DNA of 64,000 nt from Rothia sp. (in: high G+C Gram-positive bacteria) (lineage in GTDB: Bacteria; Actinomycetota; Actinomycetes; Actinomycetales; Micrococcaceae). The notes below the pieces were generated by a model. It was given only the letters and a program-made list of their open reading frames with translations, was not told the origin of the DNA and searched no databases. A program made the translations under genes and the position numbers. The stretch spans positions 290,130-354,129 of the forward strand of contig NZ_JAUNVZ010000001.1 in assembly GCF_030540545.1 (NCBI RefSeq). The letters run 5' to 3'. The stretch's first letter is position 1. The number at the start of each line of letters is the position of its first letter. This document shows, piece after piece, positions 1 to 64,000 of this stretch.

Positions 1-485
1 ACGCACAGCGCCGGGTCAACATCCAGCTTCTGTGCTGCCAACAGGTACGGCTGAGGATCCGGCTTGGGGTGAGTAGTCTGCTCATTACCAATCACCGCAC
101 GGAAAACGCCTGCGGGAGCCGCATTGGCAGTGCGCTGGGCAATGGCAGTGGTCGCATTGGTCACCACCGCGGCAGGAATATCGGCACGTGCAATCTGCTC
201 AAGTAGGGGAGCAATGCCGGGCAGGAATTCCACGCTCTGAGTCGCCAGGGCCGAGTGCACCTTAGCCACCAGAGCATCGTTCATTTCACTATCGGGAAGG
301 TCTACCCCGCGCTCGCGTAGACGATCCAGGGTGAACTTCATGGATAGGCCCAAGCAATCCAGGGTGTCCTGCTCGGTCCATACTCCGCCGTGCTCTGCCG
401 CGAGCTCCGCCTTTGCGGCTGCCCATACGGGTTCGGTGTCGACCAGGGTGCCGTCGTGATCAAAAAATATTGCCTGCAAACTCAT
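1..485 (-). CDS. HAD-family phosphatase (3' end outside window)
   Basis: Manual translation from ATG at 485: MSLQAIFFDHDGTLVDTEP, containing HAD motif I DxDGTLVD; absent from ORF track because it is truncated by the window edge. Confidence 0.85.
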   Translation of the reverse strand, partial: MSLQAIFFDHDGTLVDTEPVWAAAKAELAAEHGGVWTEQDTLDCLGLSMKFTLDRLRERGVDLPDSEMNDALVAKVHSALATQSVEFLPGIAPLLEQIARADIPAAVVTNATTAIAQRTANAAPAGVFRAVIGNEQTTHPKPDPQPYLLAAQKLDVDPALC

Positions 486-494
486 ATTTCTAGC

Positions 495-1172
495 TTAACC
501 CCTGGCGGCGCGCACAACCCAGTGCTGATTTGCCTCATTTTCATCTGAGGAGGTGGCGCATTTCAGGAGCGCGCGAGCCACCTGTTCTCGCGGAATAAAG
601 GGCACGGGAGCAATTTTTAGATGCTTCTGACCCGGATGCACCGCCAAGAGGTCGGGTGTGAGTGAGCTGGGGGAGTTGGTGAGCATGCCCGCGTATACAT
701 AGCTCAATTGGGTGTCGCCGGACTCAAGTAAAGTATCAGCGGCATTTTTATCCCCAATAATCGCGCGCATTACGCTGTGGCGAGCCAGCTTAATCGCCAG
801 CGGCGCGCTGTCATATGAGGCGCCCGAGCCGATCGAAGAGAGAAGCACTAAGCGCGGCACTCCCGCAGCGCTGACCGCCTGCACAATGGGCGGTAGATTG
901 CGGCGCATAAAATCGGTACGCAGCATATTCTTGAGCAGTGAATCCTGTCCCAGGGTGCTAATGGCTGCATGCGCTCCGCGGGCTGCTCGGGTGAGTGCGG
1001 GGATATCCTCTAGCTCTCCTCGGATAATGCGTAGATTGCTGTGCTCCGGTAATACGGCACGGGCTTTGAGTTCATTGCGTACATAGGCGGTGACGTGGTG
1101 GCCGCTCTCAAGAGCGAGAGTGGTCACCAATTGGCCGGTGCGCCCGGTGGCGCCACATATCAGGATATTCAT
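495..1172 (-). CDS. NAD(P)H-binding Rossmann-fold oxidoreductase (atypical SDR, biliverdin reductase B-like)
   Basis: N-terminal ILICGATGRTG dinucleotide-binding motif; YVRN; LVLLSSIG; 225 aa. Confidence 0.8.
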   Translation of the reverse strand: MNILICGATGRTGQLVTTLALESGHHVTAYVRNELKARAVLPEHSNLRIIRGELEDIPALTRAARGAHAAISTLGQDSLLKNMLRTDFMRRNLPPIVQAVSAAGVPRLVLLSSIGSGASYDSAPLAIKLARHSVMRAIIGDKNAADTLLESGDTQLSYVYAGMLTNSPSSLTPDLLAVHPGQKHLKIAPVPFIPREQVARALLKCATSSDENEANQHWVVRAARG

Positions 1173-1287
1173 GCTTTGAGTATAGGCTCTTGGCTGCCCG
1201 TGGTCCTTGTCAGTGAATCGCTCTTAGGCTGTCAGAATCAGTCCGCATACTGGCAAAAAATCTTGAGTGAAACCCTTGCCAAGTAAA

Positions 1288-1308
1288 GTTGAGTGCGGTA
1301 GACTCAAT
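1288..1308 (+). promoter_or_regulatory. HAIR operator (HspR binding site) upstream of clpB
   Basis: GTTGAGT-GCGGTAG-ACTCAAT matches CTTGAGT-N7-ACTCAAG, about 60 bp before the clpB ATG; an extra CTTGAGT half-site at 1262. Confidence 0.85.
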
Positions 1309-1367
1309 ATAGATGATTATAAAGGGCGCATAAGAGAGCGTCCTGAACACTAAACACAAGGATAATA

Positions 1368-3965
<2,598 letters not shown>

Positions 3966-4011
3966 AAGATCCTCTCCGAGTACTGGGTTTTGCTCTACTA
4001 CCCAATAGTGA

Positions 4012-4055
4012 ATAGTGTGGGCGGGTGGGTTATATAACCGACCCGCCCACACTAT
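4012..4055. terminator. Bidirectional intrinsic terminator after clpB
   Basis: ATAGTGTGGGCGGGT...ACCCGCCCACACTAT inverted repeat between convergent genes. Confidence 0.75.
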
Positions 4056-4058
4056 ATT

Positions 4059-4888
4059 TTATTGATGAGCTAGATAGTATTTCTTGAACTTTTCATTGTT
4101 CTCTTTAAAATCATCTAGATCTTTTTGCAGCTGCGTCTCATTCTTTTTAATAAGGGGTAGCTGATATGCTGCTTCAAGATCAGCAAGCTTTTGAATTGCC
4201 CCGGTATCTACAGCGCATTGCGCTTCAATGCCGGCAACTCGAATTTCCTCTTCGGTGAGAGGGCTATCCGAAAACTTTGGACTTCCGTCACCAATAATTG
4301 CTTTCTCGCCCTCATGGCTCCTGAGAATATCGGGGTCTGAGTCAATAGTTAGTCCTTTATCTCTAATACAGGAAATCCAATCCTTTGTTGCCTTATTCCA
4401 TTCGGGATCTTGTTTTGCTGATGCGCGAGCTTGAACTTCCAAATTGCGTGCGAGGGGAACCCGACCGACGGTGCCGATTGAATTGAGGGTTTCTTTGGCT
4501 TTGTCCTCACAGCCGAATTGTGCAGGATTAGCGCCATTACCTCGGGGCGTACGCTGGGTGTAGCCGTTTTTGGCAGCGAACTCAGGGTTCCAGGAGGCGT
4601 ATTCGCGCCCGGTACCGTCAAGGCGTAGAGATCCAGGAGCTTCATACGCCGCTCCATTTTCGGTAAAACAATTTTTGATCAGCAAATCGTGAGTTTTATT
4701 GTAGTAGCCTTCAATACCAATATGCAGGTATTCATCAAGAGGCTTAATAATACGATTATTGCTATAGTCTAGAGTCGCGTGTGCAGATGTGTCTTTTTCT
4801 GCAGCTGGATTATTGGAAACGCTGGAACAAGAAACCAGAAAAATAGGAATTACTGCTAGCGCACCAAACTTCTTCAGGGTTTTTTCAT
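4059..4888 (-). pseudogene. Lipoprotein of unknown function, frameshifted in an A6 tract right after the start codon
   Basis: The ATG at 4888 reads MKKP-stop. One extra A gives MKKTLKKFGALAVIPIFLVSC (lipobox), continuing without a stop into the track ORF 4059..4685, about 276 aa. Confidence 0.75.
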
Positions 4889-4906
4889 TCCTATCTACTT
4901 TCTAAG

Positions 4907-4943
4907 AAGGGCGGGAGAGAATCGGGATTTCCCTCCCGCCCTT
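4907..4943 (-). terminator. Hairpin between the crystallin-like gene and the lipoprotein gene
   Basis: AAGGGCGGGAG...CTCCCGCCCTT inverted repeat. Confidence 0.55.
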
Positions 4944-4961
4944 GTATAAATATATAATTAT

Positions 4962-5312
4962 TTACTCATCACAGCGCTGATATGAAGAGATGCGATCATT
5001 CCAATCGCCCCAATGAGTGCGGCCTGCGTAGTAACCGGCAAGAGTCGAGAAGTCTTGTCCATTGGTGTAGAAATAGTCCCCACCGTATCCGGCGTGATCA
5101 TACATGCGGTAGCATTCGTGATAGCTGCGGAACGAAGTTACCTGGTCGTTGAACGCATCCCCAATATATGCTGAAGAAGCATATGCATTGGTATTGTGGG
5201 ACCAGCCCGTGTACCATGCGTCCTTATAGAAGACGATGGCCTAAGACGGGGCTGAGGATGCGAGAAGTATGCCTCCTGCAAAGACAAGTGATAGTAAGTT
5301 GCGAACCTTCAT
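4962..5312 (-). pseudogene. Secreted beta/gamma-crystallin-like (inhibitor I36-type) small protein with in-frame TAG at codon 24
   Basis: Manual translation: MKVRNLLSLVFAGGILLASSAPS*AIVFYKDAWYTG...FNDQVTSFR...RMYDHAGYGG...WNDRISSYQRCDE; signal peptide plus two Greek-key motifs; GAAAGGA RBS. Confidence 0.75.
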
Positions 5313-5460
5313 GGTTTCGTCCTTTCAGCGTGATATGATGAAGAGCGGTCTTTGCTCTCCGAGAAGCGAGCACGCTGTTGTACTCAACTGTCTATCAAGT
5401 TTTATAGGTTTGTTACATATATCCCCCTTGAGAGTAGGTCTACGCTGATATATGTAGAGT

Positions 5461-5512
5461 AATACACAAAACTCTCGGTGTGTCATGCGACACGCCGAGA
5501 GTTTTGTGTATT
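5461..5512. terminator. Long hairpin terminator downstream of the ABC-F gene
   Basis: AATACACAAAACTCTCGG...CCGAGAGTTTTGTGTATT inverted repeat. Confidence 0.75.
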
Positions 5513-5518
5513 GGGTAA

Positions 5519-7177
5519 TTATTCGGAGAGATTCAGCGTGAACGTGGGCTTGAGAGCAGATGCGAAGTGCTCATGATGGCTAATAAAAAGCACAGCACCC
5601 TCATATACGCTCAGCACTTGAATCAGCCAATCCAGAGTAGAGGCATCCACATTATTGCTCGGCTCATCCAAAATCAGCAGACGAGGCGCCGGGGCGCTCA
5701 GCAGAGCGCACGCCACCGCCGCACGGAACTTCTCCCCACCGGAGAGCACACTCACATCCTTCTGCACCGTATCCGCGCGGAAAAGCAGGGAAGCAAGAGC
5801 ATCACGAATCTCCTGCTCACTCAGTCCGGGATTCACCCGCGCAATAGCCTGCAATAGGCTCAAACCCGACTCGAACCTTAGCCGCTGCGGAATATACCCA
5901 ACATCACCCGTTGCAAGTCGAGCCTCAAAACGCTCATTACGGTGCCCCGCAGCAGCCAGCTCAAGCTCGGCAGAAGAACCGGTAGGAGCGCTGGCTACAA
6001 TAGTGCGAATCAGAGAAGTCTTGCCCACACCATTACGCCCGCTAATACGCACACGATCCCCGTAATTCACCAGCATATGAGCACCGCTTTCCCTGTCCAC
6101 AAGGCTCAAAATCTGCTGATGGGCATGGCCGGATAAGGCGGGCATACGGAAATACACATGCTGCTCTTTACGTACAGCCCGCTGAGCCTGCTGTTGCTTC
6201 TGTTCGGCACGTTCACGGGTCGTATCGTGCACCCTCTGAGCCCTGGCAGCGGCAGACTGGGAGGATTGCTGCATGAGTCGCTTGAGCAGCTTATCGTTTT
6301 CCCCGCTGTGACGCACCTGGGAGGCAGAACGCGCACTACGCTCCTGCGCACGCACCCATTCACGCTGCTGCTTGCGAGCCTCGGTTTTTGCTTCCTGAGC
6401 TTCTTTCGTCGCCTGCTGTTGGGCGGCGTGTACCAGCTGCTCATAGTCGGTGTAGGAGCCCGGATAGAGAGTAAATTCGGTACCTTCGCGCCCGGAGTAG
6501 AGCTCAAGAATATGGTCACAGATATCCAGCAGCTGCTTATCGTGACTGACCATGAGCACCGGAATACTCAGAGCTTGAAGACCTGTCAATAATTCTGCCT
6601 GAGCGGCGGAATCTAGGTTATTACTCGGCTCATCAAGAATAAGCATTCTAGGATTCGGGTAGAGTGCAGCCGCCACAATAGCACTCACCAGCTGACCGTC
6701 AGAGAAACTCTCCACAGGACGAGCAAAGAACTCATAGAGCGCCGCACTCTCCAAACCCTGATAATCCAGGGCAGGGCCGAAAGAGCGCTCGCATAGATAA
6801 GCGTGTACCCGCTCGGCACAATCCCACTCATTGCCAATCAGCTCATAGAGCTCAGGCTCATATTCGCCCTCTTCCACGCGCTGTAGTGCATCCAATATGG
6901 CGGTAATACCAAAAATATCCGATAGACTGCGATAGCGATCCAGCCCCAAATCCTGCGGCACATAGGCGAAGGGCTCGGGTACGCTCACCGAGCCACGCGA
7001 GGGCTTAAGCTCACCAATAATGAGCTTAAGCAGGGTGGTTTTACCGGTGCCGTTATCGCCCACAATACCGGTAATTCCGGGCGGAATGACCAGGTTCAGG
7101 GAATCAAGTAGAGGCGCCTGACCGGGGTGCGCGTAGGTGCAATGAGAGAAGCTGATATTCATCATCTGGGCTGTCAT
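5519..7177 (-). CDS. ABC-F family ribosome-associated ATPase (antibiotic-resistance-like subfamily)
   Basis: Two NBDs (GDNGTGKT, GRNGVGKT; two ILDEPSNN Walker B motifs), helical linker, no TM segments; likely start ATG 7177 after GGAGGA (track extends to 7255). Confidence 0.85.
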   Translation of the reverse strand: MTAQMMNISFSHCTYAHPGQAPLLDSLNLVIPPGITGIVGDNGTGKTTLLKLIIGELKPSRGSVSVPEPFAYVPQDLGLDRYRSLSDIFGITAILDALQRVEEGEYEPELYELIGNEWDCAERVHAYLCERSFGPALDYQGLESAALYEFFARPVESFSDGQLVSAIVAAALYPNPRMLILDEPSNNLDSAAQAELLTGLQALSIPVLMVSHDKQLLDICDHILELYSGREGTEFTLYPGSYTDYEQLVHAAQQQATKEAQEAKTEARKQQREWVRAQERSARSASQVRHSGENDKLLKRLMQQSSQSAAARAQRVHDTTRERAEQKQQQAQRAVRKEQHVYFRMPALSGHAHQQILSLVDRESGAHMLVNYGDRVRISGRNGVGKTSLIRTIVASAPTGSSAELELAAAGHRNERFEARLATGDVGYIPQRLRFESGLSLLQAIARVNPGLSEQEIRDALASLLFRADTVQKDVSVLSGGEKFRAAVACALLSAPAPRLLILDEPSNNVDASTLDWLIQVLSVYEGAVLFISHHEHFASALKPTFTLNLSE

Positions 7178-7256
7178 ATTCCTCCTGGGGAGCTTCAACG
7201 CTCGGATAGGCGGGTGCAGTACAGATAGGGGAGAGGCGGCCCATAGTGAGGGCATG

Positions 7257-7440
7257 AAAAAACCTCGCCGGCGGCGCTATATAGCGTTAAAGATTCTGGT
7301 GCACCCGAACAATGTACGGGGTCTAGTCAACACGGGATCACGCTGAAGGTGATGGCCTGTGGATTAGATATTCACCGGATTCTTCTCTTTCGACGAGGGA
7401 TAAAGTCAGGCACGATTGGCACGCCTATAGCCATTCTATA
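7257..7440 (-). promoter_or_regulatory. Putative attenuator leader of the ABC-F gene with 3-codon uORF (M-N-I)
   Basis: -10 TAGAAT (7433-7438), purine-rich SD GAAAGAGAAG, GTG AAT ATC TAA (7375-7364), then GGCGAGG followed by a U6 tract (7262-7257). Confidence 0.5.
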
Positions 7441-7570
7441 CCCACTTTTACTCCACAAGCAAGCATCCCGCATATGGTGCTGGATGCAGGGGAGAGGAGA
7501 TACTGGAAAATAAAATGCGAAGAGCCTGGGTATATGGGTGCCAGACTCTTCGCACATAGAAATAAATTAA

Positions 7571-8227
7571 TTATTTTTTCTTCTTCGGAGAGTACCATGA
7601 AGAAAGGGAGCAATGAGCACTTGCATAGTCGCCGGTAGCTTCCTGATGGTCTACAACTTCACCGTCGACCTTGATTGTGCAGGAAACACTAGTCGCTCGT
7701 TCGTTGAGGCTGAAACCGGTAGAAGCGCTCAGAGAATAATACTCATGTCGTGGAAGCTCGATAGTCTTTGACCATTCGCTGGAAAAATCTTCACTGCTGT
7801 GAGTGCTCAACGTGCCATGTGAAACGTCAGCATCTCCATTAGAGGTTACCAACAGTTCAACCTGGTAGGTAGATGGGGTAGTTATACGGGTTTTAGCAGG
7901 AGTTGTTTCCTGCTTAGCAACTGGTGTTTGAACGTTTTCCTGTTTGGGCGCTGCAGGAGCTGCTGCAGAAACATTCGCCTGTGCAGGTGCAGATGCTGCT
8001 ACAACACTTTTCGAAGCACTAGCAGATGCCTTAGAAGAAGAGCTTGAAGCACTGGCACCAATGACCAGAGCACTACAACCGGCAAAGAGAAGCGCCATAC
8101 CCGCGCAGCCGCCACCGAGTGCCCACAGCCAGGGCTTGCTCTTTTTCTCCGGAACCTGTTGCGGGTAATAGACCGGTATCTGCTGCGGCTGCTGATTATT
8201 AGGGGACGAGAAATTATCCTGAGACAT
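7571..8227 (-). CDS. MmpS-domain single-pass membrane protein (paralog 1)
   Basis: P/Q-rich N-terminus, KPWLW-TM, S/A linker, C-terminal domain with VSCTIKVDG...AHC cysteine pair typical of MmpS. Confidence 0.75.
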   Translation of the reverse strand: MSQDNFSSPNNQQPQQIPVYYPQQVPEKKSKPWLWALGGGCAGMALLFAGCSALVIGASASSSSSKASASASKSVVAASAPAQANVSAAAPAAPKQENVQTPVAKQETTPAKTRITTPSTYQVELLVTSNGDADVSHGTLSTHSSEDFSSEWSKTIELPRHEYYSLSASTGFSLNERATSVSCTIKVDGEVVDHQEATGDYASAHCSLSSWYSPKKKK

Positions 8228-8250
8228 AATAAACCTTGAGTGAATAGTAA

Positions 8251-8290
8251 TATTCTGTTACTCCACGTGACATAGTGGAGTAACAGAATA
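8251..8290. terminator. Hairpin between MmpS paralogs 2 and 1
   Basis: TATTCTGTTACTCCAC...GTGGAGTAACAGAATA, 16-bp perfect stem. Confidence 0.7.
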
Positions 8291-8301
8291 TTGAATGTGT
8301 T

Positions 8302-8774
8302 TTACTTACCGTAGCCCCAGTCAATCGGCTTGGAGCAGGTTACAGAGACATGATCGCCACTTGCATCGTGGGATTCGTGCTCCACACCATCAATAAGAAC
8401 GGTGCAGCTCATTTCAGTAGCACCATCGATGATATCGCTAGAACCGTAGGCGCTATAGTAATCACGGCCCTTAACCTCTACAGTCTTAGACCATTCGCCA
8501 TTGAATTTTTCGCTGCTGGTAGAACCAGAAGGACCGTACACGACAGAGGCAGGGCCATTGGACTTAAAACGGAATTCTACGGTGTGAACCTTGTCGGCTT
8601 CTGCACTAGCAGAGCTAATAGTATCGGAAGTAACCTTTGCAGCGCCACCAATAAGAGCGGTGCATCCTGCAAAGAGCAGAATAATAACCAGGCAGCCGCC
8701 GCCCAGGAACCAGAGCCAGGGACGGGACTTCTTAGCTACGGGTGCGCTGGGGGGGGGGGAGTAACAGTAGACAT
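8302..8774 (-). pseudogene. MmpS-domain membrane protein (paralog 2), out of frame at a C11 tract
   Basis: ATG 8774 with GGAG RBS reads MSTVTPPPPAHP-stop. With C12 it reads MSTVTPPPPSAPVAKKSRPWLWFLGGGC...MSCTVLIDG...VTCSKPIDWGYGK (157 aa), closely similar to paralog 1. Confidence 0.8.
8749..8759 (-). repeat. Poly-C11 homopolymer in the 5' coding region
   Basis: 11 consecutive G on the + strand, consistent with the AGGGGV translation in the track ORF 8350..8847. Confidence 0.9.
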
Positions 8775-9003
8775 GGAAAACTCCAATCGAGTGAGATATG
8801 TGAGTGGTGAAGGGCGCGTTATTGCGCCCATCATGCGATTAGTATAGCTGAAATTCACAGGGTTCTGTTCTTAAACGGTCACTCGCTGCCTATAGAGTTG
8901 GGTCACATAAGTTTATGGCCTGGTTATACGTCCGAAGAGGGAAAACCGGGAAGGAATACCGTGTAGAGGTATCCATCCCGGTTCTTACTTAGTTCTGAGG
9001 TGC

Positions 9004-10014
9004 TTAGGAAAGGTCGAGGTCGTCCAGTAGGAGCTCTAAAGAAGGACCGACCATGCCGCGCCATAGGTAGGTGACCTTCGCATCCGCACGACCCGGGCCA
9101 CCATTAATTACACCCACCGGCTTACCCGCACGCAGCATATCCAACACCATCTTATAGCCACTCATCACAGCCACCGAGGTACCCACCAGCAGCAGACCCG
9201 AAGAGCTCTCCTGCAACTGCTTCAAGCGTGCCTTACGATCAGCAGGAACAGCCTCGCCAAAATACACAACATCCGGCTTCATACTCAAACTACCGCACAG
9301 ACGGCAACCAACCATCGTGAAATCCCGAACCTGCTCCTCCGAAAGGTCCACGTCACCATCGGGATTCACCCGCAAATTAACTTCTTCCAGTCGCTGCAGG
9401 TAGCCCGGGTTCGCATCCTCCAGGCGACGGTCAAAAGACTCGCGGCTCTCAAACTCACGGCAGCTTAGACACTGCACGCGACTCATATCCCCGTGCAGCG
9501 CCAGCACATTATCAGCGCCCGCATCCGCATGCAGACCATCCACATTCTGAGTCACAATAGCGCTCAACGCACCGGCAGCCTGCAACTCCGCCAGAGCATA
9601 GTGCGCACGATTCGGGTGAGCCTGCTTCATACGACGCCAACCCACATATGCACGCGCCCAATAGCGCAGGCGCGCCGCATCATCGTACATAAACTCCTGG
9701 TAGGTCATCGGGCGGTGATCGCGTAGAGCACCCTGAGGGCCACGATAATCCGGAATGCCAGACTCGGTACTGACACCCGCACCGGTCAAAACCAGCACAT
9801 TCCCCGCGCGCAGCATAGAGGCAATACCGGCACGAGCGGCATCATTATCAATGGGCGTATCAGAATCAGAAACCACGCGCGCAATGGAACGCAGGGCAGC
9901 ACGATGCACCGCGGCAATCTCTTCATTATCAAAAGCGGAATCGGTCCAGCGCGCCATGAAACTCCCTGTGTCTACTGAGCCCGCTCTATGCCGGGCAAAA
10001 CTCTCATCCACCAT
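9004..10014 (-). CDS. cobB: Sir2-family NAD-dependent protein deacylase (CobB-like sirtuin)
   Basis: LTGAGVSTESGIPDYRG, TQNVDGLH, LHG, CxxC...CxxC zinc site, KPDVVYFGE, GTS; start may be ATG 9957. Confidence 0.9.
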   Translation of the reverse strand: MVDESFARHRAGSVDTGSFMARWTDSAFDNEEIAAVHRAALRSIARVVSDSDTPIDNDAARAGIASMLRAGNVLVLTGAGVSTESGIPDYRGPQGALRDHRPMTYQEFMYDDAARLRYWARAYVGWRRMKQAHPNRAHYALAELQAAGALSAIVTQNVDGLHADAGADNVLALHGDMSRVQCLSCREFESRESFDRRLEDANPGYLQRLEEVNLRVNPDGDVDLSEEQVRDFTMVGCRLCGSLSMKPDVVYFGEAVPADRKARLKQLQESSSGLLLVGTSVAVMSGYKMVLDMLRAGKPVGVINGGPGRADAKVTYLWRGMVGPSLELLLDDLDLS

Positions 10015-10268
10015 AGTAGAGGCTTGAGGCGGTGCTCGCGCTCGCTTATACCCTCAGCTAAGCTCGCCCCGAGCGATATCGGGTACAGAAGGTGCACACA
10101 TAATTCCCAGGGAATACACATGAGCTACACCCTTCAAAGTGGGATATTCGGCGAGGTCAAGAGGCTATTATATTGAAGTATCTGTGCTGTGTACCCGATA
10201 CATGGATCGCGCGGCGCAGAGCCGATAGTGAGAGTTATCTACCCGTCTATTTTCGTCAAGGAGGCGTG

Positions 10269-11015
10269 ATGAGCGTTCCCCCGCAGCACCCCAAACAGAA
10301 TCAGCCCTACGGTGCTGCTTTCGACCCGGATGCGCCCTTTGACCCCAACGCACCCTTTAACCCGGTGGCACCGAGGTATGGGCAGCAACAGCAGCAAAAT
10401 GGCCAGGGCTACGCGCAGCCCTCACCCTATGCCCAAGCCGCGCCCCTGGCGCCTCAAACCCCGCAGCGATCCGCCTACGCTCAGAGTGCCTATGCGCAGA
10501 ATGCGCACGGGGCGCAGCATCATAGCGGTCCGTTGGATGCACCCTACGCCCACACCATCGAAGAAGAAACCAAACCCATCTGGCCTTGGGTCAGTGCCGG
10601 CGTGGGTGTTGTGGTGCTCGTGCTGATTGTGGCTGTGGTTCTTGCCTTTAGCGGCGCTCGGGGTAACGCGCCCACGCCGGCGGCAAGCGCCATTTCCTCA
10701 CCGAGTCCCTCGGCGACCCAGGGTGTATCGGTGACTCTCAAAGTTCAAAGCAATGGTGCAGCGGATATTAGCTATGGCAGTATGAAGAACTCTTCCAAAG
10801 CCAAGGACTCTATCAATGGTGCTTGGTCTAAAGATGTACATATTCCCGCAGGTCAGGATTATTTCGTCAGTGTATATGCCCACGGTGCTGATAGTATCAG
10901 CTGCTCTATTTTTGTGGACGGCAAAGAGGTCGATACTAAAAGCGCCACGGGATCCAGCTCAAGTGTGTACTGCTCAATTCCCCTTGATGTGCTCAACCAG
11001 AAGAATAAGGTCTAG
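10269..11015 (+). CDS. MmpS-domain single-pass membrane protein (paralog 3)
   Basis: Q/P-rich N-terminus, KPIWPW-TM, ISCSIFVDG...VYC; start ATG 10269 after AAGGAGG (track extends to 10173). Confidence 0.75.
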   Translation: MSVPPQHPKQNQPYGAAFDPDAPFDPNAPFNPVAPRYGQQQQQNGQGYAQPSPYAQAAPLAPQTPQRSAYAQSAYAQNAHGAQHHSGPLDAPYAHTIEEETKPIWPWVSAGVGVVVLVLIVAVVLAFSGARGNAPTPAASAISSPSPSATQGVSVTLKVQSNGAADISYGSMKNSSKAKDSINGAWSKDVHIPAGQDYFVSVYAHGADSISCSIFVDGKEVDTKSATGSSSSVYCSIPLDVLNQKNKV

Positions 11016-11041
11016 GCTGAGCTACTAGCCTTTATATACTC

Positions 11042-11073
11042 TGCGCCCCGGATACATGTGTATCCGGGGCGCA
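11042..11073 (+). terminator. Hairpin after MmpS paralog 3
   Basis: TGCGCCCCGGATAC-ATGT-GTATCCGGGGCGCA. Confidence 0.7.
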
Positions 11074-11133
11074 CCTCTTTAAAACCTTGCCAAGGGGAGA
11101 GATAGGGTCATATAGAGAAAAGTTTGCGTCATA

Positions 11134-11161
11134 TTCAGGAAACATTCAGAAAATACTCATA
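11134..11161 (+). promoter_or_regulatory. 11-bp-period direct repeats (OmpR-family, MprA-like box)
   Basis: TTCAGG-N5-TTCAGA-N5-CTCATA about 90 bp upstream of paralog 4. Confidence 0.35.
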
Positions 11162-11251
11162 GGATATAAAGGTAGTGTGTTATCTGGCTCCGGCTATCGG
11201 TTGGGCTGGATAATCTGACAGACCATATACACCGTACTGAAAGAGAGAGTT

Positions 11252-12541
11252 ATGAGCATCCCACCGCCCAATAACGCACCCCAGCCCGGTTCTGAACCTC
11301 AGAACACTGCACCCCAGGCACCTGCAGGCGCTGTGCCTGCGGTACCTCCGACTCCCGCTGGCGCTCCCGCTCCGGGCGCACCCCAGGGCGGTTACGGCTA
11401 CGACCCGAATGCTCAGGCATCCTACCCGCAGCAGGCACAGCAGCCCTACGCTCAGGATCCCAACGCTCCCTTCGTACCCCCGGCATATCAGCAGCAGCCC
11501 GGTCAGCCCTACGGTCAGGACGCCTACGCAGCGGGCCCTGGCGGCTACGCTCAGCCCACCGGCGGTTACGCACCCTATAGCCAGTACCCGCAGGAGCCTG
11601 CCGAGAAGAAGCCGATCTGGCCTTGGATTGCCGGCGGTTCCGGTCTGCTGGTTATTGTTCTGGTTCTGGTGCTTGTGCTGGTCTTTAGCATGAACGGCAA
11701 GAGCACCCCGGATGCACCCGTGACCACGGCAGCAGATACCACCAGCGCATCCGCAGAAACTTCTAGTGCTTCTGCTTCGGCGTCCTCGAGCTCCAGCAGC
11801 TCTTCCTCTGCTAGCGCGAGCGCTTCGGCATCCTCTAGCTCTTCTTCTGCGTCAGCACCCCAGGCTAGTGGCGATAAGCTGCCTCGTTACGCTCCCGATG
11901 GCGCGAAGAACGACGATAAGGTCAAGGTCAAGGTCACCGCTAAGGTGACCGGCAAGGCTAAGATCCGTTACGGCGCTTCCGGTTCCACCAGCACCGAAGA
12001 AGTTACTAATAGCGAGTTTGTGAAAGAAGCCGAAGTCACCCGTAAAGATGGCTACGATCTGGACGTTAGCGCTGACTACAATGATGATGCAGCTGAGGTG
12101 AGCTGTGCTCTGAGCGTTAATGATCAGGTGATTTCTCGTTACTCTGCTAAGGGTGCTAGCTCCTCGGTACAGTGCTCGATTCCGATGGAACACAAGATGC
12201 CCGAGCTCTACAACCGCGACTACATGCGCAAGGGCAGCGACTACGAGGGTGAAGAGGTAAACATCGAGGCGAAGGTTACTAGCAATGGTAATGTCCGTCT
12301 CTCCTACGGTCCCACCGAGGCAAGCAACCGTATTAAGCACAAGGGCGATTGGTCCACCACTGCAAAGCAGGAACGTCGCGAGAGCTATAGCGTATATGTG
12401 ACGTCCAGCTATGAAGATGGCGCAACCGAGATGAGCTGCACCATTCTGGTCAACGGCAAGGAAGTTGCTAAGAATACTGCAACGGGTAAGAACAGCAATG
12501 TAACCTGCACTATTCCTTACGAAGCTCGCCATAAGAGCTAA
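11252..12541 (+). CDS. Membrane protein with two tandem MmpS domains (paralog 4)
   Basis: P/Q/Y/G-rich N-terminus, KPIWPW-TM, poly-Ser linker, two domains each with xSCxxxVN...VxC. Confidence 0.75.
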   Translation: MSIPPPNNAPQPGSEPQNTAPQAPAGAVPAVPPTPAGAPAPGAPQGGYGYDPNAQASYPQQAQQPYAQDPNAPFVPPAYQQQPGQPYGQDAYAAGPGGYAQPTGGYAPYSQYPQEPAEKKPIWPWIAGGSGLLVIVLVLVLVLVFSMNGKSTPDAPVTTAADTTSASAETSSASASASSSSSSSSSASASASASSSSSSASAPQASGDKLPRYAPDGAKNDDKVKVKVTAKVTGKAKIRYGASGSTSTEEVTNSEFVKEAEVTRKDGYDLDVSADYNDDAAEVSCALSVNDQVISRYSAKGASSSVQCSIPMEHKMPELYNRDYMRKGSDYEGEEVNIEAKVTSNGNVRLSYGPTEASNRIKHKGDWSTTAKQERRESYSVYVTSSYEDGATEMSCTILVNGKEVAKNTATGKNSNVTCTIPYEARHKS

Positions 12542-12566
12542 AAGCTACTATTCCTCGCGCATAATA

Positions 12567-12613
12567 TACACTCATGGGTTTTTAGGTATACGTCCTAGAA
12601 ACCCATGAGTGTA
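12567..12613 (+). terminator. Hairpin after MmpS paralog 4
   Basis: TACACTCATGGGTTT...AAACCCATGAGTGTA. Confidence 0.7.
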
Positions 12614-12799
12614 TCTTAATCTTGAGCTGAGATTTAGGGTTAATAAACTAAGGATGTACTGGCTAAAAACCCGCGAAATTCCGCGGATTTTTAGGGATTT
12701 TCACCGCTTCGACAAGGACGTAGAAAAATACTGTGAAGAGCTGGCGTTTTGACGCCCAAAATCCACACATAGACATACAAAAATTGTTAGGATAATTCC

Positions 12800-13827
12800 A
12801 TGAACACTAAGAAACTCACTTCTTTTGGCGCAGCAGCCGCGCTGACCCTCTCCATGAGCGGTGCAGCTCTGGCTCCCGTCATTGCTGTCGAACCCGCCGT
12901 TGTAAGCACTGCAGCCGGTGCCTCCGTAGGTAGCGGCCAGGTGCAGCTGTCCAGCACCTGGAACCAGGGCGAAGCCCTGACCATTGCGGGCACTAACTTT
13001 CTGAACGCTACTGGCCAGCCCGTTGAGGTTATTATTGCCTTCGCCGGCCCCAATGGTGTGATCACCGTTAACGGCCAGCAGGCATTTAGCGTAACCGCGG
13101 ATGCCGCCGGTGCTTTACTATCAGCGTACCCTGGGATGAGGCACTGACCGACCAGGTCTCTGTGAGCGTATACGTTGGCCCCTCCGATCTGTCCATTTCT
13201 CCCGTGGTTGTGGGTCAGGTCAGCATTGTGAAGGCAACCCCGACCGAGCAGCCCAGCGAGCAGCCCACCGAGGCTCCGACTACCGCTCCGAGCGAGGCTC
13301 CTTCTGAGGCTCCCAGTGAGGCACCGTCGGAACAGCCCACCCAGGAGCCGACTGCCGCTCCCACTGAGCAGCCCACCGTAGCTCCCAGCGCTTCCTCGAG
13401 TGCATCTGCTGAGGCTAGTGCCTCTGCGTCTACTTCTGCGCCCGAAGCTGACGCGGATGTAGCAATCCACGAGGATGCCGCTGGAGATAAGATGGAATCT
13501 GCGGAGAACGGCGAGTCCACCCGTTTCGCTAATTGCCGCGAGGTGCGCGAGGCAGGCCTGGCGCCGATTCGCTCCGATCACCCGGACTTCCGCAAGAAGT
13601 TCGACCGCGATAATGACGGTATTGGTTGCGAGTCTGACTCCGACTGGGGTCGTAGCTCCTCCTCTTCTGATTCCTCGAGCACCGGTGGTTCTTCGACCAC
13701 TACCTCCAGCTCTTCGGGCTCCCTGGCTAAGACCGGTGCTAATGGTGTAGCAAGCGCCGCAGGCCTGGGTCTGCTGGCACTGGGTGCAGGTGCTGCTGTT
13801 ATCGTGCGTGCACGCCGCCAGAGCTAA
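12800..13827 (+). pseudogene. Sortase-anchored (LAKTG) surface protein with Excalibur Ca-binding domain, split by a 1-bp deletion
   Basis: Track ORFs 12800..13147 (signal peptide) and 13162..13827 join if TTT at 13114-13116 is TTTT (GAFTISVPWDEALTDQVSV); FANCREVR...DRDNDGIGCE Excalibur motif; LAKTG-TM-RARRQS sorting signal; TEQP/SEAP stalk. Confidence 0.8.
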
Positions 13828-13920
13828 CAGGGCGCGTACACGTCGCCAGAGCTAAGTATTAGCATAATTGCATATATATGTGTTTTGGGTGTGCCTAGCG
13901 TTCAGTTGAGCCTCATCCAG

Positions 13921-13948
13921 CACAGCTAAAACACAGCAATCGAACAGC
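13921..13948 (+). promoter_or_regulatory. PhoP-type direct repeats upstream of the DUF4956-VTC operon
   Basis: CACAGC (13921), CACAGC (13932), AACAGC (13943) at 11-bp period; a second pair CACAGG/CACAGA at 14026/14037. Confidence 0.55.
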
Positions 13949-14115
13949 CCCCACTTGGCAAAATGCCGGGTGGGGGCTGTTTTGCGTCCAAAAATAACGA
14001 AAACTTATACAGAGAAAACCCTAAACACAGGCGAGGCACAGATTCGGGCGGAAAGATAGAACTAAGCAGAAACGGGGCACACCCGATACAACACGAAGTA
14101 CAACGAAAGAAGAAG

Positions 14116-14733
14116 ATGATGACCTTCCTGCCTATGGCAATCGCCGACCTACTGGCCATCGCGGCATTGTGCACCATCTACCTGATGCGCCACCGTAACC
14201 GCGAAATGGCACTGTCCTACACCATTATCAATGTGGGTGTCTTCGCCGTTACCGTAGCCATGGCAAGCGCCTCCACCACCAGCGCGGCGCTGGGGCTGGG
14301 ACTCTTCGGTGTCCTTTCCATTATCCGCCTGCGCTCCACTGCCTTGAGCCAGCGGGAAGTTGCCTACTACTTCGTGGCTCTGGCAATGGGTCTGATTGCA
14401 GGTATCAATATTGACCCCGCTTATATCGCCTATAGCCTGATGGGTCTGCTGCTGGTCATTATGGCACTGGCAGACGGCAGCATTAAGAGTACTGCTCAGA
14501 AGAGCCAGATTATTACCGTAGACCGCGCTCTTAGCCGTGAAGAAGAGATTATTGCTTATCTGAATGCACGCCTGGGCTACTCGATCAGCTCCGTAAGCAT
14601 TAAAGAAATTGACCTGATCAACGATAAGACTATCGCTGAGATTCAGTACAGTGTACCGGCATATGCACCGGTAGAAGCAGCGCAGAGTGCACCGGCTGCT
14701 CTAAGCGCCACCCGCGTACCCGCAGCCTACTAA
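14116..14733 (+). CDS. DUF4956-family membrane protein
   Basis: INVGVFAV, GLGLFGVLSIIRLRS, REVAYYFVALAMGL motifs, several TM helices, soluble C-terminus; position before a VTC gene; likely start ATG 14116. Confidence 0.8.
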   Translation: MMTFLPMAIADLLAIAALCTIYLMRHRNREMALSYTIINVGVFAVTVAMASASTTSAALGLGLFGVLSIIRLRSTALSQREVAYYFVALAMGLIAGINIDPAYIAYSLMGLLLVIMALADGSIKSTAQKSQIITVDRALSREEEIIAYLNARLGYSISSVSIKEIDLINDKTIAEIQYSVPAYAPVEAAQSAPAALSATRVPAAY

Positions 14734-14774
14734 AGATGTATAGACCCGTTATACGGGTTACTTAAGGAGAGAAA

Positions 14775-15743
14775 ATGCGCCCTTTTGAAACAATCACCCA
14801 CCCGAATTGGCAGAACACTATCGCCACCGCATTTTCTCCGCGCCCAACCACCAGAGAGGATATCAAAATGGCACTCGTACCCACCTACTGGCAGAGCATT
14901 AGCCTGGAGGACATGAACGCTAAGGCCGCCATGCAAACCCGAATCGACCGCAAGTACATTGTCGAGGCACGCTACGCGGCGGCAGTCATGGCAGAGCTGA
15001 ACGCGGATGCCGCCGTCATGGAAATCAACGGCCAGCGTGAGTTCTCCTACGACTCGGTCTACTTCGATACCCCCTCCCTGGCAAGCTACCGCGCTGCCGC
15101 AACCGGTCGCCGCAACCGCTTCAAGGTGCGTACCCGCAGCTACCTGGATAGCGATTTGAGCTTCCTGGAAGTCAAGACTGAGGGTGAGCGCGCCATGACC
15201 GTAAAGGAACGCATCCCCTACCAGATTGAAAACCGCGACCGCCTGACCCGCGAAGGCCTGGACTATGTTGCCGAATCCCTAACCGGACTGCTGGAAGAAC
15301 CCGTGACCAATCTGGAACCGGTACTGACCACCGAATACAAGCGAACCACGGTGTTTTTGCCCCAGAGCCAAGAGAACCCGGTGGACTCGCGCATGACCGT
15401 GGATACCTCCCTGGCGTGGACCTCCCTGAGCGAAAACGCCCTGCTGTACAACGTGGACTTCGGTAACTACCACGGCCGTACCCTGGGTACCCGCTACACC
15501 GCACCGGGCATGGTCATTATTGAAACCAAATCCGGTACCGCCCCCTCGGTTGCCGATAAGCACCTGTGGAGCGCGGGAATCCGCCCGGTGAAGATCTCCA
15601 AATTTGCTACCGGCATGGCTGCGCTGAACCCGCAGCTGCCCGCCAATAAGTGGAATCGCGTGATTGAGCGCTGGATGCAGCTCTCCCCGCAGGGTGTGCC
15701 CCTGCAGGATCCGATCAGTGCGGCTATTCCGCTGGTTCGCTAA
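14775..15743 (+). CDS. VTC (CYTH-like polyphosphate polymerase domain) protein
   Basis: RIDRKYIV, SVYFDT, RFKVRTRSY, FLEVK, RMTVD, IIETK, SKF tunnel motifs; start may be ATG 14868. Confidence 0.85.
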   Translation: MRPFETITHPNWQNTIATAFSPRPTTREDIKMALVPTYWQSISLEDMNAKAAMQTRIDRKYIVEARYAAAVMAELNADAAVMEINGQREFSYDSVYFDTPSLASYRAAATGRRNRFKVRTRSYLDSDLSFLEVKTEGERAMTVKERIPYQIENRDRLTREGLDYVAESLTGLLEEPVTNLEPVLTTEYKRTTVFLPQSQENPVDSRMTVDTSLAWTSLSENALLYNVDFGNYHGRTLGTRYTAPGMVIIETKSGTAPSVADKHLWSAGIRPVKISKFATGMAALNPQLPANKWNRVIERWMQLSPQGVPLQDPISAAIPLVR

Positions 15744-15789
15744 ATACTTTTGATATAAAACTCACTCACTTATAGAAGGAACATTCTCT

Positions 15790-17478
15790 ATGATGAACGC
15801 CAATATTCCTAATACTCCTCAGCCGACCAAGAAGAGCTGGCAGGTAGCCACCGGCGCCGCCCTGATCGCTTCCTTAGCGCTCGCGGGCTGCTCGGCAACC
15901 GGCACCAACCTCGCTGCAAGCACCTCGGGTGCCAACGCGACAAGCTCCTCCAGCGCGGCGGCAAGCAGCGATAGCGGCGCCTCCTCGAGTTCGCTCTCCT
16001 ACACCAAGAGCGGCCAGAAACTGGATGTAAAAACCCACTACTCCGCCAAGGATAGCCAGGTAGACGCCTCGAATGCGACCGCCGTGAACCTCTCCTCGCC
16101 CAGCGCCACCACCGGCGTGAGCGTAGAAAATGGTGTGATCACCATTAACGCCGCCGGCACCTATAAGCTCTCGGGCGAATACAGCGGCCAGATCAAGGTC
16201 GAGGTAACCAAGAACGACAAGGTCACTCTAATCCTGGACAACGCCACTATTAGCAATAGCTCCGGCGCTGCCATCAATATTGTGCAGGCAGATGAAGTGG
16301 TACTCTACACCGCATCCGGCACCACCAATACCATCAGCGACGGCTCCAGCTATAGCGCGACCGGTGAGAATGACCCGGACGCAGCCATCTACTCCAAGGC
16401 CGATCTGACCCTTGCCGGTGAAGGTAACCTGAAGGTCACCGGCTCCTATCAGGAAGGTATTCACACCAAGGACGGGCTGGTAATTGCCGGCGGCACGGTT
16501 GATGTCACCGCCAAGAACACCGGTATTAAGGGCAAGGACTACGTGGATATCCTGGGCGGTACTATCAATGTCACCGCACAGCAGGACGGTATTAAGTCCA
16601 CCAACTCCACCGAGGATAACCGCGGCTGGACTCGCATGAGCGGCGGTACCGTGACCATTTCGGCGGGCGATGACGGTTTCAAGGCCGAGCACACCCTGGA
16701 AATCTCCGGCGGTACCCTGAACGTGACCAAGTCCAATGAGGGTATTGAGGCGCAGTACATCAATATTCTGGACGGCACCGTGAACGTCACCAGTAGCGAC
16801 GACGGTATTAATGCCTCCTACACCGAGAGCAGCTCGAGCACTACCTCTACGAGCTCTTCTCAGAATAGTCAGGGCTCGGCGAATGCGCCCGGTGGTATGG
16901 GTCAGCCCCCTGCCGGTTCTCGAGGCGGCAACTCTAATGGCGGCGGTATGGGTAATGGCGGCCCCGGTGGTATGGGCGGCGGCCACGGCACTTTCGCTGT
17001 GGTGGATGCAGCCGTGAATATCCTGGGTGGTACCGTGACCGTCAACGCCAATGGCGACGGTATTGACTCCAATGGCGTCGCAACCCTCTCGGGCGGTACT
17101 GTGACCGTCAACGGTCCTTTCACCGGTGGTAACACCTCCCTGGATACTAATGGCGATCTGCTGCTCAACGGCTCCACCGTGGTTGTAGCAAACGCCGGTG
17201 ATATGTTCGAGGCACCCGCAAGCACTTCCACCAGCGGCTATGTGAAGGTCACCGGCTCCTTTAAACAGGGCTCGACCGTACAGGTTGCCGACTCTTCCGG
17301 CAAGGTGGTGGCGAACTATAAGGTCAGCTCCTCCAGCGCAAAGCTGGTCATGGTCTCCTCGAGCGCCATCACCAAGGGTCAGTCCTACACCGTCTATAGC
17401 ACCACCTCTAGCGTGGACGCGAATGCCACCTCCGTGGCATCCGGCGCCATCAAGGTGGGTACCGTAACCGCCTCCTAA
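15790..17478 (+). CDS. Lipoprotein with Cthe_2159-type beta-helix carbohydrate-binding domain
   Basis: LAGC lipobox; VITINAAGTYKLSG, DAAIYSKADLT and repeated DGI/DGF beta-helix turns; G/M-rich insert; DGIDSNG. Confidence 0.8.
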   Translation: MMNANIPNTPQPTKKSWQVATGAALIASLALAGCSATGTNLAASTSGANATSSSSAAASSDSGASSSSLSYTKSGQKLDVKTHYSAKDSQVDASNATAVNLSSPSATTGVSVENGVITINAAGTYKLSGEYSGQIKVEVTKNDKVTLILDNATISNSSGAAINIVQADEVVLYTASGTTNTISDGSSYSATGENDPDAAIYSKADLTLAGEGNLKVTGSYQEGIHTKDGLVIAGGTVDVTAKNTGIKGKDYVDILGGTINVTAQQDGIKSTNSTEDNRGWTRMSGGTVTISAGDDGFKAEHTLEISGGTLNVTKSNEGIEAQYINILDGTVNVTSSDDGINASYTESSSSTTSTSSSQNSQGSANAPGGMGQPPAGSRGGNSNGGGMGNGGPGGMGGGHGTFAVVDAAVNILGGTVTVNANGDGIDSNGVATLSGGTVTVNGPFTGGNTSLDTNGDLLLNGSTVVVANAGDMFEAPASTSTSGYVKVTGSFKQGSTVQVADSSGKVVANYKVSSSSAKLVMVSSSAITKGQSYTVYSTTSSVDANATSVASGAIKVGTVTAS

Positions 17479-17493
17479 TAGCGACAGAAGCTA

Positions 17494-17524
17494 CGCCCGC
17501 TCTCGATACTCTCGAGAGCGGGCG
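17494..17524 (+). terminator. Hairpin ending the DUF4956-VTC-lipoprotein operon
   Basis: CGCCCGCTCTCGA...TCGAGAGCGGGCG. Confidence 0.6.
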
Positions 17525-17798
17525 CGGCGGTTAATAGGGGCAGCGGGAAGCGATGTGAAAATAAAACGCTCATTCTTCGTGAGCCCGCTCTGCTCAAGCC
17601 AGCCGCCTTAAAGAGCGATGAAGCGGAATAATATATGCCTGCACAGCCATAATTTGAGGAAAAGCGCATAAATATCGCCCGCGAACAAGACAGAAGGCGG
17701 GTTAACAAGGTACCCTGTATAGAGAGAAAAGACTGTTAAACGATCCGCGCGCACTCCTAACGTGCACAGCGGACAGGATGGAAGAAGGGGGTCACGCC

Positions 17799-18011
17799 AT
17801 GGGGCGCGGCCGTCAGAAGGCTAAGGCAACTCGTCAGGCTCGAGAGATGAAGTACTCCATTCTCGAAACCGACTATAGCGCACTCGAGCGCGAGCTCAGC
17901 GGCGCAAAGAAAAGCGACACCTCCGCAAAGTCGACCCGTCGTGCACGCGATGAGGACGACGACTACTCAGCATACGCTGAGAAATACGCCAACTACGGCG
18001 ACGAGGACTAA
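17799..18011 (+). CDS. DUF3073 small actinobacterial protein
   Basis: MGRGRQKAKATRQAREMKYS signature; usual neighbour of purM. Confidence 0.85.
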   Translation: MGRGRQKAKATRQAREMKYSILETDYSALERELSGAKKSDTSAKSTRRARDEDDDYSAYAEKYANYGDED

Positions 18012-18028
18012 TCGCTTCATATAGCACC

Positions 18029-18059
18029 CCGGCGGATACCCACGGTATCCGCCGGTTTT
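18029..18059 (+). terminator. Intrinsic terminator after DUF3073
   Basis: CCGGCGGATACC-CAC-GGTATCCGCCGG-TTTT. Confidence 0.75.
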
Positions 18060-18134
18060 ACTTTAAGTTTCTCAACCACTCGCACAGAAAACACACCCAA
18101 ACTAAGAAGAGCATAAACACAGCACAAGTTCCTG

Positions 18135-18318
18135 CACAGCAAAAGCACAGATATACAAAGAATGTATAGACTATACGACTAAAGTCTGCTCCTAGTGAGG
18201 CGTAAAACCTAGCTAGAGCATCGGTCAAACACAGCTAAAAAGCCCGGAAAATCAAGGAAGATACGGGGTGCAACTACAGGGGTGCACCTAAAAATGTAGC
18301 TCATAGCCGGTGCATAGC
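18135..18318 (+). promoter_or_regulatory. PhoP-type direct repeats upstream of the NAGPA-GT2 operon
   Basis: CACAGC/CACAGA at 18135/18146, CATAGC/CATAGC at 18302/18313 (11-bp period), and CACAGCTAAAA at 18230, identical to 13921. Confidence 0.45.
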
Positions 18319-18361
18319 TTCTACACGATAAACACAAAAACTAGCCTGCGATTCTAGAACC

Positions 18362-19393
18362 ATGAACAACGCAGAAAACACTCAGGTACAGAACATTCAG
18401 GCAAACGACGCAGAGCAGAAAAAAGCTCAGCGCAAGAAAATTACTCGACGCGCACTCATCGGCGGCGGCGCAGCAACCCTGGCAGTAGCCGGCGGCGGCG
18501 CACTCTGGGCATACGACCGGTATCTGGCCGAACACACCCAAATCTCAGACACCACCGCCTACGAGGCAGCACAGCGCTCCTCCAACGCAACGGCAGGCAA
18601 TAGCGCAGCAGCAAGCACCGAAGCCCTCACCGGCGTGAAGGTCAGCGACAAAACCCTCACCGCCAATGAAGGCTCGATCAGCATCAAGACCGTGGTCGAA
18701 GGCAGCGGATCCAACCAGATCACCAGCTACTACGCCGAAGCCAAACTGAACGACGCAACCCTGCTACGCGGCGCATTCGCCAATAATAAATTCGGCCAGA
18801 ACATTATTGACACGCCCAGCAATATCTCCAGTCAGCATAATGGCGTCTTCGCCATCAACGGCGACTACTACGGCTTCCGCACCACCGGCATTGTCATCCG
18901 AAACGGCGTAGCCTACCGTGACGCCGGTGCTCGCGAAGGTATGGCGTTCTACCGTGACGGCAGCGTAAAAATTTACGACGAAACCGCCACCAACGCCCAG
19001 ACTCTCATCAATGAGGGCGTGTGGAACACCCTCTCCTTCGGCCCGGCACTGGTCAAGGACAGCCAGGTCGTTAGCGGTATCGACTCGGTCGAGGTGGACA
19101 CCAACTTCGGTAACCACTCCATCCAGGGCAACCAGCCGCGAACCGGTATCGGTGTACTGGGGAAAAATCACTTCCTGTTCATCGTCACCGACGGCCGCTC
19201 CCAGGGCTACTCGCGCGGCGTGACCATGCCCGAATTCGCCCAAATGTTCAAGGACGCTGGATGCACCGCCGCCTACAACCTCGACGGCGGGTTCTCCTCC
19301 GCCATGGTCTTCAACGGCTCCCTGGTCAATAAGCCCGGCGGCGGCACCAAGGAACGCGGCACCAGCGACATTCTCTACATTGCGAAAGCATAA
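18362..19393 (+). CDS. Phosphodiester glycosidase (NAGPA-domain) exported protein
   Basis: AINGDYY, SFGPALV, QPRTGIG, DGRS, YNLDGGFSS motifs; twin-arginine-like TRRALIGG signal. Confidence 0.85.
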   Translation: MNNAENTQVQNIQANDAEQKKAQRKKITRRALIGGGAATLAVAGGGALWAYDRYLAEHTQISDTTAYEAAQRSSNATAGNSAAASTEALTGVKVSDKTLTANEGSISIKTVVEGSGSNQITSYYAEAKLNDATLLRGAFANNKFGQNIIDTPSNISSQHNGVFAINGDYYGFRTTGIVIRNGVAYRDAGAREGMAFYRDGSVKIYDETATNAQTLINEGVWNTLSFGPALVKDSQVVSGIDSVEVDTNFGNHSIQGNQPRTGIGVLGKNHFLFIVTDGRSQGYSRGVTMPEFAQMFKDAGCTAAYNLDGGFSSAMVFNGSLVNKPGGGTKERGTSDILYIAKA

Positions 19394-19396
19394 ACC

Positions 19397-20518
19397 ATGA
19401 TTATCCTCATCCCCGCCTATAAGCCCGATACATCACTCGTGCATCTGGCCCACGCGCTCAAGGCACAGCATACCGGTAGCGACCCGCTCACCCTTTTGAT
19501 CATCAACGACGGCTCCGGTGACGAATACGCCCCGATTTTTGATGAACTGCAGGCACTGGGTGCAGAAGTAGAACACCACCCGGTCAACCTCGGTAAAGGT
19601 GCGGCGCTGCGCACCGGTCTGAATTGGGCGCGCCTATACCGCCCCGAAGAAATCGTGATCACCGCGGACGCCGACGGCCAGCATTTACCTAAGGATATTT
19701 ACACCGTCGCCGAGCATACTCTGCAGGCGGCTAAGCAGCAGCGTAAAGCACTCGTGCTGGGTGTACGCACCATCCCCGACCCGGCAGCGGGTCTAGAAGG
19801 CACCAAGGTACCCCTGCGATCCAAAGTGGGTAACTCGATGACCGTGGGTTTCTTCGCCCTGGCAACCGGCACGAAAATTGCCGATACTCAGACCGGCCTG
19901 CGCGGATTTACTCCGCAGATTATCGACTGGGCGCTGGAGATTCCCGGCAATAAATACCAGTACGAGTTCAGCATGCTGCTACGCGCCACTCGTGCCGGTG
20001 TAGACCTGGACGAGGTGCCCATTACCAAAGTCTACGAGCCGGGCAACCCCACCAGTCATTTCCGCCCTCTACAGGATTCCGCGCTGATTTATGCGCCTCT
20101 GCTGGGGTTCCTCGCCTCCTCCTTTCTGGCGGGGTTCATGGTGGATGCGCTCGCCCTCTTCGCCCTGGTAGCGGCCGGTGTGCCCCTGCTAGGAGCAGTT
20201 GTGGCGGCGCGATGCATCTCGGCACTCTGTAATTTCATGGTCAATCGCCTTATAATGCAGGACGGCGCTCAGCGCCCCAGTATTCAGCGCTCCATGGTGC
20301 GTTATGCTGTGCTTGCGGTAGCCCTGCTCATTGCTAATGCGGCTCTACTAGAACTGCTGGTTTCTTTGGGTATTCACCTGGTATTGGCAAAGATCCTCAC
20401 CGAGCTAGTACTGATCCCCATTAGTTTCGCGGTACAGCGCCGCTGGGTATTCCTCCCTGTCCAGAAAACCCAGACTGCCATTCTATCTGCCCGTCAGCAG
20501 ACCCTTATCTACCACTAA
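19397..20518 (+). CDS. Bifunctional GT2 glycosyltransferase / GtrA-family flippase
   Basis: LIPAYKP, INDGS, NLGKGAAL, TADADGQH (DxD), DTQTGLRGF, then a 4-TM GtrA-like C-terminus. Confidence 0.85.
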   Translation: MIILIPAYKPDTSLVHLAHALKAQHTGSDPLTLLIINDGSGDEYAPIFDELQALGAEVEHHPVNLGKGAALRTGLNWARLYRPEEIVITADADGQHLPKDIYTVAEHTLQAAKQQRKALVLGVRTIPDPAAGLEGTKVPLRSKVGNSMTVGFFALATGTKIADTQTGLRGFTPQIIDWALEIPGNKYQYEFSMLLRATRAGVDLDEVPITKVYEPGNPTSHFRPLQDSALIYAPLLGFLASSFLAGFMVDALALFALVAAGVPLLGAVVAARCISALCNFMVNRLIMQDGAQRPSIQRSMVRYAVLAVALLIANAALLELLVSLGIHLVLAKILTELVLIPISFAVQRRWVFLPVQKTQTAILSARQQTLIYH

Positions 20519-20525
20519 TGACAGG

Positions 20526-20590
20526 TTTGGGACGCTTTAGCGCGTTTGGGATGTATCTAAGACATCCCAAACGCGCTAAAGCGTCCCAAA
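20526..20590. terminator. 29-bp perfect-stem bidirectional hairpin
   Basis: TTTGGGACGCTTTAGCGCGTTTGGGATGT / 7-nt loop / exact reverse complement, between convergent genes. Confidence 0.8.
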
Positions 20591-20603
20591 TGCAGGATTA
20601 AGA

Positions 20604-21746
20604 TTAAGAAGCGTACGAGCCGAGCATGCGCACAGCGCCGCCGTCTACGCCCTTAGCGCCCTGAACATAATCCGGGTTGTTGCTCTCCGGCTCGCCGGCA
20701 GCAACCACATCACCCATAATCCAGGAGGAAATACCGCGAGCATTCAGACGCTCAACAGCGGCATCCGCCACCGAAGGATCAACAATAGCGATCATGCCAA
20801 CACCCAGGTTCAGAGTGCGCTCCAGATCAGCCAGAGGTACATTACCCAGCTGAGCAACCATAGAGAATACCGGGGGAATAGACCAGGTATTGCGGTTCAC
20901 GCGACCTTCAAGACCCTGAGGCAGAACGCGAGCCAGGTTAGCAGCCAGACCGCCACCGGTCACATGGGAGAAACCGCGCACACCGTGACCGGTAGTGCCA
21001 TCCTCACCATTGACCGGGAACGCAGCAGCCAGATCCAGGCAGTCCGCAGCGTAGACACGAGTGGGTTCCAGCAGCTCCTCACCCAGGGTGCGACCCAGCT
21101 CGTCGACGTGACGATCCAGACCCCAACCGGCAACATTAATCACCTTACGCACCAGGGAGTAGCCATTAGAGTGAATACCGGAAGAGGCCATAGCGATCAG
21201 CACATCGCCCTCACGTACACGGTCCGGGCCGAGCAGCTCATCAGCCTCAACAATACCGGTAGCAGCACCGGCAACATCGTACTCATCAGCAGCCAGCAGA
21301 CCCGGGTGCTCAGCGGTCTCGCCACCGACCAGAGCGGTACCAGCCACAGAACATGCGCTTGCAATACCGCGCACAATATCAGCGATACGCTCGGGCACAA
21401 CCTTACCGGTTGCAATGTAATCGGTCATGAACAGGGGCTTAGCGCCGCAGACCACAATATCGTCCACAACCATGCCCACCAGGTCAAAACCAATGGTGTC
21501 GTGAATATCCAAAGCCTGAGCAATAGCCACCTTGGTACCCACACCATCGGTGGAGGTAGCCAGGTAGGGCTTGCGGTACTTAGCCAGCTCGCTCAGATCG
21601 TACAGACCGGCAAAGCCGCCCACGCCGCCAACAACAGCGGAGGTGTGGGTCGCCTTCACAGCGTCCTTCATCAGCTCAACGGCGCGGTCGCCCGCCTCCA
21701 CGTCAACGCCGGCGCTCGCGTAGGTTACGCTCGTATTCTCAGACAT
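20604..21746 (-). CDS. purM: Phosphoribosylformylglycinamidine cyclo-ligase (AIR synthetase)
   Basis: YASAGVD, GVGGFAG, STDGVGTK, GGETAEHPG, SSGIHSNGYSL, HVTGGG. Confidence 0.97.
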   Translation of the reverse strand: MSENTSVTYASAGVDVEAGDRAVELMKDAVKATHTSAVVGGVGGFAGLYDLSELAKYRKPYLATSTDGVGTKVAIAQALDIHDTIGFDLVGMVVDDIVVCGAKPLFMTDYIATGKVVPERIADIVRGIASACSVAGTALVGGETAEHPGLLAADEYDVAGAATGIVEADELLGPDRVREGDVLIAMASSGIHSNGYSLVRKVINVAGWGLDRHVDELGRTLGEELLEPTRVYAADCLDLAAAFPVNGEDGTTGHGVRGFSHVTGGGLAANLARVLPQGLEGRVNRNTWSIPPVFSMVAQLGNVPLADLERTLNLGVGMIAIVDPSVADAAVERLNARGISSWIMGDVVAAGEPESNNPDYVQGAKGVDGGAVRMLGSYAS

Positions 21747-23521
21747 TAGTCCTCCTGGATAGACAGGGACGCCGGACGGCGATCCTCGGGAAGAAGCAAA
21801 GCTTCAAGTTCAGAGTCGGGACCCGGCTCGCAGGAACCGGTAGTATCGCAACCGCCCACCGGGGTCGGCTGCTCAACCAGCGGAATCAAACCGGTCGGCA
21901 CCTTATTCTCCAGCAGGGGAGTGCCGGTGCGAGTATCAATAGAAATAGCCTCAGCGTGCTCGGGCTTAACCGGAACATCACGCTCCACGGTCACCTCAGC
22001 AGCCTTACCCGCCAGGGGGCCACCGGCGCCCTTACCTTCTTCGCTATCGAAGAGGGACTTACCGCGACGCTCCTCACTGGGCAGCTCAATCGGGTAGGTG
22101 CCGGTAAAGCAAGCGGTGCACATATTCTCGACCGACTGCTCGGTAGCGGCAATCATACCCTCGGGCGAAATATAACCCAGAGAATCCGCGCCCAGGTATT
22201 CGGCAATTTTCTCCACGCTGAACTCATTAGCAATCAGCTCGGAGCGGGAAGCAAAGTCAATGCCGTAGAAGCAGGGCCACTTAACCGGCGGGGAGGAAAT
22301 ACGCACGTGCACCTCGGCGGCACCGGCGTCACGCAGCATCTTAACCACGGCGCGCTGAGTATTACCGCGCACAATGGAGTCATCTACAATAATCAGGCGC
22401 TTACCCTCAACCACGGACTTGAGCGGGTTGAGCTTCAGACGAATACCCAGCTGGCGAATCGTCTGAGAAGGCTGAATAAAGGTACGACCAACATAGGAGT
22501 TCTTGACCAGGCCGTTACCGTAGGGAATCCCGGACTGCTCTGCGTAACCAATAGCCGCGGGCACACCGGATTCGGGGGTAGCCATGACCATATCGGCCTC
22601 AACCTGGTGCTCGCGCGCGAGCTGACGGCCCATTTCAACACGGGATTCGTACACGCTGCGGCCGTCAATGGTGGTATCCGGGCGAGCCAGGTACACAAAC
22701 TCAAAGACACAGCCGGCGGGGTCAGCCTGAGCGAAACGCTGAGAACGCACACCGTTCTCGTCAATAGTTAGGAATTCGCCGGGCTCAACCTCACGCACGA
22801 ACTCCGCACCCACAATATCCAGGGCAGCGGTTTCGGAGGCAACAACCCAGCCACTATCCAGGTTGTCGGTTTTGAGGGAACCCAGCACCAGGGGACGAAC
22901 GCCCTGGGGGTCGCGGGCAGCGTAGAGCTTACCTTCATCCATAAAGGTCAGGCAGAATGCGCCACGTAGGGTGGGCAGCAAATCAAGGGCTGCCTCTTCC
23001 AAAGAATCAAAGTCGTGTTCAGCCAGCAGGGCGGTGACCAGAGCGGTATCGGTGGTGTTGCCCTGTGCGAGCTCGCCGTGTGTGGGCGGCTTGCCAGCGT
23101 TCTTAGCCAGCAGGCGGTCGTAAAGATCCGCAGAGTTGACCAGGTTACCGTTGTGCGCCAGGCAGAGAGTGCCGTGCGGGGTCGTGCCCAGGGTCGGCTG
23201 CGCATTGGCCCAGTGGGATGCGCCGGTGGTGGAGTAACGCGCGTGACCGATAGCGTGGTCACCCGGCATGGAGCTGAGCGTAGCTTCGTCAAAGACCTGG
23301 GATACCAGACCCATATCCTTGTATACGTGGATACGCTTGCCGTTGCTGGTTGCGATACCTGCTGACTCCTGACCGCGGTGCTGAAGCGCGTACAGGCCGT
23401 AGTAGGTCAGTTTAGCCACGTCTTCCCCGGGAGCCCAGACGCCAAATACGCCGCAGGCGTCCTTGGGGCCGTGATCAACCGGATCAAGATCGTGAGTGAG
23501 TTTTCCGTCGGGACGAATCAA
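21746..23521 (-). CDS. purF: Amidophosphoribosyltransferase
   Basis: CGVFG Ntn start, QHRGQES, HARYST, HNGNL, VDDSIVRG, PCFYGID, CTAC Fe-S ligands. Confidence 0.97.
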   Translation of the reverse strand: MIRPDGKLTHDLDPVDHGPKDACGVFGVWAPGEDVAKLTYYGLYALQHRGQESAGIATSNGKRIHVYKDMGLVSQVFDEATLSSMPGDHAIGHARYSTTGASHWANAQPTLGTTPHGTLCLAHNGNLVNSADLYDRLLAKNAGKPPTHGELAQGNTTDTALVTALLAEHDFDSLEEAALDLLPTLRGAFCLTFMDEGKLYAARDPQGVRPLVLGSLKTDNLDSGWVVASETAALDIVGAEFVREVEPGEFLTIDENGVRSQRFAQADPAGCVFEFVYLARPDTTIDGRSVYESRVEMGRQLAREHQVEADMVMATPESGVPAAIGYAEQSGIPYGNGLVKNSYVGRTFIQPSQTIRQLGIRLKLNPLKSVVEGKRLIIVDDSIVRGNTQRAVVKMLRDAGAAEVHVRISSPPVKWPCFYGIDFASRSELIANEFSVEKIAEYLGADSLGYISPEGMIAATEQSVENMCTACFTGTYPIELPSEERRGKSLFDSEEGKGAGGPLAGKAAEVTVERDVPVKPEHAEAISIDTRTGTPLLENKVPTGLIPLVEQPTPVGGCDTTGSCEPGPDSELEALLLPEDRRPASLSIQED

Positions 23522-23733
23522 TTCACTTCTTTTCGACGTTGGGACTGCGGAAACGTGTGCCGCCTCCCTTGAGAGGTATTCAACGCCTTGAGCCGCTGAA
23601 AGTCTGTGTGCAAGGAATATGTAATGGCAGACACTACTTTAAGTTTACACCCTCAGCCCGCGAATCAACACCCAGGGTAACCTATAGCTGCACTTAAAGG
23701 TTGGCCCGGGTGCTGAACGGTGATTAAAGCAGA

Positions 23734-24156
23734 TTAAAAGAGCGGGAAGAAACGCCCCAGATCGCTACGCTCACCGCTAGCGGATAGATCACCGCTAGCC
23801 AGAGCCTGATCCCAACTCAGAGCCCCGGTAATCAACGCCAGCCACAGAGCCGGGGACGTCTCCACCACCGACGGGGGAGTACCGCGCGTATGGCGAGGAC
23901 CCGCCACACACTGAGTCACACCATAGGGAGGCACACGAACCTCAACGCTATTGCCCGGAGCCAGAGTCGCCAACTCCTCCAAACCGTAACGCACCGCGGT
24001 GGCGCGCACCCATCGAGGCAGAGCCGCCACGCTAGAATCCAGGGCGAAGAGCAAAGTTTCAGCGGGGACACTCTCAACCACCGGAGCTAGGGCGGTACGT
24101 ACTGAGCTCAGAGCCGCCTGGCCGTCAGATTCGGAAATTTTACGATGAATAGCCAC
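23734..24156 (-). CDS. Bacterial sterol-carrier (SCP) family protein
   Basis: APGNSVEVRVPPYGVTQCVAGPRHTRGTPPSVVET signature. Confidence 0.85.
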   Translation of the reverse strand: MAIHRKISESDGQAALSSVRTALAPVVESVPAETLLFALDSSVAALPRWVRATAVRYGLEELATLAPGNSVEVRVPPYGVTQCVAGPRHTRGTPPSVVETSPALWLALITGALSWDQALASGDLSASGERSDLGRFFPLF

Positions 24157-25260
24157 TTATGCCTCCCGGACACTATCCGTAACGGAGCCATCCAATGCCG
24201 CCTGCAGCGCAGGAGCCGGAATAATAGCACCCACACAACGGGCGGTCTGAGAAGGAACATCCTCAAGTCCGCCGGTCACCGGGCGCAACACGCGCGCCAG
24301 CAGTTGATCCACCAGGGACTCATCCAAGAAACCGGCAGCCTGCAGAGCTCGCAGAGCAACCATATAGGCGGCGCGATGGCTACCGTCAGAAATCTTCACC
24401 ACCACAGAAGCACCCGAACGCAAGCCCATCGCCACAATACCCTCGGCGCCGTACTTGACCACCGCATCCAGCTCTTCGCTCAGCACAGTATCGGGGTGGT
24501 TCGGACCCTGAATCAGCTCGGGGTAATCCACCATCGCGGTTGCCACGGTGGAGGCGCGCGCATCGGCGCCCAGATTACGAATAGCGGACCCCAGGGTCGA
24601 GTAGGCACGTGCCAGACCCACCGGGGAAATGGCGTGTACGGGGGCGCCGCATCCGTCAATGCCGCTATAGGCGATCTTCTCGCCGGTGAACTCTTCAATC
24701 TCCTCGGCAATCATCTGCTGCAGGGGGTGAGAAGGATCCAAATAGGACTCCATAGTCCACAGCTCGGATCCCGGCTCAAGCTCACCGCGTTCCAGCTTCG
24801 CCGCGCACGCCCACAAAAAGGCTGCGTGCTTACCCGAGCAGGCATAAGCCAGGGGAGTCTTCGCCAGATTCTGGGTGATCATAGCGGTACGTGCCGTGGA
24901 ATCATCCGGGTAGACCGCCGGGCATTGCAGGGCGGAGGCGTCGGTCCCGGCCTCAGCCAGCACATCCTGTACCGCGCGCATCTGCTCAAAGGTGCCGCGG
25001 TGGCTCGCGCAGGCAATAGCTACCTGGGCTCCGCGCAGAGGAGCACCCGCCTTGAGAGCACCAATAGTCTGCAGAGGCTTGAGGGCCGAACGCATATACA
25101 CCGGCTCGTGCACGCTGCCCAGTTCAAGGGCAATCTCACCATCGGGGGAGAGGACCACGGCAATGCCGCGGTGACGGGACTCCACGGGGGCAGCGACAGG
25201 GTCAGTTCCTTCGCCGCGAGTAATATACGCCAGTTCTACATCGGGTGCTTGAAAAGTCAT
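24157..25260 (-). CDS. L-asparaginase II family protein
   Basis: ESRHRG, RSALKPLQ, CASHRG, CSGKHA, DGCGAP, KYGAEG motifs. Confidence 0.85.
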   Translation of the reverse strand: MTFQAPDVELAYITRGEGTDPVAAPVESRHRGIAVVLSPDGEIALELGSVHEPVYMRSALKPLQTIGALKAGAPLRGAQVAIACASHRGTFEQMRAVQDVLAEAGTDASALQCPAVYPDDSTARTAMITQNLAKTPLAYACSGKHAAFLWACAAKLERGELEPGSELWTMESYLDPSHPLQQMIAEEIEEFTGEKIAYSGIDGCGAPVHAISPVGLARAYSTLGSAIRNLGADARASTVATAMVDYPELIQGPNHPDTVLSEELDAVVKYGAEGIVAMGLRSGASVVVKISDGSHRAAYMVALRALQAAGFLDESLVDQLLARVLRPVTGGLEDVPSQTARCVGAIIPAPALQAALDGSVTDSVREA

Positions 25261-25335
25261 AGGCTCAATTATCCCATGAGTTTTAAAAGGTAGGCGCCCT
25301 CCCGCTGAATGCAGGAGGGCGCTTAGATCAAGGCA

Positions 25336-25659
25336 TTAGATAAGAGCCGTAATAGCAGCCAGGGAACCAAAAAGAATACCCGGTGCATTGGCAATAACAA
25401 TGGGCCAGTCACGCTTGCCCGCAGGGCGCCACAGACCGTAGGTTACCCACAGGGTGCAGTTCACAGCCGCCACCAGAGGCTGAATCCAGTCGCCCTTCGA
25501 GCCGTTGAGGTTACCAATAATCTGCGGGAAGTAGAAGACATACATGAGCACCGCGGTCACCGAAGCAACCTTGGCAAGAATCGGGAACGCCTTGGCGTAG
25601 AATTCGCTCTCGCTGCTCTGGGGCTGGGGTGCCTGGGTGTTTTCGGGCGTATTGGACAT
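25336..25659 (-). CDS. SemiSWEET/PQ-loop small sugar transporter
   Basis: MYVFYFPQI, QPLVAAVNCTLWVTYG, DWPIVIANAPG; 3 TM; likely start ATG 25659 after AAGGAG. Confidence 0.8.
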   Translation of the reverse strand: MSNTPENTQAPQPQSSESEFYAKAFPILAKVASVTAVLMYVFYFPQIIGNLNGSKGDWIQPLVAAVNCTLWVTYGLWRPAGKRDWPIVIANAPGILFGSLAAITALI

Positions 25660-26159
25660 AGTGCTCTCCTTATCAAGGTATGTGGAATGGGGTGTGTTCT
25701 CACGCAGGATGCTCTGGTAGCGGCGTTCGCTAGCCATTGACATGAAAATGTAGGGGCGTAGCGCGCTAGAGCTAAAGAAAAAGAATATGGAAGCTTGTGT
25801 ATATATAGCGCTGAGATATTGAGCTGAATTTCGCTCATACAAGGGTCAAGAACCTCGTGAAGCTTATCCGCCTGATATGTGAAATTTTCCGAGTCTGTGC
25901 ACCGGCTGAGCCAATGGCGGATATGAACTATTGCTCCTTCAACCTTATGCCCCTTCGAACCCCAAAAGCAAAGGTCAGCGGTCAAAAAGAGCACCTAAAG
26001 GCCGGTTTTTGTGAACAACCAGACAAAAATATCAACCTATAGCGGATGATAAACGGGGTTGATGGAAATTAAAGCGTGATGGCTCACAAAACACTATTCC
26101 CGTACAGAAAATGGACACAGGTCGCCATAAAACATATGCCGTAGGTTACTCTAGTAACT

Positions 26160-27437
26160 ATGAAGGTTTTGGTACTGGGCGGCGGCGGCCGCGAACATGC
26201 AATCATCCGAGCACTGCACAACGACCCCGCAGTGACTGAAATTCACAATGCGCCCGGCAACGCCGGCATCGCGCAGGACGCCATTGTCCACGCTGTCGAC
26301 GCAAATAACCCCGAAGCAACCGTAGTGCTCGCCCGCGAAATCGCCGCGGACCTGATCGTCATCGGCCCCGAAGCACCCCTGGTCGCAGGCGTATCCGACG
26401 CCCTGCGTGAAGCGGGTTTCGCAGTCTTTGGCCCCTCCCAGGCAGCAGCAGAGCTAGAGGGCTCCAAGGCATTCGCCAAGAAGGTCATGGAAGAAGCCGG
26501 CGTGCCCACCGCCCGCGCCCTGGTCGCCACCACCGAAGAAGAAGCCGCCGCAGCACTGGACGAATTCGGCGCACCCTATGTTGTTAAAGACGACGGTCTG
26601 GCAGCAGGTAAGGGCGTTGTCGTCACCGAAGACCGCCAGGCAGCACTGGCACACGCCGCATCCTGCTTTGCAGCCGGCGGCAGCGTAGTCATCGAAGAAT
26701 ACTTGGACGGCCCCGAAGTCTCCCTCTTCGTCATTAGCGACGGTAAGAATGTATTGCCTCTGTCCCCGGCACAGGACTTCAAGCGCATCTTCAATAACGA
26801 CGAGGGTCCCAACACCGGCGGTATGGGCGCATACACCCCCCTGCCCTGGCTGCCCGAAAACTTTGTCACCGAGGTCGTTGAAGCCGTTGCCCGCCCCACC
26901 GTGGCACGCATGGCAGAACGCGGCACGCCCTTTGTCGGCGTGCTCTTCTGCGGTCTTGCCGTCACCTCCAAGGGCGTGCGCGTAATCGAATTCAACGTGC
27001 GCTTTGGTGACCCGGAAACCCAGGCTGTGCTCGCACGCCTGCGCACTCCGCTCGGCTCCCTGCTGCTGGCAGCATCTCGCGGTGAGATCTCCGAAGATAT
27101 GCAGCTGGACTGGGATCCGCGCACCGCAGTGGACGTGGTTATGGCGGCTGAAAACTACCCCGATACCCCGCGCAAGGGCGACGCTATCTCCGGTCTGGAG
27201 GCAGCGGCAGCAATTGAGGGCGTGCACGTAATTCACGCGGGCACCTCCGTTTCGGGTGAAGAGATTATCACCTCCGGCGGTCGTGTGCTGGCTGTTGTGG
27301 CTCTGGGTGAGAACCTGGAAGCGGCCCGCAATGCAGCTTACGCCGGTGTTGATGCTATTGAGTGGAATGGCGTGCAGTATCGCACCGATATTGCGCTCAA
27401 GGCGGTCGAAAACCGCATTAGCGTGCCCACCCCCTAA
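26160..27437 (+). CDS. purD: Phosphoribosylamine-glycine ligase
   Basis: VLGGGGREHA, APGNAG, VKDDGLAAGKGV, GPNTGGMGAY, IEFNVRFGDPE. Confidence 0.97.
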   Translation: MKVLVLGGGGREHAIIRALHNDPAVTEIHNAPGNAGIAQDAIVHAVDANNPEATVVLAREIAADLIVIGPEAPLVAGVSDALREAGFAVFGPSQAAAELEGSKAFAKKVMEEAGVPTARALVATTEEEAAAALDEFGAPYVVKDDGLAAGKGVVVTEDRQAALAHAASCFAAGGSVVIEEYLDGPEVSLFVISDGKNVLPLSPAQDFKRIFNNDEGPNTGGMGAYTPLPWLPENFVTEVVEAVARPTVARMAERGTPFVGVLFCGLAVTSKGVRVIEFNVRFGDPETQAVLARLRTPLGSLLLAASRGEISEDMQLDWDPRTAVDVVMAAENYPDTPRKGDAISGLEAAAAIEGVHVIHAGTSVSGEEIITSGGRVLAVVALGENLEAARNAAYAGVDAIEWNGVQYRTDIALKAVENRISVPTP

Positions 27438-27532
27438 ATTTTTATATGTCACGGCATCCGAAACCTGCACGGTTCGGGTGCCGTGCTTTATTCTTGAAAC
27501 ACACTCCAATTCACAACCCGCAAGGAGCACCC

Positions 27533-28474
27533 ATGGCAAACGCCCCGCAGATTCCCGGTTGGACCCACATTTACTCCGGCAAAGTACGCGATCTGTACGT
27601 GCCGAACGAAGACTTCCATGAGGCAACCGGCCTGGTCATTGACGACAATACCGAGCTGCGCGCCGGCTCGGTCATGGTCGTAGCATCCGACCGTATTAGC
27701 GCCTTCGACAAGATTATTTCCACCCCCATCCCGGATAAGGGTAAGATCCTCACCCAGCTGTCCCTGTGGTGGTTCGAGCAGCTTGCCGACCTTGTGCCCA
27801 ACCATGTGCTCTCTACCGATGTGCCCGCCGAGGTTGCCGGTCGCGCCATGATCTGCAAGTCCCTGAACATGTTCCCGGTGGAATGCATTGCCCGCGGTTA
27901 CCTGACCGGTTCCGGTCTTGCTACTTACCGCGAGAGCGGCGAAATTGCGGGTGTGCAGCTGCCCGAGGGTCTGGTGGACGGCTCCCGCCTGGAGCAGCCG
28001 ATCTTCACCCCCACCGGCAAGGCAGAGGTGGGTGAGCACGACGAGCTGATTACCCGCGATGAGCTCTACACCGAGGTGGGTCGCCCCGTGGGTGAGCGCC
28101 TGGAAGAGCTGACCCTGAAGATTTACTCCGCAGCTGAAGAGATTGCCCGTGAGCGCGGCATTATTCTGGCAGATACCAAGCTGGAATTCGGTACCGATTC
28201 TTACCGCGGCGAGATTACCCTGGGCGATGAGGTGCTCACCCCTGACTCCTCCCGTTTCTGGGATGCGGCAGAGTATGAGCCGGGTAAGTCTCAGCCCAGC
28301 TTCGATAAGCAGTTCGTGCGCGACTGGCTGCGCTCGGAGGAATCCGGCTGGGATGGTAAGACCTGGAACGGTAGCGAGGAGCCTCCGGCTCTGCCCGCTG
28401 AGATCGTGGAGAAGACCCGCGCGCGTTACGTTGAGGCTTTTGAGCGTCTGACCGGCCGCACTTTCGAGGCTTAA
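27533..28474 (+). CDS. purC: SAICAR synthase
   Basis: YSGKVRDLY, SDRISAFD, VECIARGYLTGS, ADTKLEFG, DEVLTPDSSRFW, SFDKQFVR; ATG 27533 after AAGGAG. Confidence 0.96.
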   Translation: MANAPQIPGWTHIYSGKVRDLYVPNEDFHEATGLVIDDNTELRAGSVMVVASDRISAFDKIISTPIPDKGKILTQLSLWWFEQLADLVPNHVLSTDVPAEVAGRAMICKSLNMFPVECIARGYLTGSGLATYRESGEIAGVQLPEGLVDGSRLEQPIFTPTGKAEVGEHDELITRDELYTEVGRPVGERLEELTLKIYSAAEEIARERGIILADTKLEFGTDSYRGEITLGDEVLTPDSSRFWDAAEYEPGKSQPSFDKQFVRDWLRSEESGWDGKTWNGSEEPPALPAEIVEKTRARYVEAFERLTGRTFEA

Positions 28475-28516
28475 TTAGCTTCTTGACCTATATAGACAAA
28501 AGGCTCTGATAAGGAA

Positions 28517-28720
28517 TTACTCCTTGTCAGAGCCTTTTGCTATGGGATAGAAGTTATAGAGCCGAGGTGCGAGAACCGCACGACGAGCAAAAGCGTCCAG
28601 AGCCTCGAGAACATCCTTGAGGGTATCCCAATGGGGAGCCACATAGTCGGCGCTTACCGGAGAAGCGCCACCGATCCACACCCACTGGGTACGCAGCTGA
28701 GCGGCGTCTGGAATAACACC
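28517..28720 (-). pseudogene. Possible 3' remnant of an unidentified gene
   Basis: Open frame GVIPDAAQLRTQWVWIGGASPVSADYVAPHWDTLKDVLEALDAFARR with host-like codons, bounded upstream by the regulator terminator. Confidence 0.3.
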
Positions 28721-28754
28721 TTAATGAGAAAATTGGTGCAGATTTTCTCATTAA
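28721..28754 (-). terminator. Hairpin downstream of the GntR regulator
   Basis: TTAATGAGAAAAT...ATTTTCTCATTAA. Confidence 0.55.
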
Positions 28755-28821
28755 GAGCTCAGGGGCGTGGTCGGGTATAAACACCCAACCACACCCCGTA
28801 TCCGCTTCCCGTGCAGAAGGC

Positions 28822-29586
28822 TTAGAGAAGTTCCTGCTGCTCGCTCGGCTCCTGACACTGCGGCAGAGTATCCTTACGCGCCGCCGAAGAGAGAGCATAG
28901 AACCACTGAATATGCTCGCACACCCTCTCATAGGCGGTCTGCTCATCGCGGGCAACCACCGCCTCCAAAATACCGCGGTGCTGCTGCTGCAGAGTGCGCT
29001 TTACGCCCTGCCAATCTTCCAGCTGAGGCACAGCCTCCTGCACATAGCTCACGGTCGCCATATGCAGAGAATCGATCACGGTATCCAGTACGATATTGCC
29101 GCCCAGAGCCGAAAGCTCATAGTGGAAACGAGCATCGCAAAAATGGAAACGCTCATCGCTGACCTGCTCGCTATCCATCTCCGTCAAATGCTCCAGAGCG
29201 CGCGCAATGGCGGCACTACGCTCGGGAGAATCCTCAGCTAAAGCGGCGGCACGAGCAGCGCTACCCTCCAGCAGCAGACGGGTAGAGACCACATCCTGCA
29301 CAGGTAGGGAACGGGTGGCAATATGCATGCGCAGGGACCAGCTAATGGCATCGGTGGGTTCTGAAATAACAATCGCCCCCGACTTGGGGCCCGAACCGCT
29401 GGAGGAACGAATCAGACCCAGCGCGCTGAGAATATGCAGAGCCTCGCGCACCGATGGGCGAGAAATGCCGTATTTTTCCGCCAGGGCACGCTCTGAGGGT
29501 AGGCGGTCTCCCACCCGCAGCTCGCCCATGCGCAGGCGGCGTTCAAAAGTATCAAGAAGTAGCGAATAGCTACGATCTTGCATCAC
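28822..29586 (-). CDS. lldR: GntR/FadR-family lactate regulator (LldR/LutR-like)
   Basis: RLPSERALAE...SRPSVREAL winged HTH, FCD domain (DARFH); adjacent to lctP and lutABC. Confidence 0.8.
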   Translation of the reverse strand: MMQDRSYSLLLDTFERRLRMGELRVGDRLPSERALAEKYGISRPSVREALHILSALGLIRSSSGSGPKSGAIVISEPTDAISWSLRMHIATRSLPVQDVVSTRLLLEGSAARAAALAEDSPERSAAIARALEHLTEMDSEQVSDERFHFCDARFHYELSALGGNIVLDTVIDSLHMATVSYVQEAVPQLEDWQGVKRTLQQQHRGILEAVVARDEQTAYERVCEHIQWFYALSSAARKDTLPQCQEPSEQQELL

Positions 29587-29703
29587 GAGTCTTCACCCCT
29601 GAAATATGTCTGTGTGTATGACGGGAGGCGGCGCGCCACGTGCAATACGTAACGCGCCGCCTCCTACCCAAGCTCATTCAGCCGTGATTAGCTCAGATGA
29701 ACT

Positions 29704-31371
29704 TTAGGGAATCATGAAGTGCAGAACGTTGGTCTGCAGGAAGACCAGCGCACACACGACCACGAGCATTGCGAAGGACCAGGGAACGACAGCCTTGAAG
29801 ATGTCGGATTCCTTACCCTCCATGTCCACAGAGGTAGCTGCAATAGCCAGCGACTGCGGGGAGATCATCTTACCGACCACACCACCGGTGGTGTTAGCAG
29901 CAAGCATGAGCTCGGGGGTAGCACCGGTCACGCCAGCAGCGTGCAGAGTATCGGATGCGGAGACCTGCAGCTTGGAGAACAGCGCGTTTGCACTGGTGTC
30001 CGAACCGGTCACAGCGGTACCGATCCAACCCAGAGCCGGTGCCAGGAATGCGTAGGCAACACCCAGAGATGCCAGGAAGGTACCCATTGCAACGGTCTGA
30101 CCGGAGAGGTTCATGACGTATGCCAGGGCCAGCACGGATGCGATGGTCACAATGGTCCAGCGCATGCGGTGAACCACGGAGCCGAACTCGGTGAAGATAG
30201 CCGGGAACTTGAAGCCGTACTTACCGTTCTCGTTGAAGAAGAAGTAAATCACAGCAACAATCAGACCGGAGATAATCAGCAGAGTACCGGGGTTCGACAG
30301 CCAGGTGAACTTGTACTGGCCGGCAGACACAGCCTTACCGGTCTTATCAACCATGGCGTTAGCCAGGTCATCAATACGGTAGGTGACGGAGACCGAACCG
30401 AGGGTCTTCTTCAGTTCCTTCCAGAGGTTTGCAACACCGAAGATAGCAACCACGATCAGGTAGGGCAGAACAGCCATCCAGATACGAACTGCGGGCAGTT
30501 CTTCCTTCTTCTCGGAAGCAGCGGGCAGACCGTTACGCTCGCGAACACCCTCAATACCGCGCGGCTTCCATACCTGCAGGAAGAGCACAGCCACAGTCAT
30601 GGAAGCGATACATGCGACCACGTCGGTCAGGTTGTAAATAGCGGTAGAAGCGGTGAGCCACTGAGCTGCACCGAAGGAAATACCGATGACCAGAGCAGGC
30701 AGCCAAGCGTCCTTAACACCCTGAATGCCGTCGAGCACGAAGAGCAGCAGAACCGGAACGAAAATAGCCAGCAGGGGAGCCTGGTGACCAACGATGGTAG
30801 CAATCACCTGGGGATCCTTACCGCCAACCTGGCCAGCGGTATCGATCGGCACAGCAACTGCACCGAACGCCACCGGAGCGGTGTTTGCAATCAGCACGGC
30901 GGTTGCAGCCTTCAGGGGCTTAACGCCCAGAGCCAGAATCATGGTTGCGGTAATTGCCACGGGAGCACCGAAGCCAGCCAGTGCCTCCAGCAGACCACCG
31001 AAGCAGAAAGCAATCAGGATCGCCTGGATGCGCAGATCGCCACCGCCGAGAATATCGAAGGTGCGGCGCAGATCCTCAAAGCGACCGGAAAGAACGGTGA
31101 TCTGGTAGAACCAGATAGCACCCAAAATAACCCAGCAGATGACCAGACCGTGAACAGCACCAACGGTGGCACCGTATGCGGACAGACCCAGGGGCATGGT
31201 GAAGCCCACAACTGCGACCAGAATAGAAACAGCCAGTGCTACCAGCGCGGAAACGTGTGCGCGAGCCTTAACGCCCAGCAGCATCACGAAGAACGCCAGC
31301 AGCGGAATGGTAGCCACCAGAGCCGATAGGCCCAGGGAGTTACCCACCGCCTGAATATTTGCGGTGAACAT
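29704..31371 (-). CDS. lctP: L-lactate permease
   Basis: LEALAGFGAPVAI, NTAPVAFGAV, TGSDTSANALF, GKMISPQS motifs; start ATG 31371 after AAGGAGG. Confidence 0.93.
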   Translation of the reverse strand: MFTANIQAVGNSLGLSALVATIPLLAFFVMLLGVKARAHVSALVALAVSILVAVVGFTMPLGLSAYGATVGAVHGLVICWVILGAIWFYQITVLSGRFEDLRRTFDILGGGDLRIQAILIAFCFGGLLEALAGFGAPVAITATMILALGVKPLKAATAVLIANTAPVAFGAVAVPIDTAGQVGGKDPQVIATIVGHQAPLLAIFVPVLLLFVLDGIQGVKDAWLPALVIGISFGAAQWLTASTAIYNLTDVVACIASMTVAVLFLQVWKPRGIEGVRERNGLPAASEKKEELPAVRIWMAVLPYLIVVAIFGVANLWKELKKTLGSVSVTYRIDDLANAMVDKTGKAVSAGQYKFTWLSNPGTLLIISGLIVAVIYFFFNENGKYGFKFPAIFTEFGSVVHRMRWTIVTIASVLALAYVMNLSGQTVAMGTFLASLGVAYAFLAPALGWIGTAVTGSDTSANALFSKLQVSASDTLHAAGVTGATPELMLAANTTGGVVGKMISPQSLAIAATSVDMEGKESDIFKAVVPWSFAMLVVVCALVFLQTNVLHFMIP

Positions 31372-31475
31372 ATCCGCCCTCCTTGGTTCGGAAGAATTGT
31401 CAATGAATTTGATCCGGTACCTCATGAGCCGAACTGTGGCTGTGCGCCCGTGGCGCAGGAACAGTATCGGGCATG

Positions 31476-31486
31476 TGGTAAGACCA
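31476..31486. promoter_or_regulatory. LldR/FadR-family operator 1
   Basis: TGGTAAGACCA, about 105 bp upstream of lctP. Confidence 0.7.
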
Positions 31487-31635
31487 ATATGTGTTACCTG
31501 TACCTTACGTGATGAGCTGCGCAGAGTTCAAGCTCGAGAGAGCATGGATTAGGGCGTTTTAGGGGCTTTAAGAGGGCAGAATGCTCGGGGAGTGTGGGCT
31601 GAAATACCCCGTATTCCTTGAATTCTCGGGCTCTA

Positions 31636-31646
31636 TGGTCTGACCA
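31636..31646. promoter_or_regulatory. LldR/FadR-family operator 2
   Basis: TGGTCTGACCA, matching the corynebacterial LldR consensus. Confidence 0.8.
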
Positions 31647-32391
31647 TTAGCCATGCAGAACATCAATGTGTCAAAACATGAAAATTCTCCCGGATTAAGC
31701 GCCGCCTGAGTGGGAAGGCGAGGGACAGCTCTTCGCGATGGGGGCCTTGATGAGCTGCCGGTATCCGATCTGAGCTGACTCTGGGTGTGGGTGGAAGTGG
31801 GTGGTGAGCGTATATCTATACGCCTCGAAGGGATGTTGGGTGCCGGCGTGTCGCCCTAGGGTGTATAAGATTGCTTACGTTATGAGCTGAGAGTGAATAG
31901 GTGTAACGGCAAGTATGCGATGCGCCTAGATGGGTGCAGCTCGGAAGAATCTGGAATGGTCGTTGTGTTTGCACCCCGTTGACAGAGAGGTCACGGTGAC
32001 TCTAAGTAGCCCTGACTAGGGGATACACCTGTTTCCCGTAATACGTGCACCATATAAAGAGTGTGGTTAGTAAGTGTCGCACAATCTGCATCTGAAGCGC
32101 AGACGGTGAAATATGAAATGACTTAACTAAAAACTAAGGTATACCTTGTAATAATTTCATTAAAAAATTATGCGTTATTTCAATTCAGTTTTTAGAGCTT
32201 TGAAAAGCTAAAATAGTGTCAAAGACAAAAACCTCACACGCGGCTCCACCACCAGAAGGAACATAGCGTACCGCAGATGCCCGGGGCAGGCGCCACAAGC
32301 GCTCACTTCCCACATATTTCCCCGGCACTCGCACCACTGATACGTACGCATCAGGTGCCGGAACCGCACTAAATACAGGAAGGACGGCATC

Positions 32392-33180
32392 ATGCGTATT
32401 GCACTTTTCTCCACGTGCATTGTTGATGGCATGTACCCCCGCACCGCTCGTGCGACCGTCGAAATTCTCGAACGTCTCGGCCACGAGGTTGTTTACCCTC
32501 CCGGTCAGACCTGCTGCTCCCAGATGCACGTAAACTCCGGCTACTTTGATGACGCATACCCGGTTGTGAAGAACCACGTTGAGTCCTTCTCCGACTGGGA
32601 CTGGGATGTAGCTGTTGCTCCCTCCGGTTCCTGCGTGGCATCCCTGCGCCACCAGCAGGCAATGATTGCTCGCCGCGCGGGCGATGAAGCTCTGGCTATT
32701 AAAGCTGAGCAGATCGCTGCACGTACCTTCGAGCTCTCCAACCTGCTGATCGACATTCTGGGCATTACCGACGCAGCCGCTCAGCTGGGCTCCTACTTCC
32801 CCGAGCACGTGACCTACCACAGCTCCTGCCACGGTATGCGCATGCTGGGTCTGGGCACCCGCCAGCAGGATCTGCTCAAGACCGTTGAGGGTCTGAAGTA
32901 CACCGAGCTGGAAGGCCTGGATCAGTGCTGCGGCTTCGGCGGTACCTTCTCCTTTAAGAACTCCGACGTTTCCGGTGCAATGGTCAACGACAAGGCCGAC
33001 GCTGTGGAAGCAACCGGCGCATCCGTATGCTCCGGCGGCGACTGCTCCTGCCTGATGAACATTGGCGGCGCGCTTTCCCGCCGTGACTCCGAGGTTCAGA
33101 CCATTCACTTCGCTGAAATCCTCGCATCCACCAAGGAAAACCCGCTGGTTATCACTGGCCCGGTTCAGCTGGCTAACTAA
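32392..33180 (+). CDS. lutA: Lactate utilization Fe-S protein A
   Basis: CCG domains: FSTCIVD, QTCCSQ, SGSCV, YHSSCHG, QCCGFGGTFS, DCSCLMNI. Confidence 0.93.
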   Translation: MRIALFSTCIVDGMYPRTARATVEILERLGHEVVYPPGQTCCSQMHVNSGYFDDAYPVVKNHVESFSDWDWDVAVAPSGSCVASLRHQQAMIARRAGDEALAIKAEQIAARTFELSNLLIDILGITDAAAQLGSYFPEHVTYHSSCHGMRMLGLGTRQQDLLKTVEGLKYTELEGLDQCCGFGGTFSFKNSDVSGAMVNDKADAVEATGASVCSGGDCSCLMNIGGALSRRDSEVQTIHFAEILASTKENPLVITGPVQLAN

Positions 33181-33197
33181 GACTTCAAGGACTAATC

Positions 33198-34886
33198 ATG
33201 ACTTCTATTCAGCTTGGTATGCCCAAGGTCGTCAGCTACGGCGAGGGCAATATTTTTGAAGAGATCCCCTTCCCCAAGTACGCGAAGGAAGAGCTCAAGA
33301 ACGAGCAGCTGCGCAATAACCTGCGTTTCGTAACCCACGCAATCCGTGGCAAGCGCTCCAAGGTTACCGCAGAGCTGCCCGACTGGCAGGAACTGCGCAC
33401 CACCGGTGAACAGACCAAGAACTACGTGCTGGCTCACCTGCCCGAACTGCTCGAAGAGTTCGAGCGTAACTTCACCGCTCGCGGCGGTCACGTGCACTGG
33501 GCACGCGATGCACACGAAGCAAACCAGATTGCTCTGGATCTGATTCGCGCCGAGGGCGTGGACGAAATCATTAAGATTAAGTCCATGGCAACCGCAGAAA
33601 CCGGTCTGAACGAGTTCCTGGAAGAGAACGGCATTAACGCCATCGAGACCGACCTCGCGGAAGAAATCGTGCAGCTGGGTGAGGACCGCCCCTCGCACAT
33701 TCTGGTGCCCGCAATTCACCGCAACCGCCGCGAAATCCGCGATATCTTCGTCAAGAAGATTGAGGGTATTAACCCCGATATTAGCGATGAGCCCGCAGAG
33801 CTGGCTGAGGCATCCCGCAACCGTCTGCGCGAGAAGTTCCTCTCCACCAAGGTTGCTGTCTCCGGTGTGAACTTCGGTATTGCCGAGACCGGTACCATGA
33901 CCATCGTGGAGTCCGAGGGTAACGGCCGTATGTGCCTGACCCTGCCCGATACCCTGATTTCCTTCATGGGTATTGAGAAGCTGCTGCCCACCTTCCAGGA
34001 CTACGAGACCTTCCTGCAGCTGCTGCCCCGCTCCTCCACCGGTGAGCGCATGAACCCCTACACCTCCATGTGGACCGGTGTTACCCCGGGCGATGGCCCC
34101 CAGAACCTGCACGTGATCCTGATCGATAACGGTCGTACCGCTGTGCTGGCTGATGAGCTGGGTCGTCAGGCTCTGCGCTGCATCCGCTGCTCGGCATGTA
34201 TGAACGTATGCCCCGTGTACGAACGCGCAGGCGGTCACGCTTACGGTTCGACCTACCCGGGCCCGATTGGCGCTATCCTCTCCCCGCAGCTCTCCGGTAT
34301 TGAGGCTGCACACAATAACTCCCTGCCCTACGCATCCTCCCTCTGTGGCGCATGCTACGAGGTCTGCCCCGTGAAGATTAACTTCCCCGAGGTGCTGGTG
34401 CACCTGCGCAGCAAGGATGTTGACTCCAAGAAGGCAGTGGGCGAGTTCGCCGGCAATAAGAAGGCTGCTCCCACCCAGATGGACGCCATGATGTACGGTG
34501 CGAAGAAGCTCTTCTCCTCCGGCAAGATGATGTCCCTGGCTGAGAAGGGTCTGCCCATGTCTCGCCTGATCACCGGCAAGAAGCACAAGATTTCTAAGCT
34601 GCCCGGTATTGTCTCCGGTTGGACCGACTACCGCGATATCCCCGAGCCGCCCAAGGAATCCTTCCGCAACTGGTGGAAGAAGGAGAAGGCGGGTGCTCCG
34701 GCACGCGATACCGCTGCGCGCGTGGATATTGACGCTCTGATTGCCGCTAATAAGGGCAAGCTGGAAGAGCTGCACGCTAACGCTGCTAAGGCTCAGGGCG
34801 AAGAATCCCTGACCGCCGCTAATGATGCTAAGGTTGCCAAGCTGGCTGCTGAGGCGAAGACCGCAAGCACTAAGGAGAACGCATAA
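33198..34886 (+). CDS. lutB: Lactate utilization Fe-S protein B
   Basis: KIKSMATAE, ETDLAEEI, ESEGNGR, CIRCSACMNVCPVY, SSLCGACYEVCPVKI. Confidence 0.94.
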   Translation: MTSIQLGMPKVVSYGEGNIFEEIPFPKYAKEELKNEQLRNNLRFVTHAIRGKRSKVTAELPDWQELRTTGEQTKNYVLAHLPELLEEFERNFTARGGHVHWARDAHEANQIALDLIRAEGVDEIIKIKSMATAETGLNEFLEENGINAIETDLAEEIVQLGEDRPSHILVPAIHRNRREIRDIFVKKIEGINPDISDEPAELAEASRNRLREKFLSTKVAVSGVNFGIAETGTMTIVESEGNGRMCLTLPDTLISFMGIEKLLPTFQDYETFLQLLPRSSTGERMNPYTSMWTGVTPGDGPQNLHVILIDNGRTAVLADELGRQALRCIRCSACMNVCPVYERAGGHAYGSTYPGPIGAILSPQLSGIEAAHNNSLPYASSLCGACYEVCPVKINFPEVLVHLRSKDVDSKKAVGEFAGNKKAAPTQMDAMMYGAKKLFSSGKMMSLAEKGLPMSRLITGKKHKISKLPGIVSGWTDYRDIPEPPKESFRNWWKKEKAGAPARDTAARVDIDALIAANKGKLEELHANAAKAQGEESLTAANDAKVAKLAAEAKTASTKENA

Positions 34887-35527
34887 TGTCTGATGCTAAG
34901 TCCGTTATCCTGGGCCGTATCCGTTCGGCACTCTCCGATGGTTTCACCGCCCCCGAGCCGGTACGTAACTACCGTCGCGTGAGCCAGATTAGCCAGGAAG
35001 ACACCATTGAAATGCTGATCGATCGTCTGATCGACTACAAGGCGAATGTTTTCCAGGCAACCGAAGACACCCTGGCTTCTGTGATTGCTGAGCGCCTGGG
35101 CGAGAAGTCCACCTACGTGATTCCCGTGGGTCTGAAGGACTCCTGGCTGCCGGCTGATACCGCTGATCGTAAGCGCGTGGTGGACTCCGGTAGCACCCTG
35201 AAGGAGCACGCTCTGAGCCACCGTGAGCTGGATGAGGTGGATGCTGTGGTGACCTCCTCTACCGTCTCTTGCGCTGAGACCGGCACCATTTTCCTGAACT
35301 CCAATCCGGATGAGGGTCGCCGCGCGATCTCTCTGGTTCCCGACCACCACATTTGCGTGGTGTCTCGCGATTCCGTGGTTGAGTTGGTGCCCGAAGCTAT
35401 TGAGCGCATTACCTATGAGCGCCCGGTGACCATGATCTCCGGTCCTTCCGCAACCAGTGATATTGAGCTGATTCGCGTGGAGGGCGTGCACGGCCCGCGT
35501 ACTCTGGATGTCATTATCCTGAACTAA
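34886..35527 (+). CDS. lutC: Lactate utilization protein C
   Basis: AETGT, GRRAISLVP, ISGPSATSDIELIRVEGVHGPRTL. Confidence 0.93.
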   Translation: MSDAKSVILGRIRSALSDGFTAPEPVRNYRRVSQISQEDTIEMLIDRLIDYKANVFQATEDTLASVIAERLGEKSTYVIPVGLKDSWLPADTADRKRVVDSGSTLKEHALSHRELDEVDAVVTSSTVSCAETGTIFLNSNPDEGRRAISLVPDHHICVVSRDSVVELVPEAIERITYERPVTMISGPSATSDIELIRVEGVHGPRTLDVIILN

Positions 35528-35557
35528 ATAGAGCACTGGCCCGATTCAGCGGCTAAT

Positions 35558-35610
35558 AGAAGGGGGGGGTGGCCCGGTGAGTGTAATACTCACCGGGCCA
35601 CCCCCCTTCT
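35558..35610. terminator. Terminator after lutABC
   Basis: GGGGTGGCCCGGTGAGT...ACTCACCGGGCCACCCC inverted repeat. Confidence 0.75.
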
Positions 35611-35717
35611 GAGCGGAAGTGGCTTTTCCTTCGCCCGCCCATGCAGATAGACGGGCCAAAGGAGTGCCTTTCAACGGTGCGGTGTGTGCACGCACCGAAG
35701 ACTATATATCTAAGCCC

Positions 35718-37277
35718 TTAGACACGAGCGTCGAAGTGCTGCAGACCCGAATCCTCGCGGCTGCCGCCCTGACCATCGCCCTGCTCGGCGTAGTCGTGAA
35801 TCCACTCGACCTTCTGAACCCACTTGACCATCTTGTAACCGTGCATGGAGTCCGCACGCAGACGCAGGGGACCGCCGTAGACATCCGGCAGGGGCTTATC
35901 GTTCATGCCCCAGGCGAGAATGGTCTCATCCTCCATAGCCATGGAGATATCCAGGCACTCGTAGTAGGGTTCGGTCGGGCGACCGTCGTAGGTATGACCC
36001 ACGTGGCCGAAGGAGGTGATCATGACGTACTTAGCCTCAGGCTTCTTCTCCACCAGAGCCAGCACATCGCGCAGACGCACGCCCTCCCACTTAGCAATAC
36101 CGGTCCAACCCTGCATACAGGTGTGCATGGTGATATTGGTTTCCTTGCCCAGAGCCTTCAGCTCGTCAATGGAGAGGGAAACAGGCTGATCGACCAGACC
36201 GCCCACCTCCAGGCGGTAGTCCACGAAGTTCTGTTCCTTCAGGCGGTTCCACTCAGTGCTCTCACGCTCCGTGGGCGGACGGGTGTTAACCCAGTGGAAG
36301 GGCGAAATATCAGCCTCGGTAAAGGCCTTCTTTGCTACCTGCTTGGACTTGATCAGGTCGAAGGTGAAGGAACGGATCGGGTTGGTCAGGCCCCAGATGA
36401 AGGTCTGGGTGAAGCGCGGGTTGCGCAGCGACCAGTAGGATGCTGCCAGCCACAGGACTACGCCGCCAACCATGCCCAGGATCAGCATGGTCACTGCCTG
36501 AGCAAATTCGGCCGCGCTGACCTCGTTGTAGGGCTTGTTGAGCATCATGTGCGCAATATTGTATTGCGGGTGAACCACGAACACCAGAGCCACGTGAACC
36601 AGGGAGAAGAACAGGTAGAACGCCATACCCAGGAAGTGGATGGAACGTGCGGTCTGACGGTTGCGGAAGAGCTTCACGTAGCCGGGGAAACGGCCGCAGA
36701 AAGCCGGGCTCATAATCGGGCCGGTTGCAATCATCAGCGGAGCCACAATGAAGACCACGGTAAAGTACATGAGCTTCTGCAGTGCATCATAGGGCTGGAA
36801 ATGCTCAATGGAAGGAATCTGCAGACCCGCATAAATGGTGATGGATTCCCATGCCTCGGGGAAGATATCCCAGGAGGTGGGGACAATACGGCGCCACTGG
36901 CCGGTAGCAAAGAGCAGGGTCACGTACACGAAGCCGTTGACCAGCCAGATGCAGGTGACCAGTGCGTGCCAGGCTCGACCCAAACCAATCTTGGCGTTAC
37001 CGGGCAGAGAAATCAGGGGAGAGAGGCTGCGCTGATCGTCGCGGGCGGTGAATTCACCGGGGACGGTAGAGACCTTGTCCTTGGTGAACTTAATCCACTC
37101 GGAGCCGGGGGTACAGTGGTTATTCCAATAGAAGCGCGGGTGCGAAGCGATAATCTCCCAGCCGGAACGAATCAGCAGACCCATCATCAGAAAGTTGATG
37201 AAGTGGGTAATGCGAAGCCAAGCGGGAAAGTCCAACTCAACGCCACCGCTACTCATCATTAAGAGAGTGGTATGCAT
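35718..37277 (-). CDS. Fused cytochrome b / molybdopterin oxidoreductase (sulfite-oxidase family, MsrPQ-like)
   Basis: N-terminal di-heme cytb His motifs (RITHFIN, WHAL, RSIHF), then HTCMQGW, YGGPLRL, GYKMVKWV. Confidence 0.8.
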   Translation of the reverse strand: MHTTLLMMSSGGVELDFPAWLRITHFINFLMMGLLIRSGWEIIASHPRFYWNNHCTPGSEWIKFTKDKVSTVPGEFTARDDQRSLSPLISLPGNAKIGLGRAWHALVTCIWLVNGFVYVTLLFATGQWRRIVPTSWDIFPEAWESITIYAGLQIPSIEHFQPYDALQKLMYFTVVFIVAPLMIATGPIMSPAFCGRFPGYVKLFRNRQTARSIHFLGMAFYLFFSLVHVALVFVVHPQYNIAHMMLNKPYNEVSAAEFAQAVTMLILGMVGGVVLWLAASYWSLRNPRFTQTFIWGLTNPIRSFTFDLIKSKQVAKKAFTEADISPFHWVNTRPPTERESTEWNRLKEQNFVDYRLEVGGLVDQPVSLSIDELKALGKETNITMHTCMQGWTGIAKWEGVRLRDVLALVEKKPEAKYVMITSFGHVGHTYDGRPTEPYYECLDISMAMEDETILAWGMNDKPLPDVYGGPLRLRADSMHGYKMVKWVQKVEWIHDYAEQGDGQGGSREDSGLQHFDARV

Positions 37278-37767
37278 GGCTTGTCCTTCATATATATGCA
37301 GTATTGTGTGTGCCCGCGCCGGTTTCTACGCCTTGGTCGGGTCTTGATGACGGGTAGTCAGACAAGCCTTATAAAATTTGCATCAACCGTGCGGGTTTAT
37401 ACTTCCATCATAGCTTTTTTCTTAGCTTTTGCAAAAGATAAAGGGCTGTGACACGCCGTCACTAAGAAAAAATTTTGGGCTGTTTTAGCCCGGAATTTAG
37501 GGGAAGCTTCCACGTAGTGGTAACCATTTCTCTCGTCACATATTCGGCACTATAGCAGTTAGAATGACCTTTTCTCGGATTCGCCCCGGAATAGTGCTTT
37601 TGTGGTTTCTGACCCTAAGGCTTAAACGTAAAATCTATCTTTTGTAAGAATGTCCATTGGACGCCCGCAAAGAGATAAGGTGTATATACACTGAATATAT
37701 ATAAGGGTTAGTTAAACACAAAGCCCCCGCAACGAGTGCGGGGGCCTAAACACTATAGAAGGCTTTT

Positions 37768-39195
37768 CTAGGACGTGCTCTTCTGAGACTCAGCAGAGTC
37801 TTCCAGTAACTGAGAGCCATCCCGAGACCCAATCTCAGAGGCCGCAGATTTGAGCTCAACCACCGGAATCATACCGGTGCTCAGCTTAACCTCGGAGTTC
37901 TTCTTCGCTTTCAGAGCGGCAATCTGCTCCCTACGGCTGGGGGCGGAGGCGCTCGCTGCCTGCGCGGGCAACAGACGGTTAATCGCAGCCGCCCACAGCG
38001 GGAAGAGCAGCACCGTCATCGCGCCACCGGCAACCAGCAGGGAGGCGGTTTGATCCTTCATCAGATCCGAGGCAGTGGCAACAGAGGTCACCGCCACAAT
38101 AATCGGCAGACCAGCCGCCGAATACAGAGCCAACTGGGCGCGCTCATTCTTAGTCTCCAAACCGGAACCGGTATTAAAGAACATTTCCGCCACAAAAACA
38201 GGCAGACCGCGCACCAGCAGGATACCAATCACCACGGCAATAAGACCCAGGGGATTAGCCGTAACCGCCGCAGGATTAATACCCATGCCACTGACCACAA
38301 AGAACAGCGGAATCAAAAAGCTAAAACCGGCGGTCTCCAGACGGCGAGTTACCAGGTGCAGGGCGCTTCCGGGAGTCAGAGAACGCAGAATAATACCCGC
38401 AGCAAAGGCGCCCAGAACCGCATCCAAATTAAAGAGCGCAGTACACATGGTGAGGGCGCCCAGCAGAAGCATTGCCAGGCGCAGCACCGTCTGACCGGTG
38501 GTATTCGCCTCGGCAGCAATCAGAGCCCGCAAACCCGGAATACGAGTAAAAAGATGATGGGGCACCAGGGCGGTAATAATCGCAATCGCCATAAATGCCA
38601 GCAGAATCAGCAAAGCCGCACCCGGAGAGTGAGAAGAAAGCAGCAGGGACATGGCGAAAATCGGGAATAGCTCACCCACGGCGCCCTGCAGAAGCACCGC
38701 ATTACCCACGCGTGTACCGGCGGCACCATTGGACTTGAGCATGGGCAGCAGAGTGCCCAGTGCCGTGGAGCTTAGCGCCACAGCAATCGCCACATAGGTG
38801 TACACATTCATGGCGAAACCCGTAATGCTTGCCGCACCCAGCAGACCCAGACTGAAACACACAAACCAAGTCAGTACCGCGCTACCGCCCTGACGGCTAC
38901 GCAGAGATTGAGCGTTAATCTCAAAACCCGCAATGAGGAAGAGCATACCCAGACCCAATTCCTTCAGCAGGGGAATACCACCCTGAGTGCCCGCAAGATT
39001 CAAAACATTCGGGCCGATGAGCATACCAAAAAGCAGCAGGAAGACCACATCGGGAATACGTTTACGCAGCAGGCGCGAGAGTAGGGGCGAGATAAACGCC
39101 GCTAAGGTAATCCAGAAAATGGAGACGTACTGGGCGCTCTCGGCGAGGGCAGAGTGTTCGCTAGCTAGAAGAATAGTCTCGGAAGATATCAGCAT
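37768..39195 (-). CDS. Cation:proton antiporter (CPA2 family)
   Basis: ELGLGMLFLIAGFEI, STALGTLLPML, LGAFAAG, FLIPLFFVVSG; likely start ATG 39195. Confidence 0.85.
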   Translation of the reverse strand: MLISSETILLASEHSALAESAQYVSIFWITLAAFISPLLSRLLRKRIPDVVFLLLFGMLIGPNVLNLAGTQGGIPLLKELGLGMLFLIAGFEINAQSLRSRQGGSAVLTWFVCFSLGLLGAASITGFAMNVYTYVAIAVALSSTALGTLLPMLKSNGAAGTRVGNAVLLQGAVGELFPIFAMSLLLSSHSPGAALLILLAFMAIAIITALVPHHLFTRIPGLRALIAAEANTTGQTVLRLAMLLLGALTMCTALFNLDAVLGAFAAGIILRSLTPGSALHLVTRRLETAGFSFLIPLFFVVSGMGINPAAVTANPLGLIAVVIGILLVRGLPVFVAEMFFNTGSGLETKNERAQLALYSAAGLPIIVAVTSVATASDLMKDQTASLLVAGGAMTVLLFPLWAAAINRLLPAQAASASAPSRREQIAALKAKKNSEVKLSTGMIPVVELKSAASEIGSRDGSQLLEDSAESQKSTS

Positions 39196-39422
39196 AAAAA
39201 CGGCTTGAGATAGACGATCGGGGTGCCGTACACCCCGTAGAATCACAGCGCACAGCCCCGAAATAGTGGGGCGGGTGCGGCGAAAAAGGTACCCTCCAGT
39301 ATCTCATAATCATTCTCAGCAGCTGAAAAGGATAGCCTCTATAGTGTGTAGCGGCACCTCGGGCGCTGATAGACCCGCTAAACTAGAAGAACCACTCGCC
39401 TCACCGACGCTAAGGAGCAATC

Positions 39423-40475
39423 ATGGCTGATACTTCTGCCACCACGCGTAACCCCGGTATTGATTTGGGGCGCACCTGGGCGGTCCTGCTACTGACCCTG
39501 CCCTTTTTGGTGAGCCTGCGCGTTATTCCGGTGAACCGCGCCCCCTGGATTTTCTCGGTCATGCCCGATGCCTCCACTCTTTTTGTGGCTCTGCTGGGTA
39601 TTGCCGCCTATCTTTACGCGCAGAAGACTGCCTTTCCGCAATTTTTTGCCGGAACTATTACCCGTTTCATTGGCCTCTACGCTTTTGGATGGGTGTGGTC
39701 TATGTTCCTGGTTTCCGCGCCGTTTATTCGCTCCGGAGGCGGGTTGCTGGTGCCGAATCTGCTGATTACCTGCTCCGTGGTGACGCTCACCACCGTGATT
39801 TTTGTGTACCTGCCCCTGTGGGCTCAGGTCGCCTATACCGCGCTAATCTGCCCGCACCTGCCTTTTATCGGGGAGGCAGTAAGCAGGGCAGCCGCGCAGG
39901 GCGATATTTTTATTCATCGCTATCTCTCTTTTGTAGTTCCCGCCGATGCGCAGCCGCTGGTGGGTAATGCCCTGGATTATGCGTGGATTGCCAGCGCCGG
40001 TGTGGTGCTGTGGCGCCTCTATGAGGATATGGGCACTAAGCTCGCGGTGCCGGTGGTACTCTTCGCGCTCGCCTATAGCGCCTATGCATGGTTTACCCCG
40101 GCGGCTGTGAAGTGGACGCGCACCCTGCCCTGGCTGACAACTCTGGTAATTATTGCCGCCAGTATTTATGCGTGCGCTGAGCTAGCTCGTCTGCTTGCCG
40201 GTAATGCGCTATTGAATACGGCGCTCATCCCCGGTCAGATGTCGCTGAGTGTTTCCGCTGTGCTGCTGTTGGCGCTAGGTGCCGGTGCGTACCCGGCGTA
40301 TCAGATGATCCTGCCCTATGTGAACGGTACTAGTACCTGGGCGGTGTACGGTTATGCGGTGCTCTTTAGTGCCCTCATGGTGGCTTTGGTGCTGGGTATT
40401 GCGGTGCTGCTGCGTAAGCTAACCGGCCGCGGCCCCTGCGAAACATCCCTGGCTCTTATCTCCGGTAGGGGATAA
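39423..40475 (+). CDS. DUF418 / HGSNAT-like multi-pass membrane protein
   Basis: GIDLGR N-terminal motif, GQMSLS, RGPCE C-terminal motif, about 10 TM. Confidence 0.55.
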   Translation: MADTSATTRNPGIDLGRTWAVLLLTLPFLVSLRVIPVNRAPWIFSVMPDASTLFVALLGIAAYLYAQKTAFPQFFAGTITRFIGLYAFGWVWSMFLVSAPFIRSGGGLLVPNLLITCSVVTLTTVIFVYLPLWAQVAYTALICPHLPFIGEAVSRAAAQGDIFIHRYLSFVVPADAQPLVGNALDYAWIASAGVVLWRLYEDMGTKLAVPVVLFALAYSAYAWFTPAAVKWTRTLPWLTTLVIIAASIYACAELARLLAGNALLNTALIPGQMSLSVSAVLLLALGAGAYPAYQMILPYVNGTSTWAVYGYAVLFSALMVALVLGIAVLLRKLTGRGPCETSLALISGRG

Positions 40476-40742
40476 AGATTCCAACCTCTATCTGAGCGCA
40501 TGCTCTAGAGATTTTCTGCTTCATCAGGCAATAGAGATATAGATAATTCTGTATCTCTCTTTCCCCAGCGATCCTCGTTATCGCCGATCCGGTATTGGCT
40601 CTCTGTACGCAGGGAGCCAATACTTTTGGTTGAGCATCCGCGACGTCTCAATGCCGCGCTGCGGGGAGTGGCGCATCCGGCATCTTCTGTACTGCGAAAT
40701 GGGTAAAACGAAAGGCTCCCTGCAAGCAGAGAGCCTTTCAAG

Positions 40743-40819
40743 TGGTCGGGATGACAGGATTTGAACCTGCGACCTCGTCGTCCCGAACGACGCGCGCTAC
40801 CAAGCTGCGCCACATCCCG
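40743..40819 (-). tRNA. tRNA-Pro (anticodon CGG)
   Basis: CGGGATGTGGCGCAGCTTGGTAGCGCGCGTCGTT-CGG-GACGACGAGGTCGCAGGTTCAAATCCTGTCATCCCGACCA; cloverleaf, GTTCAAATC T-loop, encoded CCA. Confidence 0.97.
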
Positions 40820-40979
40820 ATGGCTTCAGCGTTACCGAAGCAACTCAACAATAGTAACCGATACGCGCCCATTGTGCAAATACATATACCAAAATACGGG
40901 CGTGTATCGCGCCTAGATAGAGCAAAGAGCCGGTACAGGGTGAACTGTACCGGCTCTTTGGACCCATTCCTAAGGGGAA

Positions 40980-43900
40980 TTAGCGGTGATCGTAGCGGTA
41001 AATAAATGCCGCCATAGCATCACGGTGAATGGGTTCCCAGGGACGGTAGGTGCCATCGGGCCAGCCGGTGGTTACCTTCTGGGATGCCAACCAGGAGATT
41101 TCACGGTAGAACATATTCTCTCGGGTTACATCGCTAAAGGGCGATACCGCCGGGGCGTTATAGGCGGGGCTACCGTCGTAGCGGTAGAAGAATGCCGCCA
41201 TGGCGTCGCGGTTGACCGGATCGTGCGGGCGGAAGGTGCCGTCCGGGTAGCCGGTGGTAATGCCCTGCTGCTTCATCCACACAATCTCCTTGTAGAAGGG
41301 GAAGGAGGGATCCACATCGCTAAAGGGCGAAACAGCGGGCAGCTCAACCTTCGGGGATCCCGACATGCGGTAGAAGTATGCCGCCATGGCAGCGCGTTCT
41401 ACATTCTGCAGGGGTCGGAATGTGCCGTCCGGGTAGCCGGTGGTAATACCGCTTGCCGCCAGCCAGTAGATTTCGGTGGAGAAGGTATCTCCATGCTTCA
41501 CATCGCTAAAGGTGCGCGGGGTGGGCAGTGCCGGCTCATTGGGGTTGGCGCTGGGTGCGCTCGCTGAGGGGCTGGGCGTGGGTGCCACGCTCGGCTTGGG
41601 CGAGACAGTGGGAGTAGCGCTCGGGCTGGGCGAAACGGTGGGAGTAGCGCTCGGGCTTGCCGAGGGACTGGGCGCCGGGGTGGGCTCCTCGCTATGGGAG
41701 GGAACGACCGCCTCGCCATTGCTTTCCAGAACCTGCACGCGGGTTAGCGCGTTACCATCCGCATTCTTCAGCCCCTGGGTGCCCGCAGTGGCTGCGGAGG
41801 CATTGTGCATATGCAAGATGAGCGCCTTGGGGGAGGTACCCTCGGCACGGTGCGCGGTCACGGGGGAAGAAGCGGAATCCTCAAAGAGGGACAGGCCGCG
41901 GGTGCTACCTTCAAACCAGAGCTTGGGGGCGTAGGGGTTGAACTCCGCCCAATCGCTATAGCTGGGCATGCCGTCCGGGCTGTACTGGGTGACGGAGCGG
42001 TAGTGAATACCGGCGCCATCCTGCTCAGCCAGACCGAGGGAAGCCAAGGATACGGGCAGAACCGCCATATTGGTGTCGAAAATATTCGAATCGGTGCTAC
42101 CCCATACGCCGTTGACCGGCTTCGCGTCGGCTTCGCGAGAGTAGCCGGTGCGCTTATTGGTCAGCAGCGCCAGGGGGTAGTCTAGGCCGGTGGTGCGGCG
42201 GGTGCGTAGCTCGTAGTCTGCGGTGCCGTCATTATCCGTATCGATTTCAATAGCCATGGAGAAGGACGGGGTCAGTACGGACCAATTGCTCTTGGTGACC
42301 ACCGCAAAGGACAGGGTCGCCGGGGAGCGAGTGTCATTGGCTGCGCGCTTTGCCGGAACATTGGAGGAAGCGCCGGTGTAGGCTACCTGCAGCCACTTGC
42401 CGCCTTCAGAGGTGGACTGATCGGGGTTCTCATAACCCAGCTCAAAAGCACCCAGCAGGGAGTAGTAGCCACCGCGCTTAAGCTCGGTGCCTGAGGGCTT
42501 CAGGGTTGCGGTGGTACCGTTGCCAAATGCCAGAGCATCAGCGGGGTAGGAGAGGGTGGAGGCGGGCTTGGGGGCTGCGTGTACGGGCAGGATCAGGGTG
42601 GAGGTGGAATCGCTAAATTCCAGGTTTCCACTCAAGCTGCTCAGGTACTGGCGTGCTTTGCCCAGCTGGTCGCTTTCACTACCGGAGTCCAGAGTCTTGA
42701 CCAGCTGGTCGGGGTCGACCTTCAGGGTTACGGGAATATTGACCCTGGAGTGCGCCGGGACGGTCACCGAGGACTGCACGGAGAATTCGGCACCGCGCAG
42801 GGAACCGGCACGATCAGCATAGGAAATAGAGAAGGTACGTTCTTTATCCCCGGTGTTTTCCACCGTAACTTCACGGGTGTAGGTACGGGTACCGCTGCCG
42901 GGGACAACTTCAATCACACCGAACGCCAGGGAGACGTATTCGGGGTGCTGCGCATTGTACACATAGGAATTTTCGGTGTTTGCCAGGGCCGCGTCCACAC
43001 GACCGGCACCAATACGGTCACCGCCCAGGGATTCACCATGAGGGCCGGTAACAGTACCGCGCGCGGTATTCATAATACGCATTTTGACCTGCTGCGCGCT
43101 CATGGCGGGGTTCGCTGCCATAAGCTGAGCGGCAATACCTGCAACATGCGGGGTAGACATGGAGGTACCGGTCATCTGAGCGGCATTGGATCCGCCGCCA
43201 GCTTCCGCCGATTCAATGCGGGTACCGGGGGCGGAGACATCGGGCTTCACAAAGCCGTAGGAGCCGTGCAGACCGCGCGAGGTGGACTCGGCAATGGTGT
43301 CCTTGGAAGAGAAATCCAGGGCAATATTCTGCCAGGGAGCGGCCATTTCAATCTGCAGGGTGCCCGCTGCGGCAGCCTGCTCGAACTTCTTTGCCTGCTC
43401 GGTGGTGATCTGAATGCTCGGAATGGTCGCGTGACCGGAAATCGGCTTGGTGTCGTGCTCGGGAGCTACCAGCAGCACGCCCTTAGCGCCGGCTGCGCCG
43501 GCTGCCGCCACGCGCTGGGTGGAACCGCAGGAGCTATCCTGGCCCTTAGCCTCCCAGTAGAGCAGCGCCCATTTACCGGCGAAATCAGTACCCACAAAGG
43601 GCTGGCAGCCGGTCTTATTGGATTCGGGGGCAGCGGTGACGGTACCGTTAATGTGCTCATCTCCGCGGGCGAACGTATAGGAGTAGCCGTAGGATCCCGC
43701 GTAGTCACCGGCAATATCCGCCGGGGAGGTCACACGGTAGCGGTCGCCTCGGGTAATACCCGCCTGGGAGTTTGCCACGGTCAATGCCGCGGGGTTATTG
43801 GCGGGGGCGCCCAGAATGGAGTAGGCGTCGCCGTGGTTTAGGTTCGCCGCCGCGTTGCCTGCGGCAACCACTGCCAGTACATCGGCGTCTACCAGACGCT

Positions 43901-45065
43901 GAAGCATGAGGGATTCGGGGTCGTCGATAACGGAGTAGTCGCTACCTAGGGAGAGGTTTACAATATCGGCGCGGTCGCTAAAATCACCGTCACCATTGGG
44001 ATCCAGGGCACGGTCCATTGCCTCACCGGCAACAGCCGATGCGCCCTTACAACCGAAGACGCGCAGGGCAACCAGGCGTGCCTCGGGAGCCGAACCCGGG
44101 CCGATCTTCATCTGCTGCACGCTCTCGGTGGTCAGCTGATCGTAGGCGCCGCGGAAAGTGGTGCCGTCGGAGTTCACGCCGTAACCGGCCGCGGTACCGG
44201 CAACATGGCTGCCGTGGCCCGCATCGGAGCAATCCAGGGGGTTGGAGTCCGGAGCCGGGGTGTTATACCCGGTGTAGGCATCGCCTACGAGGTCATAGCC
44301 ACCGGCGAATTTTGCCGGGTCGTATAGACCTGCGGGGATACCCGAGGATGCCTTGGCACGCTGGTAGGCTGCCGCGGTGCCCGGACCGCCGAAATCACTG
44401 TGGGTGTAGTCGATACCGGTGTCGATCACGGCAATGGTCACGCCCTTACCGGTGGCGTGGCTCTGCTGCCATGCCTGCACGGCGTGGGTGTTGACATCGG
44501 AGACGGAGTTGCTCGGGTACTTGAGCACCACGGGGGAAATACGCACCACATCTGCTCGGGTGGCGAGCGCACGAATGGCTTCGGCGTCACCGGACAATGC
44601 TACGCCACGCTGCAAATTGTGGGTGGTGTACAGAACCTGCGCATTGCTCTCGGCAGCCAGCTGTGCGCCCTGCGACTGCACCTGCGCCTGAATGCTCTTG
44701 ACCGCCGCACTTTGGGAAGCGGGGGCTACTTCGCGGCCGAGGGTAAAGGAGGAGTAGAAACCTGCGGTTGCGGCGTAAGCGCCGGAGCCTGCGAGTTCAA
44801 CAAAGGCGGTGACCTGGCCTTGAGCTTCCTGTATGGAGGGGGAAATAACCGCGCCATCGCGCACACCGGCGGCGGGTGTTTTCACGCTCTGGTCAATAGC
44901 TGCCGGGGTGGGTTCGCTGGAGGCGGGCGCGGCAAATGCCGGGGCGCCGCCAATGCTCATGGTTAGGGAGAGCACGCCAATTCCCAGGGCGCGCAGGACA
45001 GAGGAAGTTCGCGCGCTCGGGGTATCGGCGCGGCTATCTCGCTCGCGCCTAAAGAATATGTTCAT
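40980..45065 (-). CDS. Secreted subtilisin-family (S8) protease with PA domain and three C-terminal SLH domains
   Basis: Catalytic triad IDTGID / GHGSHVAG / GTSMSTPHVAG; PA insert; P/S/T stalk; three FSDV...GITTGYPDGTFRP SLH repeats; start ATG 45065. Confidence 0.92.
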   Translation of the reverse strand: MNIFFRRERDSRADTPSARTSSVLRALGIGVLSLTMSIGGAPAFAAPASSEPTPAAIDQSVKTPAAGVRDGAVISPSIQEAQGQVTAFVELAGSGAYAATAGFYSSFTLGREVAPASQSAAVKSIQAQVQSQGAQLAAESNAQVLYTTHNLQRGVALSGDAEAIRALATRADVVRISPVVLKYPSNSVSDVNTHAVQAWQQSHATGKGVTIAVIDTGIDYTHSDFGGPGTAAAYQRAKASSGIPAGLYDPAKFAGGYDLVGDAYTGYNTPAPDSNPLDCSDAGHGSHVAGTAAGYGVNSDGTTFRGAYDQLTTESVQQMKIGPGSAPEARLVALRVFGCKGASAVAGEAMDRALDPNGDGDFSDRADIVNLSLGSDYSVIDDPESLMLQRLVDADVLAVVAAGNAAANLNHGDAYSILGAPANNPAALTVANSQAGITRGDRYRVTSPADIAGDYAGSYGYSYTFARGDEHINGTVTAAPESNKTGCQPFVGTDFAGKWALLYWEAKGQDSSCGSTQRVAAAGAAGAKGVLLVAPEHDTKPISGHATIPSIQITTEQAKKFEQAAAAGTLQIEMAAPWQNIALDFSSKDTIAESTSRGLHGSYGFVKPDVSAPGTRIESAEAGGGSNAAQMTGTSMSTPHVAGIAAQLMAANPAMSAQQVKMRIMNTARGTVTGPHGESLGGDRIGAGRVDAALANTENSYVYNAQHPEYVSLAFGVIEVVPGSGTRTYTREVTVENTGDKERTFSISYADRAGSLRGAEFSVQSSVTVPAHSRVNIPVTLKVDPDQLVKTLDSGSESDQLGKARQYLSSLSGNLEFSDSTSTLILPVHAAPKPASTLSYPADALAFGNGTTATLKPSGTELKRGGYYSLLGAFELGYENPDQSTSEGGKWLQVAYTGASSNVPAKRAANDTRSPATLSFAVVTKSNWSVLTPSFSMAIEIDTDNDGTADYELRTRRTTGLDYPLALLTNKRTGYSREADAKPVNGVWGSTDSNIFDTNMAVLPVSLASLGLAEQDGAGIHYRSVTQYSPDGMPSYSDWAEFNPYAPKLWFEGSTRGLSLFEDSASSPVTAHRAEGTSPKALILHMHNASAATAGTQGLKNADGNALTRVQVLESNGEAVVPSHSEEPTPAPSPSASPSATPTVSPSPSATPTVSPKPSVAPTPSPSASAPSANPNEPALPTPRTFSDVKHGDTFSTEIYWLAASGITTGYPDGTFRPLQNVERAAMAAYFYRMSGSPKVELPAVSPFSDVDPSFPFYKEIVWMKQQGITTGYPDGTFRPHDPVNRDAMAAFFYRYDGSPAYNAPAVSPFSDVTRENMFYREISWLASQKVTTGWPDGTYRPWEPIHRDAMAAFIYRYDHR

Positions 45066-45197
45066 TGCTGGTCCTTTGAATGTGGTGATGCACAAACATG
45101 TAGGTGGCGGGCCTGTAGCCGGGGCGTTAGACCCGCCACCTAAAAACTATAGTGAATGTGATTCGAGATATAAATCTCGGTTTAGGGGCGCACTGCC

Positions 45198-47714
45198 CTA
45201 AGCGCGCGGGCGCTTATTCTTGAGGTGCTCATAGCGGTAGATAAACACCGCCATGGCATCGCGATTAATCGCGGTGGTCGGGCGGTAGGTGCCGTCATCC
45301 CAACCGGTGGTAATGCCCTGGGAAGCCAACCACTGAATCTCGTGGTAGAACATCGTATTCGGGTTAACATCCTTAAAATGCGCCTGAGGATCAACGCGCG
45401 GGCTCGCGTGGTCATAGCGGAAGAAGAACGCCGCCATGGCATCGCGATTGACCGGATCGTGCGGGCGGAAAGTGCCGTCATCCCAACCGGTGGTAATACC
45501 CTGCTGCTTCATCCACACAATCTCCTTGTAGAAGGGGAAGGAGGGATCCACATCCTTGAACGGCGAAACAGCGGGCAGCTCAACCTTCGGGGAGCCCGCC
45601 ATGCGGTAGAAATATGCCGCCATGGCAGCGCGTTCCACGCTCTGCAGGGGTCGGAAGGTGCCGTCCGGGTAGCCGGTGGTAATACCCATCTTTGCCAGCC
45701 ACTGAATCTCATCGTAGAACTGGGTGGTGGGCGGAACATCCCTAAAAATCGGGGCGCTGGGGATTTCCGGTTCGGGGGTGGGTTCAGGCTTGGGTTTAGG
45801 CTTCGGCTCGGGGGTAGGCTCGGGCTTTTCGGGCGCACCCTTAAGGCTAATATTCAGCGCCGCGTGAGTATCGGTGACGGTCATACCGTAGTGTGCACCG
45901 GTCACGCCCAGCACATACTCCTTGGTCGAATCGAGCAGATTCGCATCAATCACCAGATCGGTCTCAAAGGCGCCATCCACCAGGGTAGGGATATGCAGGT
46001 AGGTGACCATATCGCGCACCAGGGAACGCGAAGGTACCTGGCCGGGCTGCCACTTGCTCTTTTCCACCACGAACACATACACGCCCGCATCGGTACCCAC
46101 GCCCTTATAGCCGCTGCCCTTGACATGCACAGTGTTCTTCTGTGCCGGATCCAGGCTCAGCGGGGAGGCAGAAATCACCGGGTTGGCGCGTTCCACCGGC
46201 TTGGAGGGCTCGGGCTCGGGGGTCGGTTCGGGAGTGGGCTCCGGGGTCGGATTGGAGCTGGAACCAGGCATAGTGTAGGGGTCCGAAGGCAGGGAGGGCG
46301 CGCTCTCACCATTGGCGTTAATCGCGTAAATCACCGCGGTGTAGGTCTCGCCGGGGGTGTAGTGATTGCTTAGCGCCATAAAGCCCGCGTCGGTGTCATT
46401 GCCCTCGACCATAATCTCGGTGGTCTTACCCTTAGAATCGGTGAGCACAATGCGGTAGGAGGTAATGGGCGAGCCACCATCATCGGGCTTGACCCACCAC
46501 AGCGCCGGAATAATACCGGCAATGGGCAGAATAATCGGCTTATGAGGGGCAGCCGGTACGGTGCTTACGGGCTTAACCTCAAAAACATTGGAGAAGGTGC
46601 CGGTGGAGAACACCGGGTACAGCTCAGAGGCGGAGGCGCGAATACCCGCCTTGACCTCCACTACATAGGAGCCGTCCTTGACGTCCAAAAAGTCCACGCT
46701 GGTGGTGCCAGCGCCCAGGGAACGCTTATCCACGAAGGAACGGGAGGTGCCGTCCACACGGTAGAGAGTCACATCGTAGTCAGTAATACGCTGATCCAGT
46801 GCCGGTGCCTTCCAGGAAGCGTGCACGGTGCGCTTGGATACGCTGGCGTTCACACTATCGACCGGGGCTGCCCCAATATTCAGGGCGGTGGTGGCATCCA
46901 GACGGCGATCGGTCATCATCTTAGAACCGGCTGCCAGGGTGCCGATCACGTAGTGTTCGCCATGGCTTAGCGGCAGCTCGCTCGCTGCAATATCCAGGGT
47001 TGCATTAAAGGTGCCGTTCTTAATATCGGAAGCGGGCACGAAAACCGAGCGGGTAAATGCACCCTCGCTCGGGCGCTTGCCCGCACGCCAGGCATCGGCC
47101 TTGGCAACCACCACGTACACCCCATCGCTGGCGGCGCCACCGGTGTAGCCCACGCCCGAAACACTCAGCTGAGCATCCTTACCGGCGGTTACGGTACCGG
47201 AGACGCTCAACTGCACGGCGCCGGGATCTTCACTGAGTTCCAGGGGCGCGCTGGGCGCGGATTCATACCACTGACCGTTGATCAGGCCCGAAACGGTCAC
47301 AGTGTAGGTGCCGCCGGCGGGCAGTGCCTCAATGCGGGCTTCGTGCTCCCAGTAGTTGGCGGTGCGGGTGGCGATCACCTTGTGTTCGGAGTTGTAGACC
47401 TGAATCTTGAAATCGCCGTAGCGACCCACCAGCTGGGAATTGGACCAGGAGATTTCCAGAACACTGGAGGAGAGTACGCTCTCAACCTCAATACGGGGTG
47501 CCTTAATATCGACGGCGGGTTCGGGTGCGGTAATGGGGGCAGCCTGAGCCGGGGTGGCGAGGGCAGGACCGCAGGCCAAGGTGAGTCCCAAGGTCAGGCT
47601 CAGGGCTCCTGCGGCGCTCTGCTTAAAGCTACGAGGCTTAAAGCTGCGGGGCTTGGGGCCTGCGGTGTGTGAGGATGCCGCTGCCGGGGTGTGCGCATCA
47701 TTGCGGGGTATCAT
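45198..47714 (-). CDS. Surface protein with FN3/Ig-like domains and three SLH domains
   Basis: Signal peptide; three FN3-like units (SW...Y.V; DDGGSPITSY; AINANGES); two G.GY.G...GVYV Ig-like repeats; PEPT linkers; three SLH repeats. Confidence 0.8.
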   Translation of the reverse strand: MIPRNDAHTPAAASSHTAGPKPRSFKPRSFKQSAAGALSLTLGLTLACGPALATPAQAAPITAPEPAVDIKAPRIEVESVLSSSVLEISWSNSQLVGRYGDFKIQVYNSEHKVIATRTANYWEHEARIEALPAGGTYTVTVSGLINGQWYESAPSAPLELSEDPGAVQLSVSGTVTAGKDAQLSVSGVGYTGGAASDGVYVVVAKADAWRAGKRPSEGAFTRSVFVPASDIKNGTFNATLDIAASELPLSHGEHYVIGTLAAGSKMMTDRRLDATTALNIGAAPVDSVNASVSKRTVHASWKAPALDQRITDYDVTLYRVDGTSRSFVDKRSLGAGTTSVDFLDVKDGSYVVEVKAGIRASASELYPVFSTGTFSNVFEVKPVSTVPAAPHKPIILPIAGIIPALWWVKPDDGGSPITSYRIVLTDSKGKTTEIMVEGNDTDAGFMALSNHYTPGETYTAVIYAINANGESAPSLPSDPYTMPGSSSNPTPEPTPEPTPEPEPSKPVERANPVISASPLSLDPAQKNTVHVKGSGYKGVGTDAGVYVFVVEKSKWQPGQVPSRSLVRDMVTYLHIPTLVDGAFETDLVIDANLLDSTKEYVLGVTGAHYGMTVTDTHAALNISLKGAPEKPEPTPEPKPKPKPEPTPEPEIPSAPIFRDVPPTTQFYDEIQWLAKMGITTGYPDGTFRPLQSVERAAMAAYFYRMAGSPKVELPAVSPFKDVDPSFPFYKEIVWMKQQGITTGWDDGTFRPHDPVNRDAMAAFFFRYDHASPRVDPQAHFKDVNPNTMFYHEIQWLASQGITTGWDDGTYRPTTAINRDAMAVFIYRYEHLKNKRPRA

Positions 47715-47876
47715 GATTCCTCCCAGAAGTCATGAGGTTCGTCGGGTGAATGGGTGATGGTTCCCAAGGTCATCGTCAGGGTGACTTTAGGTGAACCATA
47801 CACAGTTAATCTACCGCTTTTTCTAGCCCCGCGGTACTTTATGACAGGCACTTTTTTGCTCTCGAGCCGGGTGCTA

Positions 47877-47922
47877 AAAAGCCGGGGTGTGCAGTACTTG
47901 AGCACTGTACACCCCGGCTTTT
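47877..47922 (-). terminator. Terminator after the ABC transporter pair
   Basis: AAAAGCCGGGGTGT...ACACCCCGGCTTTT. Confidence 0.75.
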
Positions 47923-48042
47923 CGCGGGATAATGACTGGTTCTCTGTGCTTGAGTGGAACAGTTTTAGTGACAGGCTGTCATTGAAATCACATCAGGGGA
48001 AGTGTATAAACTTACGCCCCTTAGCTTCTTCCAAGCTAACAA

Positions 48043-49893
48043 CTATCCCTCAGAGTCTGGACCGTTCAACTGCTCCCAAGCGCTATACAGAACAGCAAAA
48101 CGGCCACCGGCAGCAATCAACTCTTCAGGGCTACCATCTTCCACAATAGAACCCTCAGCAATCACCAACACGCGATCAGAGTTCACCACGGTCGAAAGCC
48201 TGTGGGCAATCACCACCGAAGTACGACCTGCCAGCAAAGTAGCCAGGGCGCGCTGAACCGCCTTCTCACTGGGAATATCTAAAGAGGCAGTAGCCTCATC
48301 CAGAATCACCACATTCGGATCCGCCAAGAAAACACGAGCAAAGGTTACCAACTGACGCTGACCCGCCGAAAGATTCGCGCCTCCCTGACCGAGCATAGTG
48401 TCATAACCCTCAGGCAGATGACGAATAAACTCATCGGCACCCACCGCAGCGGCAGCGGCACGCACCTGCTCATCACTTGCTTCGGGATTGCCTAGGCGAA
48501 TATTATCGGCAACCGTGGCGGAGAAGAGGAAAACCTCCTGGGTGAGCATAATAACCTCGCGGCGCAATTGCTCATCCGAGAGCTCACGCACATCCACACC
48601 ATCTAGCAGCAGACGACCTGCAGAGACATCATAAAAACGAGCCATGAGCTTGACCAGAGTGGACTTACCGGCACCCGTGGGCCCCACCAGAGCCACCTGG
48701 CTACCGGGCTCAATGACCATATCGGTACGCGTAAACGCCGGGTGACCCTCAAAGTAGCTAAACTCCACAGCCTGCAGCTCAATCTCGCCACGCTTGACTC
48801 CCGGAAGAAGCTCGGCGCGCGCATCACGCTCCACCGGGTGCTCAGCCTGCTCAACAGCCGGTTTCTGATCCAAAAAGCCCGAAATTTTCTCCAGAGCACT
48901 AAAGGCCATCTGAATCAGGTTATAAAACTCAGAAAGCACCATCACCGGTTCAAAAACACGACCGGCATAAATCACCAGAGCCAGCAGAGTACCCACCTGC
49001 ATGGTGCCACCCATGACCGCATAGCCACCGATCACCAGAGCCGCCGCAATAAAGAAATTACCAATGAGCATAAGTCCCGGCGAGAACATGCCAAAGTACT
49101 TCACCGAATCCATCACCGGCACGCGGTAATCCTCAGCAGCTTGCCCATAAGAGGCACGAGCGGCACTCTGAGAACCAAAAGCCTTGACCGCACGAATACC
49201 GCCAAAGGTCTCATTAAAACGACCGGTCAGCTTAGCCGACTCCACACGCTGAGCACGGAAAATAGGCACCGCCGCACGCTGGAACCAACGAGAGAGCAGA
49301 TAAATCGGCCCGCTCATTACCAGCATGAGCACACCAATACGCCAATCCAGCACAAAAATAGTAATCGCCGAAAAGAGCATGGACAGCAAGGTCGCCGCCA
49401 GCTGGCTAATACCGCTATCAAGCAGGGCACGCACAGCATCCACATCCCCGGTCAAACGAGAAATCACCTTGCCGGAGGTGTACTCCTCGTGGAATGAGAC
49501 GCTGAGCTTCTGAGCGTGGCTAAAGAGGCGGGTACGCAAATAAATGAGCACACGCAAGGAAATCTTCGCGGTCAAAATAATATTCAACCAGGTCAGCAGA
49601 GCGCTGATGAGCACCATGGCGCTAAAGAGCAACACCAGCTGAGTTAATGGTGCGCTATTACCCTCCAGCAGGGGAGTGACCGCGGTATCCAACGCCTGCG
49701 CCAAAATCAGAGGCTGCACGGTCGCCGCCAAGGTAGCAATAAGCACCGTGGCAATAGAGCCCCACAGAATTACGCGCTGAGGGCGAATAATTTCGTGCAG
49801 CAACGCCCAGGAGCGCTCGCGGGCAAGCTTCTGTTCTTCTTCGCTGAGCTGTACTTTATCCTCAGCACCCAGACCTGCAGGATGTCCCGACAT
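48043..49893 (-). CDS. ABC exporter subunit (TMD+NBD), heterodimeric multidrug type
   Basis: 6 TM, GPTGAGKST, LSAGQRQL, ILDEAT. Confidence 0.9.
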   Translation of the reverse strand: MSGHPAGLGAEDKVQLSEEEQKLARERSWALLHEIIRPQRVILWGSIATVLIATLAATVQPLILAQALDTAVTPLLEGNSAPLTQLVLLFSAMVLISALLTWLNIILTAKISLRVLIYLRTRLFSHAQKLSVSFHEEYTSGKVISRLTGDVDAVRALLDSGISQLAATLLSMLFSAITIFVLDWRIGVLMLVMSGPIYLLSRWFQRAAVPIFRAQRVESAKLTGRFNETFGGIRAVKAFGSQSAARASYGQAAEDYRVPVMDSVKYFGMFSPGLMLIGNFFIAAALVIGGYAVMGGTMQVGTLLALVIYAGRVFEPVMVLSEFYNLIQMAFSALEKISGFLDQKPAVEQAEHPVERDARAELLPGVKRGEIELQAVEFSYFEGHPAFTRTDMVIEPGSQVALVGPTGAGKSTLVKLMARFYDVSAGRLLLDGVDVRELSDEQLRREVIMLTQEVFLFSATVADNIRLGNPEASDEQVRAAAAAVGADEFIRHLPEGYDTMLGQGGANLSAGQRQLVTFARVFLADPNVVILDEATASLDIPSEKAVQRALATLLAGRTSVVIAHRLSTVVNSDRVLVIAEGSIVEDGSPEELIAAGGRFAVLYSAWEQLNGPDSEG

Positions 49894-51770
49894 TATTCCT
49901 CCTCCATGGTCATCAAATCACGATATGCGGCGCTGGTCGCCATGAGCTGGCGGTGAGTGCCGGTGGCAATAATCTTTCCGTGCTCCAGCAGCAGCACGGT
50001 ATCTGCCAGCGCCACGGTGGAGGGGCGATGCGCGGTCAGCACCGTGGTCGCATAGCCCAGGGCGGCTAAGTCTTGAGCCTCGCGTGCTGCCTTAAGACCG
50101 TTAATAATGCGTTCCTCAGTGGCAACATCCAGAGCAGAGAAGGGATCATCGAGCAAGAGCACACTCGGGCGTACCAGCAGGGCACGAGCTAGGGATAGAC
50201 GCTGACGCTGACCGCCCGAAAGGCTCATGCCCTCTTCACCAATGCGGGTCTCCAAACCCTCAGGCAGATCGAAAATAAACTCCGCGGCGGCAAGCTTAAT
50301 CGCCTGATTCAGCAGTGCCTTGAGTTCCTGTTCAGGCACGGAATCAGCTGCGGGCAGGCCAAGCAGTAGATTCTCTCGCACGCTGCCGGAAAAGAGCACA
50401 GCCTCCTCAAAAACAAAGGCGGTGGAGCGGCGCAAAGATGTGAGGTCCAGGGCAGAAATATCCTGCCCATTCATGAGCACCCTACCTGCACTCGGCTCAT
50501 AAAAACGCGGCAGCAGGGTCAGCGCCGTGGACTTACCGCTACCGGTAGCACCCACCAGAGCCACAATCTCACCGGGGGCAGCGGAGAAAGAAATATCCTC
50601 CAGCACGCGATGCTCGCTACCGTCCTTGCGTGGGTACCCAAAGGAGACCTGCTCAAAATCAATACGTACCGGTGCCTCAAAGGCGCGCGGCTGCTCCTGC
50701 TCGGGCACCAGAGCCACATCTTCAGGCACGGATTCATCCCCCATGACCTGCACATGACGTTCCCAAGCCACCCTATAACCCAGGTAACCGGAAATGAGCA
50801 TAGTGGAGCGCTGCACATGGCTAAGAACCGCGGTCAGCAGGGCAAAATAGGCGCTCAGGGCACCCAGGCTCATAGTGCCCTCGGCAACTTGCGGAATACC
50901 GTAGTAGAGCACTGCCAGCATAGCGCCACCCATAATGCACCGCTGATAGAAAGCAACACGACCCACCAGAGCCGCACGGCGATACTCCAGCTCATTGACC
51001 TCTTGTGCATCCCTATTGAAAGCCTCAATGACCTGCGGGGAGCGACCCAGAGCCTTGAGCACGCGAATACCGCGCACCGACTCATCCACACTGGTAGCAA
51101 GGTCGGCGGTCTTCTCAGAAATCACGCGCGTGAGCTTGTGATAATTACGCGTGTAATTGAAAACCGAGAGAAAAAGAACCGGGATAGTAATCAGGAAAAT
51201 AATCGCCAGGGACGGCGAAGCCTGCACCATAAAATAGGCGGACACTACGAACATGACCGCAATAGAGGTCAGCTGAATCAGCGCAAAAGAAAGCCAGCGG
51301 CGAATGGTACCCAAATCGCTCAGGGAGCGGCTCAGCAACTGACCGGAAGTCCAACGGTCAAAGAAACTCAAGGGGCTGCGCGAGAGCTTATCGAAGAAGT
51401 TCATGCGCATGCGCGTTTCCATAGTGGAGGTGGGATCCACCGCCAAAAAACGACGCAGGAAGGAAAGCGCCGCACTGGTCACGCCCAGCAGCAGCACCAG
51501 GGCGCCACCAATCCAAATGGCAGCCTCGGTGGGAGATTGCAGGGAATCCACAATATGCTGCAGCATTTGCGGCACCATAATCTCAAAGGTAGCGGCAAGC
51601 ATACCCACCACTAGACCGGCAGTCCAGCGCGCGCGAATAGGCTTAACATAGGGGCCTAGGGTCAGAGGCGGCTGCTCACCCGCTGCATAGTCTAGTGGCT
51701 GCGGTACGGGTTCAGGTTTGGTGGTTAGCAGTGGGTTCGGCATGAATAATCCTGTGTATATGCGCCACAC
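49893..51770 (-). CDS. ABC exporter subunit (TMD+NBD), heterodimeric multidrug type
   Basis: 6 TM, GATGSGKST, LSGGQRQR, LLDDP (degenerate Walker B); start could be ATG 51743. Confidence 0.9.
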   Translation of the reverse strand: MWRIYTGLFMPNPLLTTKPEPVPQPLDYAAGEQPPLTLGPYVKPIRARWTAGLVVGMLAATFEIMVPQMLQHIVDSLQSPTEAAIWIGGALVLLLGVTSAALSFLRRFLAVDPTSTMETRMRMNFFDKLSRSPLSFFDRWTSGQLLSRSLSDLGTIRRWLSFALIQLTSIAVMFVVSAYFMVQASPSLAIIFLITIPVLFLSVFNYTRNYHKLTRVISEKTADLATSVDESVRGIRVLKALGRSPQVIEAFNRDAQEVNELEYRRAALVGRVAFYQRCIMGGAMLAVLYYGIPQVAEGTMSLGALSAYFALLTAVLSHVQRSTMLISGYLGYRVAWERHVQVMGDESVPEDVALVPEQEQPRAFEAPVRIDFEQVSFGYPRKDGSEHRVLEDISFSAAPGEIVALVGATGSGKSTALTLLPRFYEPSAGRVLMNGQDISALDLTSLRRSTAFVFEEAVLFSGSVRENLLLGLPAADSVPEQELKALLNQAIKLAAAEFIFDLPEGLETRIGEEGMSLSGGQRQRLSLARALLVRPSVLLLDDPFSALDVATEERIINGLKAAREAQDLAALGYATTVLTAHRPSTVALADTVLLLEHGKIIATGTHRQLMATSAAYRDLMTMEEE

Positions 51771-51945
51771 GGGACAAGGCGGTAGCCATAAGTCGTGAGT
51801 AATACCGTACGCTGCCGATCCCGTGGTTCGGGTGGCGGTACGGTGCGCGGCGCGATGGGTCCTTTAGTTAAAGTGTATACCCATTCAGGATTTTCTACAG
51901 GAACCTATTAGACTTTTGGGTGCGGGTTCTCAAAGAGAGGAATAT

Positions 51946-52899
51946 CTAGACAGCACGCGGAGCCAAAGTCACCAGCACCGCCTCCGGCGGGCAGAAAAGA
52001 CGCACCTGCGCAAAACGAGAGGTGCCTAAACCTGCAGAAATCTGAACCGGCACATCCTGCGTAAAACTCACACCCTTAGCGCGAGCAGGCGGCAAATCGC
52101 AATTACTGACCAGAGCGTGCCCGCCGGGCAGACATACCTGTCCGCCGTGAGTATGACCGGCAAAAATCGCCTGGGCGCCATCATCCACAAAACGATCCAG
52201 AGTACGCATATAGGGCGCATGAGCCACCCCCAAACGCACACTGCTCTCGGGCGCATCCCAGGCGGCGGGGGAGAAACCCGGGTGACGATCATAATCCAGA
52301 TGCGGGTCATCCACACCCGAGAAGAAAATACGCGTGCCCTTAAGCTCCATATCGTCATAACGGTTAATCAGACCGCGCCAACCGCGAGACTCAAACTCCG
52401 CGTGCATTCGCTCAAAAGGTAGAGCCACACGACGATCATCAATACCCTCATCGCTGGTGGATTCCTTCCACAAATAGCGCGCAGGATTCTTCATAATCGG
52501 AGCGAAATAGCAATTAGAGCCGGGCACAAAAACACCCGGGAAATCCATGAGCGGATCCAGCGCACGCAGCAGCGGATCCAGACCCTCAACGTGGGAGAGA
52601 TTATCTCCGGTATTAATCACCAGATCCGGCTGCAGCTCAGCTAGGGAGTGCATAAACTCGGTTTTGCGCTTCTGACCGGGAATCATATGCATATCCGAAA
52701 TATGCAGAATACGAATCTCTTCGCTACCGGCAGGCAGCACCTCAAGGCGCTCGGTACGCACCTGGAAACGGTTTAGCTCAATGAAATGGGCGTAGGCGAG
52801 GGTCGCCGCAGCCGCACCGGCGCAGACAGCCGCGGCGCCCGAGGCAGCGCGCACAATGGAGGAAAGCTGCGAGGTAGAAGAAGAGGCAGCAGGCGACAT
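51946..52899 (-). CDS. Calcineurin-like metallophosphoesterase
   Basis: HISDMH, TGDN, PGSNC, GVAH, AGHTHGGQ; conserved neighbour of ponA2. Confidence 0.9.
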   Translation of the reverse strand: MSPAASSSTSQLSSIVRAASGAAAVCAGAAAATLAYAHFIELNRFQVRTERLEVLPAGSEEIRILHISDMHMIPGQKRKTEFMHSLAELQPDLVINTGDNLSHVEGLDPLLRALDPLMDFPGVFVPGSNCYFAPIMKNPARYLWKESTSDEGIDDRRVALPFERMHAEFESRGWRGLINRYDDMELKGTRIFFSGVDDPHLDYDRHPGFSPAAWDAPESSVRLGVAHAPYMRTLDRFVDDGAQAIFAGHTHGGQVCLPGGHALVSNCDLPPARAKGVSFTQDVPVQISAGLGTSRFAQVRLFCPPEAVLVTLAPRAV

Positions 52900-53150
52900 G
52901 ACTATTTCCTTTCACCGAGCCAATAACTCTTGGACACACCCGCACACTAGTAAACGGGCATTCGAGTACTACTCTAACAGCCCTTACTGTGTACAGGCTG
53001 ATAGACAGATGCATACACGATGCGCTGGCTCTACGACCTATAGCTATTTCGGGGATAGAGCGGGATAGAAGAGCGTAGAAAACGCCCCGCCTATCGCATT
53101 GATAAACGGGGCGAAATCATATCCGTCTCTAACCCGGATCGGGCCCACCA

Positions 53151-55319
53151 CTAGCCGGCTGCAGAGAGAACCTGCGCGCTCGGAAGGGTGAAATTATCCT
53201 TGTTGTACTTAGGAGCCATGGTTCGCATGAAGCTCTGCCACTGGGCACCGGCGTAGGTCGCACCATCCACATAGGTGAGCACGCGGCCATTAATCGCCAG
53301 GTTGTTCATAGAACGAGAACCCTGGTTCAGGCTACCAACCCAGGAAGAGGTGGACAGACCGCGAGTGTAACCGGTCATCCATGTCTGGGAGGAATTATCG
53401 TTCGTACCGGTCTTCGCAGCCGAAGCCTCGGGCAAACCAATACCGCGATCGGGAGCCGAACCGCCGTAGGCAATCACGCCCTTGAGCACCCAGCTCACGC
53501 CATTTGCCACATCGGGTTCAAGCACCTGCTCGCACTCATTGGTATATTCCTTCAGAGTGGAACCGTCATTTGCCAGCACCTTATCCATCGGGCGGGGCTC
53601 GCAATACTTACCCTCGCTCGCAAAGATTGCGAAGGTCGATGCCATGGTCAGCGGGGTTGCACCATTGGCGGTACCACCAATATTGCTCGAGAGGTTCTCC
53701 ACCTTGTACAGAGGGTTACCGAAACCATCGTGCACATGTAGACGCTCAGCCATATCGCGAATATCGCACAAATCCAGGCGAGCAACCATGCCGTAGAGGT
53801 AGGAGTTCCAGGACTGGCGAATACCGTAGGCTGCGGTATTCCAGGTCTGACCGCCGGCAACCGCGTTCTTGAAGCTAAAGCCAGCCGGGTCATCGCGGAA
53901 GTAGAACTTACCGCCTTCAAGGCACTTAGCATTCCAACCGAAGGAGGTCGGGTAGAGCAGGGAGGTACCGTTGACAATGGCGTTCACGCCCTTGCCCGAA
54001 GCAATCCACTGAGCCAGAACCACGGGCTTGAAGGTCGAACCGGGCTGGAAACCGCCGGTACCACCGAATGCGTAATCAACGTTGTAGTTGAACTGGTTCA
54101 CGCTGTGGTCGTTGGCATCAACGGGGTTACCCCACTGAGAGTTCTGAGCCATAGCAACCACACGACCGGTACCGGGCTCAACACTGGTCAGAGCAGCGTT
54201 AATATCATTCCAGTTGGTTGCACCGGGCTGAGTGGACTCCACAGCCTTCTTTGCAGCCACCTGAGCCTCGGGGTTCAGGGTGGTGACAATCTTCAGACCG
54301 CCGCGGCGCAGAGTCGCCTCGCGACGTTCAGTGGTCGGACCGAAGGAAGGATCACCCAGGAAGTTGTACAGCATGTAGTAGCAGAACTGCGCATTATCGC
54401 CCGCAATGGAGCAACCCTGAGAAGTGGGGTGTACATCCAGCTTAATATCGGAAGCAACCGCCTCCTCAAACTCCTGCTGAGTAATCTTCTTATCGCGCAG
54501 CATAGTCGAGAGCACAATATCGCGGCGCTCACGAGCCAGATCCGGGTTCTTGGTCGGATCGTAAATATTCGGTGCCTGCACCAGACCCGCCAGCAGAGCC
54601 GCCTGAGCAATGGTCAGGTTCTTAGCGGACTTACCCCAGTAGTACTGAGATGCAGCCTCAACACCGATATTCTGGCCACCCATATTCACAATATTCAGGT
54701 AGCCCTCAAGGATCTGATCCTTGGTCTTATTGCGCTCCATGGAGATCGCGAGCTTCATCTCTTTGATCTTATCCACGTAGTTCTTCTTAGCACCCAGAGT
54801 ATTGGGGTCTTCACCGCGCGCAACATCAGCGTTAATAATCAGGTTATTAACGTACTGCTGGGTCAGGGTAGAAGCACCCTGACGCTTATTGGGGTTCAGA
54901 ATATTATTGAAGAACGCACGACCAATACCAATCGGGGAGACAGCGCCGTGGTTGTAGAACTCACGGTCCTCCACCGAGATAATGGCATCCTTCAAATAGG
55001 GAGACATCTGATCCAGCTTAACCTGGGTATTGGTCTCTGCGAAGAAGGTTGCGATCTTCGTGGTGCCATCGGAAGCGTATACGGTCGAAGGCTTAGAGAT
55101 ATTCTCATCCGAAATATCATCCGGAAGGTCCTGGAACCAGGACATAGAGGCATTAGCCGTCAACGCAACGCTCATGGACGGAGGCAGCACAACCAGTGCC
55201 ACCAGCAGGCCAGCAATCACGCTATACGCCAAAAACTGAATAAAATCGCCCGGGCGCGAACGCTTCGAGCGGGATTTCTTAGATGAAGCCATTTTTCCAG
55301 TGTAGCGTACACGCCCCAA
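53151..55319 (-). CDS. ponA: Bifunctional transglycosylase/transpeptidase (class A PBP, PonA2-like)
   Basis: SVEDREFY, GASTLTQQYV, KIKE, QPGSTFKP, SWN, KTGT. Confidence 0.93.
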   Translation of the reverse strand: MGRVRYTGKMASSKKSRSKRSRPGDFIQFLAYSVIAGLLVALVVLPPSMSVALTANASMSWFQDLPDDISDENISKPSTVYASDGTTKIATFFAETNTQVKLDQMSPYLKDAIISVEDREFYNHGAVSPIGIGRAFFNNILNPNKRQGASTLTQQYVNNLIINADVARGEDPNTLGAKKNYVDKIKEMKLAISMERNKTKDQILEGYLNIVNMGGQNIGVEAASQYYWGKSAKNLTIAQAALLAGLVQAPNIYDPTKNPDLARERRDIVLSTMLRDKKITQQEFEEAVASDIKLDVHPTSQGCSIAGDNAQFCYYMLYNFLGDPSFGPTTERREATLRRGGLKIVTTLNPEAQVAAKKAVESTQPGATNWNDINAALTSVEPGTGRVVAMAQNSQWGNPVDANDHSVNQFNYNVDYAFGGTGGFQPGSTFKPVVLAQWIASGKGVNAIVNGTSLLYPTSFGWNAKCLEGGKFYFRDDPAGFSFKNAVAGGQTWNTAAYGIRQSWNSYLYGMVARLDLCDIRDMAERLHVHDGFGNPLYKVENLSSNIGGTANGATPLTMASTFAIFASEGKYCEPRPMDKVLANDGSTLKEYTNECEQVLEPDVANGVSWVLKGVIAYGGSAPDRGIGLPEASAAKTGTNDNSSQTWMTGYTRGLSTSSWVGSLNQGSRSMNNLAINGRVLTYVDGATYAGAQWQSFMRTMAPKYNKDNFTLPSAQVLSAAG

Positions 55320-55478
55320 TCCGGCACCTGCACCGGGCTTGGTGAACTAAGGAAAACCGAAGAAACACACCCTATATAAGAGAAGAAAACACGCCAAAAC
55401 TATGCTCTCGGACAAATAGCGCGGTAGCTGCCGGCGCGTATCTTGAGACCAACCCTCAAAGGTATTAACCTAGAGACT

Positions 55479-55679
55479 ATGAAGAAATGGGAATACGCAA
55501 CTGTGCCTCTAATGATCCACGCAACCAAGCAGATCCTCGATAGCTGGGGTGAAGACGGCTGGGAGCTGGTAACCGTACTGCCCGGCGCCTCCGCAGCAGG
55601 CCCCAACCCGGCATCCAATATGGTCGCCCCCACCCAGGGCAACCCCATCGCCTACTTCAAGCGTGAAAAGCAGGGCTAA
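55479..55679 (+). CDS. DUF4177 small protein
   Basis: MKKWEYATVPLMIHATKQILDSWGEDGWELV...AYFKR. Confidence 0.85.
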   Translation: MKKWEYATVPLMIHATKQILDSWGEDGWELVTVLPGASAAGPNPASNMVAPTQGNPIAYFKREKQG

Positions 55680-55795
55680 AGCCCGCACACACACCCGATA
55701 CTCGCACGCATACGCTAAGCGAGTATCGGGTGAGTCATCTTAAAGAGACTCATCAAACCCAAATGGGCGCGATACACCAGAGAAAAGAGAAAACC

Positions 55796-56278
55796 ATGAG
55801 CGAATCCCGCATTGAAGCACGCATCCGCGAACTCGGCTACGAACTGCCCGAGGTAGCAGCCCCCGTCGCAGCATACGTACCCGCCATTGTCAGCGGCTCC
55901 TACGTCTACACCTCCGGACAGCTGCCCTTCACCCAGGGCGCACTGCCCGAAACCGGCAAGGTCTCCGACAACGGTCAGGACGGCTACGTGTCCCCCGAAA
56001 ATGCTAAGAAGTACGCCGCCGTGAGCGTGCTCAACGCCCTGGCAGCCGTCAAGTCCGTTATTGGCGATCTGGATCGTATTAAGCAGGTCGTTAAGGTCGT
56101 CGGTTTCGTCTCCTCCGACCCCGCATTTACCGCACAGCCTGCAGTTATTAACGGTGCATCCGAACTGCTCGGTGAAATCTTCGGTGAAGCAGGCCAGCAC
56201 GCACGCAGCGCCGTAGGCGTACCCGTGCTGCCCCTGGACTCGCCCGTCGAAGTCGAAATTATCGTAGAGTTCGCCTAA
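55796..56278 (+). CDS. RidA/YjgF family protein
   Basis: AAYVPA, YTSGQLP, VINGASELL, HARSAVGV, LPLDSPVEVE. Confidence 0.92.
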   Translation: MSESRIEARIRELGYELPEVAAPVAAYVPAIVSGSYVYTSGQLPFTQGALPETGKVSDNGQDGYVSPENAKKYAAVSVLNALAAVKSVIGDLDRIKQVVKVVGFVSSDPAFTAQPAVINGASELLGEIFGEAGQHARSAVGVPVLPLDSPVEVEIIVEFA

Positions 56279-56304
56279 ATCACAAGGCTCTCAAGGGAAG
56301 AGAA

Positions 56305-57477
56305 ATGCTCTCCAACCAACCCATGTATACCGGCATGATCCCGGTACAGCCCGGCTCCGGCTCCGGCTCCACCCCCGCCGAGCAGCCGCAAGGAGCAGCA
56401 CACCCGGATGCGACTAAACCCCGCATGTTCACCGGGCGCAGCAGCCTGCCCGCACCGCGCACCGAAAGCATTCAGCGCCTGTACAGCGTGCCCGAATATA
56501 TGCGCGTGGCAGCCCAGCACTGGTCCCGCATCGAAAACCAAGCCGACCAGAGCGTGCGCAGCGCGCGCCTTGCAGCCTCGGTCATTTTCGTGCGCGATGG
56601 CGATAACGGTCTGGAAACCATCCTGACCTACCGCCCCGGCTGCTCACCCCTGGGAATCGTTGCCTTCCCGGGAGGCGCCGTGCGCGAAGACGATAGCCAC
56701 CCGCTACCCTGGCACGGCCCCAGCCCCGAAGCCTGGCGCAAAAAACTGCACTTTGACAGCGTAGATTCCGCCCGAGCCAGCGTCATCGCAGCAATCCGCG
56801 AATCCTTTGAAGAAACCGGAATTCTGCTCGCCGGTAGCGATAGCCAAAGCGTTGCCGAATATAGCGCCGGAGACGAACATATGTGTCAGCGCTCCGCCGT
56901 GGCCTTAGAAGATCGCAGCTTTAACGAATTCTTGCGCCTAACGGGACTACAAGCACGCACCGATCTGCTGCGCGCGGTAGACCGCTGGCAATCCCCGGAC
57001 TTCTTCCACAAGAGGTTTGACACCAGCTACTTCACCGCCGCTATTCCCGTAGGTCAGCGCGCCAAACTACTGCGTGAAAAGGGCGTATGGGGCGACTGGA
57101 TCAATGTGCGTCAGCTGCTGGCAGAGCGCAATACCACCGCCCTGGGAGATGCCATTGGGCAGGAAAATACCGTGGGTAAAAAGCTCGAAGAGCTCATCGC
57201 CCCCGGAGTGATGTGCATGCTCGAATCCCTCGCCAAAGCCGACTCCACCGTAGCCTGGCTGGCAAAGAGCCGTACTGTGCGCGTACAAAAGCCCACCCTG
57301 GTCACCTCGGGAAACAGCTGTATGCTCTCCTTTATGGACGTGGTACCCGTTGCCCCCAAAACCGGACGATTCGGCGCCGTACCGGCAGCGGAAAAACCCG
57401 TTGCCGACAAGAACGCCGAGGGCACCTTTACCGGGGCGCTCAAAACCATTGCTCCCACCACTAAGCGGACGGCATAG
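56305..57477 (+). CDS. NUDIX hydrolase (NUDT19-like) with long N-terminal extension
   Basis: AFPGGAV, AAIRESFEETGILL, RFDTSYF. Confidence 0.8.
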   Translation: MLSNQPMYTGMIPVQPGSGSGSTPAEQPQGAAHPDATKPRMFTGRSSLPAPRTESIQRLYSVPEYMRVAAQHWSRIENQADQSVRSARLAASVIFVRDGDNGLETILTYRPGCSPLGIVAFPGGAVREDDSHPLPWHGPSPEAWRKKLHFDSVDSARASVIAAIRESFEETGILLAGSDSQSVAEYSAGDEHMCQRSAVALEDRSFNEFLRLTGLQARTDLLRAVDRWQSPDFFHKRFDTSYFTAAIPVGQRAKLLREKGVWGDWINVRQLLAERNTTALGDAIGQENTVGKKLEELIAPGVMCMLESLAKADSTVAWLAKSRTVRVQKPTLVTSGNSCMLSFMDVVPVAPKTGRFGAVPAAEKPVADKNAEGTFTGALKTIAPTTKRTA

Positions 57478-57492
57478 AACATATCTGTATAC

Positions 57493-57539
57493 AAAAGCAC
57501 CGGCGGAGTGAAGAGAATCTTCACCCCGCCGGTGCTTTT
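57493..57539. terminator. Bidirectional terminator between the NUDIX gene and crp
   Basis: AAAAGCACCGGCGG...CCGCCGGTGCTTTT. Confidence 0.8.
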
Positions 57540-57565
57540 AGCTATAAGAGCGTATACGCAGCAGC

Positions 57566-57644
57566 TTAGCGCGAGCGCTGTGCTCAATGCTGCTTTAGCG
57601 CGAGCGCTGGCGCTGTGCTCAATACTGCTTTAGCGAGAACGCTG
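57566..57644 (-). repeat. Degenerate tandem copies of the crp 3' end
   Basis: TTAGCGCGAGCGCTG-containing units at 57566 (29 nt) and 57595 (35 nt), then TTAGCGAGAACGCTG (crp stop) at 57630. Confidence 0.75.
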
Positions 57645-58307
57645 ACGCAGGCGCGGCAGGTCCAGAATGACCACAGCGCGTGCCTCCAGGCGGATCCAGC
57701 CGCGAGAAACGAACTCAGCCAGGGCCTTGTTCACGGTCTCACGAGAAGCACCGACCAGCTGAGCCAGCTCTTCCTGAGTCAGCTCATGAGCGACCAGAAT
57801 GCCGTCGGTTGCCGGGCGGCCGAAACGATCCGCCAGATCCAGCAGAGCCTTAGCCAGACGACCCGGAACATCCGAGAAGACCAGGTCAGCCAGAGCCTCA
57901 TTGGAACGACGCAGGCGACGAGCCAGAGCCTTAATCACCTGATCAGAAATCGAGGGATCCAGCTGCTGAGCGCGCTTGAAAGAATCGTGCTTAATAGCAG
58001 CCAGGCGAGTCTCGGATACAGCAACCGCATTGGTCGAACGGGGCGAAGGATCAAAGAGAGCCATCTCGCCGAAAACATCGCCGGGGCCCATAATTGCAAC
58101 CATGTTCTCACGGCCATCAGCTGCTGTGCGACCCAGCTTAATCTTGCCCGAGAGTACAGCGAAGAGCTGATCGCCCTGATCGCCCTCGTAGAACAGAACG
58201 GCGTTGCGGGACAGGTCAACTTCCTGAATATCATCAGTCAGCAGCTTGAAGGCAGCATCATCCAGGCCCGCGAACAGCGGGGAGCGACGCAGAATCTCCA
58301 AATCCAT
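57630..58307 (-). CDS. crp: Crp/Fnr-family cAMP receptor regulator (GlxR/Crp)
   Basis: cNMP domain FGEMALFDPSPRST; HTH LTQEELAQLVGASRETVNKAL. Confidence 0.95.
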   Translation of the reverse strand: MDLEILRRSPLFAGLDDAAFKLLTDDIQEVDLSRNAVLFYEGDQGDQLFAVLSGKIKLGRTAADGRENMVAIMGPGDVFGEMALFDPSPRSTNAVAVSETRLAAIKHDSFKRAQQLDPSISDQVIKALARRLRRSNEALADLVFSDVPGRLAKALLDLADRFGRPATDGILVAHELTQEELAQLVGASRETVNKALAEFVSRGWIRLEARAVVILDLPRLRQRSR

Positions 58308-58592
58308 GGGGGTCTCCTCAAAGAAAAAATACTAATAGTTAAGCGCTGCAGAGCGCCCGTTTGGTGAGTTGACCGGGCAGTGTCTGTGTGAGCTACCCGG
58401 TAGATGTGACATATTCAACTAATAAGAGCGTACCGCATATTTAAAAATTCTGCACCCAAAATACAGCCAGAATGGCAAAAATTTTTGCGTACCAGCAAAA
58501 ACATAAGAAAAACACAGGTTCAACGCGTAGGATACATAATCCAACGGTAGGCATGTGCACACCTGCTGCCGAGAACATAAAGGAGAAATGGA

Positions 58593-59771
58593 TTGTTTAG
58601 CTCTCTAAATATCCTCGACGTCCTCATCCCCATTATCCTGCTGCTGTACTTCCTGAGCGGACTACGCAGAGGCTTCTTCACCACCCTGGGCACCTTCGCC
58701 GGTCTAGCCCTGGGTGCCTGTGCCGCAGCCTGGCTCATCCCCCAAGCCATTGCAGCAGTCGGAACCCGCTGGGCACTCATTACCTTCCTGCTGGTGCTCG
58801 TCCTCTGCCTAACCATAGGTCAGTGGCTGGGCACCCTCGCCGGAGGCGCCATCCGCCGAGTCACCGATATAACGCCCCTCAAAGGCGTAGAACGCTTAGG
58901 CGGCGGCCTGCTGAACCTGGCAGCCTGCGCCCTGGTCATGGTGGTGCTCACTATTAGCGTACGCACCCTGCCCGTGCCTTCGCTCAACCTTGCGCTCTCT
59001 GAATCCAAGACCCTGTCCTGGATGGTAGAAAACACCCCCAACGGGCTAAAAGAGCGCATTGAATCGGCTCGAAGCGATGTGCTGGCAACCCGCACCATCC
59101 CCGAAATTGGGCAGCTGATCACCCCCGCCGCAGAAGCCCCGGTAGAGTATAACGACACCGCGCAGCTGCAGGCGGCAAGCGCCTCCGTGGTGCAGATTAT
59201 GGGCACCGCCGAAGCCTGCGGATACACCTCCACCGGCTCCGGATTCGTCGCCGATCAGAACCTTGTCGTGACCAATGCACACGTGGTTGCCGGTGTGGAT
59301 GCGCCCGTGGTGCAAGATAGCCGCGGCCGCATGTACAAGGGCCAGGTGGTCTATATGGACAGCGCCCAGGACCTTGCCTTTATCCGCACCGTCAATATGC
59401 CGCTAAGCCCCCTGGCCATCGGCAACAACGCGCGCCCGGGCACCGAAGTGGTCTTTATGGGCTACCCCAAGGGTGGTCCCTTTAGCGCCAAGCCCGCCAC
59501 CGTGCAGGGTATCGGTAACACCCAGACCATTGACGCTGAAAGCGGTAAGAGCAACCCCATGCGTCAGGTCTATCAGCTGGCAGCCGATGTGCAGCACGGT
59601 AACTCCGGCGGTCCGGTGCTTACCAGCGACGGCACCGTAGTCGGCGTGATCTTCGGTAAGGCAACCACCGGTCAAACCGGTTACGCCATTTCGGCAAGCA
59701 CCCTGCAGGCCGATTTGGCAGAAGGCGGCGCCAATACCGCAGCGATTTCTACCGGCACCTGCCGAGCCTAG
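58593..59771 (+). CDS. marP: MarP-family membrane serine protease
   Basis: 4 N-terminal TM (CvpA-like), C...TGSGFV, VTNAHVVAG, DLA, GNSGGPV. Confidence 0.88.
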   Translation: MFSSLNILDVLIPIILLLYFLSGLRRGFFTTLGTFAGLALGACAAAWLIPQAIAAVGTRWALITFLLVLVLCLTIGQWLGTLAGGAIRRVTDITPLKGVERLGGGLLNLAACALVMVVLTISVRTLPVPSLNLALSESKTLSWMVENTPNGLKERIESARSDVLATRTIPEIGQLITPAAEAPVEYNDTAQLQAASASVVQIMGTAEACGYTSTGSGFVADQNLVVTNAHVVAGVDAPVVQDSRGRMYKGQVVYMDSAQDLAFIRTVNMPLSPLAIGNNARPGTEVVFMGYPKGGPFSAKPATVQGIGNTQTIDAESGKSNPMRQVYQLAADVQHGNSGGPVLTSDGTVVGVIFGKATTGQTGYAISASTLQADLAEGGANTAAISTGTCRA

Positions 59772-59867
59772 GAATTCAAACCCGTCTATAGAGCTCAAGC
59801 CCATATATAGAATCAGGCCCCGAGTAGTCATACTCGGGGCCTGATTATTTTAAAAGCTTGGTAGAGC

Positions 59868-60335
59868 CTAGGATTCCTCAAAACCCTGACCCAACACACG
59901 AGCGGCGCTGGTTGCCAAATAATCAAGAGCCATAGTGTAGCCATAGGCGCCCGCACCGGCAATGACAGCGCTCGCCTGCGGGGAAACATAGGAATGATGG
60001 CGGAAAGGCTCACGGCGGTGAATATTGCTCAGGTGCACCTCCACCACCGGAATCTCCACAGCCTCCAGGGCATCGTGCAGAGCAATAGAGGTGTGGGTGT
60101 AGGCGCCGGGGTTAATAATAATGCCGCTACCGTTTAGACGGGCGTGCTGAATTGCGTCAATAAGCACACCCTCATGGTTGGATTGCAGACACTCCACCGC
60201 CAGCCCGTAGGAAGCCGCGCGCTCAATGATCGCGTTTTCAATATCACCAAGGGTCGTGGAGCCGTACACCTCCGGGCGGCGCTGCCCCAGCAGATTCAGA
60301 TTCGGGCCATTGAGCAGAAAAATCACATCAGTCAT
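59868..60335 (-). CDS. aroQ: Type II 3-dehydroquinate dehydratase
   Basis: NGPNLNLLG, QSNHEG, INPGAYTHTS, EVHLSNIHRRE. Confidence 0.96.
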   Translation of the reverse strand: MTDVIFLLNGPNLNLLGQRRPEVYGSTTLGDIENAIIERAASYGLAVECLQSNHEGVLIDAIQHARLNGSGIIINPGAYTHTSIALHDALEAVEIPVVEVHLSNIHRREPFRHHSYVSPQASAVIAGAGAYGYTMALDYLATSAARVLGQGFEES

Positions 60336-60454
60336 ACACCCAGTGTAAACCGCTCCAGGCGCTTGGGAATAGCACCCCGCTCCACTAAGAACAGAAGGAA
60401 ACAGAGCACAACCTGCCTAGAAAAGAGCAGAGGGCACGCGTAAGCTTAGTCGCC

Positions 60455-61357
60455 ATGAGCACCCCCGATTACTCACCCCTGGCCGCAGAAGAACTCACCG
60501 ACGAAGTTCAGGAACTGCTCAGCACCCGCATAGTGCCCGAAGCCGATGCCGCAGCGGCAGCTCGACGCCGCGCCAAAGCTCCCGAAAGCCACCTGGCACT
60601 GGTGCGCCGCGCCCGCAAGATCAACCGCATCCTGGGGGCGACCTACCCCTATGCCGTGGCGGAACTAGACTTTGATAACCCCTTTGAGCTGCTGGTTGCC
60701 ACCGTGCTCTCTGCCCAAACCACCGATGTGCGCGTCAACGCCGCAACCCCCGCCCTCTTTGCCGCCTACCCCAATGCTGCCGCTTTAGCCGCTGCCAGCC
60801 AAGAAGAAGTAGAACCCTATGTGCAATCCCTGGGCTTCTACCGCGCCAAAGCACGCTCCATTATTGGCCTCTCCCGCGCCCTGGATAGCGAATACAATGG
60901 GCAGGTACCCGCCGATGTGGACAAGCTGGTCAAACTACCCGGCGTGGGACGAAAAACCGCAAACGTGGTGCTCGGTAACGCCTTTGGCAAGCCGGGACTG
61001 ACCGTCGACACCCACTTTGGGCGCCTAGCACGTCGCCTGGGATTCACCCGTGAGGAAGAACCCGAAAAAGTAGAGCGCGATGTGCAAGAACTATTTGAAC
61101 CGCGCGATTGGACTCAGCTATCCCACCGCCTGGTCTACCACGGCCGCCGCATCTGCCACGCCCGCAAACCCGCCTGCGGAGTATGCCCCATTGCCGACCT
61201 ATGCCCCTCCTACGGGGAAGGGGAGACGGATGAGCGCGCAGCCCGTAAACTAATGAAATACGAAATGACGCCCGGCCGCGAACGCCTACATCTGCGCATG
61301 CTGCAGGGCGCCACCCGCCGAGAGCTCATCGCCGAAGGATACCCCCTCAATGCCTAA
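60455..61357 (+). CDS. nth: Endonuclease III
   Basis: LSAQTTD, HhH LPGVGRKTANV, VDTH, Fe-S CHARKPACGVCPIADLC. Confidence 0.96.
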   Translation: MSTPDYSPLAAEELTDEVQELLSTRIVPEADAAAAARRRAKAPESHLALVRRARKINRILGATYPYAVAELDFDNPFELLVATVLSAQTTDVRVNAATPALFAAYPNAAALAAASQEEVEPYVQSLGFYRAKARSIIGLSRALDSEYNGQVPADVDKLVKLPGVGRKTANVVLGNAFGKPGLTVDTHFGRLARRLGFTREEEPEKVERDVQELFEPRDWTQLSHRLVYHGRRICHARKPACGVCPIADLCPSYGEGETDERAARKLMKYEMTPGRERLHLRMLQGATRRELIAEGYPLNA

Positions 61358-62093
61358 TACCTGCCAAGCAGCACGCACCGCCCTCTCCTCGCTAGCCAAC
61401 GGCAGCGTAGAAGTGGATATGCACACCCTGCTCTCCTCCGCACCCGTGGGCGAACTCGCAAAAGAAGCTGCCGTACTGATTCTTTTCGGCGCCCTGGACT
61501 CCACCCCCGCCAGCTCACATTTTGAAGGCTGCCCCACCGAGGTGAGCGAAGAGCTGGATGTGCTGCTGCTGGTGCGCGCCTCCACCCTGCGCTCGCATGC
61601 CGGTCAGCCCGCCTTCCCCGGCGGCAAAATCGACCCGGAAGACTACGAGCAGGCAGAAAGCCAGGGCGTGAGCGTAGCCCATATTGCCGCCCTGCGCGAG
61701 GCAAATGAAGAAACCGGTCTGAACCCCGAGGGCGTTGAAATCCTAGGCCAGCTGCCGGCCCTGCCGCTGCCGGTCAGTGACTTTATGGTCACTCCCGTCA
61801 TCGGTTGGTGGCGCGACCCCAGTGATGTGCAGGTGGTTGATTTTAATGAGTCCGCACTGATTGCCCGCGTGCCTGTGCGGGATCTGCTCAACCCCGCCAA
61901 TCGCCATATGTCCTATGTGCGCCGCGGGGATACTAAGCACCTAACCCCGGCATTCCGCGTGCAGCAGGACGGCCACGAATTTACCGTTTGGGGCTTTACC
62001 GCCATGCTGTTGGATAGTATTTTCAATTCCCTGGGCTGGAGCGTTGAATGGGACCGCAATGATAAGCGCCCCGCACCCGGATTTGAGGACTAA
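61350..62093 (+). CDS. CoA pyrophosphatase (NUDIX, Pcd1 type)
   Basis: AAVLIL, LRSHAGQPAFPGGKID, ALREANEETG, VWGFTA. Confidence 0.9.
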   Translation: MPNTCQAARTALSSLANGSVEVDMHTLLSSAPVGELAKEAAVLILFGALDSTPASSHFEGCPTEVSEELDVLLLVRASTLRSHAGQPAFPGGKIDPEDYEQAESQGVSVAHIAALREANEETGLNPEGVEILGQLPALPLPVSDFMVTPVIGWWRDPSDVQVVDFNESALIARVPVRDLLNPANRHMSYVRRGDTKHLTPAFRVQQDGHEFTVWGFTAMLLDSIFNSLGWSVEWDRNDKRPAPGFED

Positions 62094-62130
62094 GTGTTGC
62101 AGCTCTTACATAGGGCAGACCTGTTATAGA

Positions 62131-62173
62131 AAAGCGCCCCGGCGGCTCAGTATCTGAGCCACCGGGGCGCTTT
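62131..62173. terminator. Bidirectional terminator
   Basis: AAAGCGCCCCGG...CCGGGGCGCTTT between convergent genes. Confidence 0.75.
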
Positions 62174-62183
62174 ATTATGAGCT

Positions 62184-63992
62184 TTATTTCGCCTGATCAT
62201 AGGACTTCACCCGTGCGCAGGAGAGCGGGAAGTCCACGGGAACACGACCAAAAATCAACTCGGCGGCACGGGCTGCGCTCTCACGCACAATATGCTCCAC
62301 CCGATCCATCTCAAAATCAGGGCCGCAGAGTAGTACCTCATCATGCAAAAAATACAGCAGCTTGGTGCTAAAGGGACGGTCGCCCCAGCATTCGGTCAGC
62401 AGGCGCGTGCGAATGAGCCCCATCCAGCAGAGAGCCCACTCCGCGGCGGTACCCTGTACCACAAAATTGCGGGTCATGCGACCAAAAGAAGCGCGGGCAC
62501 TTACGGCGCGAGAAGCAGCTTGAGGACTCGACTGATCATTGACCACCTGCCACCAGCGCTCATCGGGCACGGGCGAGGTGCGACCCAAAAAAGTGGTCAC
62601 CTGACCCCCGGCTTCACCAATACGAGCAGCCCGCTCGGTAAAGTCCATTGCCGCGGGAAAAAGAGCGGCAATATGGGGTAGCAGGGCACCAATTTCACCG
62701 CTGCGGCCGCCGTACATAATGGCGAGCATACCGATTTTCGCCTGGGCGCGCTCGGTCAGAGCAATATTCTTATGAGCCGCCAGGGAAGCAATATTGGAGT
62801 ATAGATCCGCGCCGCGCGCCGCCTGTGCCAAATGCTCATCCCGGCTCAGAGCCGCCAAAATACGCGGTTCAATTTGTGAACCATCGGCAACTAGCAGGCT
62901 GTAGTGCTCCGGGGCAATAATGGAGCCGCGAATCTCTGCCGGTAGTTGCAGAGCACCGCCTCCGGAGGCACCCCAGCGACCGGTGGCGGCGCCTCCGACC
63001 TCAAGCAGCGGGCGGAAACGCTCACCCTGCACCCATTGCTCGGCCCAGCCCCACCCATTGGCGGTAAAAATCCTATAGAGCTTTTTGAACTCAAGAATCG
63101 GGTCAATCAACGCATGGCGGGCTTGGGCCTGATCGGGTTTTTCCTCAGCCCAGGTCAGCAGCTCGTATTTGCGCACACTATTCACCCGCACCCCGGCAGC
63201 CTGCAGGGCTTTGAGCAGTTCCTGGGCGGAGGCTGGGCGCAGGTTCGGGGAGTAGAGGCGAGCGCGTATGATCTCGGTGAGCTCATTGAGTCTGCGGGGG
63301 TATTGACCCTCAGCAGGCTTGGGGCCGAGCAGCTCTTCTAGATGCGCATTGTGGGCGGCGCTGCTAAAGGGCAGGCCGTACTGGGCGATTTCTGCAGCCA
63401 CCAGGGCGCCGGAGGACTCGGCAGCGATTAATAGGGCCATACGCGCGGGGTGAGCGCTGGAGGCAATGGCCTGCAGCTGTATCACTAATTCAGCTAAAAG
63501 AGCGCGTAGAGCGGAGGGAAGTCGCTCTATCAGAGAGGGGACATACTCTTCGGAATTTCTGCGAGAATACAGCTCAAGAGACTCATATAAAGAATCATTA
63601 TTCTCTGTTTTTAGTGGGTTCTGCACGGCATGAGAGCCTGGAGAGTCGGAACCGGAAGAGCCAAAGAAATCATCCCCGAAAAGCTCCTCCTGACCCTCAA
63701 TCTGACGCGCCGACCAGATCGAAGAACGATGCTGTTCACTCTCAACGGCACGCTGCAGATTGTATACCGGAGAGTAGCTGATAAAGCCCGAAGGGTGGGT
63801 GGCAGATTGTGCCAGAATACGCTGAGCCAGGCGCATATCGTGACAGGAGAGCGGACGAGTATCCTGCGCCAAAATCAGGGGCATAATAGTGCGGCTATCT
63901 GCCCACGCCCAGCGCACACTAGGCGTTTGCGGGGAGGCGGAAAAATGGGCCTGCGCGCGCTCAATATAGCGCGCCAGATTCTTAGCCGGCAC
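62184..63992 (-). CDS. Family A DNA polymerase paralog (actinobacterial bifunctional 3'-5' exonuclease/polymerase type)
   Basis: TGRW, motif A VADGSQIEPR, motif B RAQAKIGMLAIMYG, NFVVQGTAAE, motif C LHDEV; the start lies at the window edge and may extend further. Confidence 0.8.
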   Translation of the reverse strand: MPAKNLARYIERAQAHFSASPQTPSVRWAWADSRTIMPLILAQDTRPLSCHDMRLAQRILAQSATHPSGFISYSPVYNLQRAVESEQHRSSIWSARQIEGQEELFGDDFFGSSGSDSPGSHAVQNPLKTENNDSLYESLELYSRRNSEEYVPSLIERLPSALRALLAELVIQLQAIASSAHPARMALLIAAESSGALVAAEIAQYGLPFSSAAHNAHLEELLGPKPAEGQYPRRLNELTEIIRARLYSPNLRPASAQELLKALQAAGVRVNSVRKYELLTWAEEKPDQAQARHALIDPILEFKKLYRIFTANGWGWAEQWVQGERFRPLLEVGGAATGRWGASGGGALQLPAEIRGSIIAPEHYSLLVADGSQIEPRILAALSRDEHLAQAARGADLYSNIASLAAHKNIALTERAQAKIGMLAIMYGGRSGEIGALLPHIAALFPAAMDFTERAARIGEAGGQVTTFLGRTSPVPDERWWQVVNDQSSPQAASRAVSARASFGRMTRNFVVQGTAAEWALCWMGLIRTRLLTECWGDRPFSTKLLYFLHDEVLLCGPDFEMDRVEHIVRESAARAAELIFGRVPVDFPLSCARVKSYDQAK

Positions 63993-64000
63993 CTTATCCG

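Follow-up and report, generated by a model that had tools for sequence, protein, structure and literature searches.

Predicted MmpS-fold membrane proteins form a strain-variable array around cobB in Rothia and have relatives in prophages

What do MmpS-like membrane proteins do where no mmpL gene accompanies them? The question is raised by a 64-kb window (the whole stretch of DNA analyzed here) of Rothia, a non-mycolate actinobacterial genus, as an earlier, sequence-only reading had recognized. That reading described four genes, together encoding five related domains, that flank the sirtuin gene cobB and point outward, and both the coordinates and the domain alignment agree with it (Table 1). 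The five paralogous domains, each of ~90 residues, share 27 to 38% pairwise identity by alignment. Cross-strain BLASTP of paralog against paralog gives E values of 1e-10 to 1e-33, which chance does not come near. The count of four genes holds at the cluster, but the family is larger, as a fifth paralog, which adds two domains, is found on another contig (G000:C138:157429-158700). P1 to P4 and this fifth paralog constitute an expansion of orphan MmpS-fold proteins that is restricted to the lineage. On the outer face of the cytoplasmic membrane, each protein has one or two beta-sandwich domains in which a cysteine pair is conserved. Hairpins are also present after P1, P2, and P4.

Table 1. Features of the array and its surroundings (positions are those of the window)
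Feature	Position	Strand	Description	Basis
Lower-GC variable block	4059-13827		Holds the cluster; between clpB and the DUF4956 operon
Terminator-like hairpin and T-run 3' of P1	7507-7553	-	GCGAAGAGTCTGG...CCAGGCTCTTCGC, then ATTTTATTTT	Sequence reading
P1	7571-8227	-	218 aa	ORF, domain alignment
MmpS-fold domain of P1 (predicted)	~7598-7867
Hairpin between P2 and P1	8248-8293		Perfect 18-bp stem
P2	8302-8774	-	ATG at 8774; would encode ~156 aa in frame; frame broken in the assembly
MmpS-fold domain of P2 (predicted)	~8326-8586
C11 homopolymer in P2	8749-8759	-	15 nt after the ATG
cobB-type sirtuin	9004-10014	-		SIR2 Pfam match
P3	10269-11015	+	248 aa	ORF, PF05423, model
MmpS-fold domain of P3 (predicted)	~10722-10976		aa 152-236
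P4	11252-12541	+	429 aa, two domains	ORF, HMM, model
Tandem MmpS-fold domains of P4 (predicted)			aa 223-310 and 335-421	Two HMM domains
Long terminator-like hairpin 3' of P4	12562-12618	+

The proposed layout of a P/Q-rich tail, a basic W-x-W motif, a transmembrane (TM) segment, a Ser/Ala linker, and a beta domain is visible in both sequences and models. P3 consists of a disordered P/Q/Y-rich tail of ~100 aa, the motif TKPIWPW, a TM helix (aa 109-126), a Ser/Ala/Pro linker, and the domain, and it has no lipobox. P4 has a comparable tail of ~120 aa, KKPIWPW, a TM helix (aa 130-148), a Ser-rich linker, and the tandem domains, and Tyr, Ser, and Thr are abundant in both tails. A TM helix anchors P3, P4, and the fifth paralog, and a long, disordered cytoplasmic tail rich in P, Q, and Y precedes it in each. 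AlphaFold2 (AF2) modeled the P3 domain with a pLDDT above 93; for P4, the pLDDT was ~30 in tail and linker and 87 to 97 in each of the two domains, in keeping with the tandem duplication claimed for this protein.

An MmpS fold for the array domains is supported by these models and their Foldseek matches to MmpS5, by the PF05423 score of P3, and by an invariant cysteine pair. In Foldseek searches against the PDB, the best two matches for both P3 and P4 were MmpS5 (TM score 0.72 to 0.77, rmsd 2.1 to 3.1 Å, probability 1.00), with E values of 1.4e-5 and 1.2e-4 for P3 and a TM score of 0.77 at 2.1 Å for P4. No other PDB match was convincing: the E values of those ranking after MmpS5 were weaker by factors of at least 3 to 300, and MmpS4 (2lw3; E 0.21) was among them. 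A sequence-profile search of the PDB likewise returned MmpS5 as the best match. With the Pfam model PF05423 (Mycobact_memb), P3 alone passes the 21-bit cut-off, with a score of 23.2 bits over positions 14 to 136 of 139; P1 scores weakly (12.7 bits), and the Pfam HMM search gave no PF05423 match for P2 or P4. Among 126 relatives from our profile search, 35 match PF05423 at E 0.01 or better. Two cysteines are invariant in all five array domains and in the 126 relatives, and such a pair is conserved in all mycobacterial MmpS proteins, of which it is a hallmark (PMC12421883). The two array cysteines are putative disulfide partners.

A P/Q-rich tail had been described as common to all four proteins; it is long in P3 and P4 but short in P1 and P2 (~30 and ~17 aa, respectively). 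P1 has a short P/Q-rich N terminus, KKSKPWLW, a hydrophobic segment with LLFAGC, a Ser/Ala linker, and the domain; P2, downstream of its C11 tract, has KKSRPWLW and likewise a hydrophobic segment with LLFAGC, followed by a short linker and the domain. In both, LLFAGC closes the hydrophobic segment and fits a PROSITE-type lipobox pattern, its cysteine at position 51 (P1) or 37 (P2) lying later than is usual for lipoproteins. A lipobox occurs in 50 of the 126 relatives, including plainly short-signal lipoproteins, and DUF4190 in 19. The predicted anchor varies across the relatives, and P1, P2, and many relatives appear to be lipid-anchored. We count the predicted signal-anchor of P1 and P2, ending in a lipobox, among the new points.

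The reading frame of P2 is broken at C11, and a tract of C9 or C12 would restore it. A related strain carries an intact 156-aa ortholog (P0008; 92% identical) with CCTAC8 at this site, in frame. The genome has only eight homopolymers of at least 9 nt, all of them G/C and the P2 tract among them. Changes in tract length might switch P2 on and off; the frameshift could also reflect a lesion that has become fixed or a mistake in the assembly.

The sirtuin at the center of the array is well assigned (SIR2 Pfam E 4e-38), and against NF003738 it scores 284.6 bits (E 6e-85), under the 305-bit cut-off. Six further species of the genus were checked, and in five of them cobB directly follows clpB on the same strand and has no MmpS-like neighbors. 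Here it is inverted and sits inside a lower-GC block of ~10 kb (GC 0.48 to 0.54 versus 0.568 for the genome), and a synteny comparison did not find this block in the six other species. A variable, lower-GC block has grown around a core gene. From its sequence context, cobB looks like a merely positional neighbor that stands outside the MmpS-like family. The idea that the membrane proteins and the sirtuin form a functional unit is unsupported because this core gene has different neighbors in other species. Besides cobB, the array adjoins an ABC-F gene and an Excalibur-domain gene.

The array appears to be accessory and strain-variable rather than core because it lies in a variable block, its distribution in the genus is patchy (the domain is missing from 19 of 25 genomes), an additional paralog of 401 aa is present in a related strain, and P1 has a mosaic allele. 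Compared with that strain, the tail and TM segment of P1 are 98% identical, at a dS of 0.6, whereas the domain is 60% identical with saturated dS. The strain-varying copy number and the mosaic P1 allele are counted as new. Earlier, the family had been called diversifying, and copy number and alleles do vary by strain; positive selection is another matter, as dN/dS for orthologs in the related strain is 0.12 to 0.19, which indicates purifying selection rather than an arms race.

Clues to function come from phages. The protein family phrog_8241 matches P1 (E 4e-5), P2, for which the intact ortholog P0008 served as query (E 0.003), and only the C-terminal part of P4 (E 2e-4), and has no match to P3. 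Matches to P1, P2 (as P0008), and most relatives extend over nearly the full length of the profile, at modest E values of 1e-3 to 1e-6. Moreover, a sister branch of relatives (P0019, P0037, and P0028; IMG/VR loci L153, L154, and L156) is prophage-borne, its genes lying between a repressor/ImmA protease and an integrase on metagenome contigs and IMG/VR viral contigs. These proteins have an array-like layout, being small and membrane-anchored with the domain outside. Structural matches in BFVD were small membrane proteins of the Mycobacterium phages Myrna and MA5 and the Gordonia phages Bowser and VanLee. The sister branch, adjacent to integrase and repressor genes and matching phrog_8241, is counted as new. 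The array itself is not inside a prophage, with no repressor or integrase beside it, and none of the ORFs of at least 80 aa between positions 5000 and 15500 was phage-like, as judged without a PHROGs scan. PADLOC reported nothing meaningful, and tblastn against GenBank phages gave no match. In the domain tree, the array domains fall, with weak support, in the opposite half from the prophage-borne branch.

The prophage location of the relatives hints at an envelope role, perhaps an anti-phage one. Our preferred reading, which we hold tentatively and put somewhat short of probable, is that the array proteins are accessory, MmpL-independent envelope adaptors. Modeled on LamA/MmpS3 and Rv2507, they would bind other proteins outside the cytoplasm, and by binding or masking an envelope component they would alter contact with the outside, most likely with phages. 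Masking against phages is suggested because the sister branch of the same layout occupies prophage lysogeny modules, the usual home of exclusion and conversion genes. A broader version is more doubtful: the MmpS fold may serve actinobacteria in general as an envelope-adaptor module, one that lysogeny modules of temperate actinophages include as a means of excluding other phages, with the Rothia array a chromosomal, partly phase-variable battery of exclusion or masking factors. If so, the MmpS fold would be more than a mycobacterial transporter accessory, and the battery would include tandem-domain and lipid-anchored forms.

Alternatively, these may be ordinary accessory subunits of an MMPL (RND) transporter. 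They would bridge or stabilize its protomers, the part that MmpS5 plays for MmpL5, and the different paralogs would tune its assembly or substrate range. The earlier statement that no mmpL is present is right for the 64-kb window, which contains no MMPL match, but one such gene lies elsewhere on the same contig. This sole full-length MMPL gene of the genome (G000:C122:57859-60624) is ~237 kb away, follows a two-component system, and encodes 921 aa with a coiled-coil-like periplasmic insert. Its presence, the MmpS5-like fold and cysteine pair, and the MMPL genes found in every one of the six genus genomes with the array domain speak for this alternative, and binding to the distant MMPL protein is compatible with the sequence data. 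Nevertheless, 24 of 25 genus genomes carry MMPL genes but only 6 the array domain, and 18 of the 19 genomes that lack the domain retain MMPL genes. Canonical mmpS genes are operonic with mmpL (PMC12122801), whereas no array copy is, and no MMPL gene was found within 10 kb of the five single genus copies or of any genus copy; among class-wide loci, just 1 of 19 has one at that distance. A search of the genus with PF05423 found no further gene of the MmpS type. In canonical pairs the MmpS domain sits between MmpL protomers, and MmpS5 attaches to MmpL5 by its TM helix, at TMH8 (PMC12122801). P1, P2, and many relatives, however, seem to have a lipid anchor, and five paralogs for one transporter are hard to account for. 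We consider the accessory-subunit explanation unlikely, and the MmpL independence originally proposed is circumstantially supported by the genomic distances and distribution.

A housekeeping role is about as unlikely. Here, the proteins would be LamA-like scaffolds of wall growth and division, with kinases reading the tails and the outer domains positioning wall synthesis proteins. P3 and P4 do have the architecture of LamA/MmpS3 and Rv2507, including the basic W-x-W juxtamembrane motif; the LamA tail is phosphorylated (PMC4322841), and Tyr, Ser, and Thr abound in the tails of P3 and P4. The array domain profile also finds LamA-kind proteins of 177 to 323 aa in other actinomycete genomes. However, one would expect conservation of a core growth factor, which sits poorly with 19 domain-free genomes and with genes in a variable block, one of them frameshifted. 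In addition, the array domains do not group with LamA-like ones in the tree, and the abstract of 10.1101/2023.12.01.569614 calls LamA exclusive to mycobacteria.

Very unlikely, in our judgment, is the earlier suggestion of adhesins or host-facing surface receptors, which nothing in the analysis bears out. Ig-like domains outside the cytoplasm, stalks rich in Ser and Ala, variation between strains, and a possibly phase-variable copy would suit it, but there is no wall-sorting signal, a membrane tether would keep the domains beneath or within the wall, and the stalks of ~25 to 80 residues seem too short to cross a Gram-positive wall. Searches of Pfam, NCBIfam, and the PDB gave no similarity to known adhesin domains, and dN/dS is low. 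Least probable of all is that the genes are functionless, decaying remnants of a mobile or once phage-borne set, as the lower GC of the block and the out-of-frame P2 might suggest, given that no lesion interrupts P1, P3, P4, or the fifth paralog, that dN/dS implies retention by selection, and that the P1 tail and TM segment are so conserved.

How, then, does the array compare with known systems? MmpS5 and MmpS4 (PF05423; PDB 8em5, 9mvz, 8zkp, and 2lw3) are its best structural and sequence-profile matches, at ~17 to 23% identity to MmpS5, and like the array proteins they have an N-terminal anchor, a beta-sandwich of ~90 residues, and a cysteine pair. However, they are ~140-aa proteins without a long cytoplasmic tail, co-encoded with MmpL and docked by the TM helix (PMC12122801), whereas the array has no adjacent MmpL gene, tails of up to 120 aa, the tandem domain of P4, and the lipobox of P1 and P2. 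Although the sequence-only reading knew of no description of such proteins, LamA (MmpS3, Rv2198c) and Rv2507, with their proline-rich tails, had already been described in mycobacteria as orphan members of the MmpS group that have a TM helix and cysteine pair (PMC12421883, PMC8093794, PMC9678360, and PMC4322841). As adaptors, they bring in envelope proteins (PMC12421883, PMC9678360, and PMC8093794), and LamA is functionally tied to MmpL3 (PMC9678360). MmpL-independent MmpS proteins are therefore known, and the kind itself is not new. Orthology of the array to LamA was rejected, as the tree places LamA-like matches from the class (L140, L142, and L135_4474) in a different clade.

On the phage side, prophage lysogeny modules hold Sie-type exclusion proteins in lactococcal phages and prophage-mediated defense genes in mycobacteriophages, and the sister branch shares their genomic position between repressor/ImmA protease and integrase. 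In sequence, characterized Sie proteins are related to the array only by weak matches in the TM region, and the array copies are chromosomal, outside any prophage. P3, P4, and the fifth paralog share with LamA a proline-rich tail, TM helix, linker, and MmpS domain and the absence of an adjacent mmpL, from which P1 and P2 differ in having only short tails; and whereas LamA is a single conserved gene, the array is multicopy, strain-variable, and found in a non-mycolate genus.

Four genes flanking cobB (P1 to P4), which carry five copies of one domain, form a genuine paralogous cluster, as the sequence-only reading had claimed, and are no chance pattern. An alignment of the approximately 95 C-terminal residues of P1, P2, and P3 with two consecutive segments of P4 gave identities of 27 to 38%, with two cysteines invariant across all five domains. 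BLASTP of proteins from a related strain, known from metagenome contigs L146 and L147, against the non-orthologous window paralogs returned E values of 1e-10 to 1e-33, and a profile built from the five domains retrieved a further gene in this genome, the fifth paralog on contig C138. This gene sits amid several membrane proteins that are paralogous to one another and have in common an N-terminal "WP(L/I)GPM(T/P)..QW...F" module. In the same region, two adjacent ORFs (385 and 440 aa) overlap, both crossing a low-complexity stretch rich in Cys, Gly, Val, and Trp, and the whole looks like another variable surface-protein region.

Features of the array, of the related strain, and of other loci discussed in the text (unprefixed positions are those of the window; last column, amino acid identity to the related strain)
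Feature	Position	Strand	Description	Identity
P1	7571-8227	-	218 aa	63%
P2	8302-8774	-	ATG at 8774; frame broken as assembled	92%
P2 tract	8749-8759		eleven C
SIR2/CobB deacylase (cobB)	9004-10014	-	Pfam SIR2 E 4e-38; NF003738 E 6e-85 (284.6 bits, short of the 305-bit cut-off)
P3	10269-11015	+	248 aa	71%
P4	11252-12541	+	429 aa	84%
DUF4956 (flanking gene)				95%
Block holding cobB	4059-13827		~10 kb
Inverted repeat	8396-8427 (P2 domain) / 12416-12447 (P4 domain 2)		32 nt, 84% complementary
Excalibur protein, split	12800-13827		sortase-type (LAKTG), two ORFs
Extra paralog, related strain	L147:2888-4093		401 aa, two domains
Excalibur protein, related strain	L147:4333-5358		intact, 341 aa	85-87%
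Fifth paralog	G000:C138:157429-158700	-	423 aa, two domains
Region of the fifth paralog	G000:C138:152000-164000
MMPL gene	G000:C122:57859-60624		921 aa
MMPL gene region	G000:C122:55205-60624
Homolog in genome G001, split	L099:9156-10033		two overlapping ORFs in different frames, 196 + 96 aa
Long G/C tract	C45:28738-28749		G12
Long G/C tract	C45:105811-105819		C9
Long G/C tract	C137:27515-27524		C10
Long G/C tract	C138:203060-203068
Long G/C tract	C138:212888-212896
Long G/C tract	C144:56404-56412
Long G/C tract	C144:103847-103856

The Pfam model PF05423 recognized only P3 above threshold (23.2 bits against a gathering score of 21, positions 14 to 136 of 139); P1 matched weakly, and P2 and P4 were missed. 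Matches to NCBIfam models were all subthreshold, to Rv0361_Cterm and to low-complexity regions, and were set aside. When the five-domain profile was run against PDB sequences, MmpS5 ranked first, at E 0.004 and over the Cys-Cys motif only. Structural comparison was the decisive test of the fold. A P3 model built from a 126-sequence alignment shows a disordered tail, a helix at 109 to 126, and a beta domain with pLDDT >93. Below E 0.001, its PDB matches are all to MmpS5 (9mvz_A at E 1.4e-5; 8em5_A with TM 0.72 and rmsd 3.1 Å), and the next match follows only at E 0.04. The P4 model has a tail (1 to 129) and linker (149 to 204) at pLDDT of about 30, a helix at 130 to 148, and two beta domains at pLDDT 87 to 97; its top two matches are again MmpS5 (TM 0.77, rmsd 2.1 Å). 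The proposed MmpS fold is thus borne out by the models of P3 and P4. Every mycobacterial MmpS protein is described as having the conserved cysteine pair, which in LamA and MmpS5 is disulfide bonded (PMC12421883).

The domain seems to reach the membrane in more than one way. In P3, P4, and the C138 paralog, a Pro-, Gln-, and Tyr-rich tail of 100 to 170 residues leads into a basic W-P-W motif, a cysteine-free transmembrane (TM) helix, and a Ser/Ala-rich linker. The N termini of P1 and P2 are short (about 30 and 17 residues), and their hydrophobic segment terminates in LLFAGC, a PROSITE-type lipobox pattern match. Such a pattern closes the hydrophobic segment in 50 of 126 relatives, among them clear-cut lipoproteins with a short signal and two genus copies (L102 and L103), and in 19 relatives a DUF4190 membrane domain takes the place of the lipobox. 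Judged from these sequence patterns, then, interchangeable anchors appear to hold the domain at the outer side of the membrane. If signal peptidase II processes P1 and P2, their "cytoplasmic tail" would be a long signal-peptide n-region, which weakens the idea of signalling tails for these two proteins. The tails of P3 and P4, by contrast, may yet signal. In LamA/MmpS3, Thr and Tyr residues of the tail carry phosphate (PMC4322841).

The sirtuin gene at the center of the cluster did not prove to be a functional partner. In all six other genus species examined, cobB lies beside clpB, in five of them directly after it on the same strand, and in none does it have an MmpS-like neighbor. At 80 cobB loci taken from named genomes (Rothia, Corynebacterium, Micromonospora, and others), the domain was likewise absent within 10 kb, and we therefore rejected a sirtuin-MmpS "system." The orientation of cobB relative to clpB is reversed in the window (region 1368-10014), where the gene lies within a block (GC 0.48 to 0.54, against 0.568 for the genome) that is absent from the six species; the related strain keeps the order cobB, P2, P1, ABC-F. 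We conclude that cobB is a positional neighbor around which a variable region has grown. An inverted repeat linking the domains of P2 and P4 could mediate inversions.

Variation was measured against the one related strain, in which the array genes range widely in identity (see the table). That strain carries an extra paralog, placed after its P4 ortholog and before the Excalibur gene, and copy number therefore differs between strains. The Excalibur protein, split in the window, is intact there. The word "diversifying," taken as positive selection, finds no support: Nei-Gojobori dN/dS is 0.12 to 0.19 for all four genes, indicating purifying selection, and a test for gene-wide positive selection found none. 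P1 is a mosaic, with a tail and TM part 98% identical at a dS of 0.6 and a domain 60% identical with dS saturated, a pattern that suits allele replacement or gene conversion better than an arms race of point mutations. A word-based homolog search with P3 recovered only the query and one 76%-identical relative.

P2 has a further peculiarity. Fifteen nucleotides past its ATG, a run of eleven C leads into a stop, and nine or twelve C would restore the full protein. In the related strain this stretch is CCTAC8, which keeps the frame; in the window it is ACTC11, which loses it. This arrangement fits phase variation, although an assembly error could also produce it. Genome-wide, there are eight homopolymers of at least 9 nt, all G/C (9 to 12 nt) and none A/T, which may be contingency loci or homopolymer assembly errors. 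The C9 tract on C45 repeats the design of P2, standing right behind an ATG and throwing a 396-aa ORF out of frame. The G12 and C10 tracts lie behind TTGACA- and TTGACT-like hexamers, respectively, as promoter-spacer tracts would. In G001, another genome of the genus, the sole homolog is broken after a GYNTGNLNGQ repeat region (an intact relative, P0010, has 330 aa), so that the genus may have a second switchable copy.

No MMPL match was found in the window, in agreement with the sequence-only reading. A single full-length MMPL gene occurs in the genome, some 237 kb away from the cluster and with no MmpS-like gene adjoining; genes for a response regulator and histidine kinase lie upstream of it, and it may therefore be under two-component control. 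Its product has a coiled-coil-like insert in the first outer loop. A PF05423 search of the genome gave no match outside the cluster. Among 25 species-level genomes of the genus, this one included, 24 have MMPL genes and 6 have the domain (seven domains in five genes here, one gene in each of five others). PF05423 detected no other MmpS-type gene in the 25, and no MMPL gene lies within 10 kb of the five single copies. In a class-wide sample of 400 other genomes, the profile matched in 17 genomes from four other genera (9 of 10 matches tested exceeded the Pfam cut-off for PF05423), with an MMPL gene within 10 kb at 1 of 19 loci. Transporters of this genus thus dispense with the domain, which shares no operon with them; this distribution lends circumstantial support to MmpL independence of the array. 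Moreover, the TM helix of MmpS5 packs against TMH8 of MmpL5 (PMC12122801), a contact that a lipid anchor could not make, which argues for a free-standing module. We consider it unlikely that the array supplies accessory subunits to the distant MMPL pump.

MmpL-independent MmpS proteins exist in mycobacteria (PMC12421883, PMC8093794, PMC9678360). LamA, a divisome member, is an inhibitor of new-pole wall synthesis and brings PgfA and MmpL3 to the old pole (PMC12421883, PMC8093794, PMC9678360), and Rv2507, an MmpS homolog annotated as a proline-rich membrane protein, is essential (PMC12421883, PMC8093794). Our profile also retrieves proteins of this kind, 177 to 323 aa long, in other genomes; in these, a P-rich tail leads through a PRWLW or KKxWPW motif and a TM helix to a linker and the domain. 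A tree separates such LamA-like proteins from the window genes, which are thus not LamA orthologs, and LamA is reported as exclusive to mycobacteria (10.1101/2023.12.01.569614). That the array proteins are growth scaffolds of the LamA type is likewise unlikely. A search of the literature on MmpS in Rothia, MmpS in phages, and PF05423 found nothing relevant.

A different lead came from searching 1.84 billion proteins with the domain profile, which yielded 373 cluster representatives, most of 120 to 260 aa with the domain C-terminal. PHROGs family 8241 matches P1, P2 (via its intact 156-aa ortholog, P0008), and most tested relatives over nearly the full length of the family profile, and P4 in the C-terminal part only. 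Genomic context was looked up for the contigs of ten relatives. P0019 stands directly behind a cI-like repressor and an ImmA-type metalloprotease, opposite which lie a cro-like gene, an antirepressor, and an excisionase-type HTH gene; P0037 follows a repressor and metalloprotease immediately ahead of a phage integrase. P0028 lies behind a phage-type repressor and a Panacea-domain gene, P0024 near a Peptidase_M78 gene, and P0040 in a phage-like early region. On IMG/VR viral contigs, a member adjoins an integrase-like gene (L153, L154, and L156) or sits at the contig end (L120 and L155), and these members share the full layout, even "PPKKRKKWPW" ahead of the hydrophobic segment. The recurrence in actinobacterial prophages of an MmpS-fold membrane protein between repressor/ImmA protease and integrase is seen at L116/L120, L123-L125, L149-L151, L153, L154, and L156. 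In temperate phages, this slot is the usual place of superinfection-exclusion and lysogenic-conversion genes. Against predicted viral structures, the P3 model matched small membrane or uncharacterized proteins of Mycobacterium phages Myrna and MA5 and Gordonia phages Bowser and VanLee, each with probability 1.00.

Several results count against the phage lead: the window genes lie outside any prophage; the tree places them, with weak support, in the half other than the prophage-borne branch; tblastn of three family members against 50,697 GenBank phage records gave no match; and PADLOC returned only weak PD-T4-6 matches over the TM and linker region, judged to be noise. P0008 has no close relative in IMG/VR, and the IMG/VR matches of P0040 were discounted as covering its N-terminal TM region only. 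Because the matches of P0019 to "superinfection exclusion" PHROGs are confined to the TM and linker part, they were not taken as evidence. A phmmer search with a single integrase query, a weak test, found no integrase near the 19 class-wide chromosomal copies.

The array, then, is a lineage-restricted, strain-variable set of orphan proteins with an MmpS fold, held at the outer side of the membrane, with no operonic MmpL and functionally unrelated to cobB. We tentatively propose, at somewhat less than even confidence, that these proteins would serve the envelope in an accessory capacity, as binding adaptors independent of MmpL, and would most plausibly alter what phages meet there. Adhesins, which the sequence-only reading had entertained, are improbable, and decaying remnants, given genes under purifying selection, no more credible.

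In tuberculosis research, interest in MmpS proteins has centered almost exclusively on their partnership with MmpL pumps, in the export of siderophores and the efflux of bedaquiline. Here, the fold occurs as a multicopy, strain-variable, partly lipid-anchored family in a non-mycolate, oral-type actinobacterium. Together with the integrase-adjoining prophage homologs, this family suggests that the domain stands alone as an envelope-binding module and has a wider biology, and it offers a testable idea for the function of orphan MmpS proteins generally, Rv2507 included, and of phrog_8241 together with a recurrent prophage gene. If the prophage homologs do exclude phages, they would be a new class of actinophage exclusion factor, which bears on work with Mycobacterium and Gordonia phages. 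The sequence-only reading knew of no description of such a cluster as a system; orphan MmpS proteins with a proline-rich tail are, however, already known in LamA and Rv2507, and it is the prophage association of the fold that is most worth following.

Follow-up and report, generated by a model that had tools for sequence, protein, structure and literature searches.

A window of 64,000 nucleotides (64 kb) of Rothia sp. DNA was analysed. Positions 14116-20518 hold six co-oriented open reading frames, all of them matched by Pfam with the domains and coordinates that a first-pass annotation of the same sequence had given: DUF4956, VTC, Cthe_2159, DUF3073, NAGPA, and GT2 joined to GtrA_DPMS_TM. Operon 1 comprises the genes for the DUF4956 protein, the VTC domain protein and the Cthe_2159 lipoprotein; operon 2 those for NAGPA and GT2-GtrA/DPMS. 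The features are, in order of position:

13919..13937, + strand: predicted PhoP-type box, distal, operon 1, AGCACAGC-TAA-AACACAGC (24.6 bits, the best score in the window)
13943..13981, + strand: hairpin that terminates the upstream surface-protein gene (I9, an inverted repeat with 18-nt arms, 89% complementary, then TTTTG)
14024..14042, + strand: predicted PhoP-type box, proximal, operon 1 promoter, AACACAGG-CGA-GGCACAGA (19.9 bits; 92 nt 5' of the DUF4956 start)
14116..14733, + strand: DUF4956 membrane protein (Pfam PF16316, E about 1e-47 (6.5e-48))
14775..15743, + strand: soluble VTC-domain (triphosphate tunnel) protein, Vtc4-like (Pfam PF09359, 96.9 bits, E 2e-27)
15790..17478, + strand: Cthe_2159-family beta-helix lipoprotein (Pfam PF14262, 243 bits, E 4e-72; lipobox LALAGC)
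17494..17524, + strand: perfect 13-bp hairpin directly 3' of the Cthe_2159 stop codon, CGCCCGCTCTCGA / TCGAGAGCGGGCG
17778..18011, + strand: DUF3073 gene (Pfam, E 6e-20)
18133..18151, + strand: predicted PhoP-type box, distal, operon 2 promoter region, TGCACAGC-AAA-AGCACAGA (21.7 bits)
18217..18235, + strand: weaker predicted PhoP-type box, AGCATCGG-TCA-AACACAGC (16.1 bits)
18300..18329, + strand: three consecutive 11-bp units, proximal, operon 2, CTCATAGC-CGG-TGCATAGC-TTC-TACACGAT (sequence, orthologous site)
18362..19393, + strand: NAGPA-family phosphodiester glycosidase (Pfam PF09992, 122.9 bits, E 2e-35)
19397..20518, + strand: fusion of a GT2 catalytic domain (DADGQH) with a four-helix GtrA/DPMS membrane domain (Pfam GT2 E 1e-13, GtrA_DPMS_TM E 7e-13)
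20526..20590, no strand: perfect 29-nt inverted repeat I1 between the convergent GT2-GtrA and purM genes (100% complementary, 7-nt loop)

The terminator hairpin at 13943..13981 is the 5' limit of operon 1. The mechanically called DUF4956 ORF begins within this hairpin, at 13963; the start at 14116/14119 is the one found in public gene calls (P0121, 204 aa). For the VTC gene, an AAGGAG ribosome-binding site upstream supports the start at 14775. The hairpin at 17494-17524, which has no T run, is the probable end of operon 1, and the repeat at 20526..20590 is probably a bidirectional terminator forming the 3' limit of operon 2, in which GT2-GtrA starts 3 nt past the NAGPA stop codon. Since the DUF3073 gene has its own promoter region, its own strong terminator (18029-18055 and a T run) and no box, it is an intervening unrelated gene outside the system; the clusters of the Arthrobacter group and Klenkia lack it. 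The hairpin 3' of Cthe_2159, the DUF3073 terminator and the GT2-GtrA inverted repeat bear out the earlier view that DUF3073 alone parts the two operons.

The repeat previously noticed in both promoters could be sharpened to a box, an 11-bp-periodic direct repeat with the core (T/A)CACAG, which divergent genomes also keep in the orthologous promoters. AAACACAG occurs five times in the 64 kb versus 1.56 expected, with four of the five occurrences in the two intergenic regions. We built a position weight matrix from orthologous sites, not using sites 13919 and 18133. In the whole window only 13919, directly 5' of the preceding gene's terminator, 14024, 18133 and 18217 reach scores of at least 16 bits. 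Among Rothia loci the box lies 5' of DUF4956 in 27/28, always on the forward strand and 73-126 nt before the start, and 5' of NAGPA in 23/25, at -51 to -125. It was never found on the reverse strand in Rothia promoters, nor in any of 28 Rothia control regions 5' of DUF3073. All 46 forward-oriented Arthrobacter-group loci likewise carry it 5' of DUF4956. Over 1.59 Mb of loci, 97 of the 111 matches with at least 17 bits fall at the two promoters, and most of the other 14 lie 5' of VTC, a response regulator or a CotH lipoprotein; with the exception of one match 5' of a transporter-like ORF, every box belongs to a cluster gene, the regulator or CotH. Since one conserved PhoP-type box recurs in the two promoters, the five genes, and with them the two operons, are very probably co-regulated, as had been predicted. 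At operon 2, the -10-like hexamer GATTCT follows the units at 18300..18329 only 6 nt 5' of the NAGPA ATG, which suggests a leaderless NAGPA transcript with GATTCT as the -10 element.

Some Arthrobacter-group genomes have, next to the cluster and behind the same box, a PhoP-like response regulator with its kinase, and a CotH lipoprotein. The closest match of this regulator is M. tuberculosis PhoP (242 bits), and, read by eye, it keeps four of the six base-contacting residues listed for PhoP helix alpha-8; the best NCBIfam match of the neighbouring kinase is a heavy-metal sensor subfamily, under the cut-off. No regulator gene was found inside the 64-kb Rothia window. The M. tuberculosis PhoP site is TCACAGC-n4-TCACAGC, and that of C. 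glutamicum PhoR, the driver of the response to phosphate starvation, is CCTGTGAA-n3-CCTGTGAA, with the reverse complement TTCACAGG (PMC3353115). The boxes described here share 7-8-bp direct repeats, the 11-bp period and the TCACAG core with those of the PhoPR and PhoRS regulons, and a regulator nearest PhoP is linked to the cluster in part of the Arthrobacter group; the target genes, however, are new, the window lacks the regulator gene, and the PhoP type of the box is a prediction from sequence. Neither the two-component regulator nor the CotH link figured in the first-pass annotation.

Co-occurrence was counted over 63 species-level loci. DUF4956 adjoins VTC in 63/63, Cthe_2159 comes next in 61/63, with CotH in its place in the other two, and NAGPA and GT2-GtrA occur in 55/63 and are absent from eight, always together except in locus L048, which has a partial NAGPA ORF only. 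Co-distribution of the five families, as proposed, is thus seen in 55 of the 63 loci, and it extends over three independent gene orders: that of Rothia, split by DUF3073; that of the Arthrobacter group, NAGPA-GT2GtrA-DUF4956-VTC-Cthe_2159; and that of Klenkia soli, which is divergent. Because the NAGPA/GT2-GtrA pair is missing from 8/63 loci and occurs without VTC/DUF4956 in Cellulomonas composti, unit 2 is not obligatory for unit 1. Neither the solo occurrence nor the absence of the pair had been noticed before. The function of bacterial VTC/DUF4956 neighbourhoods had been called not established, and the open literature searched indeed held no functional study; experiments or transcript data for any cluster member were not found in the literature and data searched.

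With regard to the VTC protein, profile searches against the PDB matched Vtc4, Vtc2 and Vtc3 exclusively. The predicted model (pLDDT 81.5) has these proteins as its top 13 Foldseek matches (E 5e-13 to 5e-10), and other tunnel enzymes score at least six orders of magnitude worse. By this model the protein is structurally nearest the Vtc4 polyphosphate polymerase, in agreement with the suspected kinship. Motifs RxDRKY, ETKS and ISKF are invariant across about 90 orthologs. The first-pass annotation had credited the protein with the full set of basic tunnel motifs. Six residues stand, as Vtc4 R264, R266, K281, Y359, R361 and R373 align in the profile with invariant K117, R119, K134, Y188, R190 and R206; for Vtc4 K200, E426, S457 and K458 the sequence searches gave no alignment, and the invariant motifs would supply their putative equivalents. 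The protein has no hydrophobic segment, SPX domain or membrane helices of its own.

In the yeast complex, synthesis by Vtc4 is coupled to translocation via an attached membrane channel (bioRxiv 10.1101/2023.01.27.525886). The bacterial system resembles the eukaryotic complex in the Pfam VTC domain, the predicted fold, the six conserved residues and the constant company of a membrane protein gene, but differs in that SPX domain and membrane helices are absent from the same chain. Moreover, eukaryotic VTC has three-helix Vtc1/DUF202 subunits, whereas the bacterial partner DUF4956 has a C-terminal beta-alpha-beta-beta (ACT-like) domain behind five predicted helices (AlphaFold model, of only moderate confidence, pLDDT 65) and shows no detectable kinship to them. 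Similarity of DUF4956 to Vtc1/DUF202 or any channel was not detected, and a search of the PDB for a solved relative returned none. Its invariant motifs RHRxR and GVLSIIRLRS lie on predicted cytoplasmic loops (alignment A2), and these basic loops and the C-terminal domain are predicted on one side of the membrane. While the eukaryotic complex fills the vacuole, the product of the putative bacterial enzyme would go outside the Gram-positive cell.

The Cthe_2159 protein matches PDB entries 4PEU/4PHB (E 1e-34), and its lipobox LALAGC at residues 29-34, a feature found in Rothia and Paenarthrobacter, confirms it as a lipoprotein. An internal Gly/Met-rich loop is present in 76 of the 83 orthologous ORFs. 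The documented ligands of Cthe_2159 are cellulose and polygalacturonate rather than polyphosphate (PMC6712302). In six Arthrobacter-group loci (L049, L068, L078, L086, L087 and L088) a CotH lipoprotein stands beside it or takes its place, and one database ORF fuses VTC to CotH with a lipoprotein signal between them, which places VTC inside and CotH outside. A CotH, polyphosphate-polymerase, DUF4956 and DUF4832 accessory group is known to adjoin Gram-positive pel loci (Whitfield et al. 2020, PMC7112168). This neighbourhood is already known, yet uncharacterised. It has the same DUF4956/VTC core and secreted partners; the Rothia window, in contrast, lacks CotH, DUF4832 and pel, has Cthe_2159, NAGPA and GT2-GtrA as partners, and carries the predicted PhoP-type box, which is not described in PMC7112168.

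In unit 2, the NAGPA protein (PDB matches 6OZD, 3OHG and 6PKI) has TRRALIGGG near its N-terminus as a twin-arginine signal or anchor; the RR motif is present in 93/120 homologs. It shares the catalytic core family and the catalytic Asp with the mannose-6-phosphate uncovering enzyme and bacterial DUF2233 proteins (3OHG, 6OZD) and, like the uncovering enzyme, is predicted to be membrane-tethered and extracytoplasmic; it differs in being bacterial, in its twin-arginine signal or anchor and in lacking an EGF stalk. The invariant family motif DGGGS reads DGGFS here, and this Phe makes an active hydrolase in this organism less assured. The sole PDB relative of GT2-GtrA is Pyrococcus dolichol-P-mannose synthase (5MLZ), of equal length and architecture, and DxDGQH is found in 73/77 orthologs. 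With 5MLZ and mycobacterial PpgS with Rv3632 it shares the GT2 fold with DxD and the C-terminal four-helix GtrA/DPMS domain, and by sequence it is of the polyprenyl-phosphate sugar synthase type. PpgS is the best NCBIfam match, but its 65 bits fall far short of the equivalog cut-off of 370 bits. Unlike those systems, the cluster has no GT-C transferase and instead has the translationally coupled exported NAGPA. The topologies of lipoprotein, exported NAGPA and DPMS-like glycosyltransferase are as had been predicted.

Taken as one co-regulated envelope unit, which we consider quite likely, the five genes would form two transcription units of a conserved actinobacterial module driven by a PhoP/PhoR-type (OmpR-family) response-regulator box. 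In unit 1, the soluble Vtc4-like tunnel enzyme would polymerise phosphate from nucleoside triphosphate at the cytoplasmic face and pass the chain to five-helix DUF4956, whose conserved arginine clusters point toward the cytoplasm and which would move it across the membrane. Outside, the beta-helix lipoprotein, or in some relatives a CotH kinase-fold lipoprotein, would bind or process the polyanion. In unit 2, GT2-GtrA/DPMS would make a polyprenyl-phosphate sugar on the inner side, and the exported NAGPA would act on the flipped lipid-linked sugar-1-phosphodiester or on a wall glycosyl-phosphate polymer; with such substrates, unit 2 would decorate or trim the same surface product. In the likeliest reading, polyphosphate is synthesised and exported in a coupled process and captured at the surface, and a glycan or phosphodiester is remodelled; the system may serve to bring polyphosphate to the cell surface. 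Synthesis and export of polyphosphate by the unit is a tentative proposal, somewhat short of an even chance; to the whole, a PhoP-box-driven two-unit envelope module with polyphosphate synthesis/export and a glycan part, we assign a probability of about 0.45.

The flow of phosphate could also run in the opposite direction, which we consider unlikely. The beta-helix lipoprotein would capture external polyphosphate or phosphoglycan, DUF4956 would import the polyanion for processive cytoplasmic hydrolysis by the tunnel enzyme, and NAGPA would uncover phosphate from sugar-1-phosphate polymers, the set being switched on by phosphate limitation via a PhoP/PhoR-type regulator. The match to the C. glutamicum PhoR box fits such scavenging. 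Tri- or polyphosphatase activity is common among tunnel metalloenzymes, and after the Vtc proteins the structures that best match the VTC model are ygiF, AtTTM3 and thiamine triphosphatase; habitats of Rothia and Arthrobacter plausibly contain polyphosphate. Yet fold and Pfam assignment are VTC-type, not CYTH-type, and the first strand reads RxDRKY, where hydrolytic tunnel enzymes typically have the acidic ExExK. Furthermore, the loci show no link to pst or pho genes, the boxes having the narrow distribution given above, and the GT2-GtrA glycosyltransferase would have no role.

Less probable still are two independent modules with only regulator and neighbourhood in common, NAGPA/GT2-GtrA being a self-standing surface-glycosylation or remodelling pair unrelated to DUF4956-VTC-Cthe_2159. 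The promoters are separate in every lineage, including an internal boxed promoter 5' of DUF4956 in the Arthrobacter-type cluster, and besides the eight loci without the pair and its solo occurrence in Cellulomonas, Actinomyces carries two copies of DUF4956-VTC as well as Cthe_2159 but lacks the pair. Against this, adjacency outlasts three different rearrangements within two actinobacterial orders and both promoters keep the same box, which exceeds what neighbourhood by descent would lead one to expect because the intergenic DNA is highly diverged.

Finally, there is little to commend a VTC-like protein that is not a polymerase but a nucleotide/triphosphate sensor or hydrolase regulating or energising DUF4956 as a small transporter/regulator of MgtC-like layout, e.g. 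for envelope cation or metal handling: the helices and C-terminal domain of DUF4956 with its weak Foldseek matches to ACT domains, the Gly/Met-rich loops of the surface partners and the heavy-metal match of the kinase would suit it, but the MgtC Pfam model matches only 2/28 DUF4956 members at E about 1, so that sequence lends the MgtC likeness no support, the basic residues by which a triphosphate or polymer is held are conserved in the VTC tunnel, and the regulator is PhoP-like, not CopR-like.

Pfam searches placed every domain named in the first-pass annotation where it had been reported, and the gene set reads as follows.

Genes of the cluster (window positions, strand, Pfam assignment)
14116-14733, plus strand, DUF4956
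14775-15743, plus strand, VTC (PF09359)
15790-17478, plus strand, Cthe_2159
17778-18011, plus strand, DUF3073
18362-19393, plus strand, NAGPA (PF09992)
19397-20518, plus strand, GT2 with GtrA/DPMS

The DUF4956 start proposed earlier is also correct, i.e. public gene calls have the 204-aa form, and the longer ORF (from 13963) begins within the hairpin that terminates the gene before it. Three transcription units are legible in the sequence. The first, DUF4956-VTC-Cthe_2159, has good ribosome-binding sites in its two intergenic gaps (41 and 46 nt), and a 13-bp hairpin follows the Cthe_2159 stop codon. DUF3073 forms its own unit with a strong terminator; it is a bystander in its usual location near purM and purF, which lie downstream of GT2-GtrA in convergent orientation. 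In the third unit, NAGPA and GT2-GtrA are separated by 3 nt and translationally coupled, and a 29-nt perfect inverted repeat ends the unit.

The VTC profile retrieved 80 species-level loci, onto which the window proteins were mapped, and co-occurrence was counted in those 63 whose 10-kb flanks were complete. DUF4956 adjoins VTC in 63/63 loci, as it does in the window. Cthe_2159 follows VTC in 61/63, and in the remaining 2/63 a CotH gene takes this place. NAGPA and GT2-GtrA are present in 55/63 loci and missing from 8/63; the two genes of the pair always occur together save in one locus (L048), which has kept a partial NAGPA ORF alone. The neighbourhood co-occurrence of the five families, which had been put forward as a check of a five-gene envelope system, is thus borne out by 55/63 loci and by three gene orders. 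The order in Rothia is that of the window with DUF3073 interposed. In Arthrobacter, Pseudarthrobacter and Paenarthrobacter the cluster is contiguous (NAGPA-GT2GtrA-DUF4956-VTC-Cthe_2159), and DUF3073 is not part of it. In Klenkia soli, a member of another taxonomic order, the modules are divergent with 150 bp between them, and the gene past VTC (580 aa) is a Cthe_2159 member. Since the same five genes stay together in three rearranged orders, their functional coupling is strongly argued.

Several loci depart from this pattern. In Rothia aeria (AP017895.1; L010, 11215-16603) consecutive Cthe_2159-like ORFs, possibly paralogs or frameshifted copies, come after VTC, and NAGPA is broken into two ORFs. 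The variant clusters of Arthrobacter pullicola and A. gallicola (L078, 6152-12290; L088) are devoid of Cthe_2159, NAGPA and GT2-GtrA; L078 comprises a Na/sulfate-symporter-family gene, LssY_C, DUF4956, VTC and CotH. Two apparent fusions were considered. A 514-aa DUF4956+VTC database protein (P0031) was dropped as a Rosetta-stone fusion, because its DUF4956 part is scrambled over the C-terminal half in a way that looks like a frameshift. In P0349, which has VTC and CotH in one ORF, an intact lipoprotein signal lies mid-protein; it is either a read-through of neighbouring genes or a real inside/outside fusion, and it counts for adjacency and topology only.

The first-pass annotation had noted the same repeat in both promoters, and the relatives bear this out. 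The octamer AAACACAG occurs in five copies in the 64 kb, four of them within the two intergenic regions. An alignment of orthologous upstream regions revealed an element of 19 bp with the core CA(C/T)AG, in which a 3-bp spacer between two 8-bp units gives an 11-bp period, for example AACACAGG-GTA-AACACAGG before DUF4956 and GTCACAGC-TCA-AACATAGG before NAGPA. With a loose pattern, this box was found upstream of DUF4956 in 27/28 and upstream of NAGPA in 23/25 Rothia regions, as against 0/28 for the DUF3073 control, and the reverse strand of the scanned Rothia upstream regions had none. In the Arthrobacter-type cluster the box stands 67-133 nt ahead of DUF4956, either within the short spacer or within the 3′ tail of GT2-GtrA, which is not conserved; the DUF4956 unit therefore has its own boxed promoter there as well. 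A weight matrix made from the orthologous sites reaches at least 16 bits in the window only at 13919, 14024, 18133 and 18217. Applied to the fetched loci (1.59 Mb), it yields 111 matches of at least 17 bits, 97 of which (97/111) lie at the two promoters. The remaining 14 are located ahead of VTC (six, in the R. nasimurium group and the Rothia MAG L002), ahead of an OmpR-family response regulator with a histidine kinase after it (four), ahead of a CotH lipoprotein gene (three) and ahead of a transporter-like ORF (one, on the reverse strand of L088).

The window itself has no regulator gene. In five of the fetched loci (L049, L050, L077, L086 and L087), a PhoP-like regulator and its kinase adjoin the cluster behind the same box. 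The arrangement in Arthrobacter agilis is regulator, kinase, CotH, NAGPA, GT2GtrA, DUF4956, VTC and Cthe_2159, with boxes ahead of the regulator, CotH, NAGPA and DUF4956. Among solved proteins the cluster-linked regulator is closest to Mycobacterium tuberculosis PhoP (242 bits), followed by PrrA (197), MtrA (155) and RegX3 (148). PhoP binds direct TCACAGC repeats with a 4-bp spacer (PMC4832192), and its ortholog in Corynebacterium glutamicum, PhoR, binds CCTGTGAA-n3-CCTGTGAA, with TTCACAGG as the reverse complement (PMC3353115). The TCACAG-core direct repeats in the cluster promoters, with their 11-bp period, are of this PhoP/PhoR type. Initially, we had read the element as an MtrA box (GTCACAgcg), but the regulator, being nearer to PhoP than to MtrA or RegX3, overruled this reading; it also falls below the NCBIfam cut-offs for both MtrA and PhoB. 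Since both operons share the predicted PhoP/PhoR-type box, they are very probably co-regulated. A sigma-70 consensus scan gave no plus-strand promoter in the cluster region, which fits activator-dependent promoters yet is uninformative.

Two further elements were seen. A weak PhoP-type box (AACATAAGAAAAACACAGG, 13.4 bits, lower than the cluster sites) lies at 58500-58518 (plus strand), about 90 nt 5′ of a CvpA/trypsin-like membrane protease gene (58593-59771). Ahead of DUF3073, at 17700-17745, all Rothia loci inspected have a conserved GGTACCCT-n10-12-AAAGACTGT element. It bears no relation to the PhoP-type box and matched nothing in Rfam; the Rfam scan of the window yielded one tRNA only.

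The VTC protein scores 96.9 bits against PF09359 (cut-off 23) over profile positions 2-234 of 235. A single-sequence search of the PDB gave nothing relevant, whereas the ortholog profile matches solely Vtc4, Vtc2 and Vtc3 there. Foldseek with the AlphaFold model (pLDDT 81.5) likewise ranks Vtc4/2/3 at all positions from 1 to 13 (E 5e-13 to 5e-10, TM ~0.5), as compared with E 8e-7 or worse for ygiF and CyaB-like tunnel proteins; the modelled fold is thus nearer to the Vtc4 type than to other tunnel metalloenzymes. The profile aligns Vtc4 R264, R266, K281, Y359, R361 and R373 to the invariant K117, R119, K134, Y188, R190 and R206. Essential for polyphosphate synthesis or triphosphate binding are K200, R264, R266, K281, Y359, R361, S457 and K458, with E426 binding Mn, and K458 separates active Vtc4 from inactive Vtc2/Vtc3 (bioRxiv 10.1101/2023.01.27.525886). 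Five of the six profile-aligned residues belong to the essential set. The claim of a full set of basic tunnel motifs is verified in part, for these six residues; sequence searches did not align K200, E426, S457 and K458. As fragment profiles built on the N- and C-terminal motifs failed to bring up Vtc4, we infer the equivalents of these four by position only, in the invariant motifs RIDRK60Y, IE250TKS and IS275K276F. VTC is the only Pfam domain of the protein, which has no hydrophobic segment; in contrast to eukaryotic VTC, it lacks an SPX domain and an attached Vtc1-type membrane domain of its own. Given its likeness to the catalytic subunit of the yeast complex, it is a putative polyphosphate synthase. 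A tandem DUF4956-VTC-DUF4956-VTC-Cthe_2159 arrangement occurs in Actinomyces gerencseriae (L081, 6734-12832), where both VTC copies retain the S-K motif (LSKY, ISKY) and ETK, unlike the yeast split into active Vtc4 and inactive Vtc2/Vtc3.

DUF4956 has five predicted helices followed by a small beta-alpha-beta-beta domain. Its invariant basic clusters (RHRxR past helix 1, IIRLRS...QRE past helix 3) share one side with the C-terminal domain, and by the positive-inside rule this side would be the cytoplasm. Comparison with the PDB gave neither a sequence match nor a significant fold match. The idea of DUF4956 as a channel derives from its constant pairing with VTC and from the conserved arginines.

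The Cthe_2159 protein (Pfam 243 bits; solved relatives 4PEU/4PHB, E 1e-34) bears the lipobox LALAGC, and a Paenarthrobacter ortholog has a lipobox too. A Gly/Met-rich low-complexity loop of the GGMGG type (about 16855-16990, residues ~356-400) breaks the beta-helix. Such a loop is present in 76/83 Cthe_2159 orthologous ORFs vs 14/1031 other long ORFs; its role may be metal binding or that of a flexible linker. GGMGGPGG-like runs were also seen in cluster-linked CotH lipoproteins (L068, L087). CotH is found only in some Arthrobacter-group relatives; a tblastn search with Arthrobacter CotH gave no match in the window, and CotH, DUF4832 and pel-type domains are absent from the part of the window ORFs that was scanned with Pfam.

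NAGPA scores 122.9 bits against PF09992 (cut-off 25; PDB relatives 6OZD, 3OHG and 6PKI), and its N-terminus has the twin-arginine motif TRRALIGGG, a motif shared by 93/120 homologs. For the human NAGPA enzyme, recent work established DGGGS as an invariant motif with a catalytic role (PMC13474241). This motif is present in 118/120 NAGPA homologs and in 74/77 locus orthologs, but the window protein departs from it, with DGGFS at residues 308-312 (19283-19297) and the Asp kept; a 96%-identical relative (P0389) has DGGFS as well. The change takes two base substitutions, and two assemblies show it; it is therefore real, and NAGPA may be altered or weakened in the host species. GT2-GtrA has a DADGQH motif, and its C-terminal part contains four helices or hydrophobic segments; by its sequence it belongs with the polyprenyl-phosphate sugar synthases. 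Its only solved relative, the Pyrococcus dolichol-phosphate mannose synthase 5MLZ, is of equal length, and the match spans the membrane domain. It is not a PpgS ortholog by the NCBIfam equivalog NF058614 (65.1 bits vs cut-off 370). The NAGPA/DPMS-like pair is a separate lead, maybe to a lipid-linked sugar pathway without a GT-C transferase.

There is good support for the five-gene unit and for the co-regulation of its operons, and for its chemistry, modelled on the yeast VTC complex, we propose the following scheme. Polyphosphate synthesis by VTC would be coupled to passage of the chain through DUF4956. Outside, the Cthe_2159-type lipoprotein would capture or use the polymer, and NAGPA and GT2-GtrA would supply and trim a lipid-linked or wall-linked sugar-1-phosphodiester; a PhoP/PhoR-type two-component system would govern the whole set. 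We consider this the most likely mechanism, with a chance somewhat below even. A bolder version has a probability of about one in four. In it, VTC and DUF4956 act as a synthase/translocase that delivers polyphosphate to the ATP-free outer face of the Gram-positive membrane, where the polymer would be a wall polyanion held by Cthe_2159-type beta-helices and may also donate phosphoryl groups or energy to extracytoplasmic enzymes, e.g. CotH kinase-fold lipoproteins; NAGPA and GT2-GtrA would add or remove a sugar cap by way of a lipid-linked sugar-1-phosphodiester, with no GT-C transferase. Operation in the reverse direction, i.e. phosphate scavenging, is unlikely. Less probable still are two independent modules that have only a regulator in common. 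The modules are nevertheless separable, as Actinomyces gerencseriae has two DUF4956-VTC copies and Cthe_2159 without the NAGPA/GT2-GtrA pair, and Cellulomonas composti has the pair without the DUF4956-VTC-Cthe_2159 unit; against independence stands the cohesion of all five genes through rearrangement. It is improbable that the tunnel enzyme has a regulatory or hydrolytic role and acts on a membrane protein of MgtC-like type; the MgtC-like relationship, suggested by the architecture of DUF4956, is unsupported (PF02308 in just 2/28 members, E ~1).

Bacterial polyphosphate synthesis is credited to PPK1 and PPK2. A polyphosphate review handles VTC as eukaryotic; bacterial VTC-domain proteins form ~4,500 clusters at 50% identity, none with a known role. 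DUF4956/VTC with CotH and DUF4832 has been listed, with no function given, as an accessory group beside Gram-positive pel loci (PMC7112168). The window shares the DUF4956-VTC adjacency with that group, whereas CotH, DUF4832 and contiguity with pel did not turn up among its scanned ORFs. Other papers list DUF4956 in expression tables only. The component families are all known, and the DUF4956/VTC core group itself is known but uncharacterised. As far as we found in the literature searched, the actinobacterial five-gene form, the PhoP-type box, the two-component link and the Cthe_2159/CotH interchange have not been described. Since the families are known and their functions predicted, the interest lies in testability rather than in demonstrated new biology. 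The locus is a compact, regulated test case in which the membrane partner is fixed, the surface partners are defined and a regulator site is predicted, and its relatives include tractable soil bacteria and oral Rothia. If polyphosphate is indeed made and exported, the cluster would represent a new route to extracellular polyphosphate and would account for the fact that CotH/VTC/DUF4956 neighbourhoods recur next to biofilm loci.

Upstream of the cluster lie further plus-strand genes. A surface-protein gene (12800-13827) is split by a frameshift into a signal-peptide ORF (12800-13147) and a stretch in another frame (13162-13827) that has repeats rich in Pro and Ser, a calcium motif resembling that of Excalibur (DxDxDGxxCE) and the sortase anchor LAKTG. 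At the same position relatives have intact Excalibur proteins of ~380-400 aa (e.g. locus L006), and the split gene is probably a pseudogene or an assembly error. The genes at 11252-12541 (429 aa; Pro/Gln-rich N-terminus, one helix, poly-Ser tract, two similar C-terminal halves) and 10173-11015 (280 aa, faint Mycobact_memb match) encode membrane or secreted proteins with scant or no Pfam assignment. A search of sequencing runs found no RNA run containing the window sequence, and in DNA runs the overlap amounts to only 8-9% of the words of the window; the same contig was found in one Logan run. The window has a G+C content of ~57%, and its host is a Rothia-like member of the Micrococcaceae. Among reference genomes and GTDB species representatives the closest VTC is that of Rothia aeria (69% identity), and a metagenome protein is 96% identical to the window VTC; the host, apparently a Rothia-like species, seems to lack a near counterpart among the reference genomes.
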